NCBI GenBank assembly: GCA_965215015.1
Contig: OZ244042.1
Span: forward strand, 320,001-384,000
Direction of reading: 5' to 3'
Length of the DNA: 64,000 bases
From: Candidatus Poribacteria bacterium
Lineage (GTDB): Bacteria > Poribacteria > WGA-4E > PCPOR2b
The position numbers and the translations under genes were made by a program. This document shows positions 1 through 64,000 of the stretch, one piece after another. The notes beneath the pieces were generated by a model. It ran no database searches and was not told where the DNA came from. It was given only the letters and a program-made list of their open reading frames with translations. How positions within the stretch are numbered: position 1 is the first letter of the stretch; each line of letters begins with the position of its first letter.

Positions 1-282
1 CTCGTATTCTCAGAGTTCGGACGACGCATCAGGGACAACGCCAGCGGCACCGACCACGGCACAGGCGGAGGCGCGTTCATTGTTGGGGACCATGTCCAAG
101 GAGGGCTATACGCAGAGTATCCATCCCTCGACCCCGCTCGATGGGCAAACGGCGAAGACCTTGAGCATACGATAGACTTCCGCGGCATATACGGAACGGT
201 CCTTGAACAGTGGATGGGACTCGAACCCACCCCAATCGTAGATGGTACATTTGAACAGATCCATCCTTTTGGGAGCAAGTAA
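1..282 (+). CDS. DUF1501-family protein, 3' part (truncated by window start)
   Basis: Frame 1 reads LVFSEFGRRIRDNASGTDHG...GGLY...TIDFRGIYGTVLEQWMG...GSK-stop (TAA 280-282); SEFGR/GTDHG/DFR motifs are typical of DUF1501. Not in the supplied ORF track. Confidence 0.85.
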   Translation, partial: LVFSEFGRRIRDNASGTDHGTGGGAFIVGDHVQGGLYAEYPSLDPARWANGEDLEHTIDFRGIYGTVLEQWMGLEPTPIVDGTFEQIHPFGSK

Positions 283-334
283 GGCTTTGATGAGGCGAGG
301 GGGCGAGTGTATGAGGAAGTGGAAAAACGAGCAG

Positions 335-400
335 AATAAAACGCGAGGACGTTATGATACAATAAAAAATCCTTGCGTCTTTGTGCCTGTGCGTTAGATT
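335..400. repeat. Periodic-arm palindrome, family B (ACGCAAGG / CCTTGCGT type)
   Basis: aataaaacgcgaggacg...ccttgcgtctttgtgcctgtgcgttagatt; related copies at 1572-1630 and (right arm only) ~38925-38965. Confidence 0.55.
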
Positions 401-476
401 TTCTGTCCGGTTTTCTTGTTTTTTCGCTTTCTCACATACTCGCTCATCCACCCACACAGATTTCAGGAGGTGAATC

Positions 477-1472
477 ATGGGTAGACCATACGGACTGCTA
501 CGTGCAGGCTTCCCATTTTTCAAAACTGTAGGGATGCGGCGACACACCAACTTTCCTGTTGATGTTGCGCTTGGAAAGGGAAACAACCTGTACATATTGT
601 GTCGAAGCGGCGACGCATCGATGATTAGAAAGTACACCGTAGATGAGGAGAACTTGGGCGAAATTGGCGGTGTAGCAACGTGGGGAGTTGCAATTATTGC
701 TGACAATGAGGAGAATCTTTACATTTCTGATGAAGCGAAGCATTGTATTGCAGCGTTCAACACAGATGGTAAGCCCCTCAGCACTTGGGGGGAGTATGGC
801 AACGGAGATGGACAACTCAATGCCCCTGCGGGTATCGCCTTCGATGCCGAAGAGAATATCTACGTTGCCGATAGTATGAACCACAGAGTCCAGAAGTTTA
901 CCAAGGATGGCGAGTTTATCTCGAAGTGGGGCAGCTACGGCGATGGAGAGGGTGAATTTAATATGCCATGGGGCATCACTGTTGATGAGCTAGGAGATGT
1001 TTACGTCGTAGACTGGCGCAACGACAGGGTACAGAAGTTCAATGCTGAGGGGGAGTTTATCTTCGCATTCGGCAAGTCCGGTTGCGAGGATGGCGAGTTC
1101 AATAGACCCACTGACGTGGCGGTAGACAATCACGGCGATATTTACGTCGCTGACTGTGGAAATAACCGCGTACAACTGTTCAATTCCGAACCGAGGTACG
1201 TAGAAAAATTCCTAGGAGACGCAACACTCTCAAAAACCGCAATTGATTATATGATGACGAACGCTAGCCCCAATCGTATGAGGGATATGGCAAATCTTGA
1301 ACCACAGAAATTGTTGAGGCGTCCGACATCGGTGACAATCAATGGAGATGGACTACTGTTTATAGCGGACAACTGCTCATATCGAGTGCAAATCTACAAG
1401 AAGGAGGCCATTCCGTTAACAGAACAAGAGTTCGGTCCCCCGAGGCGGTCGCCGACACTCCACCAAGAGTAA
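477..1472 (+). CDS. NHL-repeat beta-propeller protein
   Basis: Repeats G(D/E)G(Q/E)(L/F)NxPxGI(A/T)xD..xxYV(A/V)DxxNxRVQ(K/L)F; RBS aggagg upstream. Confidence 0.92.
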   Translation: MGRPYGLLRAGFPFFKTVGMRRHTNFPVDVALGKGNNLYILCRSGDASMIRKYTVDEENLGEIGGVATWGVAIIADNEENLYISDEAKHCIAAFNTDGKPLSTWGEYGNGDGQLNAPAGIAFDAEENIYVADSMNHRVQKFTKDGEFISKWGSYGDGEGEFNMPWGITVDELGDVYVVDWRNDRVQKFNAEGEFIFAFGKSGCEDGEFNRPTDVAVDNHGDIYVADCGNNRVQLFNSEPRYVEKFLGDATLSKTAIDYMMTNASPNRMRDMANLEPQKLLRRPTSVTINGDGLLFIADNCSYRVQIYKKEAIPLTEQEFGPPRRSPTLHQE

Positions 1473-1489
1473 TTTGAGGCACATGTTAC

Positions 1490-1553
1490 AAAGAAAGTGC
1501 AAAACGCGAAGAAAAGCCGAGTCTTTTCTTAAAAATTTGGTTTCTGTTGAACC
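1490..1553. repeat. Short palindromic element (CCGAGT..T / A..CTCGG type)
   Basis: aaagaaagtgcaaaacgc..gaaaagccgagtc..aaaaatttggtttctgttg; related to 22403-22468 and 52215-52278. Confidence 0.5.
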
Positions 1554-1571
1554 ATTTCTTAACATGAGTCA

Positions 1572-1630
1572 GAAATAAAACGCAAGGACGCAAGGACGCA
1601 ATGAAAGACAAAGCGTCATAGCGTTAGATT
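1572..1630. repeat. Periodic-arm palindrome, family B
   Basis: aataaaacgcaaggacgcaaggacgcaa (8-nt period)...gcgtcatagcgttagatt; same ends as 335-400. Confidence 0.55.
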
Positions 1631-1985
1631 GACTGTACGGCGGCACCTCCGCCCGTACCTGCCCAAAACTCGGCACCTGTTACACAGTTGTAGAGATTAA
1701 CGATTGTCAGCCCTTATGAATTAACCCTGATAAATTGCTATTACGAGGCATTGAAGCATAGGAGCATTTAGCTCTCCTGTAGAAGGAATTTCCGAATCCC
1801 GACCCATCGCTCAGGCAAGGAAAAAACCGAAAACTCAATGACCCTGATTGAAGCACTCAGCTGCAGTTAATTAGCTCTTAAATAATTCGACAATTCATCA
1901 TCGTAGTTCAGCGATGAATCGCCGAAAAACACATCTCTCGTCGCTCGGTGTATCCAGCGACTACAATCTAAAAGAGGTTTGAACG

Positions 1986-4900
1986 ATGTATAATTGGAAA
2001 TTAAGTGCACTTTTTGTTATCGGTTTGATGATGATTCTAGGAGTATTCAATAAAGCCGTGATGGCATCAGCAAATGACGGTCGGGGAACAGTAACGGTAG
2101 CTTGGTATGATCGGGACATAACAAGCGATACAATTGTTGGTGCTTCTAATACGGATACCCCTCTTAATGCTGGCAGTACACATAATATTCTGCAATTTAC
2201 CTACACAGCACAAGACAGTGATAATAACGCCATAAATATGGCTGGCGGGAGGGTCCAAATTAGGTTCCCCAGCGGTTGGAAAGTGTCTAATAAATTGATA
2301 CAAGTCCAGGATGGTAACGACGTAGTATACCAAACGGATAGCATGGGCAATCTTGATACCGACAATATCTTTATTGGCGAGGACCTTGATACCGATGAGA
2401 AGAAGGCCAAAGCAGATGCTACTGTGACATTTGAAGCCGACAGACGCATAACAGTCAACCTTAGCTCAGAGTGGAGCAGCTCAAGGAGCAACGCCGCCAG
2501 AGAACTTGTAATCATATTGAGTGATGTTACTGCCCCCATCCCTTCTCGCCTACCTGAAACTGATGATGAGAACGAAATCTATGTTGATTATGCAAATGAT
2601 TATGCTACGATTTCGTTCCAGTGCAGCTCCAGTGCCCGGAACGGCACACTGAGTCGGTTATCGGACACAGTTGAGGTCAAAGTTGGAAACATTTTGGGGA
2701 ATCGTGATTTGGCGACTGACCTCAATGAGGATGGGGAACCCGACGACCCTGAGACGCGGGACCCTCTCATAAGAGAGTTTAAGGTTACACCGGCGAGAGT
2801 ATTCACAGGAGATGAAAATATCTCCGTTCAAATTGTCTTTGAAGCCCCTGGGCCGATGTACGGTTCTGATCTCGACATAACCATTCCCCCCGCGCTCCAG
2901 GCAAGTCAGGCTAGTGATATTACAGTGTCAGGAAGAGGCGGTGCCACTATTGGTGATACGTCTAATATCACTGTCAACCCTACTATCCCCATTAATACGA
3001 TCGATAGGGGGCAGAGAGTTATTGTTTCATATCGAATAGCCACGGTTGGGGATGTTAGTGGTCATAGGGAATCCGTCACCGCGACGACAACACTTACGAG
3101 TACAGCGGGGGCAAAGGTCACAGGGGGAGTGGTAAGTGCAACAGCGGGGTCTGGAAGGATGGACATTTCGCCCACTTTTGTGGAGGCAAGTTCTCCGCGC
3201 AGAGATATTACCCTGACTTATACCGCGTATACCAAACTTGAGAACGTTGATATAGAGATTAATCCAGAGGGGATTGTTATAGATAGCAGCGACCAGGCAC
3301 TACAGAAAACTAGCTCTAGTGACTACGGTTATGTCTCTGGTTCCCGTAGCTCTGCTAATTTAGACGTTACAAACAATATAATTACTTGGGAGAATATCAC
3401 TCTTGAAAAAAATAAAACGTTGCGGACCACCATACGCAGGGTCAATATCTCACAGACAGCGGGCAACTATAGTTGGACAGTGAAGGTTGGACCAACCGGT
3501 GATACGCTTCAACCAATTGAGGACGATTTGATCACCAATGTTGATGAGCGCCCCGTCCTCTCCGTGGTGAGAACATCGGGGGACGCTGTTCGATTTGAAA
3601 TCGCTAGCAGCGAGAACATCTTCCCCGCCGGAAGTCAGGAAACAATCGTTTTCAGGTTTATAGCGGATTCCACCCCCATCCGGGATGGCAGGGTTTCGTT
3701 GATAATCCCCCCCGCCTTGGGCAGTGCCCCCACGACAGCGAAAGATACAGACGGGCGGGTGACCGCCACGAGTGATGGTACGCTTGCAGCGGATCAACCC
3801 ACCGTATCCGGGCGTACGGTCAACGTTGCAATCAAGCAGCTGGAGGTCGGTGAAACTGTAACAATCAAGTACGGTACCGATGAGGATGATAAAGCGAGTG
3901 AGAAGGCCGTGTTACATTATGCGGCAAATGATGCGGTCAGAGTTTCCGGCACTTTTCGTGTCTCATCAAGTGCGAGTACCCGGTCTGCAGGGTCCGTAAC
4001 GCTCAAACTGACCAACATCGCCGACGGCACGGGTTCTGCGACGCTAGTGCCGACCTCCATTGCAGCAGGCAGTAATAATCAGGCGATTGAGGTAGTGTTC
4101 ACCGCAGCCGGAACGATGAATGGGGGGCAGGTGAGTCTTGAAATTCCATCGGGGTGGGGGGCCATGCAGGAGGACCCCACAAAGCGTAACTATGTGACCG
4201 TTAGAGGTTCCGTATCCGCATTGGATGTCGGGAGCAGTAGAGCGATAGCGACGATTCGTACGCTTAGCAAGGGAGACAGCTTCCGATTTATCTATGGTGG
4301 TGGTACATCGAGTGTCAACAATGGGGTGGAGGTCCAGACCGGCATTGGGACTGCCCAATTCACGATTAAATCCGATGGGGATGGGGATGAAGTCTTCAAA
4401 CTAGTCACAAGCAATGTGGAGCACGAAGGCAGAGAAAAGATAAGAAATCCGAAAAAGCTGGGGCGGATTTATGCAGATGCCCCCGGTGTCTTACAAATTG
4501 AAGTGTCTGGCGCATTAGATGGCACGGGCATGGCAACCGTTAATCCCACAGAAGTTTCCGCTGCTGCGAACGATGTGCAGTTAGTATTTACCTACACACC
4601 GAGTCAGACTATTGTAGATGGTGCCCTGAGATTCACCGTTCCAGCAGGTTGGAGTAAACCTCAAGTGGATGAGTTGGGGAGTCCGGGGTATACCGAAGTG
4701 GATGGACTCGGGCTCGGCTCCTCCACGGATGATGATAAATCCTCTATCACCGTACCTATCTTTTCCCTCGACAACACACAGACCGTCAGAATCATCTACG
4801 GAGCGACTGACACCGGGCGTGCAGTTGCTGCCACCACGACGGGCACCAATTCATTCAGAATTGAGATTCAGGGACATGAAGGAGGGAGTCTTACAGCCAT

Positions 4901-5825
4901 TCAAAGGCAGCCCTCAGTGAGCGTCACAGGTCAAGGGAGTGGCGGAGGAAAAGCGATAATTACTGTGAGGCCCGTCAGTGGGGATACTTCCCTCTATGCC
5001 GGTGATACAAACCGTACGCTCACAATTGCTTATACCGCGGCGGGTCAAATGGTTGATGGCAGGATCCGCCTCACCATCCCTCCCGACTGGTCCGCGCCGA
5101 GTGCTAGCACCCTGATTGTCAGACCTTCAGCGTCCACCCGTTATGACGGTCGAATGGTGGTTGTCGAGGGTGTCAATTTGAATGCAAACAGTACAATGAA
5201 CTTCATCTATACCGGTGATGTGCAGCCAACGGTAGAAACAGATGTCACATTTGTTGTCGCGGTTCACAGCGGGCTTGCCGGAGATTCTTTCGCAGAGGTT
5301 TCGGGTGATGATACGATGCTCACGGTTGATGTCCAAGAGGCGAGACGGGGCTCCGGTTCAGGTGTAGTCACGCCAACGACTGTTAAAGCCGGGGCGACCG
5401 GGGTGAACCTCACCTTTACCTACACCGCGGTTGGTGAAATTTCTGGGCCGCGGGAGTTTCGCGTTCAAGTGCCCTCGAGTTGGACACCACCGAGTAACGC
5501 TGTAACCGCGCCTGAAAATAAGGGAACCTACAGGGTTGTGCATCGGCACGGTGGTGTAGAGACGAGGACAAGTGTGGAAAAACTCGCCCCGGTTGGCAGG
5601 GATATGGTTGCCCGTGTGAGATTGGGTGGGCTTGAGGTAGAGGCGGGAGATCAGATAATATTCACCTACGAGAATGCTGACGCACCTGCGGCCTCTGAAG
5701 TATCTGCTTTTAGGATAGTTTTTGATGGCCGGCAGATTCAAGACAACACGCAGGTGAGAGTCGGCACCGGCACCCCCCCCGCCCCCCGACGCCCCCGTAG
5801 TCCTCATTCTCACCGCTACGGTTGA
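1986..5825 (+). CDS. Large secreted multi-Ig-like surface protein, N-terminal part (frameshifted at poly-C)
   Basis: Signal peptide; about 8 repeats of motif (L/I)xF(T)YTAxxxMxxGx(V/I)xxxIPxGW; Thr/Ser/Gly/Val-rich; ends in atypical tail PRRPRSPHSHRYG just after the C8-G-C6 tract. Confidence 0.85.
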   Translation: MYNWKLSALFVIGLMMILGVFNKAVMASANDGRGTVTVAWYDRDITSDTIVGASNTDTPLNAGSTHNILQFTYTAQDSDNNAINMAGGRVQIRFPSGWKVSNKLIQVQDGNDVVYQTDSMGNLDTDNIFIGEDLDTDEKKAKADATVTFEADRRITVNLSSEWSSSRSNAARELVIILSDVTAPIPSRLPETDDENEIYVDYANDYATISFQCSSSARNGTLSRLSDTVEVKVGNILGNRDLATDLNEDGEPDDPETRDPLIREFKVTPARVFTGDENISVQIVFEAPGPMYGSDLDITIPPALQASQASDITVSGRGGATIGDTSNITVNPTIPINTIDRGQRVIVSYRIATVGDVSGHRESVTATTTLTSTAGAKVTGGVVSATAGSGRMDISPTFVEASSPRRDITLTYTAYTKLENVDIEINPEGIVIDSSDQALQKTSSSDYGYVSGSRSSANLDVTNNIITWENITLEKNKTLRTTIRRVNISQTAGNYSWTVKVGPTGDTLQPIEDDLITNVDERPVLSVVRTSGDAVRFEIASSENIFPAGSQETIVFRFIADSTPIRDGRVSLIIPPALGSAPTTAKDTDGRVTATSDGTLAADQPTVSGRTVNVAIKQLEVGETVTIKYGTDEDDKASEKAVLHYAANDAVRVSGTFRVSSSASTRSAGSVTLKLTNIADGTGSATLVPTSIAAGSNNQAIEVVFTAAGTMNGGQVSLEIPSGWGAMQEDPTKRNYVTVRGSVSALDVGSSRAIATIRTLSKGDSFRFIYGGGTSSVNNGVEVQTGIGTAQFTIKSDGDGDEVFKLVTSNVEHEGREKIRNPKKLGRIYADAPGVLQIEVSGALDGTGMATVNPTEVSAAANDVQLVFTYTPSQTIVDGALRFTVPAGWSKPQVDELGSPGYTEVDGLGLGSSTDDDKSSITVPIFSLDNTQTVRIIYGATDTGRAVAATTTGTNSFRIEIQGHEGGSLTAIQRQPSVSVTGQGSGGGKAIITVRPVSGDTSLYAGDTNRTLTIAYTAAGQMVDGRIRLTIPPDWSAPSASTLIVRPSASTRYDGRMVVVEGVNLNANSTMNFIYTGDVQPTVETDVTFVVAVHSGLAGDSFAEVSGDDTMLTVDVQEARRGSGSGVVTPTTVKAGATGVNLTFTYTAVGEISGPREFRVQVPSSWTPPSNAVTAPENKGTYRVVHRHGGVETRTSVEKLAPVGRDMVARVRLGGLEVEAGDQIIFTYENADAPAASEVSAFRIVFDGRQIQDNTQVRVGTGTPPAPRRPRSPHSHRYG
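5773..5787 (+). repeat. Homopolymer tract C8-G-C6 at the frameshift junction
   Basis: ccccccccgcccccc; removing one C joins ORFs 1986 and 5836 in frame. Confidence 0.9.
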
Positions 5826-5835
5826 TAGGTCCATC

Positions 5836-7545
5836 GTGAAGGCAGGGGAGAGGGTAACCGTAACGGCCACCGGCACGGCAGGGCGGAGGGCTACCTTCTC
5901 GGTCGGCTCGGTTATCTCCAATGTCGCTATGAACGAGCTCCCGTCGGGGACATATACCGGCAGCTTTACTGTCGTTGACGACGTGCACGATGGGGTACAG
6001 ACTGTCACTGTCAATCTTGACGGGGCCCAAACAACGGCAGGGACTCTCACCATTGACACCGCCGAGCCAACCGTAACGGTTCAGGTCTCTCCTGCGAACG
6101 CTACCAATGGCGATACGGTTACCATCACCGCTACGGTGTCCGAGGCAGTGACTTCTGTAGAGGCGGATGTCTCCGCACTTGATACGACACAAACGGCACC
6201 GATTCGACTGACGCTATCCAATAGTACCTATAGTGGATCCTTCACTATCAGTAATGATAACCAAGCAGCCGATGGCCCGCAAACCATCACTGTAACAGCA
6301 ACAGACATCGCCGACAACAGCGGCATCGGGTCTACAACCGTGACCTTGACAAACATACTGAGATACACTTCAACGATATCGCCAGGAGTTAGCCTGCTCC
6401 ACGTGCCGTTGGATGTCGAAGGCCTCGACACCGTGGGTGATCTCCGCAGTATGCTTGGCAGTGCTGTCGCTCTGATAATTACCTATGATCCCGCTTCAGG
6501 GTCGTGGAATAGCCGTAGTAACGATGTGATAATTACAGCCGACCTCGGCATCATTGTTTCAATGATCTCCGAGAAGACAGTCACTTTCACAGGCGATGCG
6601 TGGGGGAACGGCACCTCGACGATAAGCCTCCACAGAGGAACAAATCTCATCGGGTTGCCCGTCAATGCTCCAGGGGTGACGAATGTCAGTGACATCATGG
6701 CTCTGTTTGGTAGGGGTGTAGTCACAAGCATGATTGTTTCGACAGGTCCCGGTCAATTCCACTCGGTCAGTCGAGCCGGAGCCCCAGGGGATATCCCCAT
6801 CATGGGGGATGTGGCATATCTTGTAACGGCGACCGCCAATAAGACCGTTACCCTCACGGGTACCGGTTGGCGTAATGGTGGCGCAGGTGCCGCGCCCATC
6901 CCGCTCGTTGGATACAAGGACGACAGCCAGACGCCTGTCCTGTCTGTTGAAGGTGCTGTCGTTGATGAAATCACCGGACTCGCAAAAGAGGGCTTCCGGG
7001 TCAAGGTGAAGAACCTATCAACAAAAGCATCACTCAGCAGCATCACCTCAGTCGAATCAGCAAATGGCTACAACATAACCTTTGTTAATCTGACCGACGG
7101 CTATACAGCACAGGTCGGAGATGTGCTGGAGGTTTCCGTTGATTCCCCAGATCCGCTAATTGGTGTCAAACCGGGGCACCACATCGTTACGGTTGATGAT
7201 GTGAAAAGTAGCCGTATCCAGTTGGAAGACCTCATCGCGTATGAGATTCCCGCGGAGACGCAGCTTCTGCGGAACTACCCGAATCCCTTCAATCCCGAAA
7301 CGTGGATTCCGTATCGTTTGGCAGAGGATGCCGACGTATCGTTGACCATTTACGATTCAAACGGAGGACTGGTCCGAACCATCCATGTGGGACATAAGAT
7401 CGCAGCAGTGTATGAGTCGAAAGCGAAAGCAATCTACTGGGATGGCCGTAACCGTTTCGGTGAACAAATTGCGAGCGGCGTGTACTTCTACAACCTGAGC
7501 GCAGGGGACTTCTCAGCCACCCGCAAGATGCTGATCCTGAAGTAG
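5836..7545 (+). CDS. C-terminal part of the same surface protein: Ig-like repeats plus T9SS-type-A/FlgD-Ig-like sorting domain
   Basis: Frame is open upstream through the poly-C (PPPPDAPVVLILTATVDRSIVKAG); no signal peptide; C-terminus LLRNYPNPFNPETWIPY...WDGRN..GE..ASGVYFY.L.AGDFSATRKMLILK. Confidence 0.85.
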   Translation: MKAGERVTVTATGTAGRRATFSVGSVISNVAMNELPSGTYTGSFTVVDDVHDGVQTVTVNLDGAQTTAGTLTIDTAEPTVTVQVSPANATNGDTVTITATVSEAVTSVEADVSALDTTQTAPIRLTLSNSTYSGSFTISNDNQAADGPQTITVTATDIADNSGIGSTTVTLTNILRYTSTISPGVSLLHVPLDVEGLDTVGDLRSMLGSAVALIITYDPASGSWNSRSNDVIITADLGIIVSMISEKTVTFTGDAWGNGTSTISLHRGTNLIGLPVNAPGVTNVSDIMALFGRGVVTSMIVSTGPGQFHSVSRAGAPGDIPIMGDVAYLVTATANKTVTLTGTGWRNGGAGAAPIPLVGYKDDSQTPVLSVEGAVVDEITGLAKEGFRVKVKNLSTKASLSSITSVESANGYNITFVNLTDGYTAQVGDVLEVSVDSPDPLIGVKPGHHIVTVDDVKSSRIQLEDLIAYEIPAETQLLRNYPNPFNPETWIPYRLAEDADVSLTIYDSNGGLVRTIHVGHKIAAVYESKAKAIYWDGRNRFGEQIASGVYFYNLSAGDFSATRKMLILK

Positions 7546-7556
7546 CCTCCGCAATA

Positions 7557-7602
7557 GTTCATTAGTTCATCAATTCATGAATCAACCGATGAACTAATGA
7601 AC
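7557..7602. repeat. Perfect 15-bp inverted repeat with 8-nt periodic arms (family D), possible terminator
   Basis: gttcattagttcatc (7557-7571) / gatgaactaatgaac (7588-7602), 11 bp after the stop of the surface-protein gene. Confidence 0.7.
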
Positions 7603-7639
7603 AAATTGTTTTCATGCCGCCCGCCTCCTGTTTCACACA

Positions 7640-7694
7640 TCACACCCACACCGTATACATCAAGTGATCTAAGATGCACCCACGCAACGACCAG
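7640..7694 (-). pseudogene. Relic of the 3' end of a DUF6785/6784-type gene
   Basis: 45/55 nt identical to 10183-10237, first 21 nt exact; minus strand reads WSLRGCILDHLMYTVWV* versus WSLLGIILDRPMYTVWV*. Confidence 0.8.
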
Positions 7695-7703
7695 TTTATA
7701 CCG

Positions 7704-8102
7704 CGGAGGTTGGGTTGAGCGGAACCGATGAAAAGCGTCAACATATTACCCAACGAGGCCGGGGGGGCTCTGATTGGAATTTTGTAAATTGAGTGAAACC
7801 CAACACTTGATCGTCGGTTAGATTGAGGCGTTGGGTTTCACTGTATCTATCTTAGGACTTACGCACGTATACACAAGTTTCCAACCTGTAATCGCCCGCA
7901 GAGCCCCGATGGATCAGGATTTCCGCTGCGCTGCAACCTGCCCTCGATTTTATCGGGGTCAGCAAACCTGCGCGACGATGGGGGATAATTCGACGTTCTG
8001 ACTACTAAACTGCGTAATCCCTTATAAAGTGCTGTTTTTGAAAGGTAAAACCTCTATTGTCTTTTATGGGTACTGGTGTCTAACCGTTCAACCCAACCTC
8101 CG
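7704..8102. mobile_element. REP-doublet (REPIN-like) element containing a nested MITE
   Basis: Terminal IR cggaggttgggttgagcgg (7704-7722) / ccgttcaacccaacctccg (8084-8102), 18/19 match; internal gaaacccaac/gttgggtttc pair. Confidence 0.7.
7853..8023. mobile_element. MITE with TAGGACTTACGCA-type terminal inverted repeats
   Basis: TAGGACTTACGCA (7853-7865) ... TGCGTAATCCCTT (8011-8023); same TIR family at 17874, 22097, 24411, 47141 and 56551. Confidence 0.6.
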
Positions 8103-8219
8103 TGATGTCAAATGTCAACAGAACCTACCAACTTCGGGTGGCTGGCTAACCGACCACAGATGGTCAGACGCTCTGCATCATCGAACCGTCCCGCATGAAC
8201 GCTGGTCAGTGAGAATGAT

Positions 8220-10133
8220 ATGTCTTTCAGAGCGATTGTCATCGGTCTCGCCTTGGTCATCATACAAACAGCGGTCACGCCGTATAATGACTATTATCTT
8301 CAAGGGACAGATATTTCCGGGAATCATTTCCCGTTGGGGGCGATATTTGTGCTGGTTGTCCTCACTTTAGGTATCAATCCCGCCCTCAAAAAGATAACGC
8401 CGAGAGCAGAGTTGAATCCCGGTGAATTGATGACCGTCTGGGTGATGCTAGTCGTCACTTCCGCTATTCCTTCCAAAGGGATGATGGGGTATCTACTTCC
8501 CTATCTGGTTGCACCACGCTATTTCGCTACGCCAGAAAACGAATGGGCTGATACGCTCTACCCCAACCTTCCAGAGTGGCTTGTGGTATGGGATAAACAA
8601 GCAGCCTCAGATTTCTACACTGGTGAAGTGTTTGTCCCATGGGTGGTGTGGGCAAAGCCACTTTTCGCTTGGACCATATTTATTATCGTTTTGTACTTCG
8701 TCACAATCTGTTTATCGGTCATTCTGCGGAAGCAGTGGGTTGAACACGAACGGTTCGTATTCCCGCTTGTTGCTGTCCCCGCCGAGATGGTTCAGCGTAC
8801 AAAGCCCAATACCTTGCTCAACGGCTTTTTCAAGAACAGAACAATGTGGATTGGATTCACAATTGCTGCCCTATTTCATCTGCTCAACGGCTCCCACGAA
8901 TACTTGCCCGCCCTGCCTCGCATTCCGAATCGCTACGACCTTTACGGACCATTCACCGAAAGACCGTGGGTCGTGATGCGCTGGTGGCCCCAACTCCGGT
9001 TATTCCTCTATTTCTCAGTTATCGGTATCACATATCTTCTTAGCCTGGAGGTTTCCTTTAGTTGCTGGTTCTTCTTCCTTTTCTTTAAAGCCCAATATAT
9101 GGCTATTAATGCTTTTTCCATCCCAATCAATCCCTGGATCTGTGCGCGGGGACAAACGATGGCGGTCTACGTAGTGCTTGCATTAGCGTTCATATACAAC
9201 AGCCGCAGCCATCTAAGGGATATACTGCAAAAGGCGTTTGCCGAAAGACACACAGCCAAAGCAATTGACGATTCCAACGAACCGCTCCCTTACAGATGGG
9301 CACTTCTGGGATTCGTTTTGGGATTTCTTCTATTGGGATTCCTCTGTGCCTACGCCGGGATGACGTTCTGGGTTGCGCTGAGTATTATCGCTTTTTTTCT
9401 CATCACCTCTACCGCCTTGACATGGATGGTCGTTAACGGTGGACTATTGCTCATCCAAGCTCCAATGTACCCCTCAGAATATTTCGAGACTACAGTCGGC
9501 ACGAGAATCATCGGAGCGAACAGTTGGAGCCTCTTGGGATTTCAACGGGTCATGATGCGCGATTGGGGTGGGATTTTGATGCCGAGTATTCTACACGGAT
9601 TCAAAGCCGCCGACCCTGTGCAACTCAATCGAAAGCGTCTATCTTGGGCGATCATGGTCGCCATTCTCTTTTCGATAGGTGTTTCCTATGTTGCGTCGTT
9701 ACCATTGATTTATGACAAAGGTGCGCTAAACTTACAACGCGGACCGTTCGTTGGGGCACCCAGATATTTTAATCACATAGCCTCGGTGATACAGTATCCA
9801 AAGGGACCAAAATGGGCTGAAATTTACAGCATGTTTGTCGGCACCGGAATTATCTCTTTTCTCCTTGTTATGCGCCATCAATTTATTTGGTGGAAGTTGC
9901 ATCCAATCGGCTATGTGATGGGGGCCGTCTATTCATCGTATTTTCTTTGGGCGTCAATGTTTATCGGTTGGCTGTTAAAGTATCTAATTATGAAGACCGG
10001 GGGGATTGGGAGTTACCGTAAACTCAGACCATTGTTCATAGGGTTGATTCTCGGCGAATATGGCATGGTCGGCTTGTGGATGGTCATCGGTATGTTTACA
10101 GGGGTAGACTATCGCGGCGCGTTGCCCGGGTAA
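8220..10133 (+). CDS. DUF6785/DUF6784-type polytopic membrane protein (putative transporter)
   Basis: Many TM helices; motifs FATPENEW, LRKQWVEHERFVFPL, WWKLHPIGY, PLFIGLILGE; paralogous to 10183-12189. Confidence 0.75.
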   Translation: MSFRAIVIGLALVIIQTAVTPYNDYYLQGTDISGNHFPLGAIFVLVVLTLGINPALKKITPRAELNPGELMTVWVMLVVTSAIPSKGMMGYLLPYLVAPRYFATPENEWADTLYPNLPEWLVVWDKQAASDFYTGEVFVPWVVWAKPLFAWTIFIIVLYFVTICLSVILRKQWVEHERFVFPLVAVPAEMVQRTKPNTLLNGFFKNRTMWIGFTIAALFHLLNGSHEYLPALPRIPNRYDLYGPFTERPWVVMRWWPQLRLFLYFSVIGITYLLSLEVSFSCWFFFLFFKAQYMAINAFSIPINPWICARGQTMAVYVVLALAFIYNSRSHLRDILQKAFAERHTAKAIDDSNEPLPYRWALLGFVLGFLLLGFLCAYAGMTFWVALSIIAFFLITSTALTWMVVNGGLLLIQAPMYPSEYFETTVGTRIIGANSWSLLGFQRVMMRDWGGILMPSILHGFKAADPVQLNRKRLSWAIMVAILFSIGVSYVASLPLIYDKGALNLQRGPFVGAPRYFNHIASVIQYPKGPKWAEIYSMFVGTGIISFLLVMRHQFIWWKLHPIGYVMGAVYSSYFLWASMFIGWLLKYLIMKTGGIGSYRKLRPLFIGLILGEYGMVGLWMVIGMFTGVDYRGALPG

Positions 10134-10182
10134 TACGTTCCTCAAACGTCAAATAAATCTTCCGAAGGTTGCATCGGGCTTT

Positions 10183-12189
10183 TCACACCCACACCGTATA
10201 CATGGGACGATCTAAGATAATCCCAAGCAGCGACCAGCCGCACGCGAGGATGTAATCTCCCACAATCAGTCCTAAAAAAAACGGCAGCGATTGGCGATAT
10301 GCTCGGGCACCGCCACCCCGCAGAATCACCCATTTTAAGGTCGAGGCAAAAACTATCGTAAACCAGTAATCGTCAATGGCACGGCTCATCGCTAACGCAT
10401 AGCCCGCTGGATGAAGCGGCCACCAGAGTAATAGGCGACGTAAGAAGGTCAAGACGAATGTCAGTAACAACCCCAAAAGCAAAAAGCCATTGCCAATCCA
10501 ATCTGGCGGGAGCGGATGCTGCAACCAGTCGGACAATCGGTTGAAGGAATCCCACCCGACCGCCTTCATCCCACCGGCACGCGCTTCGGCACCGTAGCGA
10601 TAGAGAACCTGCGGAAAAATGATGAACGCCGAAAGGAGTCCCATTCCAGTTGCAAAGAGCAGAAACCAAAAAACAGAGCGGCTGGAAAAACTTGCCTGTT
10701 TGGCAATTTTGAAGCCTTCGAGTTGATGCGGCATCAGGTAGTTTCTCTTGCGATAGCTGAACCACACGAAAAGAGATAAGCCCGAAAGGTTACGGGGGCC
10801 GAAGCGGCGAGTTCCCAATAAGCTCACGAGCGAATCTTGCGGGGAAACCACGTGCATGATATGCTCCGGTACGCCGGATTCAGCGCGGATGCGTGCCATA
10901 GCAATGCACATCAGCAAAAAAACGAGAAAGAAGGCCCCAACTACCCAAAGGGACAATCCCATCTGTTGAGCGAAAATGCCAAGCAGTACACTACAAATCA
11001 CAATGCCAAAAACCGCACCACGATACCCCAACGGTTCGCCAGAATCGTCTATTCCTGTACCCAAGCAGACTTTTTTGATCACATCCCGCAGATGGCGGTT
11101 GATGGAGACTAGGGCAATTATACAGATGCCCAGCAAAGCCCCCATTGATTGTTGTCCTAAAAAAGGGTATCCCGGAATATTTGACCAGCCGGTAACATCA
11201 CCGGCAATCCGTTCGATTTTGCGGAGTATGTAGAAAAACCAGCAGGAGATGGACAGATCCAATGGGAGCAGATATGTCATACCAATCATGAAGAAGCGGA
11301 AACGGATGGGGGTCCAGCCGATGGCGTTCCACGGCTTTTCCGTGAAATAGTGATCCAGCCGGATGCCCCGCACCGGTATGTAGGGGACGCTAGGATAGAG
11401 ATAGTTTAGCCCGTTGATAATGTCAACGGCAGCCGCCACCCCAAAGCCAATCCAGAACAACCGGCTGTGAAACAGCCGGGTTTTGGAGTTACTCATCGAA
11501 AGCGGTAGCTGTATGATCGGATAGGTCAATTTCTCCTGTTCCGTCCAAGGACGGCGCAAGAGGACGGTGATACAGAGCAGCAAAATGGTTATAATTAACA
11601 CAAGAAATGTCCAACTGATTGACGGAATTAACCAATATTGCCAATAATTCGCCCCGTAAAAATCGACCTCTCCAACGTAAAAATCACGGACGGCTTCCCT
11701 GTTGGTGATGATTAACCATGTCGGTAGATTCCTTGCAAATAGATTTCCCCAATCGTTTTCGGGCGTTGCAAACCATGTTGTGTGTGGCAAAACGCCTATC
11801 AGTCCAACAAGGCTATCGTAGCCTGCAACCGCGCTCGATGTTGTTAGGATGATGTAAATCACCAAGAGATCTGTCTCTGAGAATGCTAGTTGAGGGGCGA
11901 TTCGACGCGCAAGGGCATTATAGCCAATGAGCAAAAACAGAATGAAGATTACATTCAGTGGCAGTGATACAGCGGTGAAATGCAATCCGGCCCACACCAT
12001 TTCGGCCACAGCGATCCAGTAGATGTTGGGTGGGATGAGCACGACAGCAAAGACGACAGCCTTCCATGAAATCCCTTGGGTTCGAGTGGGACCAAAAGCG
12101 TTTGGTTTCTCCTTCCGTTCTCCTGTTTGGGATTGAGAGTCAGCGAGTTTTCCCGCATTCCAAGCTCCCATTGGTGCTCCCCTTTTCAC
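10183..12189 (-). CDS. DUF6785/DUF6784-type polytopic membrane protein (putative transporter)
   Basis: FATPENDW, LRRPWTEQEKLTYPI, RIRAESG, WWPLHPAGY, PFFLGLIVGD. Confidence 0.75.
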   Translation of the reverse strand: MKRGAPMGAWNAGKLADSQSQTGERKEKPNAFGPTRTQGISWKAVVFAVVLIPPNIYWIAVAEMVWAGLHFTAVSLPLNVIFILFLLIGYNALARRIAPQLAFSETDLLVIYIILTTSSAVAGYDSLVGLIGVLPHTTWFATPENDWGNLFARNLPTWLIITNREAVRDFYVGEVDFYGANYWQYWLIPSISWTFLVLIITILLLCITVLLRRPWTEQEKLTYPIIQLPLSMSNSKTRLFHSRLFWIGFGVAAAVDIINGLNYLYPSVPYIPVRGIRLDHYFTEKPWNAIGWTPIRFRFFMIGMTYLLPLDLSISCWFFYILRKIERIAGDVTGWSNIPGYPFLGQQSMGALLGICIIALVSINRHLRDVIKKVCLGTGIDDSGEPLGYRGAVFGIVICSVLLGIFAQQMGLSLWVVGAFFLVFLLMCIAMARIRAESGVPEHIMHVVSPQDSLVSLLGTRRFGPRNLSGLSLFVWFSYRKRNYLMPHQLEGFKIAKQASFSSRSVFWFLLFATGMGLLSAFIIFPQVLYRYGAEARAGGMKAVGWDSFNRLSDWLQHPLPPDWIGNGFLLLGLLLTFVLTFLRRLLLWWPLHPAGYALAMSRAIDDYWFTIVFASTLKWVILRGGGARAYRQSLPFFLGLIVGDYILACGWSLLGIILDRPMYTVWV

Positions 12190-12483
12190 TCACTCGGCTT
12201 GATGTAATTATTTAACCGCCGACGCTGCTTTTCAGAACTTACGCTGCATGACATTCTAACATGGCATTCCCTTGATCAACATCAAAAATGATTTTTCAGT
12301 CCCGAGCCCGTTCCTTTGGAATTCTTTGGAAATGGAATTCGCATTACCTTTCTGGTTTACAGGTGTGGTGGAATCTGATATAATATATGGCACGTATGAG
12401 TGTGCCGTAGGCTGATAGATTGTCTGCTGTCTTGTCACAGTCAAGGTTGCACAGAAGAATGAGCGATAAATCAAGGAGGTAGT

Positions 12484-13389
12484 ATGGACACGGCGTGTTT
12501 TGATTATTGCTTGACTGAAGATGAACATCGCGAATTTGAGAAGAACGGTTTTTTTGCGGTTGAGAATGCTATACCATCACAGATGGTCAAAGACCTCACG
12601 ACTGTAGTAGACCGGCTCGATGGCCAATACCGGAGCACGGAGACGTCGCCAGATCAGAAACCCCCTGGCACCATAGACCCTAACCGGCCCCCAACGGAAT
12701 TAGTCGGGCCTCACGATCGACTGAACTTGATGGACTTTGTGGGGAAGGACGAAATTTTCCTGGAACTGCTCGATTGGTACAAGACGTTCCCAAAAGTATG
12801 GGGAATCTTGGGATGGAACATCCAGCTCTACCACTCCCATATGACGGTTACCCCACCGGGCCCCCCTGGCGAAGCTGAGGTGAAAAAGCGTTTGGGGTGG
12901 CATCAGGATAGTGCGCGTTTGAACGCCGAGTTGGAGACCACTCCCCAACCGCGCATCTCCCTCAAAGTGGGTTTCTTTCTGACCGATACCACAGAAGAAG
13001 GCAGAGGTAATTTCTATGTCCTCCCCGGCAGCCAGCTACAGAAAACACCGGACTTGCCCCCAGATGGTGTTTCAGAACCGGAAGGGGCGTTAGCCGTGAA
13101 GGTGCCACCCGGCACCGCGGTATTTTTCGATCGGCGGCTCTGGCATTCCGCCAGTCCAAATTATTCCAATATCCCACGAAAGGTACTTTTTTACGGCTAC
13201 AGCTACCGGTGGCTACGACCGAGAGATGACATGACCGTAAATCATTTTATGGATCGCTGCGATCCGATTCGACAGCAATTGCTCGGTGCCAGCACAGGTG
13301 GACACGGGTATACGTCACCGACTGATGAAGATGTCCCGCTGAAGCTTTGGTTGGCAGAGCATCTCGGCGAGGCAGCAGTGGCGGCTTGA
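12484..13389 (+). CDS. Phytanoyl-CoA dioxygenase (PhyH) family Fe(II)/2OG oxygenase
   Basis: F..NGF..V N-terminus, WHQD (HxD), V.PGS, FDRRLWH distal His; RBS aggagg. Confidence 0.9.
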   Translation: MDTACFDYCLTEDEHREFEKNGFFAVENAIPSQMVKDLTTVVDRLDGQYRSTETSPDQKPPGTIDPNRPPTELVGPHDRLNLMDFVGKDEIFLELLDWYKTFPKVWGILGWNIQLYHSHMTVTPPGPPGEAEVKKRLGWHQDSARLNAELETTPQPRISLKVGFFLTDTTEEGRGNFYVLPGSQLQKTPDLPPDGVSEPEGALAVKVPPGTAVFFDRRLWHSASPNYSNIPRKVLFYGYSYRWLRPRDDMTVNHFMDRCDPIRQQLLGASTGGHGYTSPTDEDVPLKLWLAEHLGEAAVAA

Positions 13390-13436
13390 CGTTCAGCGTC
13401 CGATCTCGACTTTCGGAAGAAGATTCATCCGCCTCT

Positions 13437-13898
13437 TCATGTATCCTTCTCCAGATCTTCTTCCGTCATAATTTCTATCCCATGCCGACGAAACAATGCC
13501 GCAGTGACCCCATCACCATTGATGAGGTTGCCGGTGAAAGAGCCATCATATATCTTTCCACAGCCGCAGGATGGACTTTTCGACTTGAGGAGGGAGTGGG
13601 TCGCACGATGCGCTTGAGCGATTTCTAATGCACGATACGCGCCAGCTAGGAATGCCTCGGTTTTGTCCTCACCATTTGCTGTGACGACTCGCGCCCTCCC
13701 GTTGAGGACAGCCTCTCCATCTCCGCCAACAATTTCGGCAGCGGGTCGAGGGGTCGGAAGCCCACCCAGCTGCTCCGGACAGATCTGAATCCTGGAATCT
13801 GCTTCAAATCTGTCCGTGACCGCCTCGCTTTTGCTGCCGAGACCGTTATAACGGCACTTTTCACCGATGAGACACGCGCTGATGATGATTTTTTTCAT
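13437..13898 (-). CDS. DUF523 / 2-thiouracil desulfurase family protein
   Basis: ISACLIGEKCRYNG, ICPEQLGGLPTPRP, LKSKSPSCG, GDGVTAALF; start moved to ATG 13898. Confidence 0.9.
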   Translation of the reverse strand: MKKIIISACLIGEKCRYNGLGSKSEAVTDRFEADSRIQICPEQLGGLPTPRPAAEIVGGDGEAVLNGRARVVTANGEDKTEAFLAGAYRALEIAQAHRATHSLLKSKSPSCGCGKIYDGSFTGNLINGDGVTAALFRRHGIEIMTEEDLEKDT

Positions 13899-13972
13899 AG
13901 TAATTTCTCGATTGAAACCTTGTGCAGCTTCCAACCCTTCCGATTAAGCCTATCTTTGAATTAAGACTACAG

Positions 13973-15814
13973 ATGTCAACCCAATTTTCTCAACTCAGCA
14001 GCCAAATTTTCATTCATCACAGTTCTATCAATGTTGGCATTTTGCGCGACGATAATCGCGCTCTGCTGATTGACTGTGGGGACGGTAGTGTGCGTTCAAC
14101 CCTCAACACGCTCGGAATTACAACCGTTGATACCATACTATTCACACATCACCACCGCGATCAAGCCTCGGGCACCGGAATCGTAGCGTCAGAGGACACA
14201 CGCATTGGCGTCCCAACGCAAGAGCGTCAATGGTTTGAATCGGTCGAAACCTTCTGGAATGACCCACAAATGCGCTGGCATCTCTACAACTATCACCCCC
14301 ACAATCTGATGCTTGCTGAATCGATCCCCGTGACCGATAGCTATGCCGAAGGGGATTCCCTCCAATGGGGAAACGCAAAAATCCGCGTAATTGATACACC
14401 CGGTCACACGGATGGGAGTGTATCTTATACCGTTGAAGTTGATGGACTCTGTTTCGCTTTTTGCGGCGACCTGATTTATGATAGGGGACAGATTTGGGAA
14501 TTATACAGTCTCCAAAAAGGCGAAGAAACAACGGATTATCACGGTTTCCTCGGTGATAGACAACGATTGACCTATAGCCTCAAAAAACTACGGCAACGGT
14601 ATCCCGAAGTCCTCATCCCTTCACATGGGAAGATTATGCGCGAGCCGGTGGACGCAATTGACGCGCTCAGCGAGCGGCTCGATGCCTGCTACGATAAGTA
14701 TGTCGCTATCTCCGCACTCCGATACCACTTTCCGAAGCTATTTACCGCGTTTGAGGGTAGCACAGGGCACATGTCCATCCGCGAAGGCAAAACGGTGCCA
14801 GCATTTCTGCGCCACTACGGAACGACGTGGATGATTATCTCGGAAAATAGAGAGGCGTTTGTCATGGACTGCGGTAGCCCCGGCATCTTAAAACAGATTC
14901 AGAGTCTCAAAGCCGAGGGAGAGATCTCCGACCTGACAGAGTTCTGGATTACCCACTACCATGACGATCATGTGGACGCCAGCCCTGAATTTCAGCAGAG
15001 CTTCCCGTGCACAACGCGAACCGATTCAACTGTGGCTGAGGTCTTGGAAAACCCACGCAGATTCCGACTCCCCTGCATCTCACCCGCTGTCGCCCGAATT
15101 GATCATCGCACCCAAGACGGTGATTCGTGGACGTGGAACGAATTTAAGATGACTGCTTACCACTTCCCCGGTCAGACCTACTATCACGGCGGATTGCTCG
15201 TTGAGGGGCGAGGTGTCCGGATGTTCTTTGCCGGCGATTCTTTCACAATGGCAGGTATTGATGATTACTGCTCCGGGAACCGTAACCTACTTGGTGAAGG
15301 AGTGGGATATGATCGGTGCCTTGCTTGGATTGCCGAACTCAAACCGACCCATATCTTCAACTGCCACGTACCATGTGCCTTCACTTTTAGTGACGAAGAG
15401 ATTCATCAGATGCGCACAAACCTTGCTGAAAGGGAGCGTCTCTATGCCGATCTCTTTCCGTGGGACCATCCCAACTACGGGATGGACGAACACTGGGTAC
15501 GCCCGTACCCCTACGAGCAAAATGTCACCGCCGGCGAGACAGCAACCTTGCGTCTGGATTTTACAAACCACTCCTCACAAGCCCGAATTGCGAGTTGCCG
15601 CCCAATCCTTCCTGAATTGTGGGGCCTCAACATCCCCGAACAGGGGGTGACCATTCCACCGAAACAGGATGGGCACATCACCTTTTCGATTCCAATTCCG
15701 ACACACGCCAACGGCGCACAACGCACCGTTATTCCCCTAGATGTAACTTATGATGGACAATCGCTTGGACAGTTCCGTGAAGCGGTTTTCGTCTTCCCAT
15801 CTAACGCCCAATAA
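13973..15814 (+). CDS. Tandem metallo-beta-lactamase-fold hydrolase
   Basis: Domain 1 THHHRDQ, TPGHTDG, PSHG; domain 2 THYHDDH, FAGD; start taken at ATG 13973. Confidence 0.85.
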   Translation: MSTQFSQLSSQIFIHHSSINVGILRDDNRALLIDCGDGSVRSTLNTLGITTVDTILFTHHHRDQASGTGIVASEDTRIGVPTQERQWFESVETFWNDPQMRWHLYNYHPHNLMLAESIPVTDSYAEGDSLQWGNAKIRVIDTPGHTDGSVSYTVEVDGLCFAFCGDLIYDRGQIWELYSLQKGEETTDYHGFLGDRQRLTYSLKKLRQRYPEVLIPSHGKIMREPVDAIDALSERLDACYDKYVAISALRYHFPKLFTAFEGSTGHMSIREGKTVPAFLRHYGTTWMIISENREAFVMDCGSPGILKQIQSLKAEGEISDLTEFWITHYHDDHVDASPEFQQSFPCTTRTDSTVAEVLENPRRFRLPCISPAVARIDHRTQDGDSWTWNEFKMTAYHFPGQTYYHGGLLVEGRGVRMFFAGDSFTMAGIDDYCSGNRNLLGEGVGYDRCLAWIAELKPTHIFNCHVPCAFTFSDEEIHQMRTNLAERERLYADLFPWDHPNYGMDEHWVRPYPYEQNVTAGETATLRLDFTNHSSQARIASCRPILPELWGLNIPEQGVTIPPKQDGHITFSIPIPTHANGAQRTVIPLDVTYDGQSLGQFREAVFVFPSNAQ

Positions 15815-15890
15815 CCTTTGGTGCTAGTTGGTGAAGATATTAAGTTCAGCTAGTTCATTAATGAACCAATTACGTTTCACGCGCTGCCTT

Positions 15891-16709
15891 TCAAAATTGG
15901 CCTCGGCGGAATCCGTAGCGAATTTCGCCTGTCAAAAACTGCTGTTGCTCCGGTGTCACCCGTTCAAGCAAATCCGCCGGCGGATCATAGCGTCGCCATG
16001 TTTGCATGAATGGCGGTGTATACCCGTAGACCAGTGAATAGCGCGGAGACGCACCAGCTTTGAGTTGAGGTCCGGCATGAATCAGTGTTTCGCTCAAGAT
16101 AAGGACATCCCCCGCTTGGGATCGTAGTTGCTTCGCTAAGGTGTCATCCATGAACTCGCGGAGCGTTTTCGTGGGGGTGTTCATCCGATGACTACCCGGC
16201 ACCACCCAAGTGCCCTCGCCCGGACCGTTGTCGGTCAGGTAGATGAAGGACTTGCTAAACATACAGTGGTAGTGTCCCTCCGCCTCAAAACTACCGAAAT
16301 TCGGGGCAGTGCCCCGGTGCCAACCTTCGTCCTTGACATGAGAAACTTCGCTGGAGTTTCCGTTTTCAGTCCCATTTGGATAGTTAATCAGGTATTGATG
16401 CTCCTCAAGGCGCACGTCACCGCCGACCACATCCTGAATAATCGGGAGCAGGATCGGGTGCATCGCCGTTTCTAGCAGATGCGGATGATACCAAGCGCAT
16501 CTTGAGAGAACGGTTAGCGTCGGAGTTTTTGGATAGCCATCGTGCTTGTAAGTACACCTGTCATCAGCGTCCATCTGATCTGCCAAATCGATGAGACGTT
16601 GACATTCTGCTGGACTGAAAATCTCCTTGAGTAGAACGTAGCCGTTGACGTCGTAGAAGTAGCGTTGTGCCGGGTCCAATTTGGCTTTTACTTCTGTGTC
16701 GGTTTGCAT
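15891..16709 (-). CDS. PhyH-family dioxygenase
   Basis: FYDVNGYVLL, GWHRG, VVPGSH, AGDVLILSETLIH. Confidence 0.85.
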   Translation of the reverse strand: MQTDTEVKAKLDPAQRYFYDVNGYVLLKEIFSPAECQRLIDLADQMDADDRCTYKHDGYPKTPTLTVLSRCAWYHPHLLETAMHPILLPIIQDVVGGDVRLEEHQYLINYPNGTENGNSSEVSHVKDEGWHRGTAPNFGSFEAEGHYHCMFSKSFIYLTDNGPGEGTWVVPGSHRMNTPTKTLREFMDDTLAKQLRSQAGDVLILSETLIHAGPQLKAGASPRYSLVYGYTPPFMQTWRRYDPPADLLERVTPEQQQFLTGEIRYGFRRGQF

Positions 16710-16746
16710 TTGAATCTACCTCTCCTTAGTTCGATTAGCTCATCCC

Positions 16747-17670
16747 TTATTTAATGGGAGCTGCGTTGCCGGCGATATACTGCTCGACCTCTTCTTGTTC
16801 CACACAACCCACAAAGGTCCCTCCCGGACCCACATGGTAGAAATTCTCCGCATACCCAAGCCCGTACTCCCGACCGATTTCTCTGTATGCCTTTAAGCCA
16901 AACAGCTTGATATACGCACGATCGGCTGTCTCGTCATCGCCATCAAGTGCCGGCAGGTGTAACCCCTGTTTTTCGAGCCGTGCCTTAAGCCTCGATCCGC
17001 TTGAGCCTGCCGGTCCCTGCGATTTATTAACGCTCATCGAAGCGACCTTCTCCTCCATATAATTGCTGATATCCACCACCCGATTGTACGGCTGCCCCTG
17101 ACGCGCAACCCAGTAATACTGCTCTGTCACCGTTTGAGGTGCAATGCCGAGTGCCACCTGTTCTGGATAATCCTTGCTCATGCCAGCCATCCAGCGCGCA
17201 GCTTCGACCGCCCGGGCGGTTATATAGTGATCTGGGTTCTCCTCGCTGGGTCCCCAAGGATTGAAGGTGAATACGGTGTTAACCTTTAGCATACGAAAGA
17301 GAAAGACCAACCGAGCCCGCAGTTCTAAGGGAGATGCTTCGTCAAGGCGGTGATTCCGGTATCCAAGATTGAAAACCTGTTTGAATCCCAACACTTTCGT
17401 CAATTCGTCAACCTCGCGCTCGTTGCTCAAGATAGTTTCACCGATACTTGATGTCGGTCCGCACTTTTCATCATTAGTGGTCTGGATAAGATAGCCGGTG
17501 TAACCCTCTGCGATGAGTTTGGCGATTGTGCCGCCACAAAAAAGCGGGATGTCGTCCGCATGTGGTTGGACTGCAGCCAGCACCTTGCCCTTATGGGGTT
17601 GACCCTCCGCAGGGCGTTCGATGGTGACATTCCCGAATTCCATCTCTTTATTTTCCGTAGTCGTGGACAT
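16747..17670 (-). CDS. PIG-L/LmbE-family N-acetyl-sugar deacetylase
   Basis: QPHADD motif, GGTIAKL, ENPDH; RBS aggag. Confidence 0.88.
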   Translation of the reverse strand: MSTTTENKEMEFGNVTIERPAEGQPHKGKVLAAVQPHADDIPLFCGGTIAKLIAEGYTGYLIQTTNDEKCGPTSSIGETILSNEREVDELTKVLGFKQVFNLGYRNHRLDEASPLELRARLVFLFRMLKVNTVFTFNPWGPSEENPDHYITARAVEAARWMAGMSKDYPEQVALGIAPQTVTEQYYWVARQGQPYNRVVDISNYMEEKVASMSVNKSQGPAGSSGSRLKARLEKQGLHLPALDGDDETADRAYIKLFGLKAYREIGREYGLGYAENFYHVGPGGTFVGCVEQEEVEQYIAGNAAPIK

Positions 17671-17873
17671 TGTTCACTCCTCAATTGTGCGCGAGCGGAT
17701 AGACATATCTTGAAATGACGAAAGATTTATTGACAACGAGGTAAGAGGCTCCGAGTAGTTTACAGATTTGTTGCACCGCCGGTGCTTTAGTCCATTCCAA
17801 AAGGGCTTGTGGAGGCCTTCTTATAAAAAAAACAGTGAACACATCGAGCAGATTGAGCAAGAGATTAAAAACT

Positions 17874-18021
17874 TAGGAGTTACGCAGTTGAACGCCCGAA
17901 GCCCCGTAGTTCCGACGATTTTCGGGCAACTACAGTAAGGTCTGTTTGTAGTAGGGCGATTTATCGCCCGTCGTGACGCGCAATGGATTGCACGACTACG
18001 AGTTGAAATGTGTAAGTCCTA
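17874..18021. mobile_element. MITE (TAGGAGTTACGCA...TGTGTAAGTCCTA) with GTAG-REP cargo
   Basis: TIRs at 17874-17886 and 18009-18021; interior gtagtagggcgatttatcgccc...cgcaatggattgcacgactac; the right TIR supplies the dacB TAG stop. Confidence 0.7.
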
Positions 18022-19542
18022 TTCCAATTCTTCATAAGGAGCCTGTCTGCTGAACCGCGTGAGTATATCGCCAATTTTATCTTGTAAGGCGCGCCGCGGA
18101 CTCACAGAACCGAGATAATTGCTCATTATAATCGAGAACGCCACCGTTTCCCCATCCGCAGTCGCGGTATAGCCAGCAAGTGCTGTTAGCCCCCTCAACG
18201 TTCCGGTTTTGGCGCGTAAAATCCCTTCCGCTGTCATGCCCCGCATCCGCCGTGTCAGCGTTCCGTCCACCCCTCCAACCGGCAGGGATGCAAGATATTC
18301 CGGCATCACCGCAAAATTATGGAACATATAGACCAGCAAATCCGTCAGGAGAGAAGCCGTTACTAAATTATAGCGGGATACCCCCGAACCATCGGCAAAG
18401 GTATAATGTCCTCTATCCATCCCAATTTCACCCAGAAATTGACTAATCGCTTCTAATCCTTTCTCTCCTGTCCCCGGCGTTCCTCCTAATTCAGCACCTA
18501 TTGTTTTTAACAAAAGTTCGGCAATCAGATTATCACTCGGCTTGTTCATCTCCCAGAGGATGCGGGATAGCGGCGGGGATACATGCTGGATAATTACCAC
18601 TGCCTCTTCAGGGACTTCACCATAACGAACTGTTCCCTGAAGGGGCACACCCCGCTTTGCAAGCATTTCCCGTAATAGGGTGCCGCAGTAAAGTGCTGGG
18701 TCAAGTACGTCTACACGTCGGTTCATCTCGACTTGACCGATTGCCATCACTCCATCAATCATCAGGATGTTTTCCTCGGTGGATCCCTCCTTTCGTTTAA
18801 TCGTCAGTCCTGTTTTTTCCGATACCCCTACTGTAACGGCATCATTAACAGTTTTCATATACTGTGTAGGAGGGTCAAGATGGACGCGAACAGACTCGTC
18901 AACTTTACTGCCGGGCAAAATGCGAACAAGCACACCGTTATGATTAATCGTCAGTGCGCTCAGATGCGAGTAGTGCCCACCGATGGGACCATCGTCCCAC
19001 ATCCAACCTTTGCCCCGCCGAATAGCATCAAAACGAGTTTCGTCCACCACAATATCGCCCTGCAAATCTTTCGTACCCATTTCCACCAATTTTTCGACCA
19101 TCTTCTCTAAGTCATTGCTATCAAACACCGGATCGCCGCCCCCTTTGAGATAGATATTCCTCAAGATCTGACGGTTTTCAACGGGATCCGCGTAAAGCGT
19201 GGTACGGAAACGGTAGTTTGGGTTGAGTTTAACTAGTGCCGTTGCTGCGGTGATTAATTTCATCGTTGAGGCTGGGTGATACAATTTCTCGGCATCTTTC
19301 TCGTAAAGTACCTCTCCCGTTTCAAGTGAAACAACCTTTACCCCGACATTTGAGGAGGCAAAGAGTGGATCGTTCAGTGTGGCTTCGATTTTTGCCTGTA
19401 AACGCTGGACAGGCCTTGACAACTGTGGCAGGGCAGGCGGTAAAATTTCCACTGTTGAAGACGTTCCACAACTGTATAATACGGCACACCAGAATAGTGT
19501 GCAAAACCAGAGACCAGTTTTCGCTATCTTCCACATTTTCAA
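18019..19542 (-). CDS. dacB: D-alanyl-D-alanine carboxypeptidase/endopeptidase PBP4 (peptidase S13), probable lipoprotein
   Basis: PASTMK (SxxK), SDN (SxN), DGSG.SR, AKTGTL (KTG); lipobox-like LYSC. Confidence 0.93.
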   Translation of the reverse strand: MKMWKIAKTGLWFCTLFWCAVLYSCGTSSTVEILPPALPQLSRPVQRLQAKIEATLNDPLFASSNVGVKVVSLETGEVLYEKDAEKLYHPASTMKLITAATALVKLNPNYRFRTTLYADPVENRQILRNIYLKGGGDPVFDSNDLEKMVEKLVEMGTKDLQGDIVVDETRFDAIRRGKGWMWDDGPIGGHYSHLSALTINHNGVLVRILPGSKVDESVRVHLDPPTQYMKTVNDAVTVGVSEKTGLTIKRKEGSTEENILMIDGVMAIGQVEMNRRVDVLDPALYCGTLLREMLAKRGVPLQGTVRYGEVPEEAVVIIQHVSPPLSRILWEMNKPSDNLIAELLLKTIGAELGGTPGTGEKGLEAISQFLGEIGMDRGHYTFADGSGVSRYNLVTASLLTDLLVYMFHNFAVMPEYLASLPVGGVDGTLTRRMRGMTAEGILRAKTGTLRGLTALAGYTATADGETVAFSIIMSNYLGSVSPRRALQDKIGDILTRFSRQAPYEELE

Positions 19543-20741
19543 ATAACTCCATCCCGACGCAAGTCTGCAATCGCCTTGTCATTCAACCCAAGCAGATTGG
19601 TAAGAATTTGATCGGTGTGCTCTCCGAGCAGCGGCGGCGGCATCCGCATCTGCGTTGGAGTTCCTGACAAATTGAGTGGTGTTCCTGCCAATCGCACGGT
19701 TTCTGCCGTTGGGTGGGGCATTTCCACCCACATTTCTCGCGCTAATGCCTGTGGGTCGGCGAACACCTTATCAAGAGAGTTGACCGGTCCGGCGGGCACA
19801 TCAGCATCAGCGCAGCGTCTCAGCCATTCAGCGACAGGTTTTTGGCAAAATAACTCCTCCAGCATCGGGATTAACACCGCTCGGTGAGCAACGCGCTGCG
19901 GATTGGTAGCAAACCGTTCGTCCCCTGCCCACGCGCTTACCCCCGCCGCTGCACAGAAACGTTTCCACTGCCCATCGTTGCCGATGGCAAGGATGAGGTA
20001 ATCGTCCATCGCCTGAAACGCTTGATACGGCACAATGCTGGAATGTGCGTTACCCCAGCGTCCCGGCACCTCGCCTGAACAGAGATAATTGCTGCCAACA
20101 TTTGCTAGCAGCGCAATTTGTGAGTCGAGGAGTGCTATGTCAATGTGCTGTCCTTCGCCAATACGCTCGCGGGCAAATAACGCAGCCAAAATAGCGTTAC
20201 ACGCAAACAGTGCCGAAGCGACATCCACGATCGCCACGCCAATTTTCATGGGGGTGCCGTCGCGTTCACCGGTGATGGACATGAAACCACCACGGCCCTG
20301 AATCAAGAAGTCATAGCCCGGCAACTCATGGTCGGGGCCCGTGTGTCCAAAGCCACTGATAGAACAGTAAATCAGACGCGGGTTAATTTCCTTGAGCGAT
20401 GCGTAATCCAGACCGACTGCGTCCAAACCGCCGATACGGAAGTTCTCAATTAACACATCGCTTTGTGCTGCGAGTTTTCGCGCAACGGCAATCCCCTGTT
20501 CGTCCTTGAGGTTCAGTGTAAGGCTTTTTTTGTTCCGATTGCAGCAGAGATAATACGCAGATTCACCACCGAGGAATGGGGGACCCCACTGACGGGTTTC
20601 ATCGCCGACGCCGGGGCGTTCAACTTTGAGGACTTCCGCACCCAAATCGCCCAGCATCATGGCGCAGTAGGGGCCTGCCAAATGCCGAGACAGATCCAGA
20701 ACATGGATGCCGTCCAATGGACTCAAGGCCATTATGTACAC
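19539..20741 (-). CDS. CaiB/BaiF family III CoA transferase
   Basis: PLDGIHVLDLSRHLAGPYC, NRNKKSLTLNLK, DVLIENFR, PPLLGEHT. Confidence 0.93.
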   Translation of the reverse strand: MYIMALSPLDGIHVLDLSRHLAGPYCAMMLGDLGAEVLKVERPGVGDETRQWGPPFLGGESAYYLCCNRNKKSLTLNLKDEQGIAVARKLAAQSDVLIENFRIGGLDAVGLDYASLKEINPRLIYCSISGFGHTGPDHELPGYDFLIQGRGGFMSITGERDGTPMKIGVAIVDVASALFACNAILAALFARERIGEGQHIDIALLDSQIALLANVGSNYLCSGEVPGRWGNAHSSIVPYQAFQAMDDYLILAIGNDGQWKRFCAAAGVSAWAGDERFATNPQRVAHRAVLIPMLEELFCQKPVAEWLRRCADADVPAGPVNSLDKVFADPQALAREMWVEMPHPTAETVRLAGTPLNLSGTPTQMRMPPPLLGEHTDQILTNLLGLNDKAIADLRRDGVI

Positions 20742-20765
20742 CTGCCTTCTTGTGCTATCGAGGTA

Positions 20766-21956
20766 CTACTCAAACGGATAGGCTGGCAGCGGTTGCGTTA
20801 CAGGTTTGTCAACCCGATCGCCTAGCGCATACCCCGCCTGAATCAACTGGTGAATTTCCTGCGTTCCCTCATAGATCAGTGCCCCGCGTGCATTACGGAA
20901 ATAACGCTCTACCGGATATTCGTCACTATAGCCGTATGCCCCATGAATCTGTACCGCATCGTCCGCAGCTTGAAAAGCGTTCTGGCAGTTTGTCCATTTG
21001 GCGAGACCTACTTCTCGTGTACAGCGCATTCCCTGATTCTTCATCCAACCGACCTGATAGTAAAGCAGCCGCCCAATGTCGCGTCCGGCAACCATATTGG
21101 CGATTTTTTGCTGGACAAGCTGGTGTTTGCCGATGGGCTGCCCGAAGGTCTCACGTTTCTTTGCATAAGCTACACTTGCCTCAAGACACGCTTCTATCAA
21201 ACCAACCGCGCCTGACGCAACCGTGTAGCGTCCGTTATCCAACGCACTCATCGCGATTTTGAAACCGTCGCCTTCCAAGCCGACGCGATTTGCAGCGGGC
21301 ACACGCACGTCCTGCAAGTTGATGCTACCCACGTTACCGATACGACCCCCTAATTTGTGGTGGATGCTGGAAGTGGTCACGCCATCGAAGGACCGCTCAA
21401 CGATAAACGCAGAGATGCCGCGATGTTTCGCCTCACAGTCGGTGTAGGCAAAGATGAGGAAATGATCTGCGATATCAGCACAACCGATCCACATTTTCTT
21501 ACCGTTGAGGAGGTAAATGTTGCCATCGTGACAGGCAGTCGTGCTGATGCCGGCGACATCGCTGCCCGCGCCCGGCTCGGTCAGTCCAAAGGCCCCCAAT
21601 TTCTCGCCACGCGCCTGCGGTACAAGATACTGCTGTTTTTGCGCTTCGCTTCCCCACTGAAACAACGCCAACGAATTAAGCCCAAGGTGGACAGCAATCA
21701 ACACGCGGAACGCGCTGTCGGCACGCTCTAGCTCTTCGGAGACGATGCCGAGGCTCAAGTAATCGAAGCCTAACCCGCCGTAAGACCGGGGAATACAAAC
21801 CCCCAACAGACCCTCTGCCCCCATCTTCTGGATGACCTCGCGCGGAAGCCGCTGGGCACGATCCCAGCCCCGGAGGTGTGGTACCAGCTCGCGCTGACAG
21901 AATTCTTGTGCCGTCTTACGGATAGCATCATGGTCTGCGGTCAATGTGAAGTCCAT
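20766..21956 (-). CDS. Acyl-CoA dehydrogenase
   Basis: AFGLTEPGAGSD, LNGKKMWI, R..FG..I...Q, QIHGAYGY, IYEGTQEI; start at ATG 21956. Confidence 0.93.
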   Translation of the reverse strand: MDFTLTADHDAIRKTAQEFCQRELVPHLRGWDRAQRLPREVIQKMGAEGLLGVCIPRSYGGLGFDYLSLGIVSEELERADSAFRVLIAVHLGLNSLALFQWGSEAQKQQYLVPQARGEKLGAFGLTEPGAGSDVAGISTTACHDGNIYLLNGKKMWIGCADIADHFLIFAYTDCEAKHRGISAFIVERSFDGVTTSSIHHKLGGRIGNVGSINLQDVRVPAANRVGLEGDGFKIAMSALDNGRYTVASGAVGLIEACLEASVAYAKKRETFGQPIGKHQLVQQKIANMVAGRDIGRLLYYQVGWMKNQGMRCTREVGLAKWTNCQNAFQAADDAVQIHGAYGYSDEYPVERYFRNARGALIYEGTQEIHQLIQAGYALGDRVDKPVTQPLPAYPFE

Positions 21957-22096
21957 AAGTGTTGCTCCCAGAAAAAGTTTCATTTCGGTTCATTCATGGG
22001 TTACAATATACCAGATTTTGACGTGTTGGTAAACTCAAAAAACCATTTCCCCCATATCGAAGAATCTTCAACATGGGAACCCGTTTTTACTCATAT

Positions 22097-22395
22097 TAGG
22101 AGTTACGCCCTTGAGTGTGTTGTCGCACCCTTCAACCCGCGTCTTTAAGGGAGTAGGCATACGCCGTATGCCCTCAATTCCCGTTTGCGGGTTGCGTCTC
22201 CACTCGCGTCCTCCCTCCGCTAAACATCCTGCGGGTTGCCCGTCAATTCCTGGCTCATTGAGCCTACCCCCCTCAATCCCCCGCAAGCAGGGGGAAGAGA
22301 TACCGTAGGGGTAGTTGGGGCTTCTTTTCCCCTCCCCGCTTGCGGGGAGGGGCTAGGGGTGGGGTCCTTGCGAGGGGTCAACTGCGTAAGTCCTA
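22097..22395. mobile_element. MITE (TAGGAGTTACGCC...TGCGTAAGTCCTA) with CCCCGCTTGCGGGG-type palindromes
   Basis: TIRs at 22097-22109 and 22383-22395; interior ~22131-22265 resembles ~56585-56687. Confidence 0.72.
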
Positions 22396-22422
22396 TGAAA
22401 TAAAAAGAAAGTGCAAAGCACG

Positions 22423-22465
22423 AATAGCCCCCGAGTTTTTCCGAAAAAAAAACTCGGGGGCTATT
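22423..22465. repeat. Strong inverted repeat
   Basis: aatagcccccgagtttttt ... aaaaaactcgggggctatt. Confidence 0.7.
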
Positions 22466-22562
22466 GCCCGATTTCCTAACACGAGTGGCAGTTTTTTGTC
22501 CACGTTCCGTAACAACCATTTCAAGTGTCTTATGAAAAATGGCAATTAAAAGGAGAAACAAA

Positions 22563-23615
22563 ATGGCAATTGGATTAGGAGTGATTGGAATGAACCCTAC
22601 CAATATGGGGTCAACCGCAACGTTGCTCAAGGATGTGCCCGACCTCAAATACGAACTCAGGGCAATATGTGCCAAAAGGGCAGATGTCCTAGAAAATTAT
22701 GCGGTACAGATTGGGTTAGAATTTTGGACAACCGACTATCAAGAGTTGGTGTCTCGTGACGATATTGACGTGGTTGCGGTCTATTCGCCTGACCACCTTC
22801 ATGCCGAGCACTGTGCCGCCGCAATTGAAGCAGGAAAGCACGTCGTCTGCACGAAACCGATGGTAACGAACCTTGAAGATGCGAAGCAACTGGTCGGATT
22901 GGTCCGAGAAAAAGGGGTTAAGTTTCTGGTGGGTCAAACGATGCGCTTCGATTTACAATTCCAGACCATGCACCGCTTCTTCGATGATGGAGAACTCGGG
23001 GAAATTATGGCGGCAGAAGCGTATTACGCGCATGACCTCCGCGATGTCTACGATTTTACCCCTTGGAGATTGCATGTTCCGCAAGACCTGATGTTCGGCG
23101 GCGTGGTGCATCCCGTTGATATCTTACGCAGTTTTTTGGGCGATGTCGAAGAGGTACACGCCTACGGTGCAAAAGGAAAACTCACCCCCGAATACCCGAA
23201 GATGAACAACTTCTTCCTCAATCTGAAATTCGTCGGTGGACAAATTGCGCGGGCGATGGGGCTGTATGACATCGTTCATCCGCCTATGCCGATGATGCAG
23301 GTTTCGATTTACGGCACAGGGGGCACAATGATTGGAGATTTCACCGACAACAAAGGTGGGCAGGTCAAGCTAATCATGGATAAGATGGCGGCGAAAGAAC
23401 CATTGGAAATGACCTGCCCACCGGAGATCGATACGAGCGTTTACGGACACGGTCAAACCGTCATCCGTTACATGCGGCATTTCCAGAATTGTATCGAAGA
23501 AGATCTGGAACCATCACCGAATGTAATTGATGGGGCAAAATCGGTCGCTGTCGGCGTTGCGGCGTGGGAATCAATTCACACAGGACAGCCGGTGAAGGTA
23601 TTCAATGACTTTTAG
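22563..23615 (+). CDS. Gfo/Idh/MocA oxidoreductase
   Basis: SPDHLH, AGKHVVCTKPM, GELGEI, HPVD; RBS aggag before ATG 22563. Confidence 0.9.
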   Translation: MAIGLGVIGMNPTNMGSTATLLKDVPDLKYELRAICAKRADVLENYAVQIGLEFWTTDYQELVSRDDIDVVAVYSPDHLHAEHCAAAIEAGKHVVCTKPMVTNLEDAKQLVGLVREKGVKFLVGQTMRFDLQFQTMHRFFDDGELGEIMAAEAYYAHDLRDVYDFTPWRLHVPQDLMFGGVVHPVDILRSFLGDVEEVHAYGAKGKLTPEYPKMNNFFLNLKFVGGQIARAMGLYDIVHPPMPMMQVSIYGTGGTMIGDFTDNKGGQVKLIMDKMAAKEPLEMTCPPEIDTSVYGHGQTVIRYMRHFQNCIEEDLEPSPNVIDGAKSVAVGVAAWESIHTGQPVKVFNDF

Positions 23616-23618
23616 CCA

Positions 23619-24383
23619 TCAGTGAAGTCCCATCTCCTTGAGATTTCTCAGGCTGATCCCTAAGCTCTCAAATGGATCGCGTTGGCAGGTATCCTGTTCA
23701 ACGATATACCACTCCACATCGGCCTCTTTACAGGCATCAAGGATCGCGTGCCAATTCAGATTCCCTTCCCCGACCTCTGCAAACAGTTGGGTGCGACCAT
23801 CCATCGCCATATCTTTTAGGTGAACGATATAGGCGCGCCCTTTCAGTTGTCGTATCCACGCCGCCGGATCGCCTCCGCCGTGTTGGATCCAGTATGTGTC
23901 GAGTTCGCTGTTGAAATATTTTGGATCGCTATCCTGATATAAGATTTCCAATCCGGTACGCCCGTTGAACTTCTCCAACTCAAAACTGTGGTTGTGGTAA
24001 GAAAAAATCAGTCCACCCTCCGCAAGCCGTTTGGCAACTTCCGAGGCTTCTCTGGCAAATCGCGCGTAGCCTTCAGCGTTGCGATATTCTTGGGGCAAGC
24101 CGCCGATTGCGGCATGTTTGCAGCCCCAGAGGTTGTGCTCGTCGATGACCGCTTGCGGTTCGTCCCGCATACGCTCGTAGTCTGTATGCGTAGCGCAGAT
24201 TGTTAAGCCTTCGCCATCGACAATCCTTTTCAGTTCATGTGAGTCAATAGCACCAAGTGCTGAACATTGCACAGCGTCGTAGCCGAGTTGTTTGACCTTC
24301 TTCATCGTTGTAGCAATATCGGTTGGAGTGTTTGTGAAATCACGGACCGTATACAGTTGTGCCGCCAATTGTGATGCCGCCAT
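23619..24383 (-). CDS. Sugar-phosphate isomerase/epimerase (xylose-isomerase-like TIM barrel)
   Basis: QLYTVRD, YHNHSFE, ELDTYW, HLKD, EVGEG, IVEQD. Confidence 0.9.
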   Translation of the reverse strand: MAASQLAAQLYTVRDFTNTPTDIATTMKKVKQLGYDAVQCSALGAIDSHELKRIVDGEGLTICATHTDYERMRDEPQAVIDEHNLWGCKHAAIGGLPQEYRNAEGYARFAREASEVAKRLAEGGLIFSYHNHSFELEKFNGRTGLEILYQDSDPKYFNSELDTYWIQHGGGDPAAWIRQLKGRAYIVHLKDMAMDGRTQLFAEVGEGNLNWHAILDACKEADVEWYIVEQDTCQRDPFESLGISLRNLKEMGLH

Positions 24384-24410
24384 AAATGTACTCCTCCTGA
24401 ATTGATTATT

Positions 24411-24563
24411 CAGGACTTACACAAAATCCCTTCCTTTGTCGGGGCGATTGGAAGGTTGCTTTGAATCCCGATCTTATCAGGATGGGAAGAATGGAAGGGT
24501 GCCCCCATCCTTCCATCTTTCCGTCCAAAACGCGCCGATTGAGCTACGGGTGTGTAAATCCTG
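24411..24563. mobile_element. MITE (CAGGACTTACACA...TGTGTAAATCCTG) with GGAAG/CTTCC periodic palindrome (family C)
   Basis: TIRs at 24411-24423 and 24551-24563; interior ggatgggaagaatggaaggg...ccatccttccatctttcc. Confidence 0.65.
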
Positions 24564-24756
24564 TATTATTGGGTTATGGCTGATATTTTAACACAAATTG
24601 CTAGGATGTGTTGACATTTATGTGAGTTATATCCGTAATTCAAGGCACAACCCCGCTCGATGCTAATGCGTACCCAAACAGATAGACTGTATGCAATCCA
24701 AAATCAACCGCCCCGATAAGATCGGAATTTCACCAAGCTAACAGCAAACGGAGCAT

Positions 24757-24795
24757 AAAAAAAGGGTGTATCCTTGGAAATCCAAAGATACACCC
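24757..24795 (-). terminator. Rho-independent terminator
   Basis: gggtgtatc..ttgga/tccaa..gatacaccc hairpin followed by T7 on the minus strand, downstream of 24960-25982. Confidence 0.7.
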
Positions 24796-24959
24796 CGATT
24801 CTGATTCGATTGAGATTGCCTCTACGGTGTTCCCCACCTGATAATACCTATCTGATTGTGAACGGTAACACGATTGGCAACTTCACTAGTGTGTAACAGT
24901 ACCGCAGGCTCACCCGACTTATCAGCGACAGCGACACTGTATTGTTATAAACACTTTCA

Positions 24960-25982
24960 TCATTCATACTCCTCGCTGTCCTTTCGATCGCGTTGCTGTT
25001 CCTCTCCGTTCCGAGCGGCTTCAATCTGCCTCGCAAGTTCTGGATCGCTTTCTCTCAGACGACGAAGGCCCTCCTCGGGACCATGCCGATCCAAAGTGGA
25101 CATCGCCTGCTCGAAACGCTCTGATGAAAACCGTTCTTTCAGTGAGGCTTCAAATGTCTCCTCGGTAGGAGGCCCCTCAGGGGCCGAGGGCACTTCAGTG
25201 GTAACCTTTTCTCGTTCAACAACCGATGTTGCTCTCCTATGATTGTAGGTGTCAGCGCGTGTGGGCTCTTCCCACAAGTTTGTCGGGACTTGGTCAGACG
25301 GTGCGGTTTCTGCCATAGGAACTTGTACATGCTCAGGCCTAAAAAACTCATCGCCGCTTTCTTCTGCCTGGCGCGTGGCTTCACGCATTTTCTCGGCAGC
25401 TTCAAAGTCTCCCATTTTTTCAAAATAATCCGCGAGGCGTGGCCCAATCGAGACTGGCATCCCCTGCTCAGTCATGTGTGTCGCTGCGAATTTCATCATT
25501 TCTAGTCCGATGAAAGGATCGGTGCCTTCCTCTACATGGAGTCGGCCAATATCTTGATAAAGCCTTCGACTTTCCTCTTCGAGCTCAAGTAAACGAGGAA
25601 ACAATTTTATATCCTCATTGGCTTTGGGACCCAATACTTCCATTTCCGCTGCAATTTCTTGGAGGCGTGCTTCTATACGCTCTATCCGTTCCCGTTCCGC
25701 CGGATCTATTTCTATAACTTCTGCCTCTTGGAATTTCTGCGCTGGAGAAGCGTCATGGACCTGGTGGTCTGTGATATGTTTAATTGAAGTTTGTTTTTCG
25801 ATGCGTTGTTGTGCCCTTGGAGGCACCTTATATATTTTGGTCTGTCTTGGTTGTTGTCCCAACTGTAAGATTACATAACCGATTATACCAATTCCTACGC
25901 CAATTAGGCTAACAACTATAAAGCCCCGGTTGAAAAATATATCCCAGAATGCTATCTTCAGAAATTTCAAAAATGGAGACAT
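24960..25982 (-). CDS. Hypothetical membrane-anchored acidic helical protein
   Basis: One N-terminal TM helix; Glu-rich; C-terminal ERFS.ERFEQAMSTLDRHGPEEGLRRLRESDPE; RBS aggagg. Confidence 0.75.
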   Translation of the reverse strand: MSPFLKFLKIAFWDIFFNRGFIVVSLIGVGIGIIGYVILQLGQQPRQTKIYKVPPRAQQRIEKQTSIKHITDHQVHDASPAQKFQEAEVIEIDPAERERIERIEARLQEIAAEMEVLGPKANEDIKLFPRLLELEEESRRLYQDIGRLHVEEGTDPFIGLEMMKFAATHMTEQGMPVSIGPRLADYFEKMGDFEAAEKMREATRQAEESGDEFFRPEHVQVPMAETAPSDQVPTNLWEEPTRADTYNHRRATSVVEREKVTTEVPSAPEGPPTEETFEASLKERFSSERFEQAMSTLDRHGPEEGLRRLRESDPELARQIEAARNGEEQQRDRKDSEEYE

Positions 25983-26288
25983 GATATTCCTCCTTGTGGC
26001 AACAAGCCCAGAAGCGTGTTGCCAAAGTTGTGATTGACCGAGGCGTCATTTCAATTGAAACCTATGAACGGGAGCTTTGACTTGGTTATCATTACGAACT
26101 TCGCAAGGACATGTGGTTTGTATGCCAGCTGGACAATTACAATTAGTAGTGTTACTGACATGGTCGGGGCAACCGCATTGATGTTGGGGCTTTGGCTTCA
26201 GCGGGTTTATTCCATATTTGCCAAAACTTGTCAAGTACTTTTCCCGATAAAAAACAACACCTCCCGATATTTAGGAATTTTTCCCCTT

Positions 26289-28043
26289 TCAGTCATCCGC
26301 TTTGGTCTCTCCGACGAACCGCTCATAGATACCTGCATCCCGAAAAAATCCCGTGATACGCCGCTTGAAAACCGATGCCAACATGAGCTGAATCAGTCCC
26401 AGAGCAGCCATTACAAATATGATGAGGATGATTGAGAGCGCAGCCGCCTGCGAAAAGTCGCTGTTTTCAACAAATCCCAGAATCGCCACGGTGATCAGAT
26501 TCCATCGACCGGAGACAACAAAGATGACTGCACTGATGGCGGTCATACAGCGGACGAAGCTATAAGCGAGCCCAGCGAAAAACGCCGGAGCGATCAGCGG
26601 CAACAGTATCCGCCGAAACGTGGTCAGGCTGCCCGCACCTAAATTAGTAGAAGCCTCCTCCAGCGACAGATCTATCTGGTCCAGTGAAGCGGCGGCGGCA
26701 CGGATTCCGACGGGCATGTTACGGAAGATGAACAGCAGCACAATGATGGCGGCCGTTCCTCTCAACATGAAGGGTTTCTGATTAAAAGCGAGGATGTAGC
26801 CGATGCCGACCACCGTTCCCGGCACGGCAAAATTCAACATGGATGTCACATCAATTAGCCCACGCCCCACAAACTGTTTCCGCTTAACCAGAAATGCAAC
26901 GACCATTCCTAGCAGCCCCGTCAACGGCGTAGCAATTGCCGCAAGCAGTAGAGAGTCCAGAATGTAATCTACTCCCAGTCGAAAAGCTTCCACGTAGTTG
27001 TTCAGCGTCAGCGAATAATCAACGCCCCACAACCGAGTGAATGACCCAACCAGCACCAATCCGTAGAAAAGAAAGACACATCCAACCGTTCCCCAGCAGA
27101 TAACTATCAGTGGATACTTCATCCGCTTATCCCCCGTTTGTATCTCCGGCCCTGATGCCCGTCCCGTCAGTGAGGCAAAGACTCGTTGACGCAGGAGATA
27201 GTACTGTAGCAAATAGATGGCGAGCGAAGGAAGTAGCAATGCCATTGCCAGCGTCGTACCACCGGGCAGGTTATCGTTGCCAGTAATCTGGAGATACGCC
27301 TGCACGGAGAGGACGTTGAATCGCCCCGCCAAAATAAGCGGATTGCCAAAATCCGCCATTGATTCAATGAACAGCAGCAGCACCGCACTTACAATCCCCG
27401 GCAACGAAAGGGGGACTGTAACGGTTCGGAAAACTTTCCACCGAGATGCACCGAGATTTGACGCGGCTTCCTCCAACGCTGGTTCAATGGACGACAACAC
27501 GCCCACCAACACCAAGTAGGCAGTGGGGAAGTACGCGAGCGTCTCAACGATGACTAGCCCGGTCAGACCGTAGATGTCGAAGCCGGCTGCGTAGAGATCA
27601 ATGCCGAGCCCTTCGTGGAGAAGTTTCCGGGTGATGAGGCCATTTCGACCAAGCAGGAGGATCGCGGAAAGCGCAATAACGAAGGGCGGGGAAATAATCG
27701 GCAAGAGTGTGCTGGCTTGGAGAAATCTTTTGAATCGCATATCCGTCTTTGTGACGGCATAAGCAAAAGCAAATCCGATGAATGTGCCGAGCAACGCGAC
27801 GCAGATGCCCAAGATGATACTGTTGTAGAGCGGCTGTCGATTGTACGATTTGGCAAACAGTTCCCAGACATGCTGCAAAGTGAGTATTGTGCCCGCCTTC
27901 GTGATGAAGCAGGTTTTGAACACCTGAAACAGCGGAAACACCACGAATAGGATAAGCAGCAGGCTGATGAGAATAACGGTTATAAGGACGGAGGGTTCAC
28001 GCCACAAGCTTTTCCAATCAATGAGAGATTTTCGCGGCATCAT
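26289..28043 (-). CDS. Fe3+/FbpB-type ABC transporter permease (two EAA loops)
   Basis: LEEAASNLGAS and LEEASTNLGAG loops, ESMADFGNP; start at ATG 28043 assumed. Confidence 0.88.
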   Translation of the reverse strand: MMPRKSLIDWKSLWREPSVLITVILISLLLILFVVFPLFQVFKTCFITKAGTILTLQHVWELFAKSYNRQPLYNSIILGICVALLGTFIGFAFAYAVTKTDMRFKRFLQASTLLPIISPPFVIALSAILLLGRNGLITRKLLHEGLGIDLYAAGFDIYGLTGLVIVETLAYFPTAYLVLVGVLSSIEPALEEAASNLGASRWKVFRTVTVPLSLPGIVSAVLLLFIESMADFGNPLILAGRFNVLSVQAYLQITGNDNLPGGTTLAMALLLPSLAIYLLQYYLLRQRVFASLTGRASGPEIQTGDKRMKYPLIVICWGTVGCVFLFYGLVLVGSFTRLWGVDYSLTLNNYVEAFRLGVDYILDSLLLAAIATPLTGLLGMVVAFLVKRKQFVGRGLIDVTSMLNFAVPGTVVGIGYILAFNQKPFMLRGTAAIIVLLFIFRNMPVGIRAAAASLDQIDLSLEEASTNLGAGSLTTFRRILLPLIAPAFFAGLAYSFVRCMTAISAVIFVVSGRWNLITVAILGFVENSDFSQAAALSIILIIFVMAALGLIQLMLASVFKRRITGFFRDAGIYERFVGETKADD

Positions 28044-28128
28044 AGAAAAGGAAGCTGTACCACTACCAATCAATTGCTACTAAACCCCCAGGCTCTTTAG
28101 GTCTGGAGTTGAGCCGAAAAGTGAAAAT

Positions 28129-28163
28129 AAAAAAAGCAGGGAATGGCTTTCCCTGCTTTTTTT
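28129..28163. terminator. Bidirectional Rho-independent terminator
   Basis: aaaaaaagcagggaa-tggct-ttccctgcttttttt, immediately after the 28192 stop. Confidence 0.85.
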
Positions 28164-28191
28164 GCTGATTTATGAGGTAATATATTGCCCT

Positions 28192-29652
28192 CTACATACC
28201 ACCAGGAGGCGCCTTTTCGGCTTCAGCCTGTTGTCTCTTAACATCAGGATTGTCGTTGGGATCTTTATCAGAAGTGCCGGCTTCCTGTTCGACATAGAAC
28301 TCGAAGCCATCTCCATCCTGATCCAGCTCATACTGACGGACAATCTGCTCTGCCTCACGGTAGTATTTGCCTTCTTTGTCTAAACTCATATAAGCCTTGA
28401 AACCTCTGTACGCTTCCTCAAACTCACGGATAGCGCGATAACAAACGGCTTGCTGGTAAACCGCTTCATCCCGCCAAGTGGATTCAGGGGCTTTGTCTAG
28501 CATATCCTGAAAGGCGGTAATTGCGCGCTGATACTGCCCGTCTTTTTGATACAAGTCGCCAATTCGGAACAGCGCATCTGCAGCATGGAATTTTTTGTAT
28601 GACAGGTTTTCCGCCAATTTGCGATAAGCAGCAATCGCAAACGGGTAGTTTCTCATCTGCACCCAACCAGATCCAATGTTCTGAAAATTCTGGGCGATAC
28701 GCTCCGCATACCCTGCGACATACAGATCGCTTGGGAGTATTTCCCGTCCTGCTTTTTTATATTCCAGTGCTTTCTTGCTTGTATACTTCTGAATATCATC
28801 CTGATCTTGCTTAATCTCTGTCAGGATATCCGCGGACTTCTTCAGCAGGGTTTCCGCATCGGAGGCTTCGTAAGAATCTGGAAACTTCTCAATGACCTTG
28901 ACAAATGCTCCCCAGCCACCGCTGTTGGAATAGTCATAAAGATCGTAAAAGTAGATGTTACCAATTTGGAATTGTGCTTGAGGTGCCAGTTTATGTTCAG
29001 GAAACTCTGCGACCACTCGTTCAAACTGCTTAATTGCTTCTTCGGAATTGCCGAGCGTTTGGTAAGCCCGCGCTTCCTCGTAAAGGGCGCGCACGGCTGT
29101 ATCTCGGCTCTCCACCGCTTGTTGATTGAGAATCTCTATCTCTGCAGGGTCACTGGTCTCCTTCGCACGCATGGCTAAATCTTTACTGAGAGGAGCGTGG
29201 TTTTGATAGGTACGCCTGTTCTCTTGGATGACTTGGCGGTTTTTACGGATATCAGCAATACTACTCTTTGCCCGCCCACCCAAGTAGCCGGTGGGCGCAA
29301 GATCCACAATGGCTTGATAATGCTCTGTGGCTTTATCCCATCCAAAACGTCTTTTGTAGATTGCTGCTACCTGAAAGTGTGAATAGAGTGCATATTTTCC
29401 GGTCGGATCTCCCTCGATAATTGCCAGATACTCTGCAAGTGCAGCATCAAACAATTCTTTCCGTTTGGCGAGGTCTTCTTTTTGATTTTCCACAGTGTCT
29501 GTACGAATGCGCAGAGTTTCAGCAGCCTCATATTTACGGTCTGCATTTTGGACCTTTATACTCGCTGGCATCACACTCGCACACCCGGTAATCACCGCTG
29601 CTACAGCTACAAGTGCGGTATAGTAGGCAAGGTTTACAAAACGGCGACTCAT
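28192..29652 (-). CDS. TPR-repeat lipoprotein with C-terminal Ca-binding-like DxDGDG motif
   Basis: Lipobox ITGC; repeats A.FQIG..Y....AI..F..V...FP; DQDGDGF...E..AGT.D.DPND tail. Confidence 0.82.
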   Translation of the reverse strand: MSRRFVNLAYYTALVAVAAVITGCASVMPASIKVQNADRKYEAAETLRIRTDTVENQKEDLAKRKELFDAALAEYLAIIEGDPTGKYALYSHFQVAAIYKRRFGWDKATEHYQAIVDLAPTGYLGGRAKSSIADIRKNRQVIQENRRTYQNHAPLSKDLAMRAKETSDPAEIEILNQQAVESRDTAVRALYEEARAYQTLGNSEEAIKQFERVVAEFPEHKLAPQAQFQIGNIYFYDLYDYSNSGGWGAFVKVIEKFPDSYEASDAETLLKKSADILTEIKQDQDDIQKYTSKKALEYKKAGREILPSDLYVAGYAERIAQNFQNIGSGWVQMRNYPFAIAAYRKLAENLSYKKFHAADALFRIGDLYQKDGQYQRAITAFQDMLDKAPESTWRDEAVYQQAVCYRAIREFEEAYRGFKAYMSLDKEGKYYREAEQIVRQYELDQDGDGFEFYVEQEAGTSDKDPNDNPDVKRQQAEAEKAPPGGM

Positions 29653-29824
29653 GATTATTCCTCCTAGCTTTAACTAAATTGGTGGATTAATAGGATTCTC
29701 AAATGCAATCCTGCTTTTATCTGTTCATTATAATCGTTTTCCCAAAAATTGTCAACAACCATTTTCAATTTCCCAAAGAAATGGTCTATATTGCTGGGAT
29801 AGCGTGATAGCACGCAAGTAAACC

Positions 29825-30721
29825 TCAATCACTTAGTTGCGTTGTAAAATTAATGAAAATTTCCCCAGACTGATCAACCTGTGGTGCCTTCTTGGGCAAA
29901 GTGTTGAATCGAATCCTTTCGACGTATCGTTTGGCTTGTTCTTTGAGCCGAACTTCCCCCACCGTCGTTAGAAAACCGGGTTTCACCCGAACATCGTATA
30001 TCGTGCCATCCGGCCTCACTTTGAAGCTAATCTGGACGCCTCCGCCTTGTTTACCTTCTGTCTGAATGGGTTTTCCCAAACGATAACCGCGTCCACTGAC
30101 TTCACCGGAGATTTCAAACTCAAAACCGACACCATCAGTAACGCGACTTTGCCCGGTACGGCGCACAGTTCCCGTAGACACGTTCCGGGTCAAATTATGT
30201 CCACGCTCCCCTCTTGCTTTCAGTCGATCCGTATCTCGCACGCCTCGACGCACTGACGCACCCTGATATCCTTCCTCATCAACCAGGGGTTTCTCTCGGA
30301 CCCTTGCATTCGTTGCTTCCAAATCGTCGAGCAGGGACTGATTTCGCCCTTTTGAAGGGGCTCCCCCCAACGCCAAACGGTCTGAATCTTGATTGGTAGT
30401 TCGCGCTAGGGCCCGGGCAGGTAAGCCACCTGATGGGCCACCGGGATTTAGATATCGATGAACATTGTGGGTCAATTCAATTGGGGGCAATTCGTTGGGC
30501 ATTTCAGGTTGGCGAGTTGGAGGGATAGCGATAGAAATTTCTTCCTCAATGCGCTTCTGCTCCGGTTCATTGATCAGAATGTCTACAGTTATGGGGGTGT
30601 TATTCACCTTTGGCACAGGGGTTGTATAGGCTGCCATGGCTAACACCAGGATCAGAACCAGATGCTCGATGATTGCAATCCCAAAAAAGGCACTGAGTTT
30701 AACCTCGCTTCGCGTGCGCAT
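29825..30721 (-). CDS. TonB/TolA-like energy transducer
   Basis: N-terminal TM with conserved His (IIEHLVLILV), Pro/Glu linker, C-terminal GGVQISFKVRPDGTI..V...A..YVERIRF..LP TonB_C-like domain. Confidence 0.72.
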   Translation of the reverse strand: MRTRSEVKLSAFFGIAIIEHLVLILVLAMAAYTTPVPKVNNTPITVDILINEPEQKRIEEEISIAIPPTRQPEMPNELPPIELTHNVHRYLNPGGPSGGLPARALARTTNQDSDRLALGGAPSKGRNQSLLDDLEATNARVREKPLVDEEGYQGASVRRGVRDTDRLKARGERGHNLTRNVSTGTVRRTGQSRVTDGVGFEFEISGEVSGRGYRLGKPIQTEGKQGGGVQISFKVRPDGTIYDVRVKPGFLTTVGEVRLKEQAKRYVERIRFNTLPKKAPQVDQSGEIFINFTTQLSD

Positions 30722-31425
30722 CAGCTCGCCTCCTTTTGAGTCAAACGCTGAATATCTTCAAACTCTTCCTGAAACAGCTTGTGTTCTTCAGCGACAAGAA
30801 AGCGAACCAGAGACATGCCGTGTCTTTCCAACTCGGTTAAAAAGAGTTGTGCCTTACTATTGAAATAGTAATACGCGACATACGTTGGCAGCGCGACCAT
30901 TAATCCAGCAGCTGTTGTGATTAAAGCTTGCGAAATACCACCAGCAATCTCACTTGATTGACCTACCTGTCCTCCCGCTTCGTAAAGGTTGCCAAATGAG
31001 ATAATCATGCCGAGAAATGTGCCAAGTAAACCTGTATATATCGCGACAGCAGACAGCAGTCCCAAAATAGGGAGGTATCGCGTTAATTTTGGTTTTTCGC
31101 CGCTGATGGATAAACGGACGACCCGTTTGAGCGTTTCCTCATTGGCATCTCTGCGCTCTATTCCAGCGCGGAGGACATTTGTCAGCGGCCCCGGCCGCTG
31201 CTCACACAGCTGGATTGCGATTTCGGGGTTGCCCTGCACCAGTTCACGGTAAATGCTACGAGTCACAAACTGTGATGGGATAATTCGCTCCCGACGCAGA
31301 TAGTAAGTCCGTTCCATAATAATTGTATGTGCACAGATTGAACAACCGATTAGGGGAATGAGAAGGATCCCGCCCCCGCTCAACTGTTCTAATCCTGAAA
31401 CGATCATCTCAATCGGATTGCCCAT
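30721..31425 (-). CDS. MotA/TolQ/ExbB proton-channel family protein
   Basis: GG..LIPL..CSI, GLLGTFLGMI.SF, IAGGISQALITTAAGLMVALP. Confidence 0.9.
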   Translation of the reverse strand: MGNPIEMIVSGLEQLSGGGILLIPLIGCSICAHTIIMERTYYLRRERIIPSQFVTRSIYRELVQGNPEIAIQLCEQRPGPLTNVLRAGIERRDANEETLKRVVRLSISGEKPKLTRYLPILGLLSAVAIYTGLLGTFLGMIISFGNLYEAGGQVGQSSEIAGGISQALITTAAGLMVALPTYVAYYYFNSKAQLFLTELERHGMSLVRFLVAEEHKLFQEEFEDIQRLTQKEAS

Positions 31426-31528
31426 GACGCGTCTATTTTCCTCTTCTGTTTTTTATTCCAACGGATGGATCGATTCGCACAACGGGTTGACTCTCACCCA
31501 CAAATAGGTTTGACTGCCATCAAAGCGA

Positions 31529-33400
31529 TCAGAATTTTAACTCAATTCCGAAATCAAAATTGCTCTGCGAGAGTTCATACATCTCTAATAAACGATACTC
31601 TCCAATCGCAAACGCCCCACCGACAAAGGCATCAATATAGTTTCCAATCGTTTTGCTCAGTTTAGGTTTTAGCAAAAGATAGTTCTTCAATGGTTCCTCA
31701 GTCGTTGTATCAACATGCCGGGGACCCTGAAATTCTGCTTTAAGCGCGACGCGAAACTCCGATGGGAGATGATATACCATATCCAGGTCAATCCGATCCG
31801 CCGCCCTATAAGGGATTTGCTCAACTATCTCTGGCACATGAACCTCATGCGTGTACTGAAACCGCAAGTCCAGAAGGTCAACAATGCGAGCGGAAATAAG
31901 CAGTTGCCCACCGTAGATTGACGCATCAATGTTGGTCGGGGTCCATGTAAGCTCTTCTGCAGGTTGCACACCAGTTTCTTCGAGATGTTCCGCTTGAGAA
32001 ATCAAGACAACCAGATCGTCTATCTGCTTTGCAAAACTGGACAGGTTCACCTCAAATTTCCCACCTTGATGATACTTCAGTGTCATCTGTCCATTCCAAG
32101 CCTTTTCCGGACGAAGAAACGGGTTGAGGCTGATGTAATCTGTGTCAAAGTAAAGCGTTGACAATCGGTGCCGCGCAATAGTCCGAACCCCTTCAAGTTG
32201 AATTAACCAATGTTTATCAAGATGGGTCGTCAACGCAAGAGACGGATTTAACTGCAAGCTGACTTTATCTCCCGTATCGGTCTGTGGAGTTGCGTCTGCC
32301 ACCTTTAGCTCTGAATCTGCTTTATTTTCACCAGTTTCAGCGTCAGTTTGTTGAGGTATGTCTGCCACATTTAATTGTGAGTCCTCTTTATCTTCGTTGG
32401 TGCCATTACTTTCACGAAGACTAACTCCTTCCAAGCCTATGCTGCAAACTAACGGTCCAAATGGCGTAAACTCATCGCGGGCATACAGGCGAACGATTGT
32501 CCCCCAACTATCTCTACTGAACTGCTCATCTGTCGCAGAAAAATATTCCACATGGCCACCGGTGTGAATTGGGTTCAGGAAGGGCCACGAAAGTGCCATA
32601 TCAAAGTTGAACAGCAGATCTACCGCTTCATCCCGCAGGTTGGATTTACCGTGATCAACACGGAGTAGGATTGTATCAAGATTCAATGTCGACCACGTTG
32701 TGTCAGAAATCTGCTGCTGCCAATTCAGATCGGAACGGAAAAGCAGCAAATCCTTCTGAGGATTTGGGGCTTTCCACTCAAGTGCTTTGAGGTTTAATCC
32801 GAGGTCAAGGGAGATTTCACTCAATTCCTGATACTGGTGACTTAATCTACCGCGGACTCCGTCAAGGCTATAATCTCCCCGCTCTTTGGTCCGTAAATTA
32901 CCGAGTTGCTGCCGGTCTAAATGGAGAAAACCGTGTGTCTGCTCGGTACGCCCCGCGAAAAGCACCTGATAGAACAGTGATTCTGGCAAACTCGGATATG
33001 CGGTAAGGTGGACCCTATAGTTCTTCGGTGGTGGGGTGATGGGCTTGACAGCTTTCTGGGGCGTAGTGGTGGGGGGTAGGTTCCAAAGACGCTCTTTGGG
33101 GTATAGGGCGATAGCGTGAATCAGTTCGGGTGCCAGCGGATCGCTAAAGCGGCTGCGCGGCTCAAGCACGATTCGGGTGGTATCAATAATCTCTGCGATA
33201 ACCTCATCTGGCAGATCTGATTCTAACTGTTCTTCCGGCGGTTCCTGCGTTTGGGCGTAAACTTGTGATAAACTAAATAGAATGTAAAGACTAAAAAGTA
33301 AAACGTGGGAGATATTGCGTCGAGCGTCTCGCGTCAAATGCTTTTTCCATCCTTTCATCCTTCCACTCTTACTCGTTCTTCTGTCGATCATCTCTACCAC
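31529..33400 (-). CDS. Outer-membrane beta-barrel protein (TonB-dependent-receptor-like C-terminal half)
   Basis: Signal peptide; amphipathic strands; NPFLRPEKA motif; terminal FDFGIELKF BAM signal; exact start uncertain. Confidence 0.72.
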   Translation of the reverse strand: MVEMIDRRTSKSGRMKGWKKHLTRDARRNISHVLLFSLYILFSLSQVYAQTQEPPEEQLESDLPDEVIAEIIDTTRIVLEPRSRFSDPLAPELIHAIALYPKERLWNLPPTTTPQKAVKPITPPPKNYRVHLTAYPSLPESLFYQVLFAGRTEQTHGFLHLDRQQLGNLRTKERGDYSLDGVRGRLSHQYQELSEISLDLGLNLKALEWKAPNPQKDLLLFRSDLNWQQQISDTTWSTLNLDTILLRVDHGKSNLRDEAVDLLFNFDMALSWPFLNPIHTGGHVEYFSATDEQFSRDSWGTIVRLYARDEFTPFGPLVCSIGLEGVSLRESNGTNEDKEDSQLNVADIPQQTDAETGENKADSELKVADATPQTDTGDKVSLQLNPSLALTTHLDKHWLIQLEGVRTIARHRLSTLYFDTDYISLNPFLRPEKAWNGQMTLKYHQGGKFEVNLSSFAKQIDDLVVLISQAEHLEETGVQPAEELTWTPTNIDASIYGGQLLISARIVDLLDLRFQYTHEVHVPEIVEQIPYRAADRIDLDMVYHLPSEFRVALKAEFQGPRHVDTTTEEPLKNYLLLKPKLSKTIGNYIDAFVGGAFAIGEYRLLEMYELSQSNFDFGIELKF

Positions 33401-33406
33401 CCAAAC

Positions 33407-36400
33407 TTACTTAAAAAGTTGTTGAAGTTTGTTATTCGCGTAATCATATAGTGCATCCCATTTCTTCCGTGCCTCTGCATCTTGCACCTGCTGAACATTC
33501 GATTCATAAAACTCAATTGCGTTCTCATACTCATCCCTCGCCTGATGGGTGTATGCCGGTTGCGCTAAGATTTCACCGGCTTTGGCAAAGGCGTCAGCGG
33601 CATAAACGGTTGCTTGGAATGCCCTGTACGGATCATGCTCCTTGTACAGGTAACGGATACGCAAATAGGTTGTGCCGGCGTCTTTATGTTCCCCCATCTG
33701 TGCTTGTGCATCTGCTAAACGGAGTAGCCCTTCGATTACAATGTCAACAGAGTATCGCTCTGTACCCTTTTCGCGAATTATGTCATAAGCTTCGATGGCT
33801 TGCTGGTATTTCTGTTGAGCGCGATAGGTATCTCCTAAAGCCAACTGGGCCCACTGCGCTTGCTCCGAGCCCGGGTAATCGTTGAGGAGACGACGGTATA
33901 CCTGCACAGCTGTGTCCCACTCTACCAACTCTTTGTAGCACTCACCGGCAAGCAAGAGCGCACGGGGAGCGTCAGCACTTTGCGGATAGTTCTCTGGTAC
34001 AGCAAGAAGTGCCTTCACAGCGTTACCAAGATTGCGACTCGCATTGTTTTGATTATACCATGCGTAACCAATTTCATACGCTGCAGCGGCTGCAAATTCG
34101 CTCCTAGCGTCAACTCGTTCAAATGCCCTAATCGCTTGACGATAAGACGCTAGCGCAATGTAACATTTGCCGATGTTGTACTGTGCTAGCCACGCCGATG
34201 AGGTGTTGGGATACTGGTTAATCGCGTTTTGAAACTCAGCAATCGCCCGTTTATAATCCTTTTCATTATAATAGAAACGACCAATTTGGAGTTGAACATC
34301 TGGGGCAAGTTCTCGGTTGGGATATTTCCGCGTCAGCGTCCGATATGCCTGTATCGTTTTCTTTTTTTCACCCAAATTTTCATACGCGGTTGCAATTCCG
34401 TACTGTGCATCATCCGCCCACTCACTTTTGGGGTGATGTTGGAGAAGCTTTTCATAAGCGGCGATTGCTTCCGGATAATTCTGAAGGTTCAAAAAACTTT
34501 CCCCGATATAGTATTGCGCCTCTGGACGGAGATTGATAGCCCTTTCAGCACCCGCCTCCCGAATTGGATTGGGGTACTTGTCAACCACCCGCTGATATTC
34601 ACGAATCGCTTGTGCATATTTGCCTTGTTTGAAATGGGCATTGGCAATACCGAAAATCGCTCTCGGAACAAGCTGTGAGCCGGGATGCACTTTGAGCATT
34701 TCATTGAAAGCAGCGATTGCTTCGGGATATTTTTCCTGCTTATAAAGCACCCAGCCCCTCTGATAGCGTGCGTTATCACCCCAGTTGCTACCGGGGTGGT
34801 CGGAAAGTACCTGCTTAAAAGCCTGAATTCCGTTGTTATACTGTTTGAGGTTGACATAAGCGATACCGATATGGTATCGCGTTTTGTCTGCAAGTGTACC
34901 GTTCGGGTGATTTGCAAGTCCTTCCTTCCAAGCCGATACCGCTTCTTGATAATGTCTTTGCTGCTTGGTACTGTCTTTTGAGAGTGTCGCCTCAGAGAAA
35001 TGGGTCCAACCGATTCCATAGCGGCACTTTTCCGCCCACTCAGCCCCGAGGGCGTCGGGAGCAATCTGTGATTGTTTCTCTAGCAAGGCTTGATATTTTT
35101 GACGTGCCGATTGATAGGCTTTCGGGGTTTGCTCACGCCAATAGGTGCTTTCTGCGATAAAAAATTCTGCCCGATAGCGCAGGCGGCTATTCGGAAAACG
35201 CCGAAGCAACTCCTCGCAGGCCCGAAGGGTTTCCGAATAATCTTCTAGCTCAAACCGGGCGCGCGCTTTCCAAAACAGGACCTCATCGGTAGGGGCAGTC
35301 TCCAAGTTAGCATCACGGTTTTCGGACAGGAAGCTATCAAAGGCTTGAGAACTTTCTTGATACGCCTTTTGGTTAAAATATGCGAGTCCAAGTTGATAAA
35401 GGACATAAGGTCGGAGTGGACTAGAGGGTTGATCGCTCAACAGCGCATTCAGCACATCAATGGTTTGCGAATAGTCTCGCAGTTCAAATGCACTGGTGGC
35501 TCTCCCGTAAAGTGCATCATCTGTGTACGCCGATTTCGCCCTCACTTTTTTATAGTGAAGGATAGCAGAATTAAACTCGCGTTGCAGACGAAAACATTCG
35601 CCAAGGCGGAAACGGGCTGCGTCAGTGAGTTCAGAGCGCCGATTCTCTGCAACCTTCTTGAATTCGTCGCCTGCTTTGGCATAGTCACCTTTTAGAAAAT
35701 GCGCCATCGCAATTCCGTATTGAGCATCATCGACAACCTCCCCTTGTGGGTAAAGCGTAATAACTTTTTGATATTCATGAATTGCTTCAGGGTATTTCTG
35801 CTCTTCCAACAAAACTTCGGCAATCCAATATTGCGCTTCCGCAACGATGGGGGAGTTGCCATGCTCGCGCAGTAAGAATTCAAAAGTATTTCTTGCTTCT
35901 ACCATTAACTTTTGCTGAAAATAACACTCACCGAGTCTGAATCGCGCATCTATAGCAAATTGCCGGTGCTCTTCGTCTTTCTGGTAGGTGTCAATAATTT
36001 GTTGGTAAGCCTGTTGTGCCTTCACCCAATCGCCAAGGTTGAACAGGGATTCGGCTGCACGGTAGGAAGCCTCTGGGATGGCATAGTGGGTGGGATATTT
36101 TTTAATCAAGTTTGTCAGTGTACTGTATGCCTCGCCATATTTTTTAAGTCTGTAAAGGCTCCAACCTTTGGCATACAGGGCATCTGATGCTTCGGCAGAC
36201 TGGGGATATTTAGTGAGGAGCTGCTCGTAATATTCACCGGATTTTTGGTAGAGCCCCAAGTTGTCATAAGACTCGCCGATGAGATAAAGACTATGGGAAA
36301 TAACGGAGGCATCGTCTGAACTTTCGACAACTTTTTCGTAAGCCTTGATTGCTTCTTCATATTTACCCTGATGGAACCAAGCTGTTGCCGTGCCGCGAAC

Positions 36401-36703
36401 CGAATCTAAACGCAGTGGGCTGTCCGGATAATCAATCTGGAGTTGTTTATAATGCTGGATTGCTTCGTCATATTTCTCAAGCTGCAGTGCACATTCCCCC
36501 ATGAGGAAACGGGCATCATCGGCATCTGCGCTTTGTGGGTAGTCCTGGATGAATGCTTTAAGTGCATCCTTAGCAATGAAATAAGCACCCTCCTGGAAGA
36601 GTTTGTAGGCAAAAACATATTCATCACGCTCGCCCGCAAACGTGGGGTAAATCGTCCATGTCATTATTATAATGAGGACCGATATTGCTGCTCGACGTAT
36701 CAT
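33407..36703 (-). CDS. Very long periplasmic TPR protein
   Basis: Signal peptide followed by many A.(Y/F).(I/L)G..Y.....Y..A...(Y/F)......YP.S repeats over 1098 aa. Confidence 0.92.
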   Translation of the reverse strand: MIRRAAISVLIIIMTWTIYPTFAGERDEYVFAYKLFQEGAYFIAKDALKAFIQDYPQSADADDARFLMGECALQLEKYDEAIQHYKQLQIDYPDSPLRLDSVRGTATAWFHQGKYEEAIKAYEKVVESSDDASVISHSLYLIGESYDNLGLYQKSGEYYEQLLTKYPQSAEASDALYAKGWSLYRLKKYGEAYSTLTNLIKKYPTHYAIPEASYRAAESLFNLGDWVKAQQAYQQIIDTYQKDEEHRQFAIDARFRLGECYFQQKLMVEARNTFEFLLREHGNSPIVAEAQYWIAEVLLEEQKYPEAIHEYQKVITLYPQGEVVDDAQYGIAMAHFLKGDYAKAGDEFKKVAENRRSELTDAARFRLGECFRLQREFNSAILHYKKVRAKSAYTDDALYGRATSAFELRDYSQTIDVLNALLSDQPSSPLRPYVLYQLGLAYFNQKAYQESSQAFDSFLSENRDANLETAPTDEVLFWKARARFELEDYSETLRACEELLRRFPNSRLRYRAEFFIAESTYWREQTPKAYQSARQKYQALLEKQSQIAPDALGAEWAEKCRYGIGWTHFSEATLSKDSTKQQRHYQEAVSAWKEGLANHPNGTLADKTRYHIGIAYVNLKQYNNGIQAFKQVLSDHPGSNWGDNARYQRGWVLYKQEKYPEAIAAFNEMLKVHPGSQLVPRAIFGIANAHFKQGKYAQAIREYQRVVDKYPNPIREAGAERAINLRPEAQYYIGESFLNLQNYPEAIAAYEKLLQHHPKSEWADDAQYGIATAYENLGEKKKTIQAYRTLTRKYPNRELAPDVQLQIGRFYYNEKDYKRAIAEFQNAINQYPNTSSAWLAQYNIGKCYIALASYRQAIRAFERVDARSEFAAAAAYEIGYAWYNQNNASRNLGNAVKALLAVPENYPQSADAPRALLLAGECYKELVEWDTAVQVYRRLLNDYPGSEQAQWAQLALGDTYRAQQKYQQAIEAYDIIREKGTERYSVDIVIEGLLRLADAQAQMGEHKDAGTTYLRIRYLYKEHDPYRAFQATVYAADAFAKAGEILAQPAYTHQARDEYENAIEFYESNVQQVQDAEARKKWDALYDYANNKLQQLFK

Positions 36704-36897
36704 CGTTCTACCTTTCAGTATTTCACAGGCTTCAAATGGCTATTATATCATTGCCCATCCCTGTTTTCAAGCCTTTTTGGATACCGTTGTTGAACCGTTG
36801 GGAGCGCAAAGTTCCAGCTAACGAAGGGAGTTGCGATACTCGTTTGAAGACATTAATAAGAGGTAACCACGGTTCAATCAAAGTTTTGCTTAACCCA

Positions 36898-36934
36898 AAA
36901 CGCCCCGATGCCAAACCTCGACGCCGGGGCGTTT
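36898..36934 (-). terminator. GC-rich hairpin, possible terminator
   Basis: aaacgccccg / cggggcgttt 10-bp stem; short T run on the minus strand. Confidence 0.5.
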
Positions 36935-36952
36935 CTCTACTTTTTAGGTTAT

Positions 36953-37075
36953 TTGACGTACTCCTAAGCCTAAGTACTTGGGATTCTTGAATCTTGAATA
37001 CTGTTAACCAGCAGACTTACATAGGGGCCAATTGAATCGACTCCTATGGGGGACGCCATAGCCCCAACTACAGGA
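36953..37075 (-). mobile_element. IS200/IS605 right-end / TnpB omega-RNA-like relic, no ORF
   Basis: Minus strand ends ...caagaatcccaagtacttaggcttaggagtacgtcaa, matching the GAATCCC-hairpin-GGAGTAYGTCAA pattern of IS605-family right ends. Confidence 0.55.
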
Positions 37076-37311
37076 AACGAACCCTGATACTTTATTCTTT
37101 CGATTTACTATGCACCGAAAGGCAAGACAATTATTCCAGAAAACCGCATAAATAAAGAAATCCGAAAGGATTGGGATTTAGCACTAAAGTGATTTCGTTA
37201 ATTTCGGATGGCCAAAATCAATGCCGTGAAGTGCCAAACTCTCACCGAAGTTGTCGTTAGCAATACGACAATTTCATTTTGTGAGGTATCGCGTCGGATC
37301 GCCCAGTACAA

Positions 37312-38289
37312 TCATTCGGCGAGTAACTGAGTCATTGTCTCTTCCTCCTGAACCTCTCGGTTTAGCGATTCTTCCGAAAATTCTTTACGCTTCATGGGGA
37401 CCACTTTATCTTCACGCAATGTTCCTTGATCGGTGTAAGGATCATAGCTCTCTATAAAACGTCCATCCCGGAACAGCGTAACTTCACTGGTTTCCTCGCT
37501 AATCACAATTGACACCCTGACCTCATCGAGCGATGAAGCATAAATCGCGGCATTATGTCGCGCGCTCCCCTTGTGTAAACGCTCCACTTTGTCAAATACT
37601 CGATGGGTCCGTACCCCTTCCACCATGATACGAGATCTAAAGGCAACCCCATTCAAATCGACCAGTACTGCGCCATCCCGCTCCTCGTGCCCGGTAATTT
37701 CGCCGCTTTTGTCCTTTAAGATGACCTTCTCCCCCATATAACTAAATATCTCGTTGATTTTTAGGGAGAAAATCTGGGGGATTTGAGAGATACCCTGATA
37801 TTGTTTCTTCGTTAAATGTTCAATCTGACCGTCGTAGAATTCGGAAAAATTGTCCTCGTTCATATTTCGGCGGTCCACCAATAACAAAAATAACCCGCGA
37901 TTTTTTCTCATTTTCTGGTTGCTGCGCGCGAAGTCCTTTGCAAGTGAGTACAGTTTATCAATATACAAATCAACTAAATCTAATCTATCCGCCCAGAGTG
38001 TTTCAATTTGCTTGAGGCTCAGTCCAAATTCTTCGGTCACACTCTCCATATCTTCCACAATACGCTGCTGCAGCTGTTCATACTCCTGCGCTGTCTGCTG
38101 AAGCCCCTCCAGTTGCTGATTGAGTACCGATTTTTCCGCCTGATGACCCGCTTCGAGTTCATCCTTTTCTGTTGTCAGAGCTTGGAGCTTTTCCTCAAGT
38201 TCATTGAGTTCGCGACGCAGATTCTTCTGCTGATTGAGCAGATGCTGGTGTTGGGCGCGACTTAAGATCTTAAAGCCAAAAAAGAACAT
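37312..38289 (-). CDS. Diadenylate cyclase (DisA_N/DAC) domain protein with N-terminal coiled coil
   Basis: RDGAVLV, GSARHNAA, IVISEET motifs; heptad-rich N-terminus; ATG 38289 preceded by aagggg. Confidence 0.78.
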   Translation of the reverse strand: MFFFGFKILSRAQHQHLLNQQKNLRRELNELEEKLQALTTEKDELEAGHQAEKSVLNQQLEGLQQTAQEYEQLQQRIVEDMESVTEEFGLSLKQIETLWADRLDLVDLYIDKLYSLAKDFARSNQKMRKNRGLFLLLVDRRNMNEDNFSEFYDGQIEHLTKKQYQGISQIPQIFSLKINEIFSYMGEKVILKDKSGEITGHEERDGAVLVDLNGVAFRSRIMVEGVRTHRVFDKVERLHKGSARHNAAIYASSLDEVRVSIVISEETSEVTLFRDGRFIESYDPYTDQGTLREDKVVPMKRKEFSEESLNREVQEEETMTQLLAE

Positions 38290-38638
38290 CAATTTATCCC
38301 CTTTGCCGCTTTGAACATAGCCGAGTTTGTCAGAATTCGGAAAGCCAAAAAATCCGTCAATGGTCCTCAATAGAAGTTGCTTTGAATTGATTTAATGGAA
38401 CCTGTCGTTTAATCGGGAGTGCTCATAAATAGATTTTGATGCGTATACTTCTCAACACCTCCCCGTCTGGCCTGGAAACCAAACCCTTACGATTGACCCA
38501 GGCACCCTCGCTTGAATTCCGCTACAATGTGTCTCGAATTAGGCACACCCCTGTTTGACTGAACTCAGGTTGAAGCCTTGAGTACAACGGCTCGACACGC
38601 CTTATCATCGTTGAAATCTAACCGATATTATATTTCGT

Positions 38639-38766
38639 AATGAGTAGATAGTGAGCTTTTCTCTGAATTTAACGCAACGTCGCCCCCCTCAGTCCCGAAT
38701 ACCCACACGGTTCTCTTCCCCCTGCTTGCGGGGGGACTGAGGGAGTTCTTAAAGGGGAAGGGGGGG
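38639..38766. repeat. Dispersed composite repeat with CCCCCTGCTTGCGGGGGG palindrome
   Basis: gcttttctctgaatttaacgcaacgtcgc shared with 51110-51203; cccgaatacccacacggtt shared with two copies in 56728-56820. Confidence 0.75.
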
Positions 38767-38996
38767 CACCCGATTCGGTTGCCTCCAAAGGGAATGCTTG
38801 CCATCGTGGATTCATGGTTTCATCGGGAGAAGGGGAGAAGAACGAAGAAACGCCTCCCATGCCCTGACAAAAGGGAAAACGGGAAGCCGATTCTCTCGCT
38901 TTCTCGTTATCTAACTATCCCGTTTTCTTTGCGTCTTAGCCCCTTGGCTCGCGCGCGTTTTATTATTTTATTAAAAGCCACTAACGACTTATTCCC

Positions 38997-40685
38997 TTAT
39001 ATTTTGGATCGCTGAAGGGCCCGACGGATAGCATATCCTCCAGAAATTAACACTATAATAAATAAGACCAAGACACCGATATTAATCAGGCGACGCCCAA
39101 AATTAAGTTCCCCTAGTCGTTTTGTCGCGAGTTCATACGGCGTTGAACCTTTTGCCGCCTGCAATTTTACCTGCTCCCAATAGACTTTAGATGCGTCTCG
39201 AAGATTTAGCCTATCTGCCAGCTTTGCAGTAGCGACAACGTAGGCGATGTTTTGGACGTTTACTTTATCCACTACCTCCGAAAAGGAGTCAAAGAGTAAT
39301 TTGGTAAACTCAGGGGACAGCGGCGGAAATTCGATGGTTTCCTCAATACCATTTTGGAATGCAGCTATGGCGTTCTCGTACGCCTTTCGATTAAACTGCA
39401 TTTGAGCAACTCCGAACCACGTCTTTTTACTAAGGACTAGGTCACGCTCTGTGGACTTGTGTGAGGCGAGTGTAAAATTTGCCTCCGTATGATAGAGCTC
39501 ATTGCTCTCGGCACGTAAGGTGTACATTTTACCCGGCTCCAGCACCTGTTTATCCAATCGATCCGCTTGGGGTGTAACGTTAACAATATTGGCAGAAAGT
39601 TGGTACCGACCATCTGCTTTGAGATATAGCGGATTCTGTTCGTACGTCGTTCCGTCTATCCACACCGTCCCGCCCTCAAGGGCGACACCATCAGGGGCTT
39701 TGATGCTGCCATGAACAGCAATGGATTCCAAATCCCATGAGAGATTAATCGATTCTCCCTGAACCATCTCAACTTCCACGGAACGCGCAGGCGGAATGAG
39801 GTATCCCAGCTTTCTAACCTCCACATTGTACGTCCCCCGTTGGAGGTTATCGGTAAGCCGTTGCGGCGTTACCCCTATCTCTTGTCCATTGAGGAAAACA
39901 GAGGCCCCATCAGGCACTGTCCTAACCTTGAGTACTGGGCTTAATTTTAAGACAACCTCCTGAATCTTCCCGATCGGGAGCAGAATCCCCTCTGTAAGCC
40001 GCAAAGTGCCGTCATCCAAATTCGAGGTGAGATAGGTGTGGAGCTCTTCAATGGAGACTTGCCGATTGCCATCAAGGTCGGTTTCATCAGTCCCTAACAC
40101 TCCCAATAATGTTTGCGCGAACAAATCCTCAGTGCTTAAGGCCGCACGCTGGATTGATATAAGTGCTGCAGTCCCTGGCATCCCGCGATTGGCGTAGTAC
40201 GCCATTAAATTCCGATCCCTAGTGTAGCCATCAAGAACGACAATCACTTTATTTTGGGACGATTCACGAAGCCAACGGTTTAATTGGCGGTCTTTAAGCG
40301 CATCTGTCAAATGCTCCGATGTCGATCCGTATGTTAAAAAGAAAATTGAATTCGATCTTCTCGGCTTCGTAACAAAACCGCGAAAGTAGAAGATGAGGCG
40401 ATCGCCTCGTCCCATTTCACTGCCAAGTTTATCTAAGCCAACCTTGATACCGTCGCGGGTGCACGCATCACCTTCGATTCGATGGATGTGTTTCGACAAG
40501 ACTTTTCCGCGTTCTTGCAGCAGATTGACCAATGAATCGAGATTACTTCGAGAACGGGTATCAGCGTCAGGGGTCACAATCAGCCACCAAGTTGTCGCAT
40601 CGGTAACTTGGGCATATAACGGCGAAACAGTGATAAGTGAAACCCCAATGAAGAATACGATAAGTACTAGAATTTGTTTCATCAT
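38997..40685 (-). CDS. Secreted/membrane-anchored protein: degenerate caspase-like domain + PEGA + carboxypeptidase-regulatory-like domain + C-terminal TM
   Basis: GDRLIFYFRGF and VVLDGY at caspase motif positions; DLDGNRQVSIEEL; TVPDGASVFLNG..G.TP PEGA motif; start ATG 40685. Confidence 0.7.
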   Translation of the reverse strand: MMKQILVLIVFFIGVSLITVSPLYAQVTDATTWWLIVTPDADTRSRSNLDSLVNLLQERGKVLSKHIHRIEGDACTRDGIKVGLDKLGSEMGRGDRLIFYFRGFVTKPRRSNSIFFLTYGSTSEHLTDALKDRQLNRWLRESSQNKVIVVLDGYTRDRNLMAYYANRGMPGTAALISIQRAALSTEDLFAQTLLGVLGTDETDLDGNRQVSIEELHTYLTSNLDDGTLRLTEGILLPIGKIQEVVLKLSPVLKVRTVPDGASVFLNGQEIGVTPQRLTDNLQRGTYNVEVRKLGYLIPPARSVEVEMVQGESINLSWDLESIAVHGSIKAPDGVALEGGTVWIDGTTYEQNPLYLKADGRYQLSANIVNVTPQADRLDKQVLEPGKMYTLRAESNELYHTEANFTLASHKSTERDLVLSKKTWFGVAQMQFNRKAYENAIAAFQNGIEETIEFPPLSPEFTKLLFDSFSEVVDKVNVQNIAYVVATAKLADRLNLRDASKVYWEQVKLQAAKGSTPYELATKRLGELNFGRRLINIGVLVLFIIVLISGGYAIRRALQRSKI

Positions 40686-41127
40686 TTGCCCCCACAATAT
40701 GCGAAGTGTACAACGTAAAAGCCGAAAAAGCTCGGGGTCTGTTGTACGATTTCTTAACATGAGCCTCATTTTTTTTCTGACTTCCGGGCATTAAACTACA
40801 AAGTAAGTGTAGCAGCATTTATTAGGAGGTTGCAAGGAAAAATGGGGATTCTCAGACCCCGTCAATCTTCTGATCGTGATCCATATTCAATTTGGGAGGA
40901 TGGTGCTCACACCCATGATACTGTTGGATTAATGGACTTCTTGATACGGCGTCCCATCTTCAGTCTAAACTTTCGATCTCTAATTCCGTCAAAATTCACT
41001 GTCAAATCACCTATAGACATATACGATAAAATCAGTGGAAAAATCTTGCGTATCATTTCTTTAGTGTAATTTCACAGAATTTGCTTCTGTCTGAACGAAA
41101 CAAATTTATATCAACAACTGATAGGAG

Positions 41128-42462
41128 ATGAGAATGACCCGATGGAGGATACAGTTCGCTTTGGTTTGTACGCTAATCTTTGTTGCTATCACAGCAATTG
41201 CCCAAGAAGAACAGGAAATTAATCTCTCCCAACCGCTTACCTTGGAACAATGTATTCAGCTCGCTGTTGAAAACTCAACCGATATGCGGAATGCCCGCAT
41301 CAATCTCGCCATTGACAGCTTGCGTGTCAAAAACGCGCGTGCCGGCTATTATCCAGAGATTTTCCTCGATGGGCGATACAATTTTTCAGATGTCGTTGAT
41401 TTCGGATTTGAGCGCGATAATTATGACCTAGGTGTGAGCGGACAATATACGCTGTGGGACAACGGACGAAGAGAGGCAACTTTCTCGCAGGCAAAGGAGC
41501 GACATAATGCGACAACAAGTCACAACGAACAGACAAAGCAGAACCTGATTTTTCAAGTTACGCAAGCATATTATAATGTCCTCAAGGCGCAGGAATTGGT
41601 GAAGGTCGATCGGGAAATCCTAGCGCGATCGCAGGAGAATACTGACAGGGTGAGGGCTTTTGTCCAAGCGGGAATTCAGATTGAAGCTGACGTGGCAACA
41701 GCGCAAGTCAGAGAAGCAAACGACGAATTGAGTCTGCTGAACGATCAGAATGCCCTGGAGATTGCAATGGCAACCTTACCCCGGATCATGGGACTTGACC
41801 CGGCGACGCTCATTACTGTTGCTGAAGACACTGACTATCAACTATACAGTCAGAAAGGGCAAATTGAAATCATAGAGGTATCCATCGAGGAAGCTATCCA
41901 GAGGGCTTTTGAAACTCGCCCTGAATTTAAGGAGCTCCAATCCACAATAAAACGACTGGAATGGAACTTGACATTAGCAAGGTTGAATCGTTGGCCCCAA
42001 TTGAACGCTGAATATAATTATAGCGTCAACCTTGATGATTACCTCCATGAGCGCGAAAATTTCACGGACTTCCGAAGTTGGGAAGTAAGAGCGACACTGA
42101 ATTTTCCAATTTTCGACGGCGGCGTGACAAAGCGGCAAATCGAAGAAGCGGAGTTATCGCTCGAACAGGTTCGTGAAGATGCGAGTGACCTTGAGCGCTC
42201 TATCGCATTAGATGTCCGACAAGCCTACCTAAACCTGAAGCGGGCTGAAAGGGCGGTAGAAATCTCTAATACACAGGTGCGAAACGCCGAGCTAAGCCTC
42301 CAAGTCATCAGAGGACGTTTCGAGCAGGAACTCTCCATCCTGCTTGAATTGCTCAATGCCCAAACGGAGTTTGCGCAAGCCTTGACCAATCAGGTTCGAG
42401 CTTTTTATGATTATAAAATCGCGCAAGTTGCTTTGCAGCGAGCAATGGGAGTTATTCAATGA
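41128..42462 (+). CDS. TolC-family outer membrane efflux protein
   Basis: LTLEQCIQLAVENS, VTQAYY.VL, PIFDGG, ELLNAQ; signal peptide. Confidence 0.9.
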   Translation: MRMTRWRIQFALVCTLIFVAITAIAQEEQEINLSQPLTLEQCIQLAVENSTDMRNARINLAIDSLRVKNARAGYYPEIFLDGRYNFSDVVDFGFERDNYDLGVSGQYTLWDNGRREATFSQAKERHNATTSHNEQTKQNLIFQVTQAYYNVLKAQELVKVDREILARSQENTDRVRAFVQAGIQIEADVATAQVREANDELSLLNDQNALEIAMATLPRIMGLDPATLITVAEDTDYQLYSQKGQIEIIEVSIEEAIQRAFETRPEFKELQSTIKRLEWNLTLARLNRWPQLNAEYNYSVNLDDYLHERENFTDFRSWEVRATLNFPIFDGGVTKRQIEEAELSLEQVREDASDLERSIALDVRQAYLNLKRAERAVEISNTQVRNAELSLQVIRGRFEQELSILLELLNAQTEFAQALTNQVRAFYDYKIAQVALQRAMGVIQ

Positions 42463-44447
42463 ACAGGAAACGAACGGTTGTTCTTATTATCAGTGTGTTG
42501 CTCCTTGTTGCCGTGGTTGCCATCGGTGCGACGAGAATATTTGGTAAAAAAGATAAAGATGATGGTGCAGACGAAAAAAAAGAGGTCGCCCGACGCGGTG
42601 AATTTATCGTCAAAGTTAGGGAATCTGGTAACCTTGAACCTTTAATCTCTGTTAACGTGCGCTCGAATGTCGAAGGCGAGATTGAAACACTTTATATCAA
42701 AGAAGGCGACGTAGTCGAAAAAGACCAGCCACTACTCAAAATTGATGATGAGCAGGTTCGCGAACAAGAAAAGCAGGCTTCCGCGAATCGAGATGCGCGG
42801 AAGGCACAAGTGGAACAGGCGGCATTACGTATTGAGATGACGGAGAAACAGCAAGAAAGCCAGATCACGCAAGCCCAAAACGCTGTTGAATCCGCAAAGG
42901 CCGCGCTTGAGTCGCTGGATGCAAACACGCGCCAACGGATTACTGAAGCTGAGACCCAAATTTCTACAACGGAAAACCAGCTTCAACAGGACAAGATCGC
43001 TTTGCGTCAGTCTGAAATTGAGTTACAGCAAGCCGAACTCCGGCGGGAGCGAGCTCAGGCGGCAGAAGAATCGGCGAAGGTTGCTTATGAAACCGCCGAA
43101 TCCGAATTGAAGCGGAATCAGGAACTTTTCGAGAAAAATCTGGTCTCGAAGCGAGCACTTGAGGAGGCTGCGAGAGGACGCGCCAATGCTCTTTCCCAAC
43201 ATGAGACCGCCAAAAAAGATGTCGAGTCTCAGATTAAGGCGGTTGAATCCCAACAAGAAACCATTGATGCTAGAAAAAAGGCACTTGAAAACCGTCAGGC
43301 AACCCTTCGGCTACATCAAGAAAATCTCGTTACCATTAAAGAATCGCAAGCAGCGCAAAAAAGACAACTTGACGCAGAATTAAAAAATGCAGAAACTCGA
43401 CTCCAACAGATTCTAGAGACAACAGATGAAGAGAAGAAGCTTACCGTTCATGCAAAAGCGGGTGCAGACGCGGCACTCCTAGAAGCTCAAAGCACCCTAA
43501 AAGCCCAAGAGGAACGGGTCACTTGGACAACCGTTATCGCCCCGATGCCAGGAACGGTTACGCTCCTCAGCGTTGAGGAGGGCGAAATTGTCACCTCCGG
43601 ACGCTCTGCATTTTCGCAAGGACCCGCTATCTTGACCATCGCAGATCTCTCCAAAATGGTCGTCAAAACGCGAATCAACGAGGTTGATATCGCCAAGATT
43701 GCACTGGGGCAAACGGTAGAAATCCGTGTTGATGCTTATCGCGATAAAGTCTTTGAAGGCAGGGTCAGTGAAATCGCGCCGAGTGCATACACACCTAATC
43801 AAAGGGGGGGACAACAGGGAGATGGCACAATCACTTTCGAGGTGATGATTGAAGTGATTGGATCTCCACCCGAACTGCTGCCCGGCATGTCGGCGGACGT
43901 AGACATCATTGTCATGCAGGATAACAATGTCCTCCAACTTCCCATTGATTCGGTAATCGATTCTGAGGTGTTGACGGTCAAGCTCAATGTGCCTTCCGGT
44001 TCGATAGGACGTTTCAAATCTGATCAGGAAGTGGAGGTACAGAACCTGATTGGGAAGAAGTTTCCCGGCAAAGTTGGTAAAATCTCGCCGAGCAGCGCAC
44101 GCGGCAATGTTGAAATCTTACTTGATGGCTCGCCGCGCGGCTTGCGGTCGGGACCTACCGAGGTACATATTTTATTCTCTGAGACGGATAAGATTGAAGG
44201 GCTTGAAGCTGAAATTGAGAGTGAAAAGAAATATTTCGTTATGCTCGATAAAGAGAGCTCGAAATCAGATACCGAGAAAAAGCAGAAAAAGGACAAGAAA
44301 GACGGAGAAAAAGGCACACGGACCCGTATTGAGGTAGGGCAGCGAAATAATACCCATTTTGAGTTGATTAGTGGCCTTGTAGAGGGGGATCGTGTATTTG
44401 TGCCATCTATGCAACAACTCATAAAAACAGGTCCAAGCAATGAATAG
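42459..44447 (+). CDS. MacA/HlyD-type periplasmic adaptor with extended coiled coil
   Basis: V.S.V.GEI..L...EGD.V.K.Q.L lipoyl half, APMPGTV, INEVDI.KI..GQ, LLPGMSADV.I, GLVEGD.V. Confidence 0.9.
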   Translation: MNRKRTVVLIISVLLLVAVVAIGATRIFGKKDKDDGADEKKEVARRGEFIVKVRESGNLEPLISVNVRSNVEGEIETLYIKEGDVVEKDQPLLKIDDEQVREQEKQASANRDARKAQVEQAALRIEMTEKQQESQITQAQNAVESAKAALESLDANTRQRITEAETQISTTENQLQQDKIALRQSEIELQQAELRRERAQAAEESAKVAYETAESELKRNQELFEKNLVSKRALEEAARGRANALSQHETAKKDVESQIKAVESQQETIDARKKALENRQATLRLHQENLVTIKESQAAQKRQLDAELKNAETRLQQILETTDEEKKLTVHAKAGADAALLEAQSTLKAQEERVTWTTVIAPMPGTVTLLSVEEGEIVTSGRSAFSQGPAILTIADLSKMVVKTRINEVDIAKIALGQTVEIRVDAYRDKVFEGRVSEIAPSAYTPNQRGGQQGDGTITFEVMIEVIGSPPELLPGMSADVDIIVMQDNNVLQLPIDSVIDSEVLTVKLNVPSGSIGRFKSDQEVEVQNLIGKKFPGKVGKISPSSARGNVEILLDGSPRGLRSGPTEVHILFSETDKIEGLEAEIESEKKYFVMLDKESSKSDTEKKQKKDKKDGEKGTRTRIEVGQRNNTHFELISGLVEGDRVFVPSMQQLIKTGPSNE

Positions 44448-44462
44448 AATAGAGAGGTAACA

Positions 44463-45143
44463 ATGCTAATTGATGTTCGCAACCTGACAAAAGTATATGA
44501 AATGGGAGATGTAAGGGTTCACGCCTTGAGGGGGGTTTCATTTACCGCCGAAAGCGGTGAGTTCATTGCCATTGTGGGGCCTTCTGGTTCAGGGAAATCC
44601 ACAATGATGGACATCCTCGGCTGTCTTGCAAAGCCGACAGAGGGAGAATACTATCTCGAAGAGGAAGAGGTCGGTAAGCTGTCGGATAACCGTCTCGCTG
44701 AGATTCGCAATCGGAAGGTCGGTTTTGTCTTTCAGTCATTCAACCTTTTACAGCGTACCACCGCGTTACACAATGTCGAATTGCCGCTCATCTACAGTGG
44801 GTTGGGGCGCAAGGCACGACGACGTAGAGCCTTTGAAGCGTTGGAATCCGTTGGACTCGCGGATCGCGTTCACCATAAGTCAAATGAAATGTCGGGAGGG
44901 CAAATCCAGCGTGTAGCGATTGCACGGGCACTTGTGAACAACCCGTCGATGATCTTTGCCGATGAACCGACGGGAAATCTGGATACTCGTTCTGGCAGCG
45001 AAATCATGGCGATTTTTGACGAGTTAAACGAGGCGGGAAACACGATTATCATGGTCACACACGAACCTGAAGTCGCAGCACATGCCCGCCGCATCCTCCA
45101 CATCCGAGACGGATTGATTGAGAGAGATGAACAGATAGGGTGA
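44463..45143 (+). CDS. MacB/LolD-type ABC ATP-binding protein
   Basis: GPSGSGKST, MSGGQIQRVAIARAL, FADEPTGNLD, VTHE. Confidence 0.95.
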   Translation: MLIDVRNLTKVYEMGDVRVHALRGVSFTAESGEFIAIVGPSGSGKSTMMDILGCLAKPTEGEYYLEEEEVGKLSDNRLAEIRNRKVGFVFQSFNLLQRTTALHNVELPLIYSGLGRKARRRRAFEALESVGLADRVHHKSNEMSGGQIQRVAIARALVNNPSMIFADEPTGNLDTRSGSEIMAIFDELNEAGNTIIMVTHEPEVAAHARRILHIRDGLIERDEQIG

Positions 45144-45175
45144 TAGGCGAATTAGCACATAACTAGCGGAAACGA

Positions 45176-46156
45176 ATGAACGCTAACGGCGACTCCGTCA
45201 CAATTAAGACACCGGCCCGACTCCACTTTGCTCTCATTGATCTCAACGGCTCACTGGGTAGGATTGATGGCAGCATTGGCATGGCAATCAATGATCCGCA
45301 TTTTGAAATTATCGCTGAACCCGCAGATCAGATCCGAATTTCATCGACCCAATACAAGGGGCGGGCGTGTGCTATTGCCGAAAAACTTCGGGCAAAATAC
45401 AGCTTTCCGGGCATCCATATTCAACTTACCTCAGAAATCCCACCGCATTCCGGATTTGGCTCCGGGACCCAACTGGCTTTAGGCATCGCCCAAGCGGTAA
45501 ATATGCTTTACAATTTGAACTTGAGTGTAGCAGATTTAGCGCGAGCTGTTGGGCGCGGCGGAACATCAGGGATTGGCATTACCGCATTTGAGCGGGGCGG
45601 GTTTATCCTCGATGGTGGACACCGCTTCCCGAATCAAAAATCCTCATTCTTACCCTCCTCCGCAGCGGGTAACGTTCCCGCTCCCCCGCTTCTCCTCTGT
45701 TATCCCTTCCCAGATTGGGAATTGCTCATCGTCATCCCGCGCTGCACGCATATCTCCGGGGAGACAGAGATTCAGCTTTTCAAGACGCTTTGTCCCCAGC
45801 CCAGGTCCACTGCCGAGCAACTCTCCCACCTCATCCTCCTCAGGTTATTGCCGGCAATCTTAGAAGAGGACCGCCAAGCCTTTGGGGACGCGATTAACAC
45901 TATTCAGACCTTCGGTTGGAAGAAGGTAGAAATTGATGCCCAAGGCGGCATTCTGCAACGGACGCTTGAATTTTTACGGGACAATGGCGCGATGGGTGCA
46001 GGGGTGAGCAGTTGGGGACCAGCAATCTTCGCTATTGGGGACGACCTCCCCGCCTTAAAAAAGAAAATGGAGGCGTTCCTCCAAACGCTGCCGGAGGGGG
46101 GGACCTGCTTTATCACAAATGCGAACAACGTCGGTGCGGCGGTTAAGGGGGCTTAG
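45176..46156 (+). CDS. Beta-ribofuranosylaminobenzene 5'-phosphate (RFAP) synthase family, GHMP-kinase fold
   Basis: TPARLHFALIDLNGSLGRIDGSIG, IPPHSGFGSGTQLAL, GRGGTSGIG..AF..GGFILDGGH, G.SSWGP, N.GA. Confidence 0.85.
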   Translation: MNANGDSVTIKTPARLHFALIDLNGSLGRIDGSIGMAINDPHFEIIAEPADQIRISSTQYKGRACAIAEKLRAKYSFPGIHIQLTSEIPPHSGFGSGTQLALGIAQAVNMLYNLNLSVADLARAVGRGGTSGIGITAFERGGFILDGGHRFPNQKSSFLPSSAAGNVPAPPLLLCYPFPDWELLIVIPRCTHISGETEIQLFKTLCPQPRSTAEQLSHLILLRLLPAILEEDRQAFGDAINTIQTFGWKKVEIDAQGGILQRTLEFLRDNGAMGAGVSSWGPAIFAIGDDLPALKKKMEAFLQTLPEGGTCFITNANNVGAAVKGA

Positions 46157-46168
46157 GCTTCATTCTTC

Positions 46169-47056
46169 CTATGCGACAATCTCAGTTCCAATGCCCGATT
46201 GCGTGAAAACTTCCAACAAAATTGCGTGGCTAATTCGACCGTCAATAATATGCGTTTTCCAAACCCCGCCTTTGAGTGCAGTCACGCACGCCTCGACTTT
46301 CGGTAGCATCCCTGAACCAATCACCCCATCAGCAACTAACCCTTCAATTTCACTGGACCTTATTCTTGATAGCAGCGAAGATTCATCGTCCAAATCTTTT
46401 AGGATACCGCGTTGATCGGTCAACAGAATTAGCTTTTCTGCACTGAGGGCGGCAGCTATCTCTCCTGCCATTGTATCCGCGTTGACGTTATACGTACAAT
46501 CATCGTCGCCCACGCCGTTTGGTGCGAGCACCGGGATATAACCTCCCTCATCCAAGGTAAAGAGTACGTCCGGCTTAACGCCGACAATCTCCCCGACAAA
46601 ACCGATATCCACGGAAGTTGTCTTCCCATGTTCATCGACGACCTGCGGACAGTGCTTCTGCACACGGATGAGGTTCGCATCCTTCCCACAAAGCCCAACC
46701 GCTTTGCCGCCATGCAGGTTAATCAATGAGACAATTTCTTTATTGATTACCCCCGCGAGTACCATTTCAGCGATTTCGATGGTCTCCGCATCGGTGACCC
46801 GCAAGCCTTGGACGAACTCCGCCTCCTTGCCGATTCGCCGCATCCACTCACTAATCTGGTTGCCACCACCATGCACAACAACGGGGTTCATACCGATGTA
46901 CTTCATCAGCACCACATCCTGCATCACACTGTGTTTGAGCGATGCCTCCTCCATCGCAGAACCACCATATTTGATCACGATGGTTTTTCCGGCAAAAGTC
47001 TGAATGTAAGGCAACGCCTCGATTAAAATTTCCGCTTTCTTGACCAATTCATCCAT
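46169..47056 (-). CDS. argB: Acetylglutamate kinase
   Basis: EALPYI, VIKYGGSAM, VVHGGG, GLRVTD, NVNAD, GMLPK; RBS aggagg before ATG 47056. Confidence 0.96.
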   Translation of the reverse strand: MDELVKKAEILIEALPYIQTFAGKTIVIKYGGSAMEEASLKHSVMQDVVLMKYIGMNPVVVHGGGNQISEWMRRIGKEAEFVQGLRVTDAETIEIAEMVLAGVINKEIVSLINLHGGKAVGLCGKDANLIRVQKHCPQVVDEHGKTTSVDIGFVGEIVGVKPDVLFTLDEGGYIPVLAPNGVGDDDCTYNVNADTMAGEIAAALSAEKLILLTDQRGILKDLDDESSLLSRIRSSEIEGLVADGVIGSGMLPKVEACVTALKGGVWKTHIIDGRISHAILLEVFTQSGIGTEIVA

Positions 47057-47140
47057 TGATGACCTCCTGTCTCTTGGTTTCACCGTCCTTTTCTATTTAA
47101 ACTGAGCGATTCCCCTTGATTCTAAGGACATTTTACCACT

Positions 47141-47463
47141 TAGGATTTACGCAGTTGAAGGTTCAAAGGAAACGCCAAACACTGCTGCGCGACTGTCCGG
47201 GTCGGTTGAGCCATGATTATGGCGCAATAATCATGGTATACTCGGTGACCCATCAAATACCAAGTGTGTCCCTCGACAGTCCTGGCTCAACCAACCATAA
47301 ACATTGTGCAACAGTGTTAGGTGTCCACTGTTGTACGACAGTGTTGGTATCTATACGACTCACGAGGCCCGATGAATCGGGCACCTACAGTTCATCCGAC
47401 AGTAGTGGGCACGTTCCGCGTGCCATCCCCCCGCTTGCGGGGGGATAGAATACGTGAGTGATA
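47141..47463. mobile_element. Degenerate MITE with several REP-like palindromes
   Basis: Left TIR TAGGATTTACGCA; interior gcccgatgaatcgggcacctac, gtagtgggcacgttccgcgtgcc, atccccccgcttgcggggggat; right TIR poorly conserved. Confidence 0.5.
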
Positions 47464-47475
47464 TGCCGCATTCGG

Positions 47476-48273
47476 CTATTGCCAACCGATGAGCGTTAAA
47501 TACCAATTCCAGATTTGGCCTCCCCAAAACAGATCCAGCAATGCACCAATCACCAGAAAAGGACCGTAAGGTATCCGACTCCCACCCCCACTTTTTTTAT
47601 CGAGCACTATCAGGGACAATCCGACGATTGAACCGGTGAAAGCGGAAACCATAACTACAATCAGCAGATGGGGCCACCCCCCCAGAAACAACCCGATAAG
47701 GATCATCAATTTGATGTCTCCACCACCCATCGCTCGCTTACGAAAGAGAAACGTCCCCACAGCCGCAATTAACAGCATTGATCCACCGCCCGCTATCGCC
47801 CCAATAAGGCGATCAATCAGGTAACTCGGATTGTGGTGGGTCAACGCAATGAGGAGAGCTACCGCCGCGCCAGTAATCAACCCGACAAGGATGATGGCGT
47901 TTGGAATGATATACCACCGAGCATCAATCCAAGCGATGGGTATCAACAAGCTGATGAACAAGCAACTGTGCAAGAGGGCGAGCGTTGATCCGAACCGATA
48001 CAGCGAGAGCAGAAACAGGATACCTGTCATCAGTTCGACCATCGGGTAAATCTTCGAGATTTCCGAACCGCAGTGTCGGCAACGTCCTCTCAGGAAGAAG
48101 TAACTCAGGACTGGGAGGTTATCATAGAAGCGAATTGTCGTCCGACATTCAGGGCAAAAGGAACGGCGTGGGGAATGAATGGAGAGCCCTTGGGGAATGC
48201 GATAGATGCACACATTCAAAAAACTGCCGATTACCAACCCGAGCGCAAAGATGAGGAGGGACATCGCTATCAT
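47476..48273 (-). CDS. pilD: Type IV prepilin peptidase/N-methyltransferase
   Basis: GSFLNVCIYRIP, CPEC..CRHC, MGGGDIKL, IPYGPFL. Confidence 0.92.
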   Translation of the reverse strand: MIAMSLLIFALGLVIGSFLNVCIYRIPQGLSIHSPRRSFCPECRTTIRFYDNLPVLSYFFLRGRCRHCGSEISKIYPMVELMTGILFLLSLYRFGSTLALLHSCLFISLLIPIAWIDARWYIIPNAIILVGLITGAAVALLIALTHHNPSYLIDRLIGAIAGGGSMLLIAAVGTFLFRKRAMGGGDIKLMILIGLFLGGWPHLLIVVMVSAFTGSIVGLSLIVLDKKSGGGSRIPYGPFLVIGALLDLFWGGQIWNWYLTLIGWQ

Positions 48274-48351
48274 TGGTAATTAGTCTCCTTCCATGATTGC
48301 GATAGTCCAAACATGGTCATCGATTTTGGCTGCTAGCAAATATTTTACAAT

Positions 48352-49731
48352 TCATTCCGGACGCTTGATGTTAAATTTTTCTAGTTTTTTATAGAAATTG
48401 CTACGCTCGATTTTCAACTGCTCTGCGGTGCGCTTGATGTTCCAACTGTTCGCGTCAAGGGCATTACGGATGAAACCTGCTTCAGCGTCGTCAACCATTT
48501 CCAGCAGGGATTTGCCCGTTTGAAAACGATTTGCTTGGGGGACAGCGACAGTCTGGGAAACCGTCTTTGGAATCGGCAAAACGTTCTCTACATCAGCCGG
48601 TAGGATAACATCTTGATTGACCATGATGAGCAGGCGTTCAACAATATTTTTTAACTCTCGTATATTGCCGGGCCAATGATATAATTGCAAAAGTTGAATC
48701 GCCGATGGATCGATGACTTTGGGGGTACGCGCGCTATCCTTGTGGAAACGCTCGACGAAATGTTTCACTAATACCGGCAAATCTTCGGTGCGATCACGAA
48801 GAGGAGGAACAGCGATCGGAACCACACTCAGACGATAGTAAAGATCTTGCCGAAACCTCCCCGCTTCAATTTCCCGCTCAAGGTTCTTATTTGTTGCAGC
48901 GATAATCCGAACATCCACATGCAGCGTTTGTGTCCCGCCGAGGCGTTCCAGTTCACCATATTCCAGCACACGCAACACTTTCGCTTGTGCCTTCAAACTC
49001 ATATCGCCAATTTCATCGAGGAACAGCGCACTTCCGTTGGCAATCTCAAATTTTCCCTGCCGTCGTGCCGTTGCACCGGTGAAGGCACCACGTTCATGCC
49101 CAAATAGCTCACTTTCGATGAGTTCCTCCGGTAATGCCGCACAGTTGAGCCGGATAAGCGGCTTCCGACTGCGTTGACCCTGCTGATGAATCGCATTGGC
49201 GACCAGCTCTTTGCCGGTGCCGTTTTCGCCGGTAATCAGCACGCCCAAATCGCTTGACGCCACTTGACTAATCTGCGATCGGAGTTGCTGCATCACAACG
49301 CTCGCTCCAATCATTTCATCCTGAGCCCCTATCTGCTCCTTCAGTGCCTCATTTTCCTGCGCCAGGCGTGAAAGCTCCAAAAATGGCTCAATAGCGTACA
49401 CAATCTCATTGATGCTAGCCGGTTTCGTCAGGTAACGTCTCGCTCCCAGCTCCATCGTTTTGACCGCCGTTTCAATCTCTTTCTGCGCGGACATCATCAC
49501 AACATTCAACTGTGGTTTAATCTGTCGCAAGCGGGTCAGCGTTTCAACACCGTCTATACCGCCCGGCATCAGGATGTCCAGCAGCACCAAATCAACTGTC
49601 TTCGACGCGCACAGCTGCAGCGCGGTCTCGCCACTCGAAGCGGTTAGCGTATCGTAGCCTTCCAATTTTAACGCTTGCGCGAGCATCTTCAAAGCATTTT
49701 CTTCGTCATCAACAATGAGAATAGTAGCCAT
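48352..49731 (-). CDS. Sigma-54-dependent response regulator (NtrC/NtrX-like)
   Basis: REC domain (VDDE, LLDILMP), GENGTGKE, GAFTGA, RFRQDLYYRL, WPGNIREL, Fis-type HTH; no cognate kinase adjacent. Confidence 0.93.
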   Translation of the reverse strand: MATILIVDDEENALKMLAQALKLEGYDTLTASSGETALQLCASKTVDLVLLDILMPGGIDGVETLTRLRQIKPQLNVVMMSAQKEIETAVKTMELGARRYLTKPASINEIVYAIEPFLELSRLAQENEALKEQIGAQDEMIGASVVMQQLRSQISQVASSDLGVLITGENGTGKELVANAIHQQGQRSRKPLIRLNCAALPEELIESELFGHERGAFTGATARRQGKFEIANGSALFLDEIGDMSLKAQAKVLRVLEYGELERLGGTQTLHVDVRIIAATNKNLEREIEAGRFRQDLYYRLSVVPIAVPPLRDRTEDLPVLVKHFVERFHKDSARTPKVIDPSAIQLLQLYHWPGNIRELKNIVERLLIMVNQDVILPADVENVLPIPKTVSQTVAVPQANRFQTGKSLLEMVDDAEAGFIRNALDANSWNIKRTAEQLKIERSNFYKKLEKFNIKRPE

Positions 49732-49930
49732 AATTTTGTATTTCTGAAGTTGCATGCCCTGTTAGGGCTTTGGATTTTGCCTCGTCCCTGGGACGAGAGC
49801 ACCCTCAACACATCATGGGGTGTTTTTGAGAATTCAACCTTACCGTTGCGATATACACCTTCAATAGTTGTAAGGATGGGGATTGTCCTAATTTTTCGGT
49901 ATTGCTATAACCTGTTACTCCGATCGAGTG

Positions 49931-51052
49931 CTACGTCCGTTCTTCGATCGGCACAAACGACTTTGGCTCGGGGCCAATGTATGCCGCCCTTGGGCGAATC
50001 AACCGATTATCGCTGCGCTGCTCAATGACATGGGCGGCCCAGCCGGTGATTCGTGACATCACAAAGATGGGGGTGAACATCGGTGTCGGGATACCGCACA
50101 GATGATAAGCAGAGGCACTGTAGAAATCGAGGTTCGGGAATAGCTTCTTTTCCCGCCACATCACCTGATCAATCCGTTCAGAGACTTCGTAAAGTAACCT
50201 ATCTCTGCTTGACTCAGAGAGTTTCTGTGCCCAACCCTTAATGATATCCGAACGTGGGTCGGAGATTTTGTAGACGCGATGGCCAAAGCCCATGATTAGC
50301 TGCCTTTCTGCGAGCATCTTCAAAATGGCGGCTTCGGCTTCGTCCGGCGTCTGGAATTGTGCAATAAGTTCCATCGCTGCTTCGTTTGCACCGCCGTGCA
50401 AGGGACCGCGCAACGTTCCAATGGCTGCAACAACCGCGGAATAGACATCGGATAAAGTAGAGGTTGCGACTCGCGCTGCAAACGTTGATGCGTTAAACTC
50501 GTGCTCTGCATAAAGGATTAATGACACATCAACGGCCCTGCGTTGCAGTTCATCCGGTCGTTTCCCATGCAACAAGTGCAGAAAGTGTCCAGCGGTGGTT
50601 TCATCCTCCGTTTCAACGTCAATCTGTTTGCCGTTAGTGTGGAGATGATGCCAGTAGAGCAGCATTGAACCGAAACAGGCGGTCAGTCGATCCGCAATGT
50701 GAAGCGAATCACTTTTGTCGTTTTCAGCTTCCAGCGTTCCCAAAGCTGAACAACCGGTACGCAGGACATCCATTGGATGTGCATCCCCCGGCACTTGCTC
50801 AAGCACTATTTTGAGTCCATCCGGTAGACTACGCAGTTCCATCAGTTTTTTCGTGTAGTTATCAAGCTCGGTTTGCGTTGGTAGTTTGCCGTGAATCAGC
50901 AGGTAGGCCGTCTCTTCAAAGGTAGCATGTTCTGCTAAATCGTGAATGGAATACCCGCGATAGGTGAGTCCAACGCCCTCTTTTCCCACCGTAGCGATTG
51001 CGGTTTCGCCTGCGATAACGCCGGCTAACCCCCCGGTTTTTTCAGTCTGCAT
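49931..51052 (-). CDS. prpC: 2-methylcitrate synthase
   Basis: GLAGVIAG.TAI, LYAEHEFNASTF, GPLHGGANEAAM, GFGHRVY, LFPNLDFYSA; adjacent to prpB. Confidence 0.92.
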   Translation of the reverse strand: MQTEKTGGLAGVIAGETAIATVGKEGVGLTYRGYSIHDLAEHATFEETAYLLIHGKLPTQTELDNYTKKLMELRSLPDGLKIVLEQVPGDAHPMDVLRTGCSALGTLEAENDKSDSLHIADRLTACFGSMLLYWHHLHTNGKQIDVETEDETTAGHFLHLLHGKRPDELQRRAVDVSLILYAEHEFNASTFAARVATSTLSDVYSAVVAAIGTLRGPLHGGANEAAMELIAQFQTPDEAEAAILKMLAERQLIMGFGHRVYKISDPRSDIIKGWAQKLSESSRDRLLYEVSERIDQVMWREKKLFPNLDFYSASAYHLCGIPTPMFTPIFVMSRITGWAAHVIEQRSDNRLIRPRAAYIGPEPKSFVPIEERT

Positions 51053-51109
51053 TGGTCTTATCCTCCTCTGTCAATTTAGTGGGAACCGTTGGAAGGATTA
51101 ATCTTTTGC

Positions 51110-51203
51110 AATGAATAGATAGGGGCTTTTCTCTGAATTTAACGCAACGTCGCATCCCCTTACCCTCTGCGCCTCCCCCTGCTTGCGGGGGGACTGAGGG
51201 GGG
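51110..51203. repeat. Dispersed composite repeat (copy of 38639-38766 family) between prpB and prpC
   Basis: gcttttctctgaatttaacgcaacgtcgc...ccccctgcttgcggggggactgagggg. Confidence 0.75.
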
Positions 51204-51210
51204 TGCGTCC

Positions 51211-52104
51211 CTAATCTTGTTCCCGATCTGCGTTCAAAAGTCGATCGAGCTTACGTTCATATTCGTAATAGTCTAAGAACTCATACAGGTCCACCCGTGT
51301 CTGCATAGTATGGACCACAGCTTTTTGTGTTCCCTCACGGCGTAATGTCTGATACACATTGAGTGCAGCCGCACTCATTGCGCGGAATGCCGATAGCGGA
51401 TAAAGCACAAGACTGACCCCCGCATCCCTGAGTTCCTCTATCGTGTAAAGTGGTGTTTTGCCAAACTCGGTGATATTTGCCAAGATGGGAACGTCAACCG
51501 CAGCCGCAAACTTTTGGTACTGATCCAGCTCCGTCAAGGCTTCGGCAAAGATCATATCTGCGCCCGCCTCCGTATAACGGCACGCACGTTCAATAGCGGC
51601 ATCTATCCCCTCGACCGCAACAGCATCTGTCCGCGCCATCAGGATAAAGGCCGAATCGGTTTTGGCATCGGCGGCGGCTTTCATCCGATCGACCATCTCC
51701 GCTGCGCTCACAATCTCTTTGTTCGGACGGTGACCACAACGCTTCGCCTGTACCTGATCTTCGATATGTACGCCGGCGGCACCCGCCCGAATCATCTGGC
51801 GAATGGTTTTAGCAATCATAAACGCATTTCCCCAAGCGGTATCGGCATCAACCAGAAGCGGAAGTTCTGTTGTGCCGGTAATGCGGCGCACATCTTCCAG
51901 AACATCGTTTAACGTAGTTATTCCTATATCTGGAAGACCGTAAGAAGCATTTGCCACACCCCCGCCCGAAAGATAGATTGATCGGAACCCAACACGCTCT
52001 GCCATCAACGCTGAGTAGGCGTTAATTGTGCCGACAACTTGCAAGGGCGTTTCTATCGCCAGGGCATCACGGAAACGACGCCCGGCAGAGGATGTATGAC
52101 TCAT
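51211..52104 (-). CDS. prpB: Methylisocitrate lyase
   Basis: [45 protein letters not shown]. Confidence 0.95.
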
Positions 52105-52214
52105 ATCTGACCTCTTTGATTCATTTCAAAAGAAGGTACAAAATGCTAAGGACGTGAAACCTGAAAACCATCTGTTTATTAGGTCATTGGGACCGACTTA
52201 ACGTAACTGATATA

Positions 52215-52278
52215 AAAAGGGAGTGCAAAACGCTAGGAGAAACTGAGTGTTTGTCAAAAACTCGGTTTCTGTTGCACA
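52215..52278. repeat. Short palindromic element (same family as 1490-1553)
   Basis: gtgcaaaacgc..agaaactgagtgtttgtcaaaaactcggtttctgttg. Confidence 0.55.
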
Positions 52279-52290
52279 ATCTCACCTCTT

Positions 52291-53736
52291 CTACTCGATC
52301 CAGAATGAGAAGAGACGCGCTTGACGCAGATAGAACTTCAGGCGCACCGGCTTCTCGAATACCAAGTTATGTGGGTATTTCCACTGAATCTTCGCTTGGG
52401 TGCTGTCACCGGTAAACGGCGGCGGTTCCTCTCCCGGCACCCAGAATCCCTCATGAGGGCGCTGCGTCTCTGCATCGACAATCTCGCTATAAATCTCGCC
52501 CCAAGTCGCGTCCGCATTGATGTAAACATCTTCGCCCTTCAGTTCAAACGGCTTTGTTACAATTGTGCCACATTCACCACCATCGATCGACACGAAGCCA
52601 TCGGGACGTAGCTTAGCGAGGGTCAACGCACCCGTATCTTCAAAGTGTTCGGGCCTGACATTCAATCGGAACAACTCCTTGGCACGGTTGAATTCTTTAT
52701 ACCGCTCAATGCTTGAAGGCATACGCAGGGCGTTGTAGTAGCACCAGATCTCACCGTCCTCGCGCACGATGGGGTGACCCGCCATCAGGAGTTGGCTGCA
52801 GCCGTAATTCTCCCCATTGAATGGTTCAAGTTCGATGAACAATGCGCGATCCGCGACGCGTTCCCAGTGATGGAGATCGCGTGAGACTGTCAGCTCAATC
52901 TGGTTGATACGAGTGTAGTTTGTCGCAGGCGGCGGAACAGCACCAAAAGGATTGAATATGGTCGGGAAACCAATATAAAACCCTTGGTACGGCAGCACTG
53001 CCATGTTGTAACACTCGGCGATATAGTCCTCGTCGTCAATGATGGGCGGGGTGATATACGCTGGGTCTTCAATGATTTTTCGGACACGGCGACGACGATT
53101 CTCCCGGTCGGCCTCATCCGTGTGGAAAATTAGCCTCGGTTCGGAGAATGTCTTGAAATCGGAACTGGTAGAAAGCCACACGGAACGCCCCCACTCCGTA
53201 CCCAGCTTAACCATAGCGAGAAACTGGTTCGATTGGTGATCATGTGTAAACTGGGACTCGTCTTGGCTGGGGATGGGAGGCATATCAACGAAGGTCCAGT
53301 TAAAGCCGTCCGGCGACACTGCCGGATGGCGGTTGTGGGCACTGAACAAGCCTTTATAACGGCGTCCGGGATCTGGATCTGTTTCATCGCGCACAACGTG
53401 ATACGGACGCCCCGGGGCCTTGTCATCCGGGGCGAAGGAGATGTTGTTGTCCTTAGAACCGTTCGATTCGTATAGCCCGAGGGAAGGTTTTTCCCAATGC
53501 TCGCCATCTTCAGAGACCGTATAATACGAATGTTCACCGAAGTACCACCATTCCCACAGTTTCTTCTCCGAATTCCATTGCGGACAGGAGCGGCTTTGAA
53601 CCCCCTTGCCGTTGATAACGGGCCCCCATTTCTTTGGAGAGTGTAGAGTACGCGTGGTGCTTTTCATGCTTTCTACCGCGAAGTCATCTAGGAAAAGCTG
53701 GCGGTATTTCTTGGGATTAATCATATCGAGGGGCAC
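52291..53736 (-). CDS. Hypothetical beta-propeller glycoside-hydrolase-like protein
   Basis: RQLFLDD, SxDGxxW Asp-boxes (SEDGEHW, SPDGFNW, SRDLHHW), LRPDGFVS; GTG 53736 with RBS aaggag. Confidence 0.7.
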   Translation of the reverse strand: MPLDMINPKKYRQLFLDDFAVESMKSTTRTLHSPKKWGPVINGKGVQSRSCPQWNSEKKLWEWWYFGEHSYYTVSEDGEHWEKPSLGLYESNGSKDNNISFAPDDKAPGRPYHVVRDETDPDPGRRYKGLFSAHNRHPAVSPDGFNWTFVDMPPIPSQDESQFTHDHQSNQFLAMVKLGTEWGRSVWLSTSSDFKTFSEPRLIFHTDEADRENRRRRVRKIIEDPAYITPPIIDDEDYIAECYNMAVLPYQGFYIGFPTIFNPFGAVPPPATNYTRINQIELTVSRDLHHWERVADRALFIELEPFNGENYGCSQLLMAGHPIVREDGEIWCYYNALRMPSSIERYKEFNRAKELFRLNVRPEHFEDTGALTLAKLRPDGFVSIDGGECGTIVTKPFELKGEDVYINADATWGEIYSEIVDAETQRPHEGFWVPGEEPPPFTGDSTQAKIQWKYPHNLVFEKPVRLKFYLRQARLFSFWIE

Positions 53737-53755
53737 TGGCGTTTCTCCTTTGTTT

Positions 53756-54628
53756 TTATACAGTTCTATTGTCCAGCGAATACTCACGGTTGCCCTCAGG
53801 ACCCCCACCAATTGCCCAAGTCCCGCGGAAAAGAGATTGTCGTTTCGACGGCATCGCTGCGATCACTTCGTGGCTAAGGTTGAGGCGATGCCACTGTGCC
53901 CATATTGAGTTGTAACAATTAAAGACAGCACAGCGTGGATTGTCCGGATTGGTCCAATCGTTCGCCGCGTGAACGAGACTTTCCGTGAAGATGACCACCG
54001 AACCCGGTGGGCAACTGTAGTCATCCATTACCGCTCGCATGTTCGCTTCCCATGGAGAATCACTGATGTTTGGCCGGTATGGGTCCGGACCCCCGTAGTT
54101 GAAATGTGCTTTGTGCGACCCACTAAGGAAGGAGGTGCCGCCACTCCCTGCCTTTACCTCCTCAAGTTCCCACACCACCCGTGTAAGCCCGGAGAATATC
54201 TTACCCCCTGCGACCTGATACCGCATGGCATTGGCTTGCTGCGGTGGGCGCACGACGTGGGGCAACCCACCGTCTCCTCGCTCTGACTTGCTCCACCCGG
54301 GCGGTCGAACCGTGGTGAAAGAACCCTCACATCGGAAACTATAACAATCACCTTTCACAAAAGGATCTTCAGACAAAATTTCGGTCAAAATCCCTACGAT
54401 TCCCGGATGGTCGAGTAGTTTCTGAAGTGTGCCCGCATAGCTCTGTCTGGCACCGGCATACACCTCTGCCTTCGTCTCCTCAATCTCGGCCTCCGACAAC
54501 ACGGAGGGCAGGAGAACCCAGCCGCGGAGATCGAAGAAAAACTTCTGCTCCGGAGTCATAGGCACCGGTGCATTAGGGGCAATGCCATGGGCTGCCTCTG
54601 GCCCTGTGGTCTGCGTTGATGTCATCAT
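53756..54628 (-). CDS. PhyH-family dioxygenase
   Basis: QKFFFDLRGW, GGTSFLSGSHKA, PGSVVIFTESLVH. Confidence 0.82.
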   Translation of the reverse strand: MMTSTQTTGPEAAHGIAPNAPVPMTPEQKFFFDLRGWVLLPSVLSEAEIEETKAEVYAGARQSYAGTLQKLLDHPGIVGILTEILSEDPFVKGDCYSFRCEGSFTTVRPPGWSKSERGDGGLPHVVRPPQQANAMRYQVAGGKIFSGLTRVVWELEEVKAGSGGTSFLSGSHKAHFNYGGPDPYRPNISDSPWEANMRAVMDDYSCPPGSVVIFTESLVHAANDWTNPDNPRCAVFNCYNSIWAQWHRLNLSHEVIAAMPSKRQSLFRGTWAIGGGPEGNREYSLDNRTV

Positions 54629-54962
54629 TTTACCTCAGTCCTCTACATAATTTCTTGTGGAGTGCGTAGTACCTGTAATAAAAGTAGATCGGGTTGACGC
54701 CAGTGAAATCTAACACTGAAAACATAAAGCGTGAGCAAAAAATGGGAGGCGGCATCCGCCCGTTTCCCGGTCTTCTGAAGTCTATCACCTCAAAAAAGTG
54801 AAGTCAAGCCCAAAATAGATGGACAAAGTTGCACGCGGATGGCAAAATATGAACGCCGTGAGGCGAGATCTCGTGCAGCGATGAAACGGCGGTGCGGCTA
54901 GGACTGAATGCGTTTTAACCGATGGATTCGCCGCTAATGTTCAGGACAAGGAGGGGTAACCG

Positions 54963-55496
54963 ATGTTTTATCGACGAAATCACAGAGCTTTCTGGTTAGG
55001 TGGATTGGTATTTGCCCTTGTCGCGATTGCAGCAGCCAATATGGCGGACCAAAATACCAAAACAGCCAAATCGCAAAACGCGTATGGTGTCGAGGGAGCG
55101 AAGGAGATTCGGATCCGTGGGCATCTGGTGTGTCTCGCGGAGGCGATGCACGATTTGTATCGTGCCGATCTCCCCCCCAATCACGAATACTTATACGGCT
55201 TTAAGACGATAGACGGTGTCTTTTACACACTGCTTCGCACAAATCTATCCGAAGCGTTGTTTGTCGATAAACGCTTGCACCAAAAGACGCTCATCATCAC
55301 AGGGAGAACCTTTCCAAAAACGCACCTACTGGAAGCGATTCGACTTCAATCCCTCCATGATGAGGTTGTCCATGACCTCTATTACTACTGCGACACTTGT
55401 GCAATACCTGCTGCCGCGCCGGGGGACTGTGTATGCTGTCAAGTGCCCGTTGAACTGGTTGAAAAGCCGGTCAAACTTGCCCCGCTACCGGATTAG
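54963..55496 (+). CDS. Exported hypothetical protein with C-terminal Cys cluster (putative metal binding)
   Basis: Signal/TM segment; YYCDTC...PGDCVCC..P.EL; RBS aggagg. Confidence 0.75.
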   Translation: MFYRRNHRAFWLGGLVFALVAIAAANMADQNTKTAKSQNAYGVEGAKEIRIRGHLVCLAEAMHDLYRADLPPNHEYLYGFKTIDGVFYTLLRTNLSEALFVDKRLHQKTLIITGRTFPKTHLLEAIRLQSLHDEVVHDLYYYCDTCAIPAAAPGDCVCCQVPVELVEKPVKLAPLPD

Positions 55497-56461
55497 CTTG
55501 GGGTATCCTGTCTGAAAAACGCATCCACCTGTGACTCCTGCTGCTCAAGCTCGGCGAGCCGACGGCGGCTGCGCTGTCGGCATCGGAGATACACTATAAT
55601 AAATACCAACCCAAGGCTGCCCCAAAAGAGATACGAATTTGAGAATATCGCTGCCCAATAGTAACGTTGGGAGAGCGAGGCTTGCCATTCTGCGTCGAAT
55701 CTGGCGAGATCCCAGCCGATGGCCTGTTCATACGCGGTATTCAGATCGTTCCCCGCGCCAAGTAGGTCGATAACCTCCCACAGCTTTTCGACCCCTGCAA
55801 TTTTTGTCAACCACACAACCGCATTCAAGCTCTCTGCGTAAGCCAACTGCGCCCCTCTTTCAGCACTTGGAAACCGCTCCGCTAGCTCCGCGAGCGGAAT
55901 AATCGATCTCGACAGGATATGTTCAAACATAACCTCCTGGCGGTGTGGCGTCCACTCTCCGGAAAGGTAAATCGCAATCCCTTCAATAAACCACAAGGGG
56001 ATGTCTCCAATCGTAGATTTCGTGCGCTGTCCAAAGGCGATGTGCACAATTTCGTGGCGGAGGACTTGGGAGAGTTGAAACTTTCGATCAATGATAACAC
56101 GTGGGTTCTGAATCACAATGCGGCGACTGAGTGGGAACGCACAACCGACCGCCCAATCTTGGATGGGAGCATGGGCGGCGGCTTTGAATTGCTGCTGTGT
56201 CTTGCATATCCAAATCTCAATCTTGTCCATCTCTATCCCATCAATCAGACGGTTGATGTGGGGATAGAAGTCCTCGGCAATATCGGCAATATCTTGGGGG
56301 TGGGTTTCGTCGGATTGGTAATAGATCTGGAAGTGCTCGCTGTCAAGCCTTTCCCAGGCAGCCTCAGCTGCGCTATGTAGTGTAACTGCGCTGAGGATCA
56401 GAAGAGTTAGCAAACAGAACCGGGAAAGAGGGCGTAATGCTTTCCAACCGATAACGTCCAT
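55493..56461 (-). CDS. Peptidase MA-like (gluzincin) membrane-anchored metallopeptidase
   Basis: HEIVH (HExxH), PLWFIEGIA, AYAES; signal peptide and C-terminal TM. Confidence 0.85.
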   Translation of the reverse strand: MDVIGWKALRPLSRFCLLTLLILSAVTLHSAAEAAWERLDSEHFQIYYQSDETHPQDIADIAEDFYPHINRLIDGIEMDKIEIWICKTQQQFKAAAHAPIQDWAVGCAFPLSRRIVIQNPRVIIDRKFQLSQVLRHEIVHIAFGQRTKSTIGDIPLWFIEGIAIYLSGEWTPHRQEVMFEHILSRSIIPLAELAERFPSAERGAQLAYAESLNAVVWLTKIAGVEKLWEVIDLLGAGNDLNTAYEQAIGWDLARFDAEWQASLSQRYYWAAIFSNSYLFWGSLGLVFIIVYLRCRQRSRRRLAELEQQESQVDAFFRQDTPS

Positions 56462-56550
56462 GCTCTTGCCCGTCCTTTTGTAGTGGATGCCAAAAAAGTT
56501 ACGCCATTAAAGCATGATGCCCCTCTAAGGATTTGGCAACCTTAGAAAGT

Positions 56551-56826
56551 TAGAAGTTACGCACCTGAGTTTGTAGTCGCGCAATTCAACCCGCGTCTTT
56601 AAGGGAGTAGGCATACCCCGTATGCCGTCCCCCCTTCCCCGCTAAATACCGGGTGGAGTGTCCATCAATTCCTGGCTCATTGGACCTGTTTCCCCCTCGC
56701 TTGCGTTCTTGGGGGACTAAGGGGAGTAATCCCGAATACCCACACGGTTTTTTCCCCTCCCCCTGCTTGCGGGGGGACTGAGGGGGGTAATCCCGAATAC
56801 CCACACGGTTCTTTTCCCCTCCCCCT
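56551..56826. mobile_element. Composite MITE/REP cluster
   Basis: Left TIR TAGAAGTTACGCA; segment similar to ~22131-22265; tandem cccgaatacccacacggtt...ccccctgcttgcgggggg units. Confidence 0.6.
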
Positions 56827-56865
56827 TTGTTACCGATGCAAAAAGATTTGTCGATGGTGATACCT

Positions 56866-57645
56866 ATCCTGTTTATCCTTCCATCCTGAAAATCATGATT
56901 CAGCACACGGATTCAAATAGCCACCTTATCTGATTCAGACATTTTCCGCCGCTGTCAGAATCTGGATTTACCGGATTCTATGATTCTCAGGATTCTTAGA
57001 TGATGGCGTTTCTATCCTGTTTATCCTTCCATCCTGGAAACCCTGATTCAGCACACGGATTCAAAGACTGTCAGAATCTGGATTTACCGGATTCTATGAT
57101 TCTCAGGATTCTTAGATGCTAGCGTTTCTATCCTGTTTATCTCTCCAGCCTGGAAACCCTGATTCAGACATTTTCCGCACAATCCACAATAGCCATTTCT
57201 TCACGAGTCAGAACGTATTAAACGTATTAATTGTCAGAATCTGGATTCACCAGATTGTGTGATTCTCAGGATTCTTAGATGATGGCGTTTCTATCCTGTT
57301 TATCCTTCCATCCTGAAAATCTTGATTCAGACATTTTCCGCACAATCCACAATAGCCATTTCTTCACGAGTCAGAACGTATTAAACGTATTAATTGTCAG
57401 AATCTGGATTCACCAGATTCTATGATTCGCAGGATTCTTAGATGCTGCCGTTTCTATCCTGTTTATCCTTCCATCCTGAAAATCATGATTCAGACATTTT
57501 CCGCACAATCCACAATAGCCATTTCTTCATCGGATACCTCGGCTGTCAGAATCTGGATTTACCGGATTGTATGATTCTCAGGATGTTTAGATGCTGCCGT
57601 TTCTATCCTGTTTATCCTTCCATCCTGAAAATCATGATTCAGACA
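56866..57645. repeat. Array of five ~102-bp palindromic elements (TGTCAGAATC...GATTCAGACA) plus one half element
   Basis: Elements at 56953-57053, 57069-57170, 57232-57333, 57395-57496 and 57544-57645; right-arm half at 56866-56903; spacers of 15, 61, 61 and 47 bp. Confidence 0.93.
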
Positions 57646-60600
57646 TTTCCCTCCACAATAGCGATTTCTTCAGAGGTAAGACCGTATAACAAGTATACTA
57701 TCTGATCAATCTCATTTTCAAGTTCGGATACATCCGCGTCCGGATCCGTGTCTTTGGCAGCGAGAATCTGATTGACGATTTTGACAATTGCTCCTTGTTG
57801 TCCAGGAGTAATAGTTGGAACAGGAATCTTGCCTACATAGTAGTTATCGAAATCCATAGTTCTAATTGCGGCACAAAAAATAAACCTGTAAGCATACCAG
57901 TTTATGAGCGTTGAATTAAAAAGAGATGCAATAAAAAACGGACTAAAATTTTTATCTGTAATGACCGTGTTTTCGACTGTATCAACACTCAGTATATTGC
58001 CAGCTTCATCAACCGTTGAAGTTATTTTGATATGAGGCTTAGGATTCTGAATATGAGCCACAAGCCTCTGAGAAATTACTTTCGGCTGAAGCAAAAATCG
58101 AATTTTTCGATTGGTCAGATCTAAATTTTCACAGTTTATAAATCCTTTTATTCCTACAATTCCATACCGGCTTACCTCTTTTCCGCCAATCACTTGAGTA
58201 TCACCATGCGTGCTGAGATATTTTTGTATAGGCAATCCTCGCGTTGTTTTAGAAATGTTGCTGAGATACGTCCCTGCCCCCACAATCTTTGAACCCAGTT
58301 TAATCTCATCACTTGACACATCACATATCCAAGCATGAAACTGTTTGGGATATTTCCTATTGATATGAATTGTTCGCGTAAAAACATTATTCAAGAACTT
58401 ACGCCCAATGTAAAAACGACTATTACATTGAGCACTCCAAATAAAAACAACCTGCTCCAACTTGACCTCTCCAAATGCTTTTTCAACATCTACTAAAATA
58501 GCTGTCTTTTCTAATAGAGCGAAAGTTAAATCCAGCCATCTTTCGGAATACAACAGAGATTTAGGAACAATAAAAGCAACAACACCATCTGCCCTATCAG
58601 TCCTAATTAAACGGTTCTTTGCATAATCAATAAACAATGCCGCACTGTTTGAATTTCTCGTGTCTTGGATATTAACTTTGATCTTGTTCAAGTCGCTGCG
58701 GTTAATTTTAGCACCATACGGCGGATTGCCAATCACTACATCAAAGCCCTCCCTGACCCCAAACATCCACTCCGGATCGAACCAATCCGCGCTTGCGTTC
58801 TGGTCGTAGGGGTCCCAAGCGGCGACTTTATTCGCATCATCGGTAGGCATACCGATATGCGTTAATTCTGTCGCCAATGCTCGCCGCAATTTCTTGTCGG
58901 CTCGCTTACACTCTAGTTTCTGTGAGCGTGTCGTTGCGTGAAAATGCCGCTCGCGGTTCTCACTCAATTCCCCTTCCAATGCTTTGGCCCTGGGGCTGGT
59001 CAGGGTTCGTTCGCCTTCGAGACCGATGAGCGTGTTTGCCGAGATAAATCGTGTCTCCAGATTGGGCAGCGGCTTAATCCCAAAGTTAGCTGAGGCACTA
59101 TCCGGCTCCTGCTCAATGGCAAGGGAGATGAAAAAGCGGAGCTTAGCGATTTGGCAGGCTATGGATTGAATGTCCACACCGAAGATACTGTTTTGAATCA
59201 GATACAACTTCCGTCCGAAGTTGCCCGAATAATTTTCAAAGATTCTGCTAATTTCCGTGAGCTCTTCGTCGCGGCTCTGTCTATCCTTCGTATCAAACGC
59301 ATCCGCCGCCCGTTGGAGGGCGCGTTCTTTCTGTAGCTGTTCCCATCGGGTGTTATCCGGGTCCAGCCGTCGTAGGGCGAGCGTCAGTTTGTGTAGTATC
59401 CCCATCGGAAACGCCCCGGAGCCGACGGCGGGGTCAAGTATCTTCAGTTCTGAAATTGCCCGCACCACCTCGTCGGCTTCGCGGCTATCGAACCATTCGT
59501 TTGCATCGTCGAACGCCTTCGCATAATCGAACAGATAGCGCAACCGCTCGTCCCAAGCCTTGGGGTCTCCGTCCGTCGGGGCCACCTGTCCTGCAAGCGT
59601 GGCTACTAACGTCTCCTCTACCATGTAGTCCACAATGGCGCGGGGGGTGTAATAGGAACCCGTCTGCTTCCGTGCCGTTGTACCAGTTTCGGGGTTATAC
59701 GCAGCGAGCAGGTTTTCAAACACCTTACCGAGCAGCTCCGGATCCAATGCGACCTCCTGCTCTATCGGTGTGTTTTCTTCAACGGTGAACTTGTAGCGTT
59801 CCAGTAGGGGAATCAGACCGTAAGCATCATCAAAGAAGAGACGGTTGGGGATGCTTAATTGACTGTAATGCACATCGGAGAAGCAATCCACCCGGTAGCC
59901 GCCATCTCGTGTCGCCTCCTCGCTGTCGAGGCAATCGAATAAGCCACCGTTAATGAATGGGGTTTTCTCAAAGAGTGCTAGCAGTTTATCGGAATCGGCT
60001 ATCTGGTCTTTGTAGCGATACCGTGAGAAATTGCGATGAGCCGGGTTGCCCCCTTCGCTAAACCCACGCTTCTCTATCTCCGTGTTCAGCGTGGCGAAAA
60101 ACAGATTCTGTAGCACCGCCCGGTAGTAGGAATCGCCCGTGCCCCGGTCATAGTTTTTCAGCAATGGGGCGACGGGCGTCTCGTTGAACAGGTCATCGGC
60201 GACCAGTCCCTTCTCTTTGATAAACCAGACGAATAGCAGGCGCGTGATTAAGCGGATGACGTGCTCCTCCGATTTCAAGGTACGCTTTTCGTTTGTCGGG
60301 AACTCCCCTTCATCAACCGCCCATTCAAACCAGTCGAACAACTCTCGGTAGAATTTCTTGTTGAGTGCTTCGGTGTCGAGTGTCTTTTCCCAAGCGCGAT
60401 GCAGCTCGACAAAGTTGCGGACACCGTGCGTTTGGTTCAACGGGTCGAGGGCGAGATCGAATAGGATATCGATGTGGGCGCGGTGGGGATACTCGAAATT
60501 AATGTCCTTGATAAGGGTTACTTTTTCAAGGACATCGCGGGATGGGTCCCTTACCCCCAAACGGCGATTGATAATTGACAGCGTGAGCGTATTGCCGTGT

Positions 60601-61040
60601 TGAAAGAGCAGCATCGCGGGTATCGAGAACAACTTGTTGATTTCACGGGTGATTTGCGATAGTTGGGTGCGGTTGTAACCGCTGCCCTCCAACCGGATTG
60701 CGAAGAAAAGGTAGGACTCGATGATGGTGTTATCTACCTGCGTCTGGCTGGGATTGAAAATCCATCGGGTTGTATCCGTGGGCGTCAGCTCCTCGCCTGT
60801 GAGTTGGAAAAGCAGGTCAATAGAGGTCCACTCTGCTGTCAGTGCCCTATCGCGACTTAGTTTTTCTTGCGAATCATACGCGTCAATAAAGGCCTCGGCG
60901 GTATTCGACTCAAGGGCTAGCGTCCTTTCGCTCCGATAGCCGAGTGTGTTGAGTAGGTTTCGGCTGTTTTCGACGAGGCCCCCCGCGGTGAAGCGGTTTA
61001 AGGCCTCCTTGATAGCGGTTTTGTGTTGTGGGGCACTCAT
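57639..61040 (-). CDS. Type IIG/Eco57I-like N6-adenine DNA methyltransferase with TaqI-C-like TRD
   Basis: PFINGGLF, DPELLGKVFENLL, GSYYTPR, DPAVGSGAF (motif I), GFDVVIGNPPY (motif IV), C-terminal EIDQIVYLLYGLT.EEIAIVE; RBS aggag. Confidence 0.92.
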   Translation of the reverse strand: MSAPQHKTAIKEALNRFTAGGLVENSRNLLNTLGYRSERTLALESNTAEAFIDAYDSQEKLSRDRALTAEWTSIDLLFQLTGEELTPTDTTRWIFNPSQTQVDNTIIESYLFFAIRLEGSGYNRTQLSQITREINKLFSIPAMLLFQHGNTLTLSIINRRLGVRDPSRDVLEKVTLIKDINFEYPHRAHIDILFDLALDPLNQTHGVRNFVELHRAWEKTLDTEALNKKFYRELFDWFEWAVDEGEFPTNEKRTLKSEEHVIRLITRLLFVWFIKEKGLVADDLFNETPVAPLLKNYDRGTGDSYYRAVLQNLFFATLNTEIEKRGFSEGGNPAHRNFSRYRYKDQIADSDKLLALFEKTPFINGGLFDCLDSEEATRDGGYRVDCFSDVHYSQLSIPNRLFFDDAYGLIPLLERYKFTVEENTPIEQEVALDPELLGKVFENLLAAYNPETGTTARKQTGSYYTPRAIVDYMVEETLVATLAGQVAPTDGDPKAWDERLRYLFDYAKAFDDANEWFDSREADEVVRAISELKILDPAVGSGAFPMGILHKLTLALRRLDPDNTRWEQLQKERALQRAADAFDTKDRQSRDEELTEISRIFENYSGNFGRKLYLIQNSIFGVDIQSIACQIAKLRFFISLAIEQEPDSASANFGIKPLPNLETRFISANTLIGLEGERTLTSPRAKALEGELSENRERHFHATTRSQKLECKRADKKLRRALATELTHIGMPTDDANKVAAWDPYDQNASADWFDPEWMFGVREGFDVVIGNPPYGAKINRSDLNKIKVNIQDTRNSNSAALFIDYAKNRLIRTDRADGVVAFIVPKSLLYSERWLDLTFALLEKTAILVDVEKAFGEVKLEQVVFIWSAQCNSRFYIGRKFLNNVFTRTIHINRKYPKQFHAWICDVSSDEIKLGSKIVGAGTYLSNISKTTRGLPIQKYLSTHGDTQVIGGKEVSRYGIVGIKGFINCENLDLTNRKIRFLLQPKVISQRLVAHIQNPKPHIKITSTVDEAGNILSVDTVENTVITDKNFSPFFIASLFNSTLINWYAYRFIFCAAIRTMDFDNYYVGKIPVPTITPGQQGAIVKIVNQILAAKDTDPDADVSELENEIDQIVYLLYGLTSEEIAIVEGNV

Positions 61041-61116
61041 TGAAAAACTCCTTTAGGTGTGGAAACCCATAGCGCACGGTTCAACGATATCATCGGAGCA
61101 ATAACTATGTACGCCC

Positions 61117-62115
61117 CTAACTCGTCTGAGATAAAGCCTCCCGAAACGCCTTGACGTGCGCGGGGTTTGTACCACAACAACCGCCGATTAGATAAGCACC
61201 TTCCTTAATCAACGCTGGCAGGTAAGGTGACATCTCCTCCGGGGCTTGGGGCCAATATGTCTCCTGATTCTCGTCTAAACGTGCCATACCCGCATTTGGA
61301 TAAGCCATCAACCGTTTTGAATTAATGCCCCGCTCCTCCATCGCTTCGCGCAGCTGCTGGATGCCGTTTATCGCATAGGGCATTCCCGTATGCTCCTCAC
61401 GCCTTGATTCTGCACCGCAGTTTAGGCCTAAGATTTGAACGTGATCGAGTAGATTGTCTCCGTTGGAGAACTCCCCTTCGGCTAGGATCCGGACGAGAGA
61501 TACAGCCGAATGCCCCCAATCCGTTTTGTATATTACCCTCTTCGTTCGCCGATCCATAGTGTACTTATAAGTCATATTCACGGCGATGGGAACCCCCGTT
61601 TTTCTCGCAACGTCGACAGCGATTGCAGCCTCCTTTGCGGAGAACATAGTTTCAATACAAAAAAAGTCCACCCCTTCTTCTGCGAGCGTGTTTATCACCC
61701 GCTCATGTGCATCTCGGACCGCTTCATTTGCAATACCAAAATCAACGCCGCCGCTATCGGCTTCGATTGCGCCGGGCGAAGGGCCCACTGAACCAGCAAT
61801 ATATACATCCCTCCCACTTCTCTCAACGGCTGCTCTCGCGTGCGCCGCGGCCTGCTTTGTCATCTTCTCGGCTTCGGCTGCGTCTTTCCCCGCCATTTCG
61901 AGGTGCAGGGGAGAAGCAACAAATGTGTTCGTTCCGATTGCGTCAGCACCCGCTTGAATGTAAGCCGAATGAATGTCAATAACAGTTTCCGGGTGCAATT
62001 CGTTTGCGAGAGCACTGTTTGCCAAAGCAATGCCCGCAGTGAAGAGCTGCGAGCCAAACCCACCGTCATAAATCATTGGGGTGGGATCTTTCAATCTATC
62101 CAAGAATGTCTTCAT
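61117..62115 (-). CDS. Homocysteine S-methyltransferase domain protein (stand-alone MetH N-terminal module)
   Basis: DGGFGSQL, H..YI.AGAD...TNTF, GLNC, YPNAG, IGGCCGT.P.H. Confidence 0.9.
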   Translation of the reverse strand: MKTFLDRLKDPTPMIYDGGFGSQLFTAGIALANSALANELHPETVIDIHSAYIQAGADAIGTNTFVASPLHLEMAGKDAAEAEKMTKQAAAHARAAVERSGRDVYIAGSVGPSPGAIEADSGGVDFGIANEAVRDAHERVINTLAEEGVDFFCIETMFSAKEAAIAVDVARKTGVPIAVNMTYKYTMDRRTKRVIYKTDWGHSAVSLVRILAEGEFSNGDNLLDHVQILGLNCGAESRREEHTGMPYAINGIQQLREAMEERGINSKRLMAYPNAGMARLDENQETYWPQAPEEMSPYLPALIKEGAYLIGGCCGTNPAHVKAFREALSQTS

Positions 62116-62199
62116 CTACAATCCTCTGTTGTTTCAATTTTTACCTACTTCAATTCACTTCTTTCACCCTCAATCTATTGAGATTCAGCAGAGGAATTT

Positions 62200-63261
62200 C
62201 TACCCTGTCGCCCAACGTTCTGGATCGAGACCGAAGGCACGGGCCTCCTCACAGATGGCCGCCCAAGTTGTCTCATCAATCTCAATACCCTCAATCTGTT
62301 TTCGTGCAGCGTTGCGAAATTCGGGTTCACCAGGACTCAGAATCTCCCGAAACCCCGGCGCAAGGCGACTTGATTTGACATGCCGAATCAAGCCCTCCAC
62401 TTCATCGTAGTAGGCGTCGAGACTGGTGAAGTGAGTGATGCTATAAACAGTGAAGAGCACGCCGTTGCTAACCATTGTGCGCTCACCGGCAGCACACCCT
62501 TCGCCACTGAGAGTTCCCCCCAAAAGCTCCACCACAAAGCTAAGACCGTAACCTTTGTGTGCCACAACGCCGCCCATCGGCAGGATGGCACCCGGCGGAT
62601 CAGCTCTGAAGTCGTTTGGCTCGGTGGTCGGGTTGCCCTGTGAATCAATGAGCCAACCTTCCGGCACCTGCTTGCCTTGATTGATAGCAACGCGAATCTT
62701 GCCTTCAGCCACCACAGATGTAGTCATATCCACTAAAATTGGGTCATTATTTCGACGTGGAGCAGAAAACGCAATCGGGTTTGTGCTGAGGCGACCGTCG
62801 AGACCGCCAAAGGGGGCAATCTGATAGCCGAGATGACCCGCATTGACGAAAGCGATTCCTAGCATCTCGTTTCGAGCCGCCATCAAGGGATAGGCACCCG
62901 CCCGTCCGACATGACTCGTATTTCGCAGCGCAACGGTGCCTGTTCCGTATTGTCGCGCTTTTTCGATAGCGAGGTTCATCGCAAAGGTTGCACCGACCTG
63001 TCCAAGCGCGCTGTGTCCATCTACCACCGCAGCGCAAGGATTGTCACTCACAATTTCAGGCATTGCAGTGGGCCGGAATCTGCCATCTCGTATAGCACGG
63101 GCGTATTCGTAGAAACGGATGGCACCGTGAGAGTCGTGTCCGAAGAGGTTAGATTCAATCAGGTGGTCAACAACCGCTTGCGTATCTTTCGGCGTACAGC
63201 CGGCGGCTTCAAAGAGGTCATAGCCAATCTGCCGCAGGGTGTCGGGGTGGAATGTGGGCAT
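62200..63261 (-). CDS. Ldh_2 family (malate/L-lactate/sulfolactate-type) oxidoreductase
   Basis: GHDSHG, H.GR.G.Y, TNPIAF, DMTTS..A.GK, HKGYGL, PGEPE. Confidence 0.9.
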   Translation of the reverse strand: MPTFHPDTLRQIGYDLFEAAGCTPKDTQAVVDHLIESNLFGHDSHGAIRFYEYARAIRDGRFRPTAMPEIVSDNPCAAVVDGHSALGQVGATFAMNLAIEKARQYGTGTVALRNTSHVGRAGAYPLMAARNEMLGIAFVNAGHLGYQIAPFGGLDGRLSTNPIAFSAPRRNNDPILVDMTTSVVAEGKIRVAINQGKQVPEGWLIDSQGNPTTEPNDFRADPPGAILPMGGVVAHKGYGLSFVVELLGGTLSGEGCAAGERTMVSNGVLFTVYSITHFTSLDAYYDEVEGLIRHVKSSRLAPGFREILSPGEPEFRNAARKQIEGIEIDETTWAAICEEARAFGLDPERWATG

Positions 63262-63358
63262 AAAGAATCCTTTCTATTATCTTGATTCGGATAGAATTCG
63301 GCTTGTTGATCCAATGGAAAGAGGACACGCATTGAATAATGAACACCTCTCCATGTCC

Positions 63359-63502
63359 GTAGTCGCGCAATTCATTGCCCGTTTGTCCCTATCCGTGGCC
63401 GACACAAAGACTATCATCAATATTTGAAGTAGCCACAATTCATGCCACGTTCGTTCGTAGTAGCGCAATTCATTGCGCGTTCGTTGCTAGCCGCGTCCTA
63501 CG
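63359..63502. repeat. GTAG-type REP palindromes
   Basis: gtagtcgcgcaattcattgccc and gtagtagcgcaattcattgcgcg; related to ~17948-17999 and ~56573. Confidence 0.6.
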
Positions 63503-63531
63503 CTAAATCGGTTGGATTTGGCGAGGCAAAA

Positions 63532-63807
63532 TTACCTTTTCTGTCGTCTCTTATCCTTGTATTCCGCTTCCAGTTCCTGCACAAGGGCGTTCAACACAGC
63601 CTCGGGCTCGCCGGGACGCTCCATCTTCTCCGTCCACTCCCACTGATCGAGATAATCGTCGCTTCCGGCTAAGCCTGCTTCCATTGCCGCTCGATCGATT
63701 TCAGACTGAAACCGATTCGGCATCGGATGTGAAACAGGTCTTCTTCCCTTAAACACTCTTACCTGAGCCGGAATATCCTTCCAGTATAAGATTTGATAGA
63801 CTGCCAC
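63532..63807 (-). CDS. 'Virulence factor' (CvfC-like N-terminal) small domain protein
   Basis: ILYWKDIPAQV, RFQ..IDRAAM..G..GSDDYL..W. Confidence 0.82.
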   Translation of the reverse strand: MAVYQILYWKDIPAQVRVFKGRRPVSHPMPNRFQSEIDRAAMEAGLAGSDDYLDQWEWTEKMERPGEPEAVLNALVQELEAEYKDKRRQKR

Positions 63808-63810
63808 GGT

Positions 63811-64000
63811 TCACCCCTCCAATTCCCCTTTGCGATAGGCACGCAGGAACGTTCTGCAAAAGCGATCTTTTCCCAGCAGCATATCTTCGGTCAGTTGATA
63901 AGCTCTCGACGCTTGGTCAACGGAAAGTGCTTTTTGCGGATTATTGGTCACTGGGTCGATAATCCCACTATCGGCACCGGCTTTGACCGCGAGAACCATA
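63811..64000 (-). CDS. Pterin-binding methyltetrahydrofolate:corrinoid methyltransferase (AcsE/MetH pterin-domain-like), 3' part only
   Basis: LAVKAGADSGIIDP...LLGKDRFC..FL.AYRKG resembles the MeTr C-terminus; truncated by window end. Confidence 0.65.
   Translation of the reverse strand, partial: MVLAVKAGADSGIIDPVTNNPQKALSVDQASRAYQLTEDMLLGKDRFCRTFLRAYRKGELEG

Follow-up and report, generated by a model that had tools for sequence, protein, structure and literature searches.

Downstream of an Eco57I-like RM gene of Candidatus Poribacteria, imperfect palindromes lie in tandem, and the spacers between them read, on the strand of the gene, as further copies of its 3′ end. How did a coding fragment come to alternate with a palindrome, and does the array keep a record of earlier alleles of the gene? 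The locus lies in a window of 64,000 nucleotides (contig OZ244042.1 of assembly GCA_965215015.1, positions 320,001 to 384,000). With moderate confidence, we favor the view that the array is a young, species-specific satellite, which expands by unequal recombination and is shuffled among RM paralogs along with the swapping of their TRDs.

The gene (57639..61040, minus strand) is one of six paralogs in the genome, and its ORF translates into a product of 1133 residues with the C-terminus ...LYGLTSEEIAIVEGNV*. Pfam matches to this product are Eco57I (1.7e-18) and N6_Mtase (9.1e-09); a TaqI_C match (3e-05) reaches 24.7 bits, slightly below the 26.5-bit cut-off. The predicted protein has the make-up of a type IIG enzyme (Eco57I/MmeI-like), namely a single polypeptide with an N6-adenine MTase and a putative TaqI-like specificity domain. 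Its final codon and stop (GTC TGA) are inside the terminus of the adjacent element.

The window array consists of five full 102-bp imperfect-palindrome elements and one half element, with the elements on the plus strand and the tail relics on the minus strand. Nearest to the gene is element copy 5 (57544..57645; 94% to the reference copy in blastn), whose right terminus overlaps the gene stop. It is followed by tail relic 3 (57497..57543), a 47-nt spacer that reads AEVSDEEMAIVDCAENV* together with the element terminus, by element copy 4 (57395..57496), which was the reference copy and query in our searches, and by tail relic 2 (57334..57394), a 61-nt spacer that reads ..YVLTREEMAIVDCAENV* and holds a 9-nt internal duplication. 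Beyond element copy 3 (57232..57333) lies tail relic 1 (57171..57231), also 61 nt, and then element copy 2 (57069..57170); copies 2 and 3 were delimited by blastn and an alignment of the copies. A 116-nt unit (56953..57068, plus strand) comprises element copy 1 (56953-57054) with a truncated insertion module at its right end and has no tail relic. The distal array edge (56864..56952, plus strand) combines a right-half element (56864-56903), a 35-nt insertion module and the tail stub TTTTCCGCCGC. Tandem Repeats Finder reports a period of 163 with 3.6 copies at 57069-57648 (90% matches, score 880) and a period of 116 with 1.9 copies at 56952-57167 (95% matches, score 397). The sequence-only reading of this DNA had thus described the layout correctly: coordinates and ORF place five elements of about 102 bp in tandem beside the gene, the last over its stop; relics 1 and 2 are identical at 61 of 61 positions; the minus-strand translations are those of diverged tails of the RM gene family; and the relic stops all fall at the same place in the element terminus. 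The identical 61-nt spacers sit between elements that differ at about 6–11% of positions, a combination that simple recent duplication alone does not predict.

An array of this kind might be an assembly artefact of a repeat-rich MAG, and no short-read contig spans it, the contigs breaking inside. However, the genome was assembled as one 5.94-Mb contig, and exact pieces over the relic-to-element joint (57323-57419 and 57323-57425) are present in sequencing runs of two studies, as is a piece over the element-to-gene joint (57604-57723) in one run of the second study. Site-specific variants at the thirteen sites described below would also be hard to obtain by misassembly, and we regard an artefact as extremely improbable.

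This 102-bp element is a member of a family, abundant in this genome, that has termini of the GTCTGAATC type and repeated GGATT/ATCC motifs. Its two ends, TGTCAGAATC and GATTCAGACA, form imperfect inverted repeats. With the reference element, we obtained 238 HSPs in 67 clusters genome-wide, many of them half copies; full-length elements number 72 at 13 sites, and termini number 373, compared to about 11 expected by a rough estimate from related 10-mers. The 102-bp element shares with MITEs its small size, non-coding nature, terminal inverted repeats and many dispersed copies. The array edges have no consistent target-site duplication, and filled and empty sites were seen for whole arrays only. 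No autonomous parent was found, as the three candidate intervals between terminus pairs 0.3–4 kb apart enclose no transposase. An IS1595-like element adjoining array H was rejected as the parent, its ends being unrelated to the array element. A REP/BIME system with an associated RAYT was rejected as well: Y1 transposase (PF01797) has two matches here, of which one is partial and the other interrupted by an internal stop, versus 2–10 in congeners, and Y1 does not co-distribute with the arrays.

The layout is not confined to the window. Arrays of element-plus-tail units occur at 13 sites, namely the 3′ ends of all six Eco57I-like paralogs and seven sites without an Eco57I-like gene neighbor. Each repeat unit, of about 150 bases, consists of the palindromic element and the last 17 or so codons of the RM gene, and the units run head-to-tail in up to 18 copies per array as assembled. 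A tail-motif scan of the genome gave 52 sites, six of which are live gene tails. The same relic-to-element joint recurs in 30 units at eight or more loci of this genome, compared to none in 175 other Poribacteria genomes, and the metagenome scan gave no match to it. The terminus-plus-tail pattern has 43 copies here versus 0–6 in each of 19 congeners, the element and array numbers of congeners coming from pattern scans and first-look counts; reversed-pattern controls for both scans returned no matches. For 50.3 of 70 units, the nearest neighbor belongs to the same array, compared to a mean of 7.3 and a maximum of 17.7 in 200 label shuffles. As units are most similar to their neighbors in the same array, the arrays appear to have grown in place; within arrays, spacers are identical.

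At 12 of the 13 sites, a gene 3′ end lies within 106 nt of the array and the gene reads toward the right end of the element, which suggests targeting or selection. Neither GC skew nor gene-strand bias is strong enough to locate the replication origin, on which any assessment of a replication-strand bias of array orientation would depend. The constant position downstream of a gene, in one orientation, would also suit an array that acts as RNA, either as a structured 3′ UTR that stabilizes or terminates the RM transcript or through antisense small RNAs against the tail, and single units do form more stable folds than shuffled sequence (z = −2.2 to −3.2). Yet the region 55500-58500 has no Rfam match at E ≤ 1, and the 71 distinct copies show no compensatory variation, the observed covariation score being reached by 474 of 500 shuffles. 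One promoter-like and one terminator-like site were detected, versus 3.0 and 1.5 expected from shuffles, and both are inside the gene instead of the array. An RNA function is therefore very unlikely in our estimate.

The satellite that we favor could have arisen as follows. A small tandem duplication between two near-identical words, TTGTTATAC in the gene tail and TTGTATAC just past the element, may have created the first unit; these microhomology words at the joint are read directly from the single-copy locus L and from the array joints. The array would then have grown and shrunk via unequal crossing-over or replication slippage, and arrays would have spread through homologous recombination between paralogs, the very process that swaps TRDs. 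A 3′ crossover out of register, between a donor relic and the live tail of the recipient, would add a unit and leave the older tail behind. The arrays may incidentally lengthen the 3′ homology arm used in TRD exchange, and no function is needed. No intermediates of the microhomology origin or of out-of-register conversion were seen, and we infer both steps.

Comparisons of the tails link distant loci. The live tail at the window is 94% and 88% identical to two relics of locus C (3.337 Mb), 3 Mb away, and the window relics are 88% identical to the live tails at loci L (3.500 Mb) and C. Since live tails match relics at distant loci, and vice versa, tails have clearly moved between loci, as judged from sequence. 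At loci E and F, relics and the live tail of the same locus share 96% identity. No other unit in the genome has the joint that links the gene-proximal relic of the window array (57497..57543) to the next element, which points to more than one rearrangement at this locus.

The RM family was also compared part by part with blastp. In each of the six mosaic paralogs, a foreign TRD lies between an N-terminal part and a tail that are both conserved. The N-terminal parts of five of the six share 89–94% mutual identity and are at most 85% identical to any foreign gene. The nearest relative of each TRD, in turn, is in a gene from a different species or phylum (69–87% identical); each TRD is confined to its own gene in this genome, and identity between the TRDs of different paralogs is mostly 5–25%, one pair (L and F) reaching 83%. 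The genes of this family clearly exchange TRDs.

Exchange of TRDs in this family would also be expected if the palindrome were an insertion site to which whole TRD-plus-tail cassettes had been added serially and then collapsed, leaving the integron-like, ordered record of alleles that the sequence-only reading proposed. Consistent with such a record, relic variants are unlike the adjacent live gene and match tails of other paralogs, the gene-proximal relic has its own joint, and a weak relic of about 50 codons is present in array F, where three weak matches reach 37–50 tail residues while relic matches mostly span 17–27. However, no orphan or silent TRD cassette, whole or partial, was detected between elements at any of the 13 sites, and the elements of the window array enclose neither ORFs nor TRD fragments. 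Where intact cassettes had been anticipated, this genome shows a single unit duplicated in tandem: identical units recur within arrays, and the same unit occurs at seven sites that have no Eco57I-like gene. Nor are the gene-distal units simply the most decayed, as had been claimed. The two gene-distal elements have consensus similarities of 0.93 and 0.90, compared to 0.94–0.97 for the others, but the distal units represent other types, one 116 nt long and one of about 148 nt that includes a tail stub of 11 nt. These types recur in arrays I, J and K (the 116-nt type in I and K), and the distal units are not older alleles. No recombinase match lies within about 270 kb of the window. What survives of the idea of earlier alleles is that the relics carry other tail variants, which have moved between loci; a locus-specific, polarized cassette record at a dedicated site does not, and we give it only a slim chance.

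Related genomes place the expansion in this species. In Poribacteria relatives, an element copy lies at the stop codon of homologous RM genes, and tail-relic matches behind these single elements are confined to 10–14 nt (E 0.009–0.037; 12 of 65 loci). By-eye tail look-alikes in other species, for example at L013, were dismissed as not significant, given the weakness and shortness of these matches. The site orthologous to the window locus is about 47 nt long in one congener (G001), holds an RM paralog without any array in another (G003), and is occupied by about 1.1–1.3 kb of other sequence in seven further species. Array B, with 18 units, sits at a site that is empty (20–150 nt) in those congeners where both flanks were found, none of which has an RM gene there. 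Paralog recombination, therefore, does not explain the route by which the array reached this new site.

That gap is what a mobile element would fill. The element might be a miniature integrative element, a near-bare recombination site moved in trans by an Xer-like tyrosine recombinase. If the attachment site included the gene tail, each further integration beside an existing copy would extend an element-plus-tail array by accretion. A recombinase unit of about 1.19 kb has at least five copies or fragments in this genome, and its left end carries TGTCTGAATCAGGATT.TCAGGAT, which is the start of the right half of the element in gene sense. The Xer-like recombinase of 333 residues is encoded at genome positions 2380293-2381294. 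The recombinase query has 14 matches here versus 0–6 in 17 of 18 sampled congeners and 10 in the other (G023), and foreign matches are all at most 58% identical. Immediately before a more distant copy of the recombinase gene lies an array of elements from a diverged subfamily. Accretion would be in keeping with the empty site of array B, with the right-end-to-gene orientation at 12 of 13 sites, and with a right-half module that is 93% identical over 44 nt in four unrelated metagenome contigs that have no array, a degree of conservation that implies that a protein recognizes the module. On the other hand, the similarity between recombinase unit and element is one-ended and spans only about 24–40 nt, and none of the 13 array sites has a recombinase gene. 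An element terminus was found within 600 nt upstream at none of 28 foreign recombinase loci, so that the link between element and recombinase rests on one or two paralogous units. None of the 11 tyrosine recombinase matches (PF00589) in the genome is in the window, and the nearest, at genome position 50 kb, precedes the window start by about 270 kb. Accretion is further opposed by the clustering of units by array, without mixing, and by the restriction of tail relics in this genome to genes of the RM family. Relics lie behind five of 43 terminus-trailed genes (control, five of 150). Four of the five are RM paralogs; the other is an ORF extending into its own array, and it is the sole case among 39 non-RM genes. 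At the non-RM arrays, the gene-side edges fall at varied points within the tail or element, as deletion end points would. We consider movement by this recombinase unlikely. A more specific version, in which it moves 150-bp mini-elements (the site plus a surrogate type IIG gene end) and the arrays serve as landing pads for TRD-plus-tail modules moving between the six paralogs, is in our view still more doubtful. Such a system, if real, would be smaller than any integrative cassette system known and would be dedicated to altering restriction specificity.

If the favored satellite is correct, the locus shows a coding fragment caught in a small mobile palindrome and amplified to a satellite within one bacterial species. 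A further outcome of the analysis is the description of six type IIG paralogs, from an uncultured sponge symbiont, that swap TRDs between a conserved body and tail; the arrays mark the exact 3′ border of TRD exchange, giving a handle on crossover positions. Should the recombinase lead prove true, a new and very small kind of site-specific cassette machinery would be at hand; should it fail, the locus would be instructive yet would exemplify ordinary repeat dynamics in a genome rich in repeats. In the literature on MITE tandem arrays and on RM systems and repeats of Poribacteria, to the extent that its text was available, we found no description of the element-plus-tail layout, and none of the papers covered joins Poribacteria with miniature inverted-repeat elements.

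MITEs and REP/BIME repeats are short, non-coding, imperfect palindromes of high copy number, which are intergenic, often lie after genes, are sometimes clustered, and are present or absent between related genomes. The element described here resembles them in being a short non-coding imperfect palindrome in high copy, located after genes and variable in presence. In contrast, the unit here includes a coding fragment, the gene tail, and forms head-to-tail arrays of up to 18 copies, with no target-site duplication, no two-ended autonomous parent and only two broken or partial Y1 matches. A CRISPR array was rejected, since the repeats are 102 bp and variable and the spacers repeat within and between arrays. 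An integron has an integrase with an adjacent attI site, followed by ORF-bearing cassettes that each end in attC. The likeness here lies in imperfect palindromes right at ORF stops, in one orientation, and in a small family of Xer-like tyrosine recombinases in the genome. An integron was nevertheless rejected, given the lack of PF00589 matches in the window and of an adjacent integrase or attI-like site, and the absence of ORFs and TRD fragments between the palindromes; the element termini do not appear to fit the attC core consensus.

Integrative and cis-mobilizable elements have been described as accreting in tandem at the 3′ ends of target genes (PMC5704250). In that account, older, decayed units are farther from the gene, and the layout here fits units bounded by att repeats that include the target gene end. 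The elements described there are kilobases long, carry or carried integrase genes and use one target gene, whereas the units here are about 150 bp, the array sites have no integrase, and some arrays are located away from the target family. Movement of TRDs between RM paralogs by homologous recombination at conserved flanks was reported for the Type III mod genes of Helicobacter pylori (Furuta and Kobayashi 2012; PMC3467074). The enzymes here are single-chain type IIG enzymes of Poribacteria, and the abstract of that paper makes no mention of left-over gene-tail arrays. Otherwise the two cases are much alike, with paralogs at different loci, conserved non-TRD parts, relatives of the TRDs elsewhere, including distant bacteria, and gene parts whose trees would be expected to disagree.

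The array downstream of the Eco57I-like restriction-modification (RM) gene comprises five full 102-bp elements, starting at 56953, 57069, 57232, 57395 and 57544, together with a right-half copy at 56864–56903. Tandem Repeats Finder reported a period of 163 nt with 3.6 copies (90% matches, score 880; 57069–57648) and a second of 116 nt with 1.9 copies (score 397). The gene (57639..61040, minus strand) encodes a protein of 1133 residues with the C-terminal end LYGLTSEEIAIVEGNV and Pfam matches to Eco57I, N6_Mtase and TaqI_C; the stop codon of the gene falls within the last element's terminus. The two 61-nt spacers are identical (61/61), and all three spacers read on the minus strand as tail relics, with a common stop in the element terminus. 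Repeat finding, element matches and the ORF thus confirm the layout proposed in the sequence-only reading, namely five tandem elements of ~102 bp with the last overlapping the RM stop, and the spacers are, as it held, diverged copies of the RM 3′ end with the stop at a constant element position (3/3). Unit numbers are taken from one assembly; short-read contigs do not span the arrays. An unrelated G-rich 61-nt tandem repeat of 1.9 copies and, beside it, a stretch whose word depth in public runs is very high lie nearby (56711–56826 and 56568–56634), suggesting that further high-copy repeats adjoin the array.

The genome, a single contig of 5.94 Mb, is most closely related to Candidatus Poribacteria MAGs. 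The element copy at 57395–57496 gave 238 HSPs in 67 clusters. The genome scan proposed earlier yielded 72 full-length copies at 13 sites, six at RM paralogs and seven elsewhere: 5 at A (the window), 18 at B, 6 at C, 7 at D, 8 at E, 5 each at F and G, 3 at H, 4 each at I and J, 5 at K, and single copies at L and M. The ~52-nt spacers of the other arrays belong to the same sequence family as those of the window, with the gene-strand reading LYGL(P/T)PEEIAIVECAENV then stop, and variants. The tail motif occurs at 52 sites, six of which are live gene ends. These belong to Eco57I-like paralogs of 1133–1208 residues, each with an element or array at its stop (6/6); a seventh, distant relative (26–28% identical) has neither. 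The remaining seven sites follow unrelated genes, with DUF1156 methylase genes as neighbours at two of them. At 12 of the 13 sites, the right end of the element is at most 106 nt from the 3′ end of a gene reading toward it, the distance at site K being 417 nt. One 7-unit array is located between DUF1156 methylase and DUF499 ATPase genes (3663603–3670936). The reading frame of a paralogous methylase (5660581–5663469) continues into an array edge, so that the protein ends in TIKIVEGAENV, not TIKEVLPPKQAPVP. An IS1595-like insertion sequence (5411895–5413004 and 2385326–2386452) with a 294-residue transposase abuts array H; it is present as two full copies, 94% identical, and one fragment.

The ends of the element are imperfect inverted repeats, and GGATT/ATCC motifs are iterated within it. 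Of 373 copies of the terminus in the genome, only eight supply a stop codon, five of them to RM paralogs and one to a DUF1156 methylase joined to an array edge. Compared with shuffled sequence, the units fold better; no compensatory variation was found among element copies, and an Rfam search of the array region returned no match. Many further tandem arrays, whose unit bodies differ, also end in the right-half module; its clusters face a gene 3′ end 33 times out of 78, versus 11 of 78 in the opposite sense. These other arrays, with periods of 100, 103, 112, 144, 228 and 365, all end in the 40-nt module (3401969–3403009, 3712713–3713355, 3458045–3458291, 4098088–4098704 and 4109253–4110189, among others), and several follow defence genes, among them a further type IIG gene and a helicase-methylase pair. 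A right-half-like module with 93% identity across 44 nt is present in metagenome contigs that are unrelated and AT-richer (L111, L112 and L113). In L111, 3 nt separate the module from the stop codon of an FtsX/MacB permease gene, and a look-alike of that gene's tail (~55 nt) is found across the element, just ahead of the next FtsX paralog.

The six RM paralogs are mosaics. Their first ~775 residues are mostly 80–100% identical and their last ~60 residues 76–95%, whereas the intervening 300–370 residues, the target-recognition domain (TRD), are 5–25% identical, except for 83% between paralogs L and F. When the protein parts were compared separately by blastp with 67 homologs from other genomes, five paralogs had one another as best matches in the N-terminal part (89–94%, with foreign genes at or below 85%), while the best TRD match of each paralog was a foreign gene. 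For the window gene, the best TRD match is a Latescibacterota gene (77%); other TRDs are 86–87% identical to genes of other Poribacteria. The same pattern is described for Helicobacter Type III systems, in which TRDs move by homologous recombination at conserved flanks (PMC3467074). The conserved tail, plus whatever comes after it, is the 3′ flank of TRD exchange.

The relics indicate traffic of tails between loci. Relics in arrays E and F match the live tails of their own loci at 96% identity. The window gene ends in a short form, EGNV then stop, and this live tail is closest to two array C relics 3 Mb away (94% and 88%); for the window relics, the closest sequences are the live tails at L and C (88%). 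Tails have thus passed from one locus to another, and those in an array can differ from the tail of its present gene. The joint of the gene-proximal window relic is single-copy in the genome, and a second type of unit, present in arrays C, F and H, combines a right-half element with a longer, decayed stretch of tail (~50 codons), so tail-to-element joints arose more than once. Most relic matches span 17–27 tail residues, with three weak matches in array F reaching 37–50. No TRD sequence was found outside its own gene in this genome; the TRD cassettes anticipated between elements are absent there, the relics being tail pieces only.

Comparison with other genomes indicates that the arrays are young and species-specific. 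The terminus-plus-tail pattern has 43 copies here versus 0–6 in each of 19 congeners, and the relic-to-element joint, present in 30 copies, was not found in 175 other Poribacteria genomes with up to three mismatches allowed. At the site orthologous to the window array, the flanking genes are ~47 nt apart in one congener (G001). Another (G003) has an RM paralog but no array there, the stop and terminus of the paralog being immediately next to the upstream region of the neighbouring gene, and seven further species have ~1.1–1.3 kb of other sequence. The array B site is empty (20–150 nt) in congeners with both flanks found. Among RM homologs of other genomes, 18 of 65 have a similar terminus at or just past the stop, as part of a single element. 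Three Latescibacterota loci (L069, L071 and L072) carry tandem arrays with periods of 111, 147, 175 and 282 on both sides of RM homologs, their units ending in a related terminus; arrays built on the terminus are therefore not confined to Poribacteria. Downstream of the RM homolog in many other Poribacteria and one Latescibacterota genome (loci L010, L012, L014, L017, L018, L022, L023, L034 and L046), the next gene begins MSKPLKGFITYSHKD and may encode a TIR-type domain; long coding repeats of 102-nt period, which may be TPR-like, are also frequent at these loci.

The arrays grew locally: the nearest relative lies in the same array for 50.3 of 70 units, against a mean of 7.3 and a maximum of 17.7 in 200 label shuffles, and mean unit identity is 0.908 within and 0.868 between arrays. 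At locus L, with its single element, the sequence after the element begins ATTGTATAC; the gene tail contains CTTGTTATAC then GGTC, and the array joint is the element end, ATTGTATAC (or a one-base variant) and GGTC. From these near-identical words and the joint, we infer a founding tandem duplication between ATTGTATAC and CTTGTTATAC. Unequal recombination would then have expanded and contracted the arrays, and the homologous exchanges that swap TRDs would also have spread them among paralogs. In an out-of-register 3′ crossover, a donor relic pairing with the recipient live tail would add a unit and strand the older tail. If so, the arrays would be a partial, heavily overwritten record of earlier tails.

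Duplication and recombination leave three features unexplained: the presence of arrays at sites that are otherwise empty, their constant orientation toward genes, and the conservation (93%) of the right-half module in unrelated contigs. All three point to active, protein-guided mobility. The main rival explanation is that a Xer-like tyrosine recombinase moves the units. Its own unit, of ~1.19 kb and in at least five copies or fragments (2380105–2381296, 6754–7903, 3847613–3848726, 2700656–2701400, 2864644–2865331, 2858003–2858492 and 50251–51168, all outside the window), contains the first 24–40 nt of the element's right half at its left end. The conserved left end carries the element terminal motif, and the far end is exactly the stop codon of the gene. 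The recombinase has 14 matches in this genome versus 0–6 in 17 of 18 congeners sampled (10 in the other, G023), and all foreign matches are at or below 58% identity. Immediately ahead of a further, more distant copy lies an array formed by a diverged subfamily of the element. Against such a mover, none of 28 foreign loci shows a link to the element, no recombinase gene was found at the array sites, tail relics in this genome are confined to RM genes, and units group by array. For integrative elements far larger than the units here, tandem accretion at att sites containing a gene end is an established process (PMC5704250).

The sequence-only reading finds partial support: spacers are relic gene tails, and relic and live-tail identities across distant loci show that tails move between loci. 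An integron-like, locus-specific cassette record is not supported, since the unit is genome-wide and TRD cassettes are lacking in this genome. The structure is best filed with MITE-like repeat arrays and TRD-shuffling RM families, as a variant of both.
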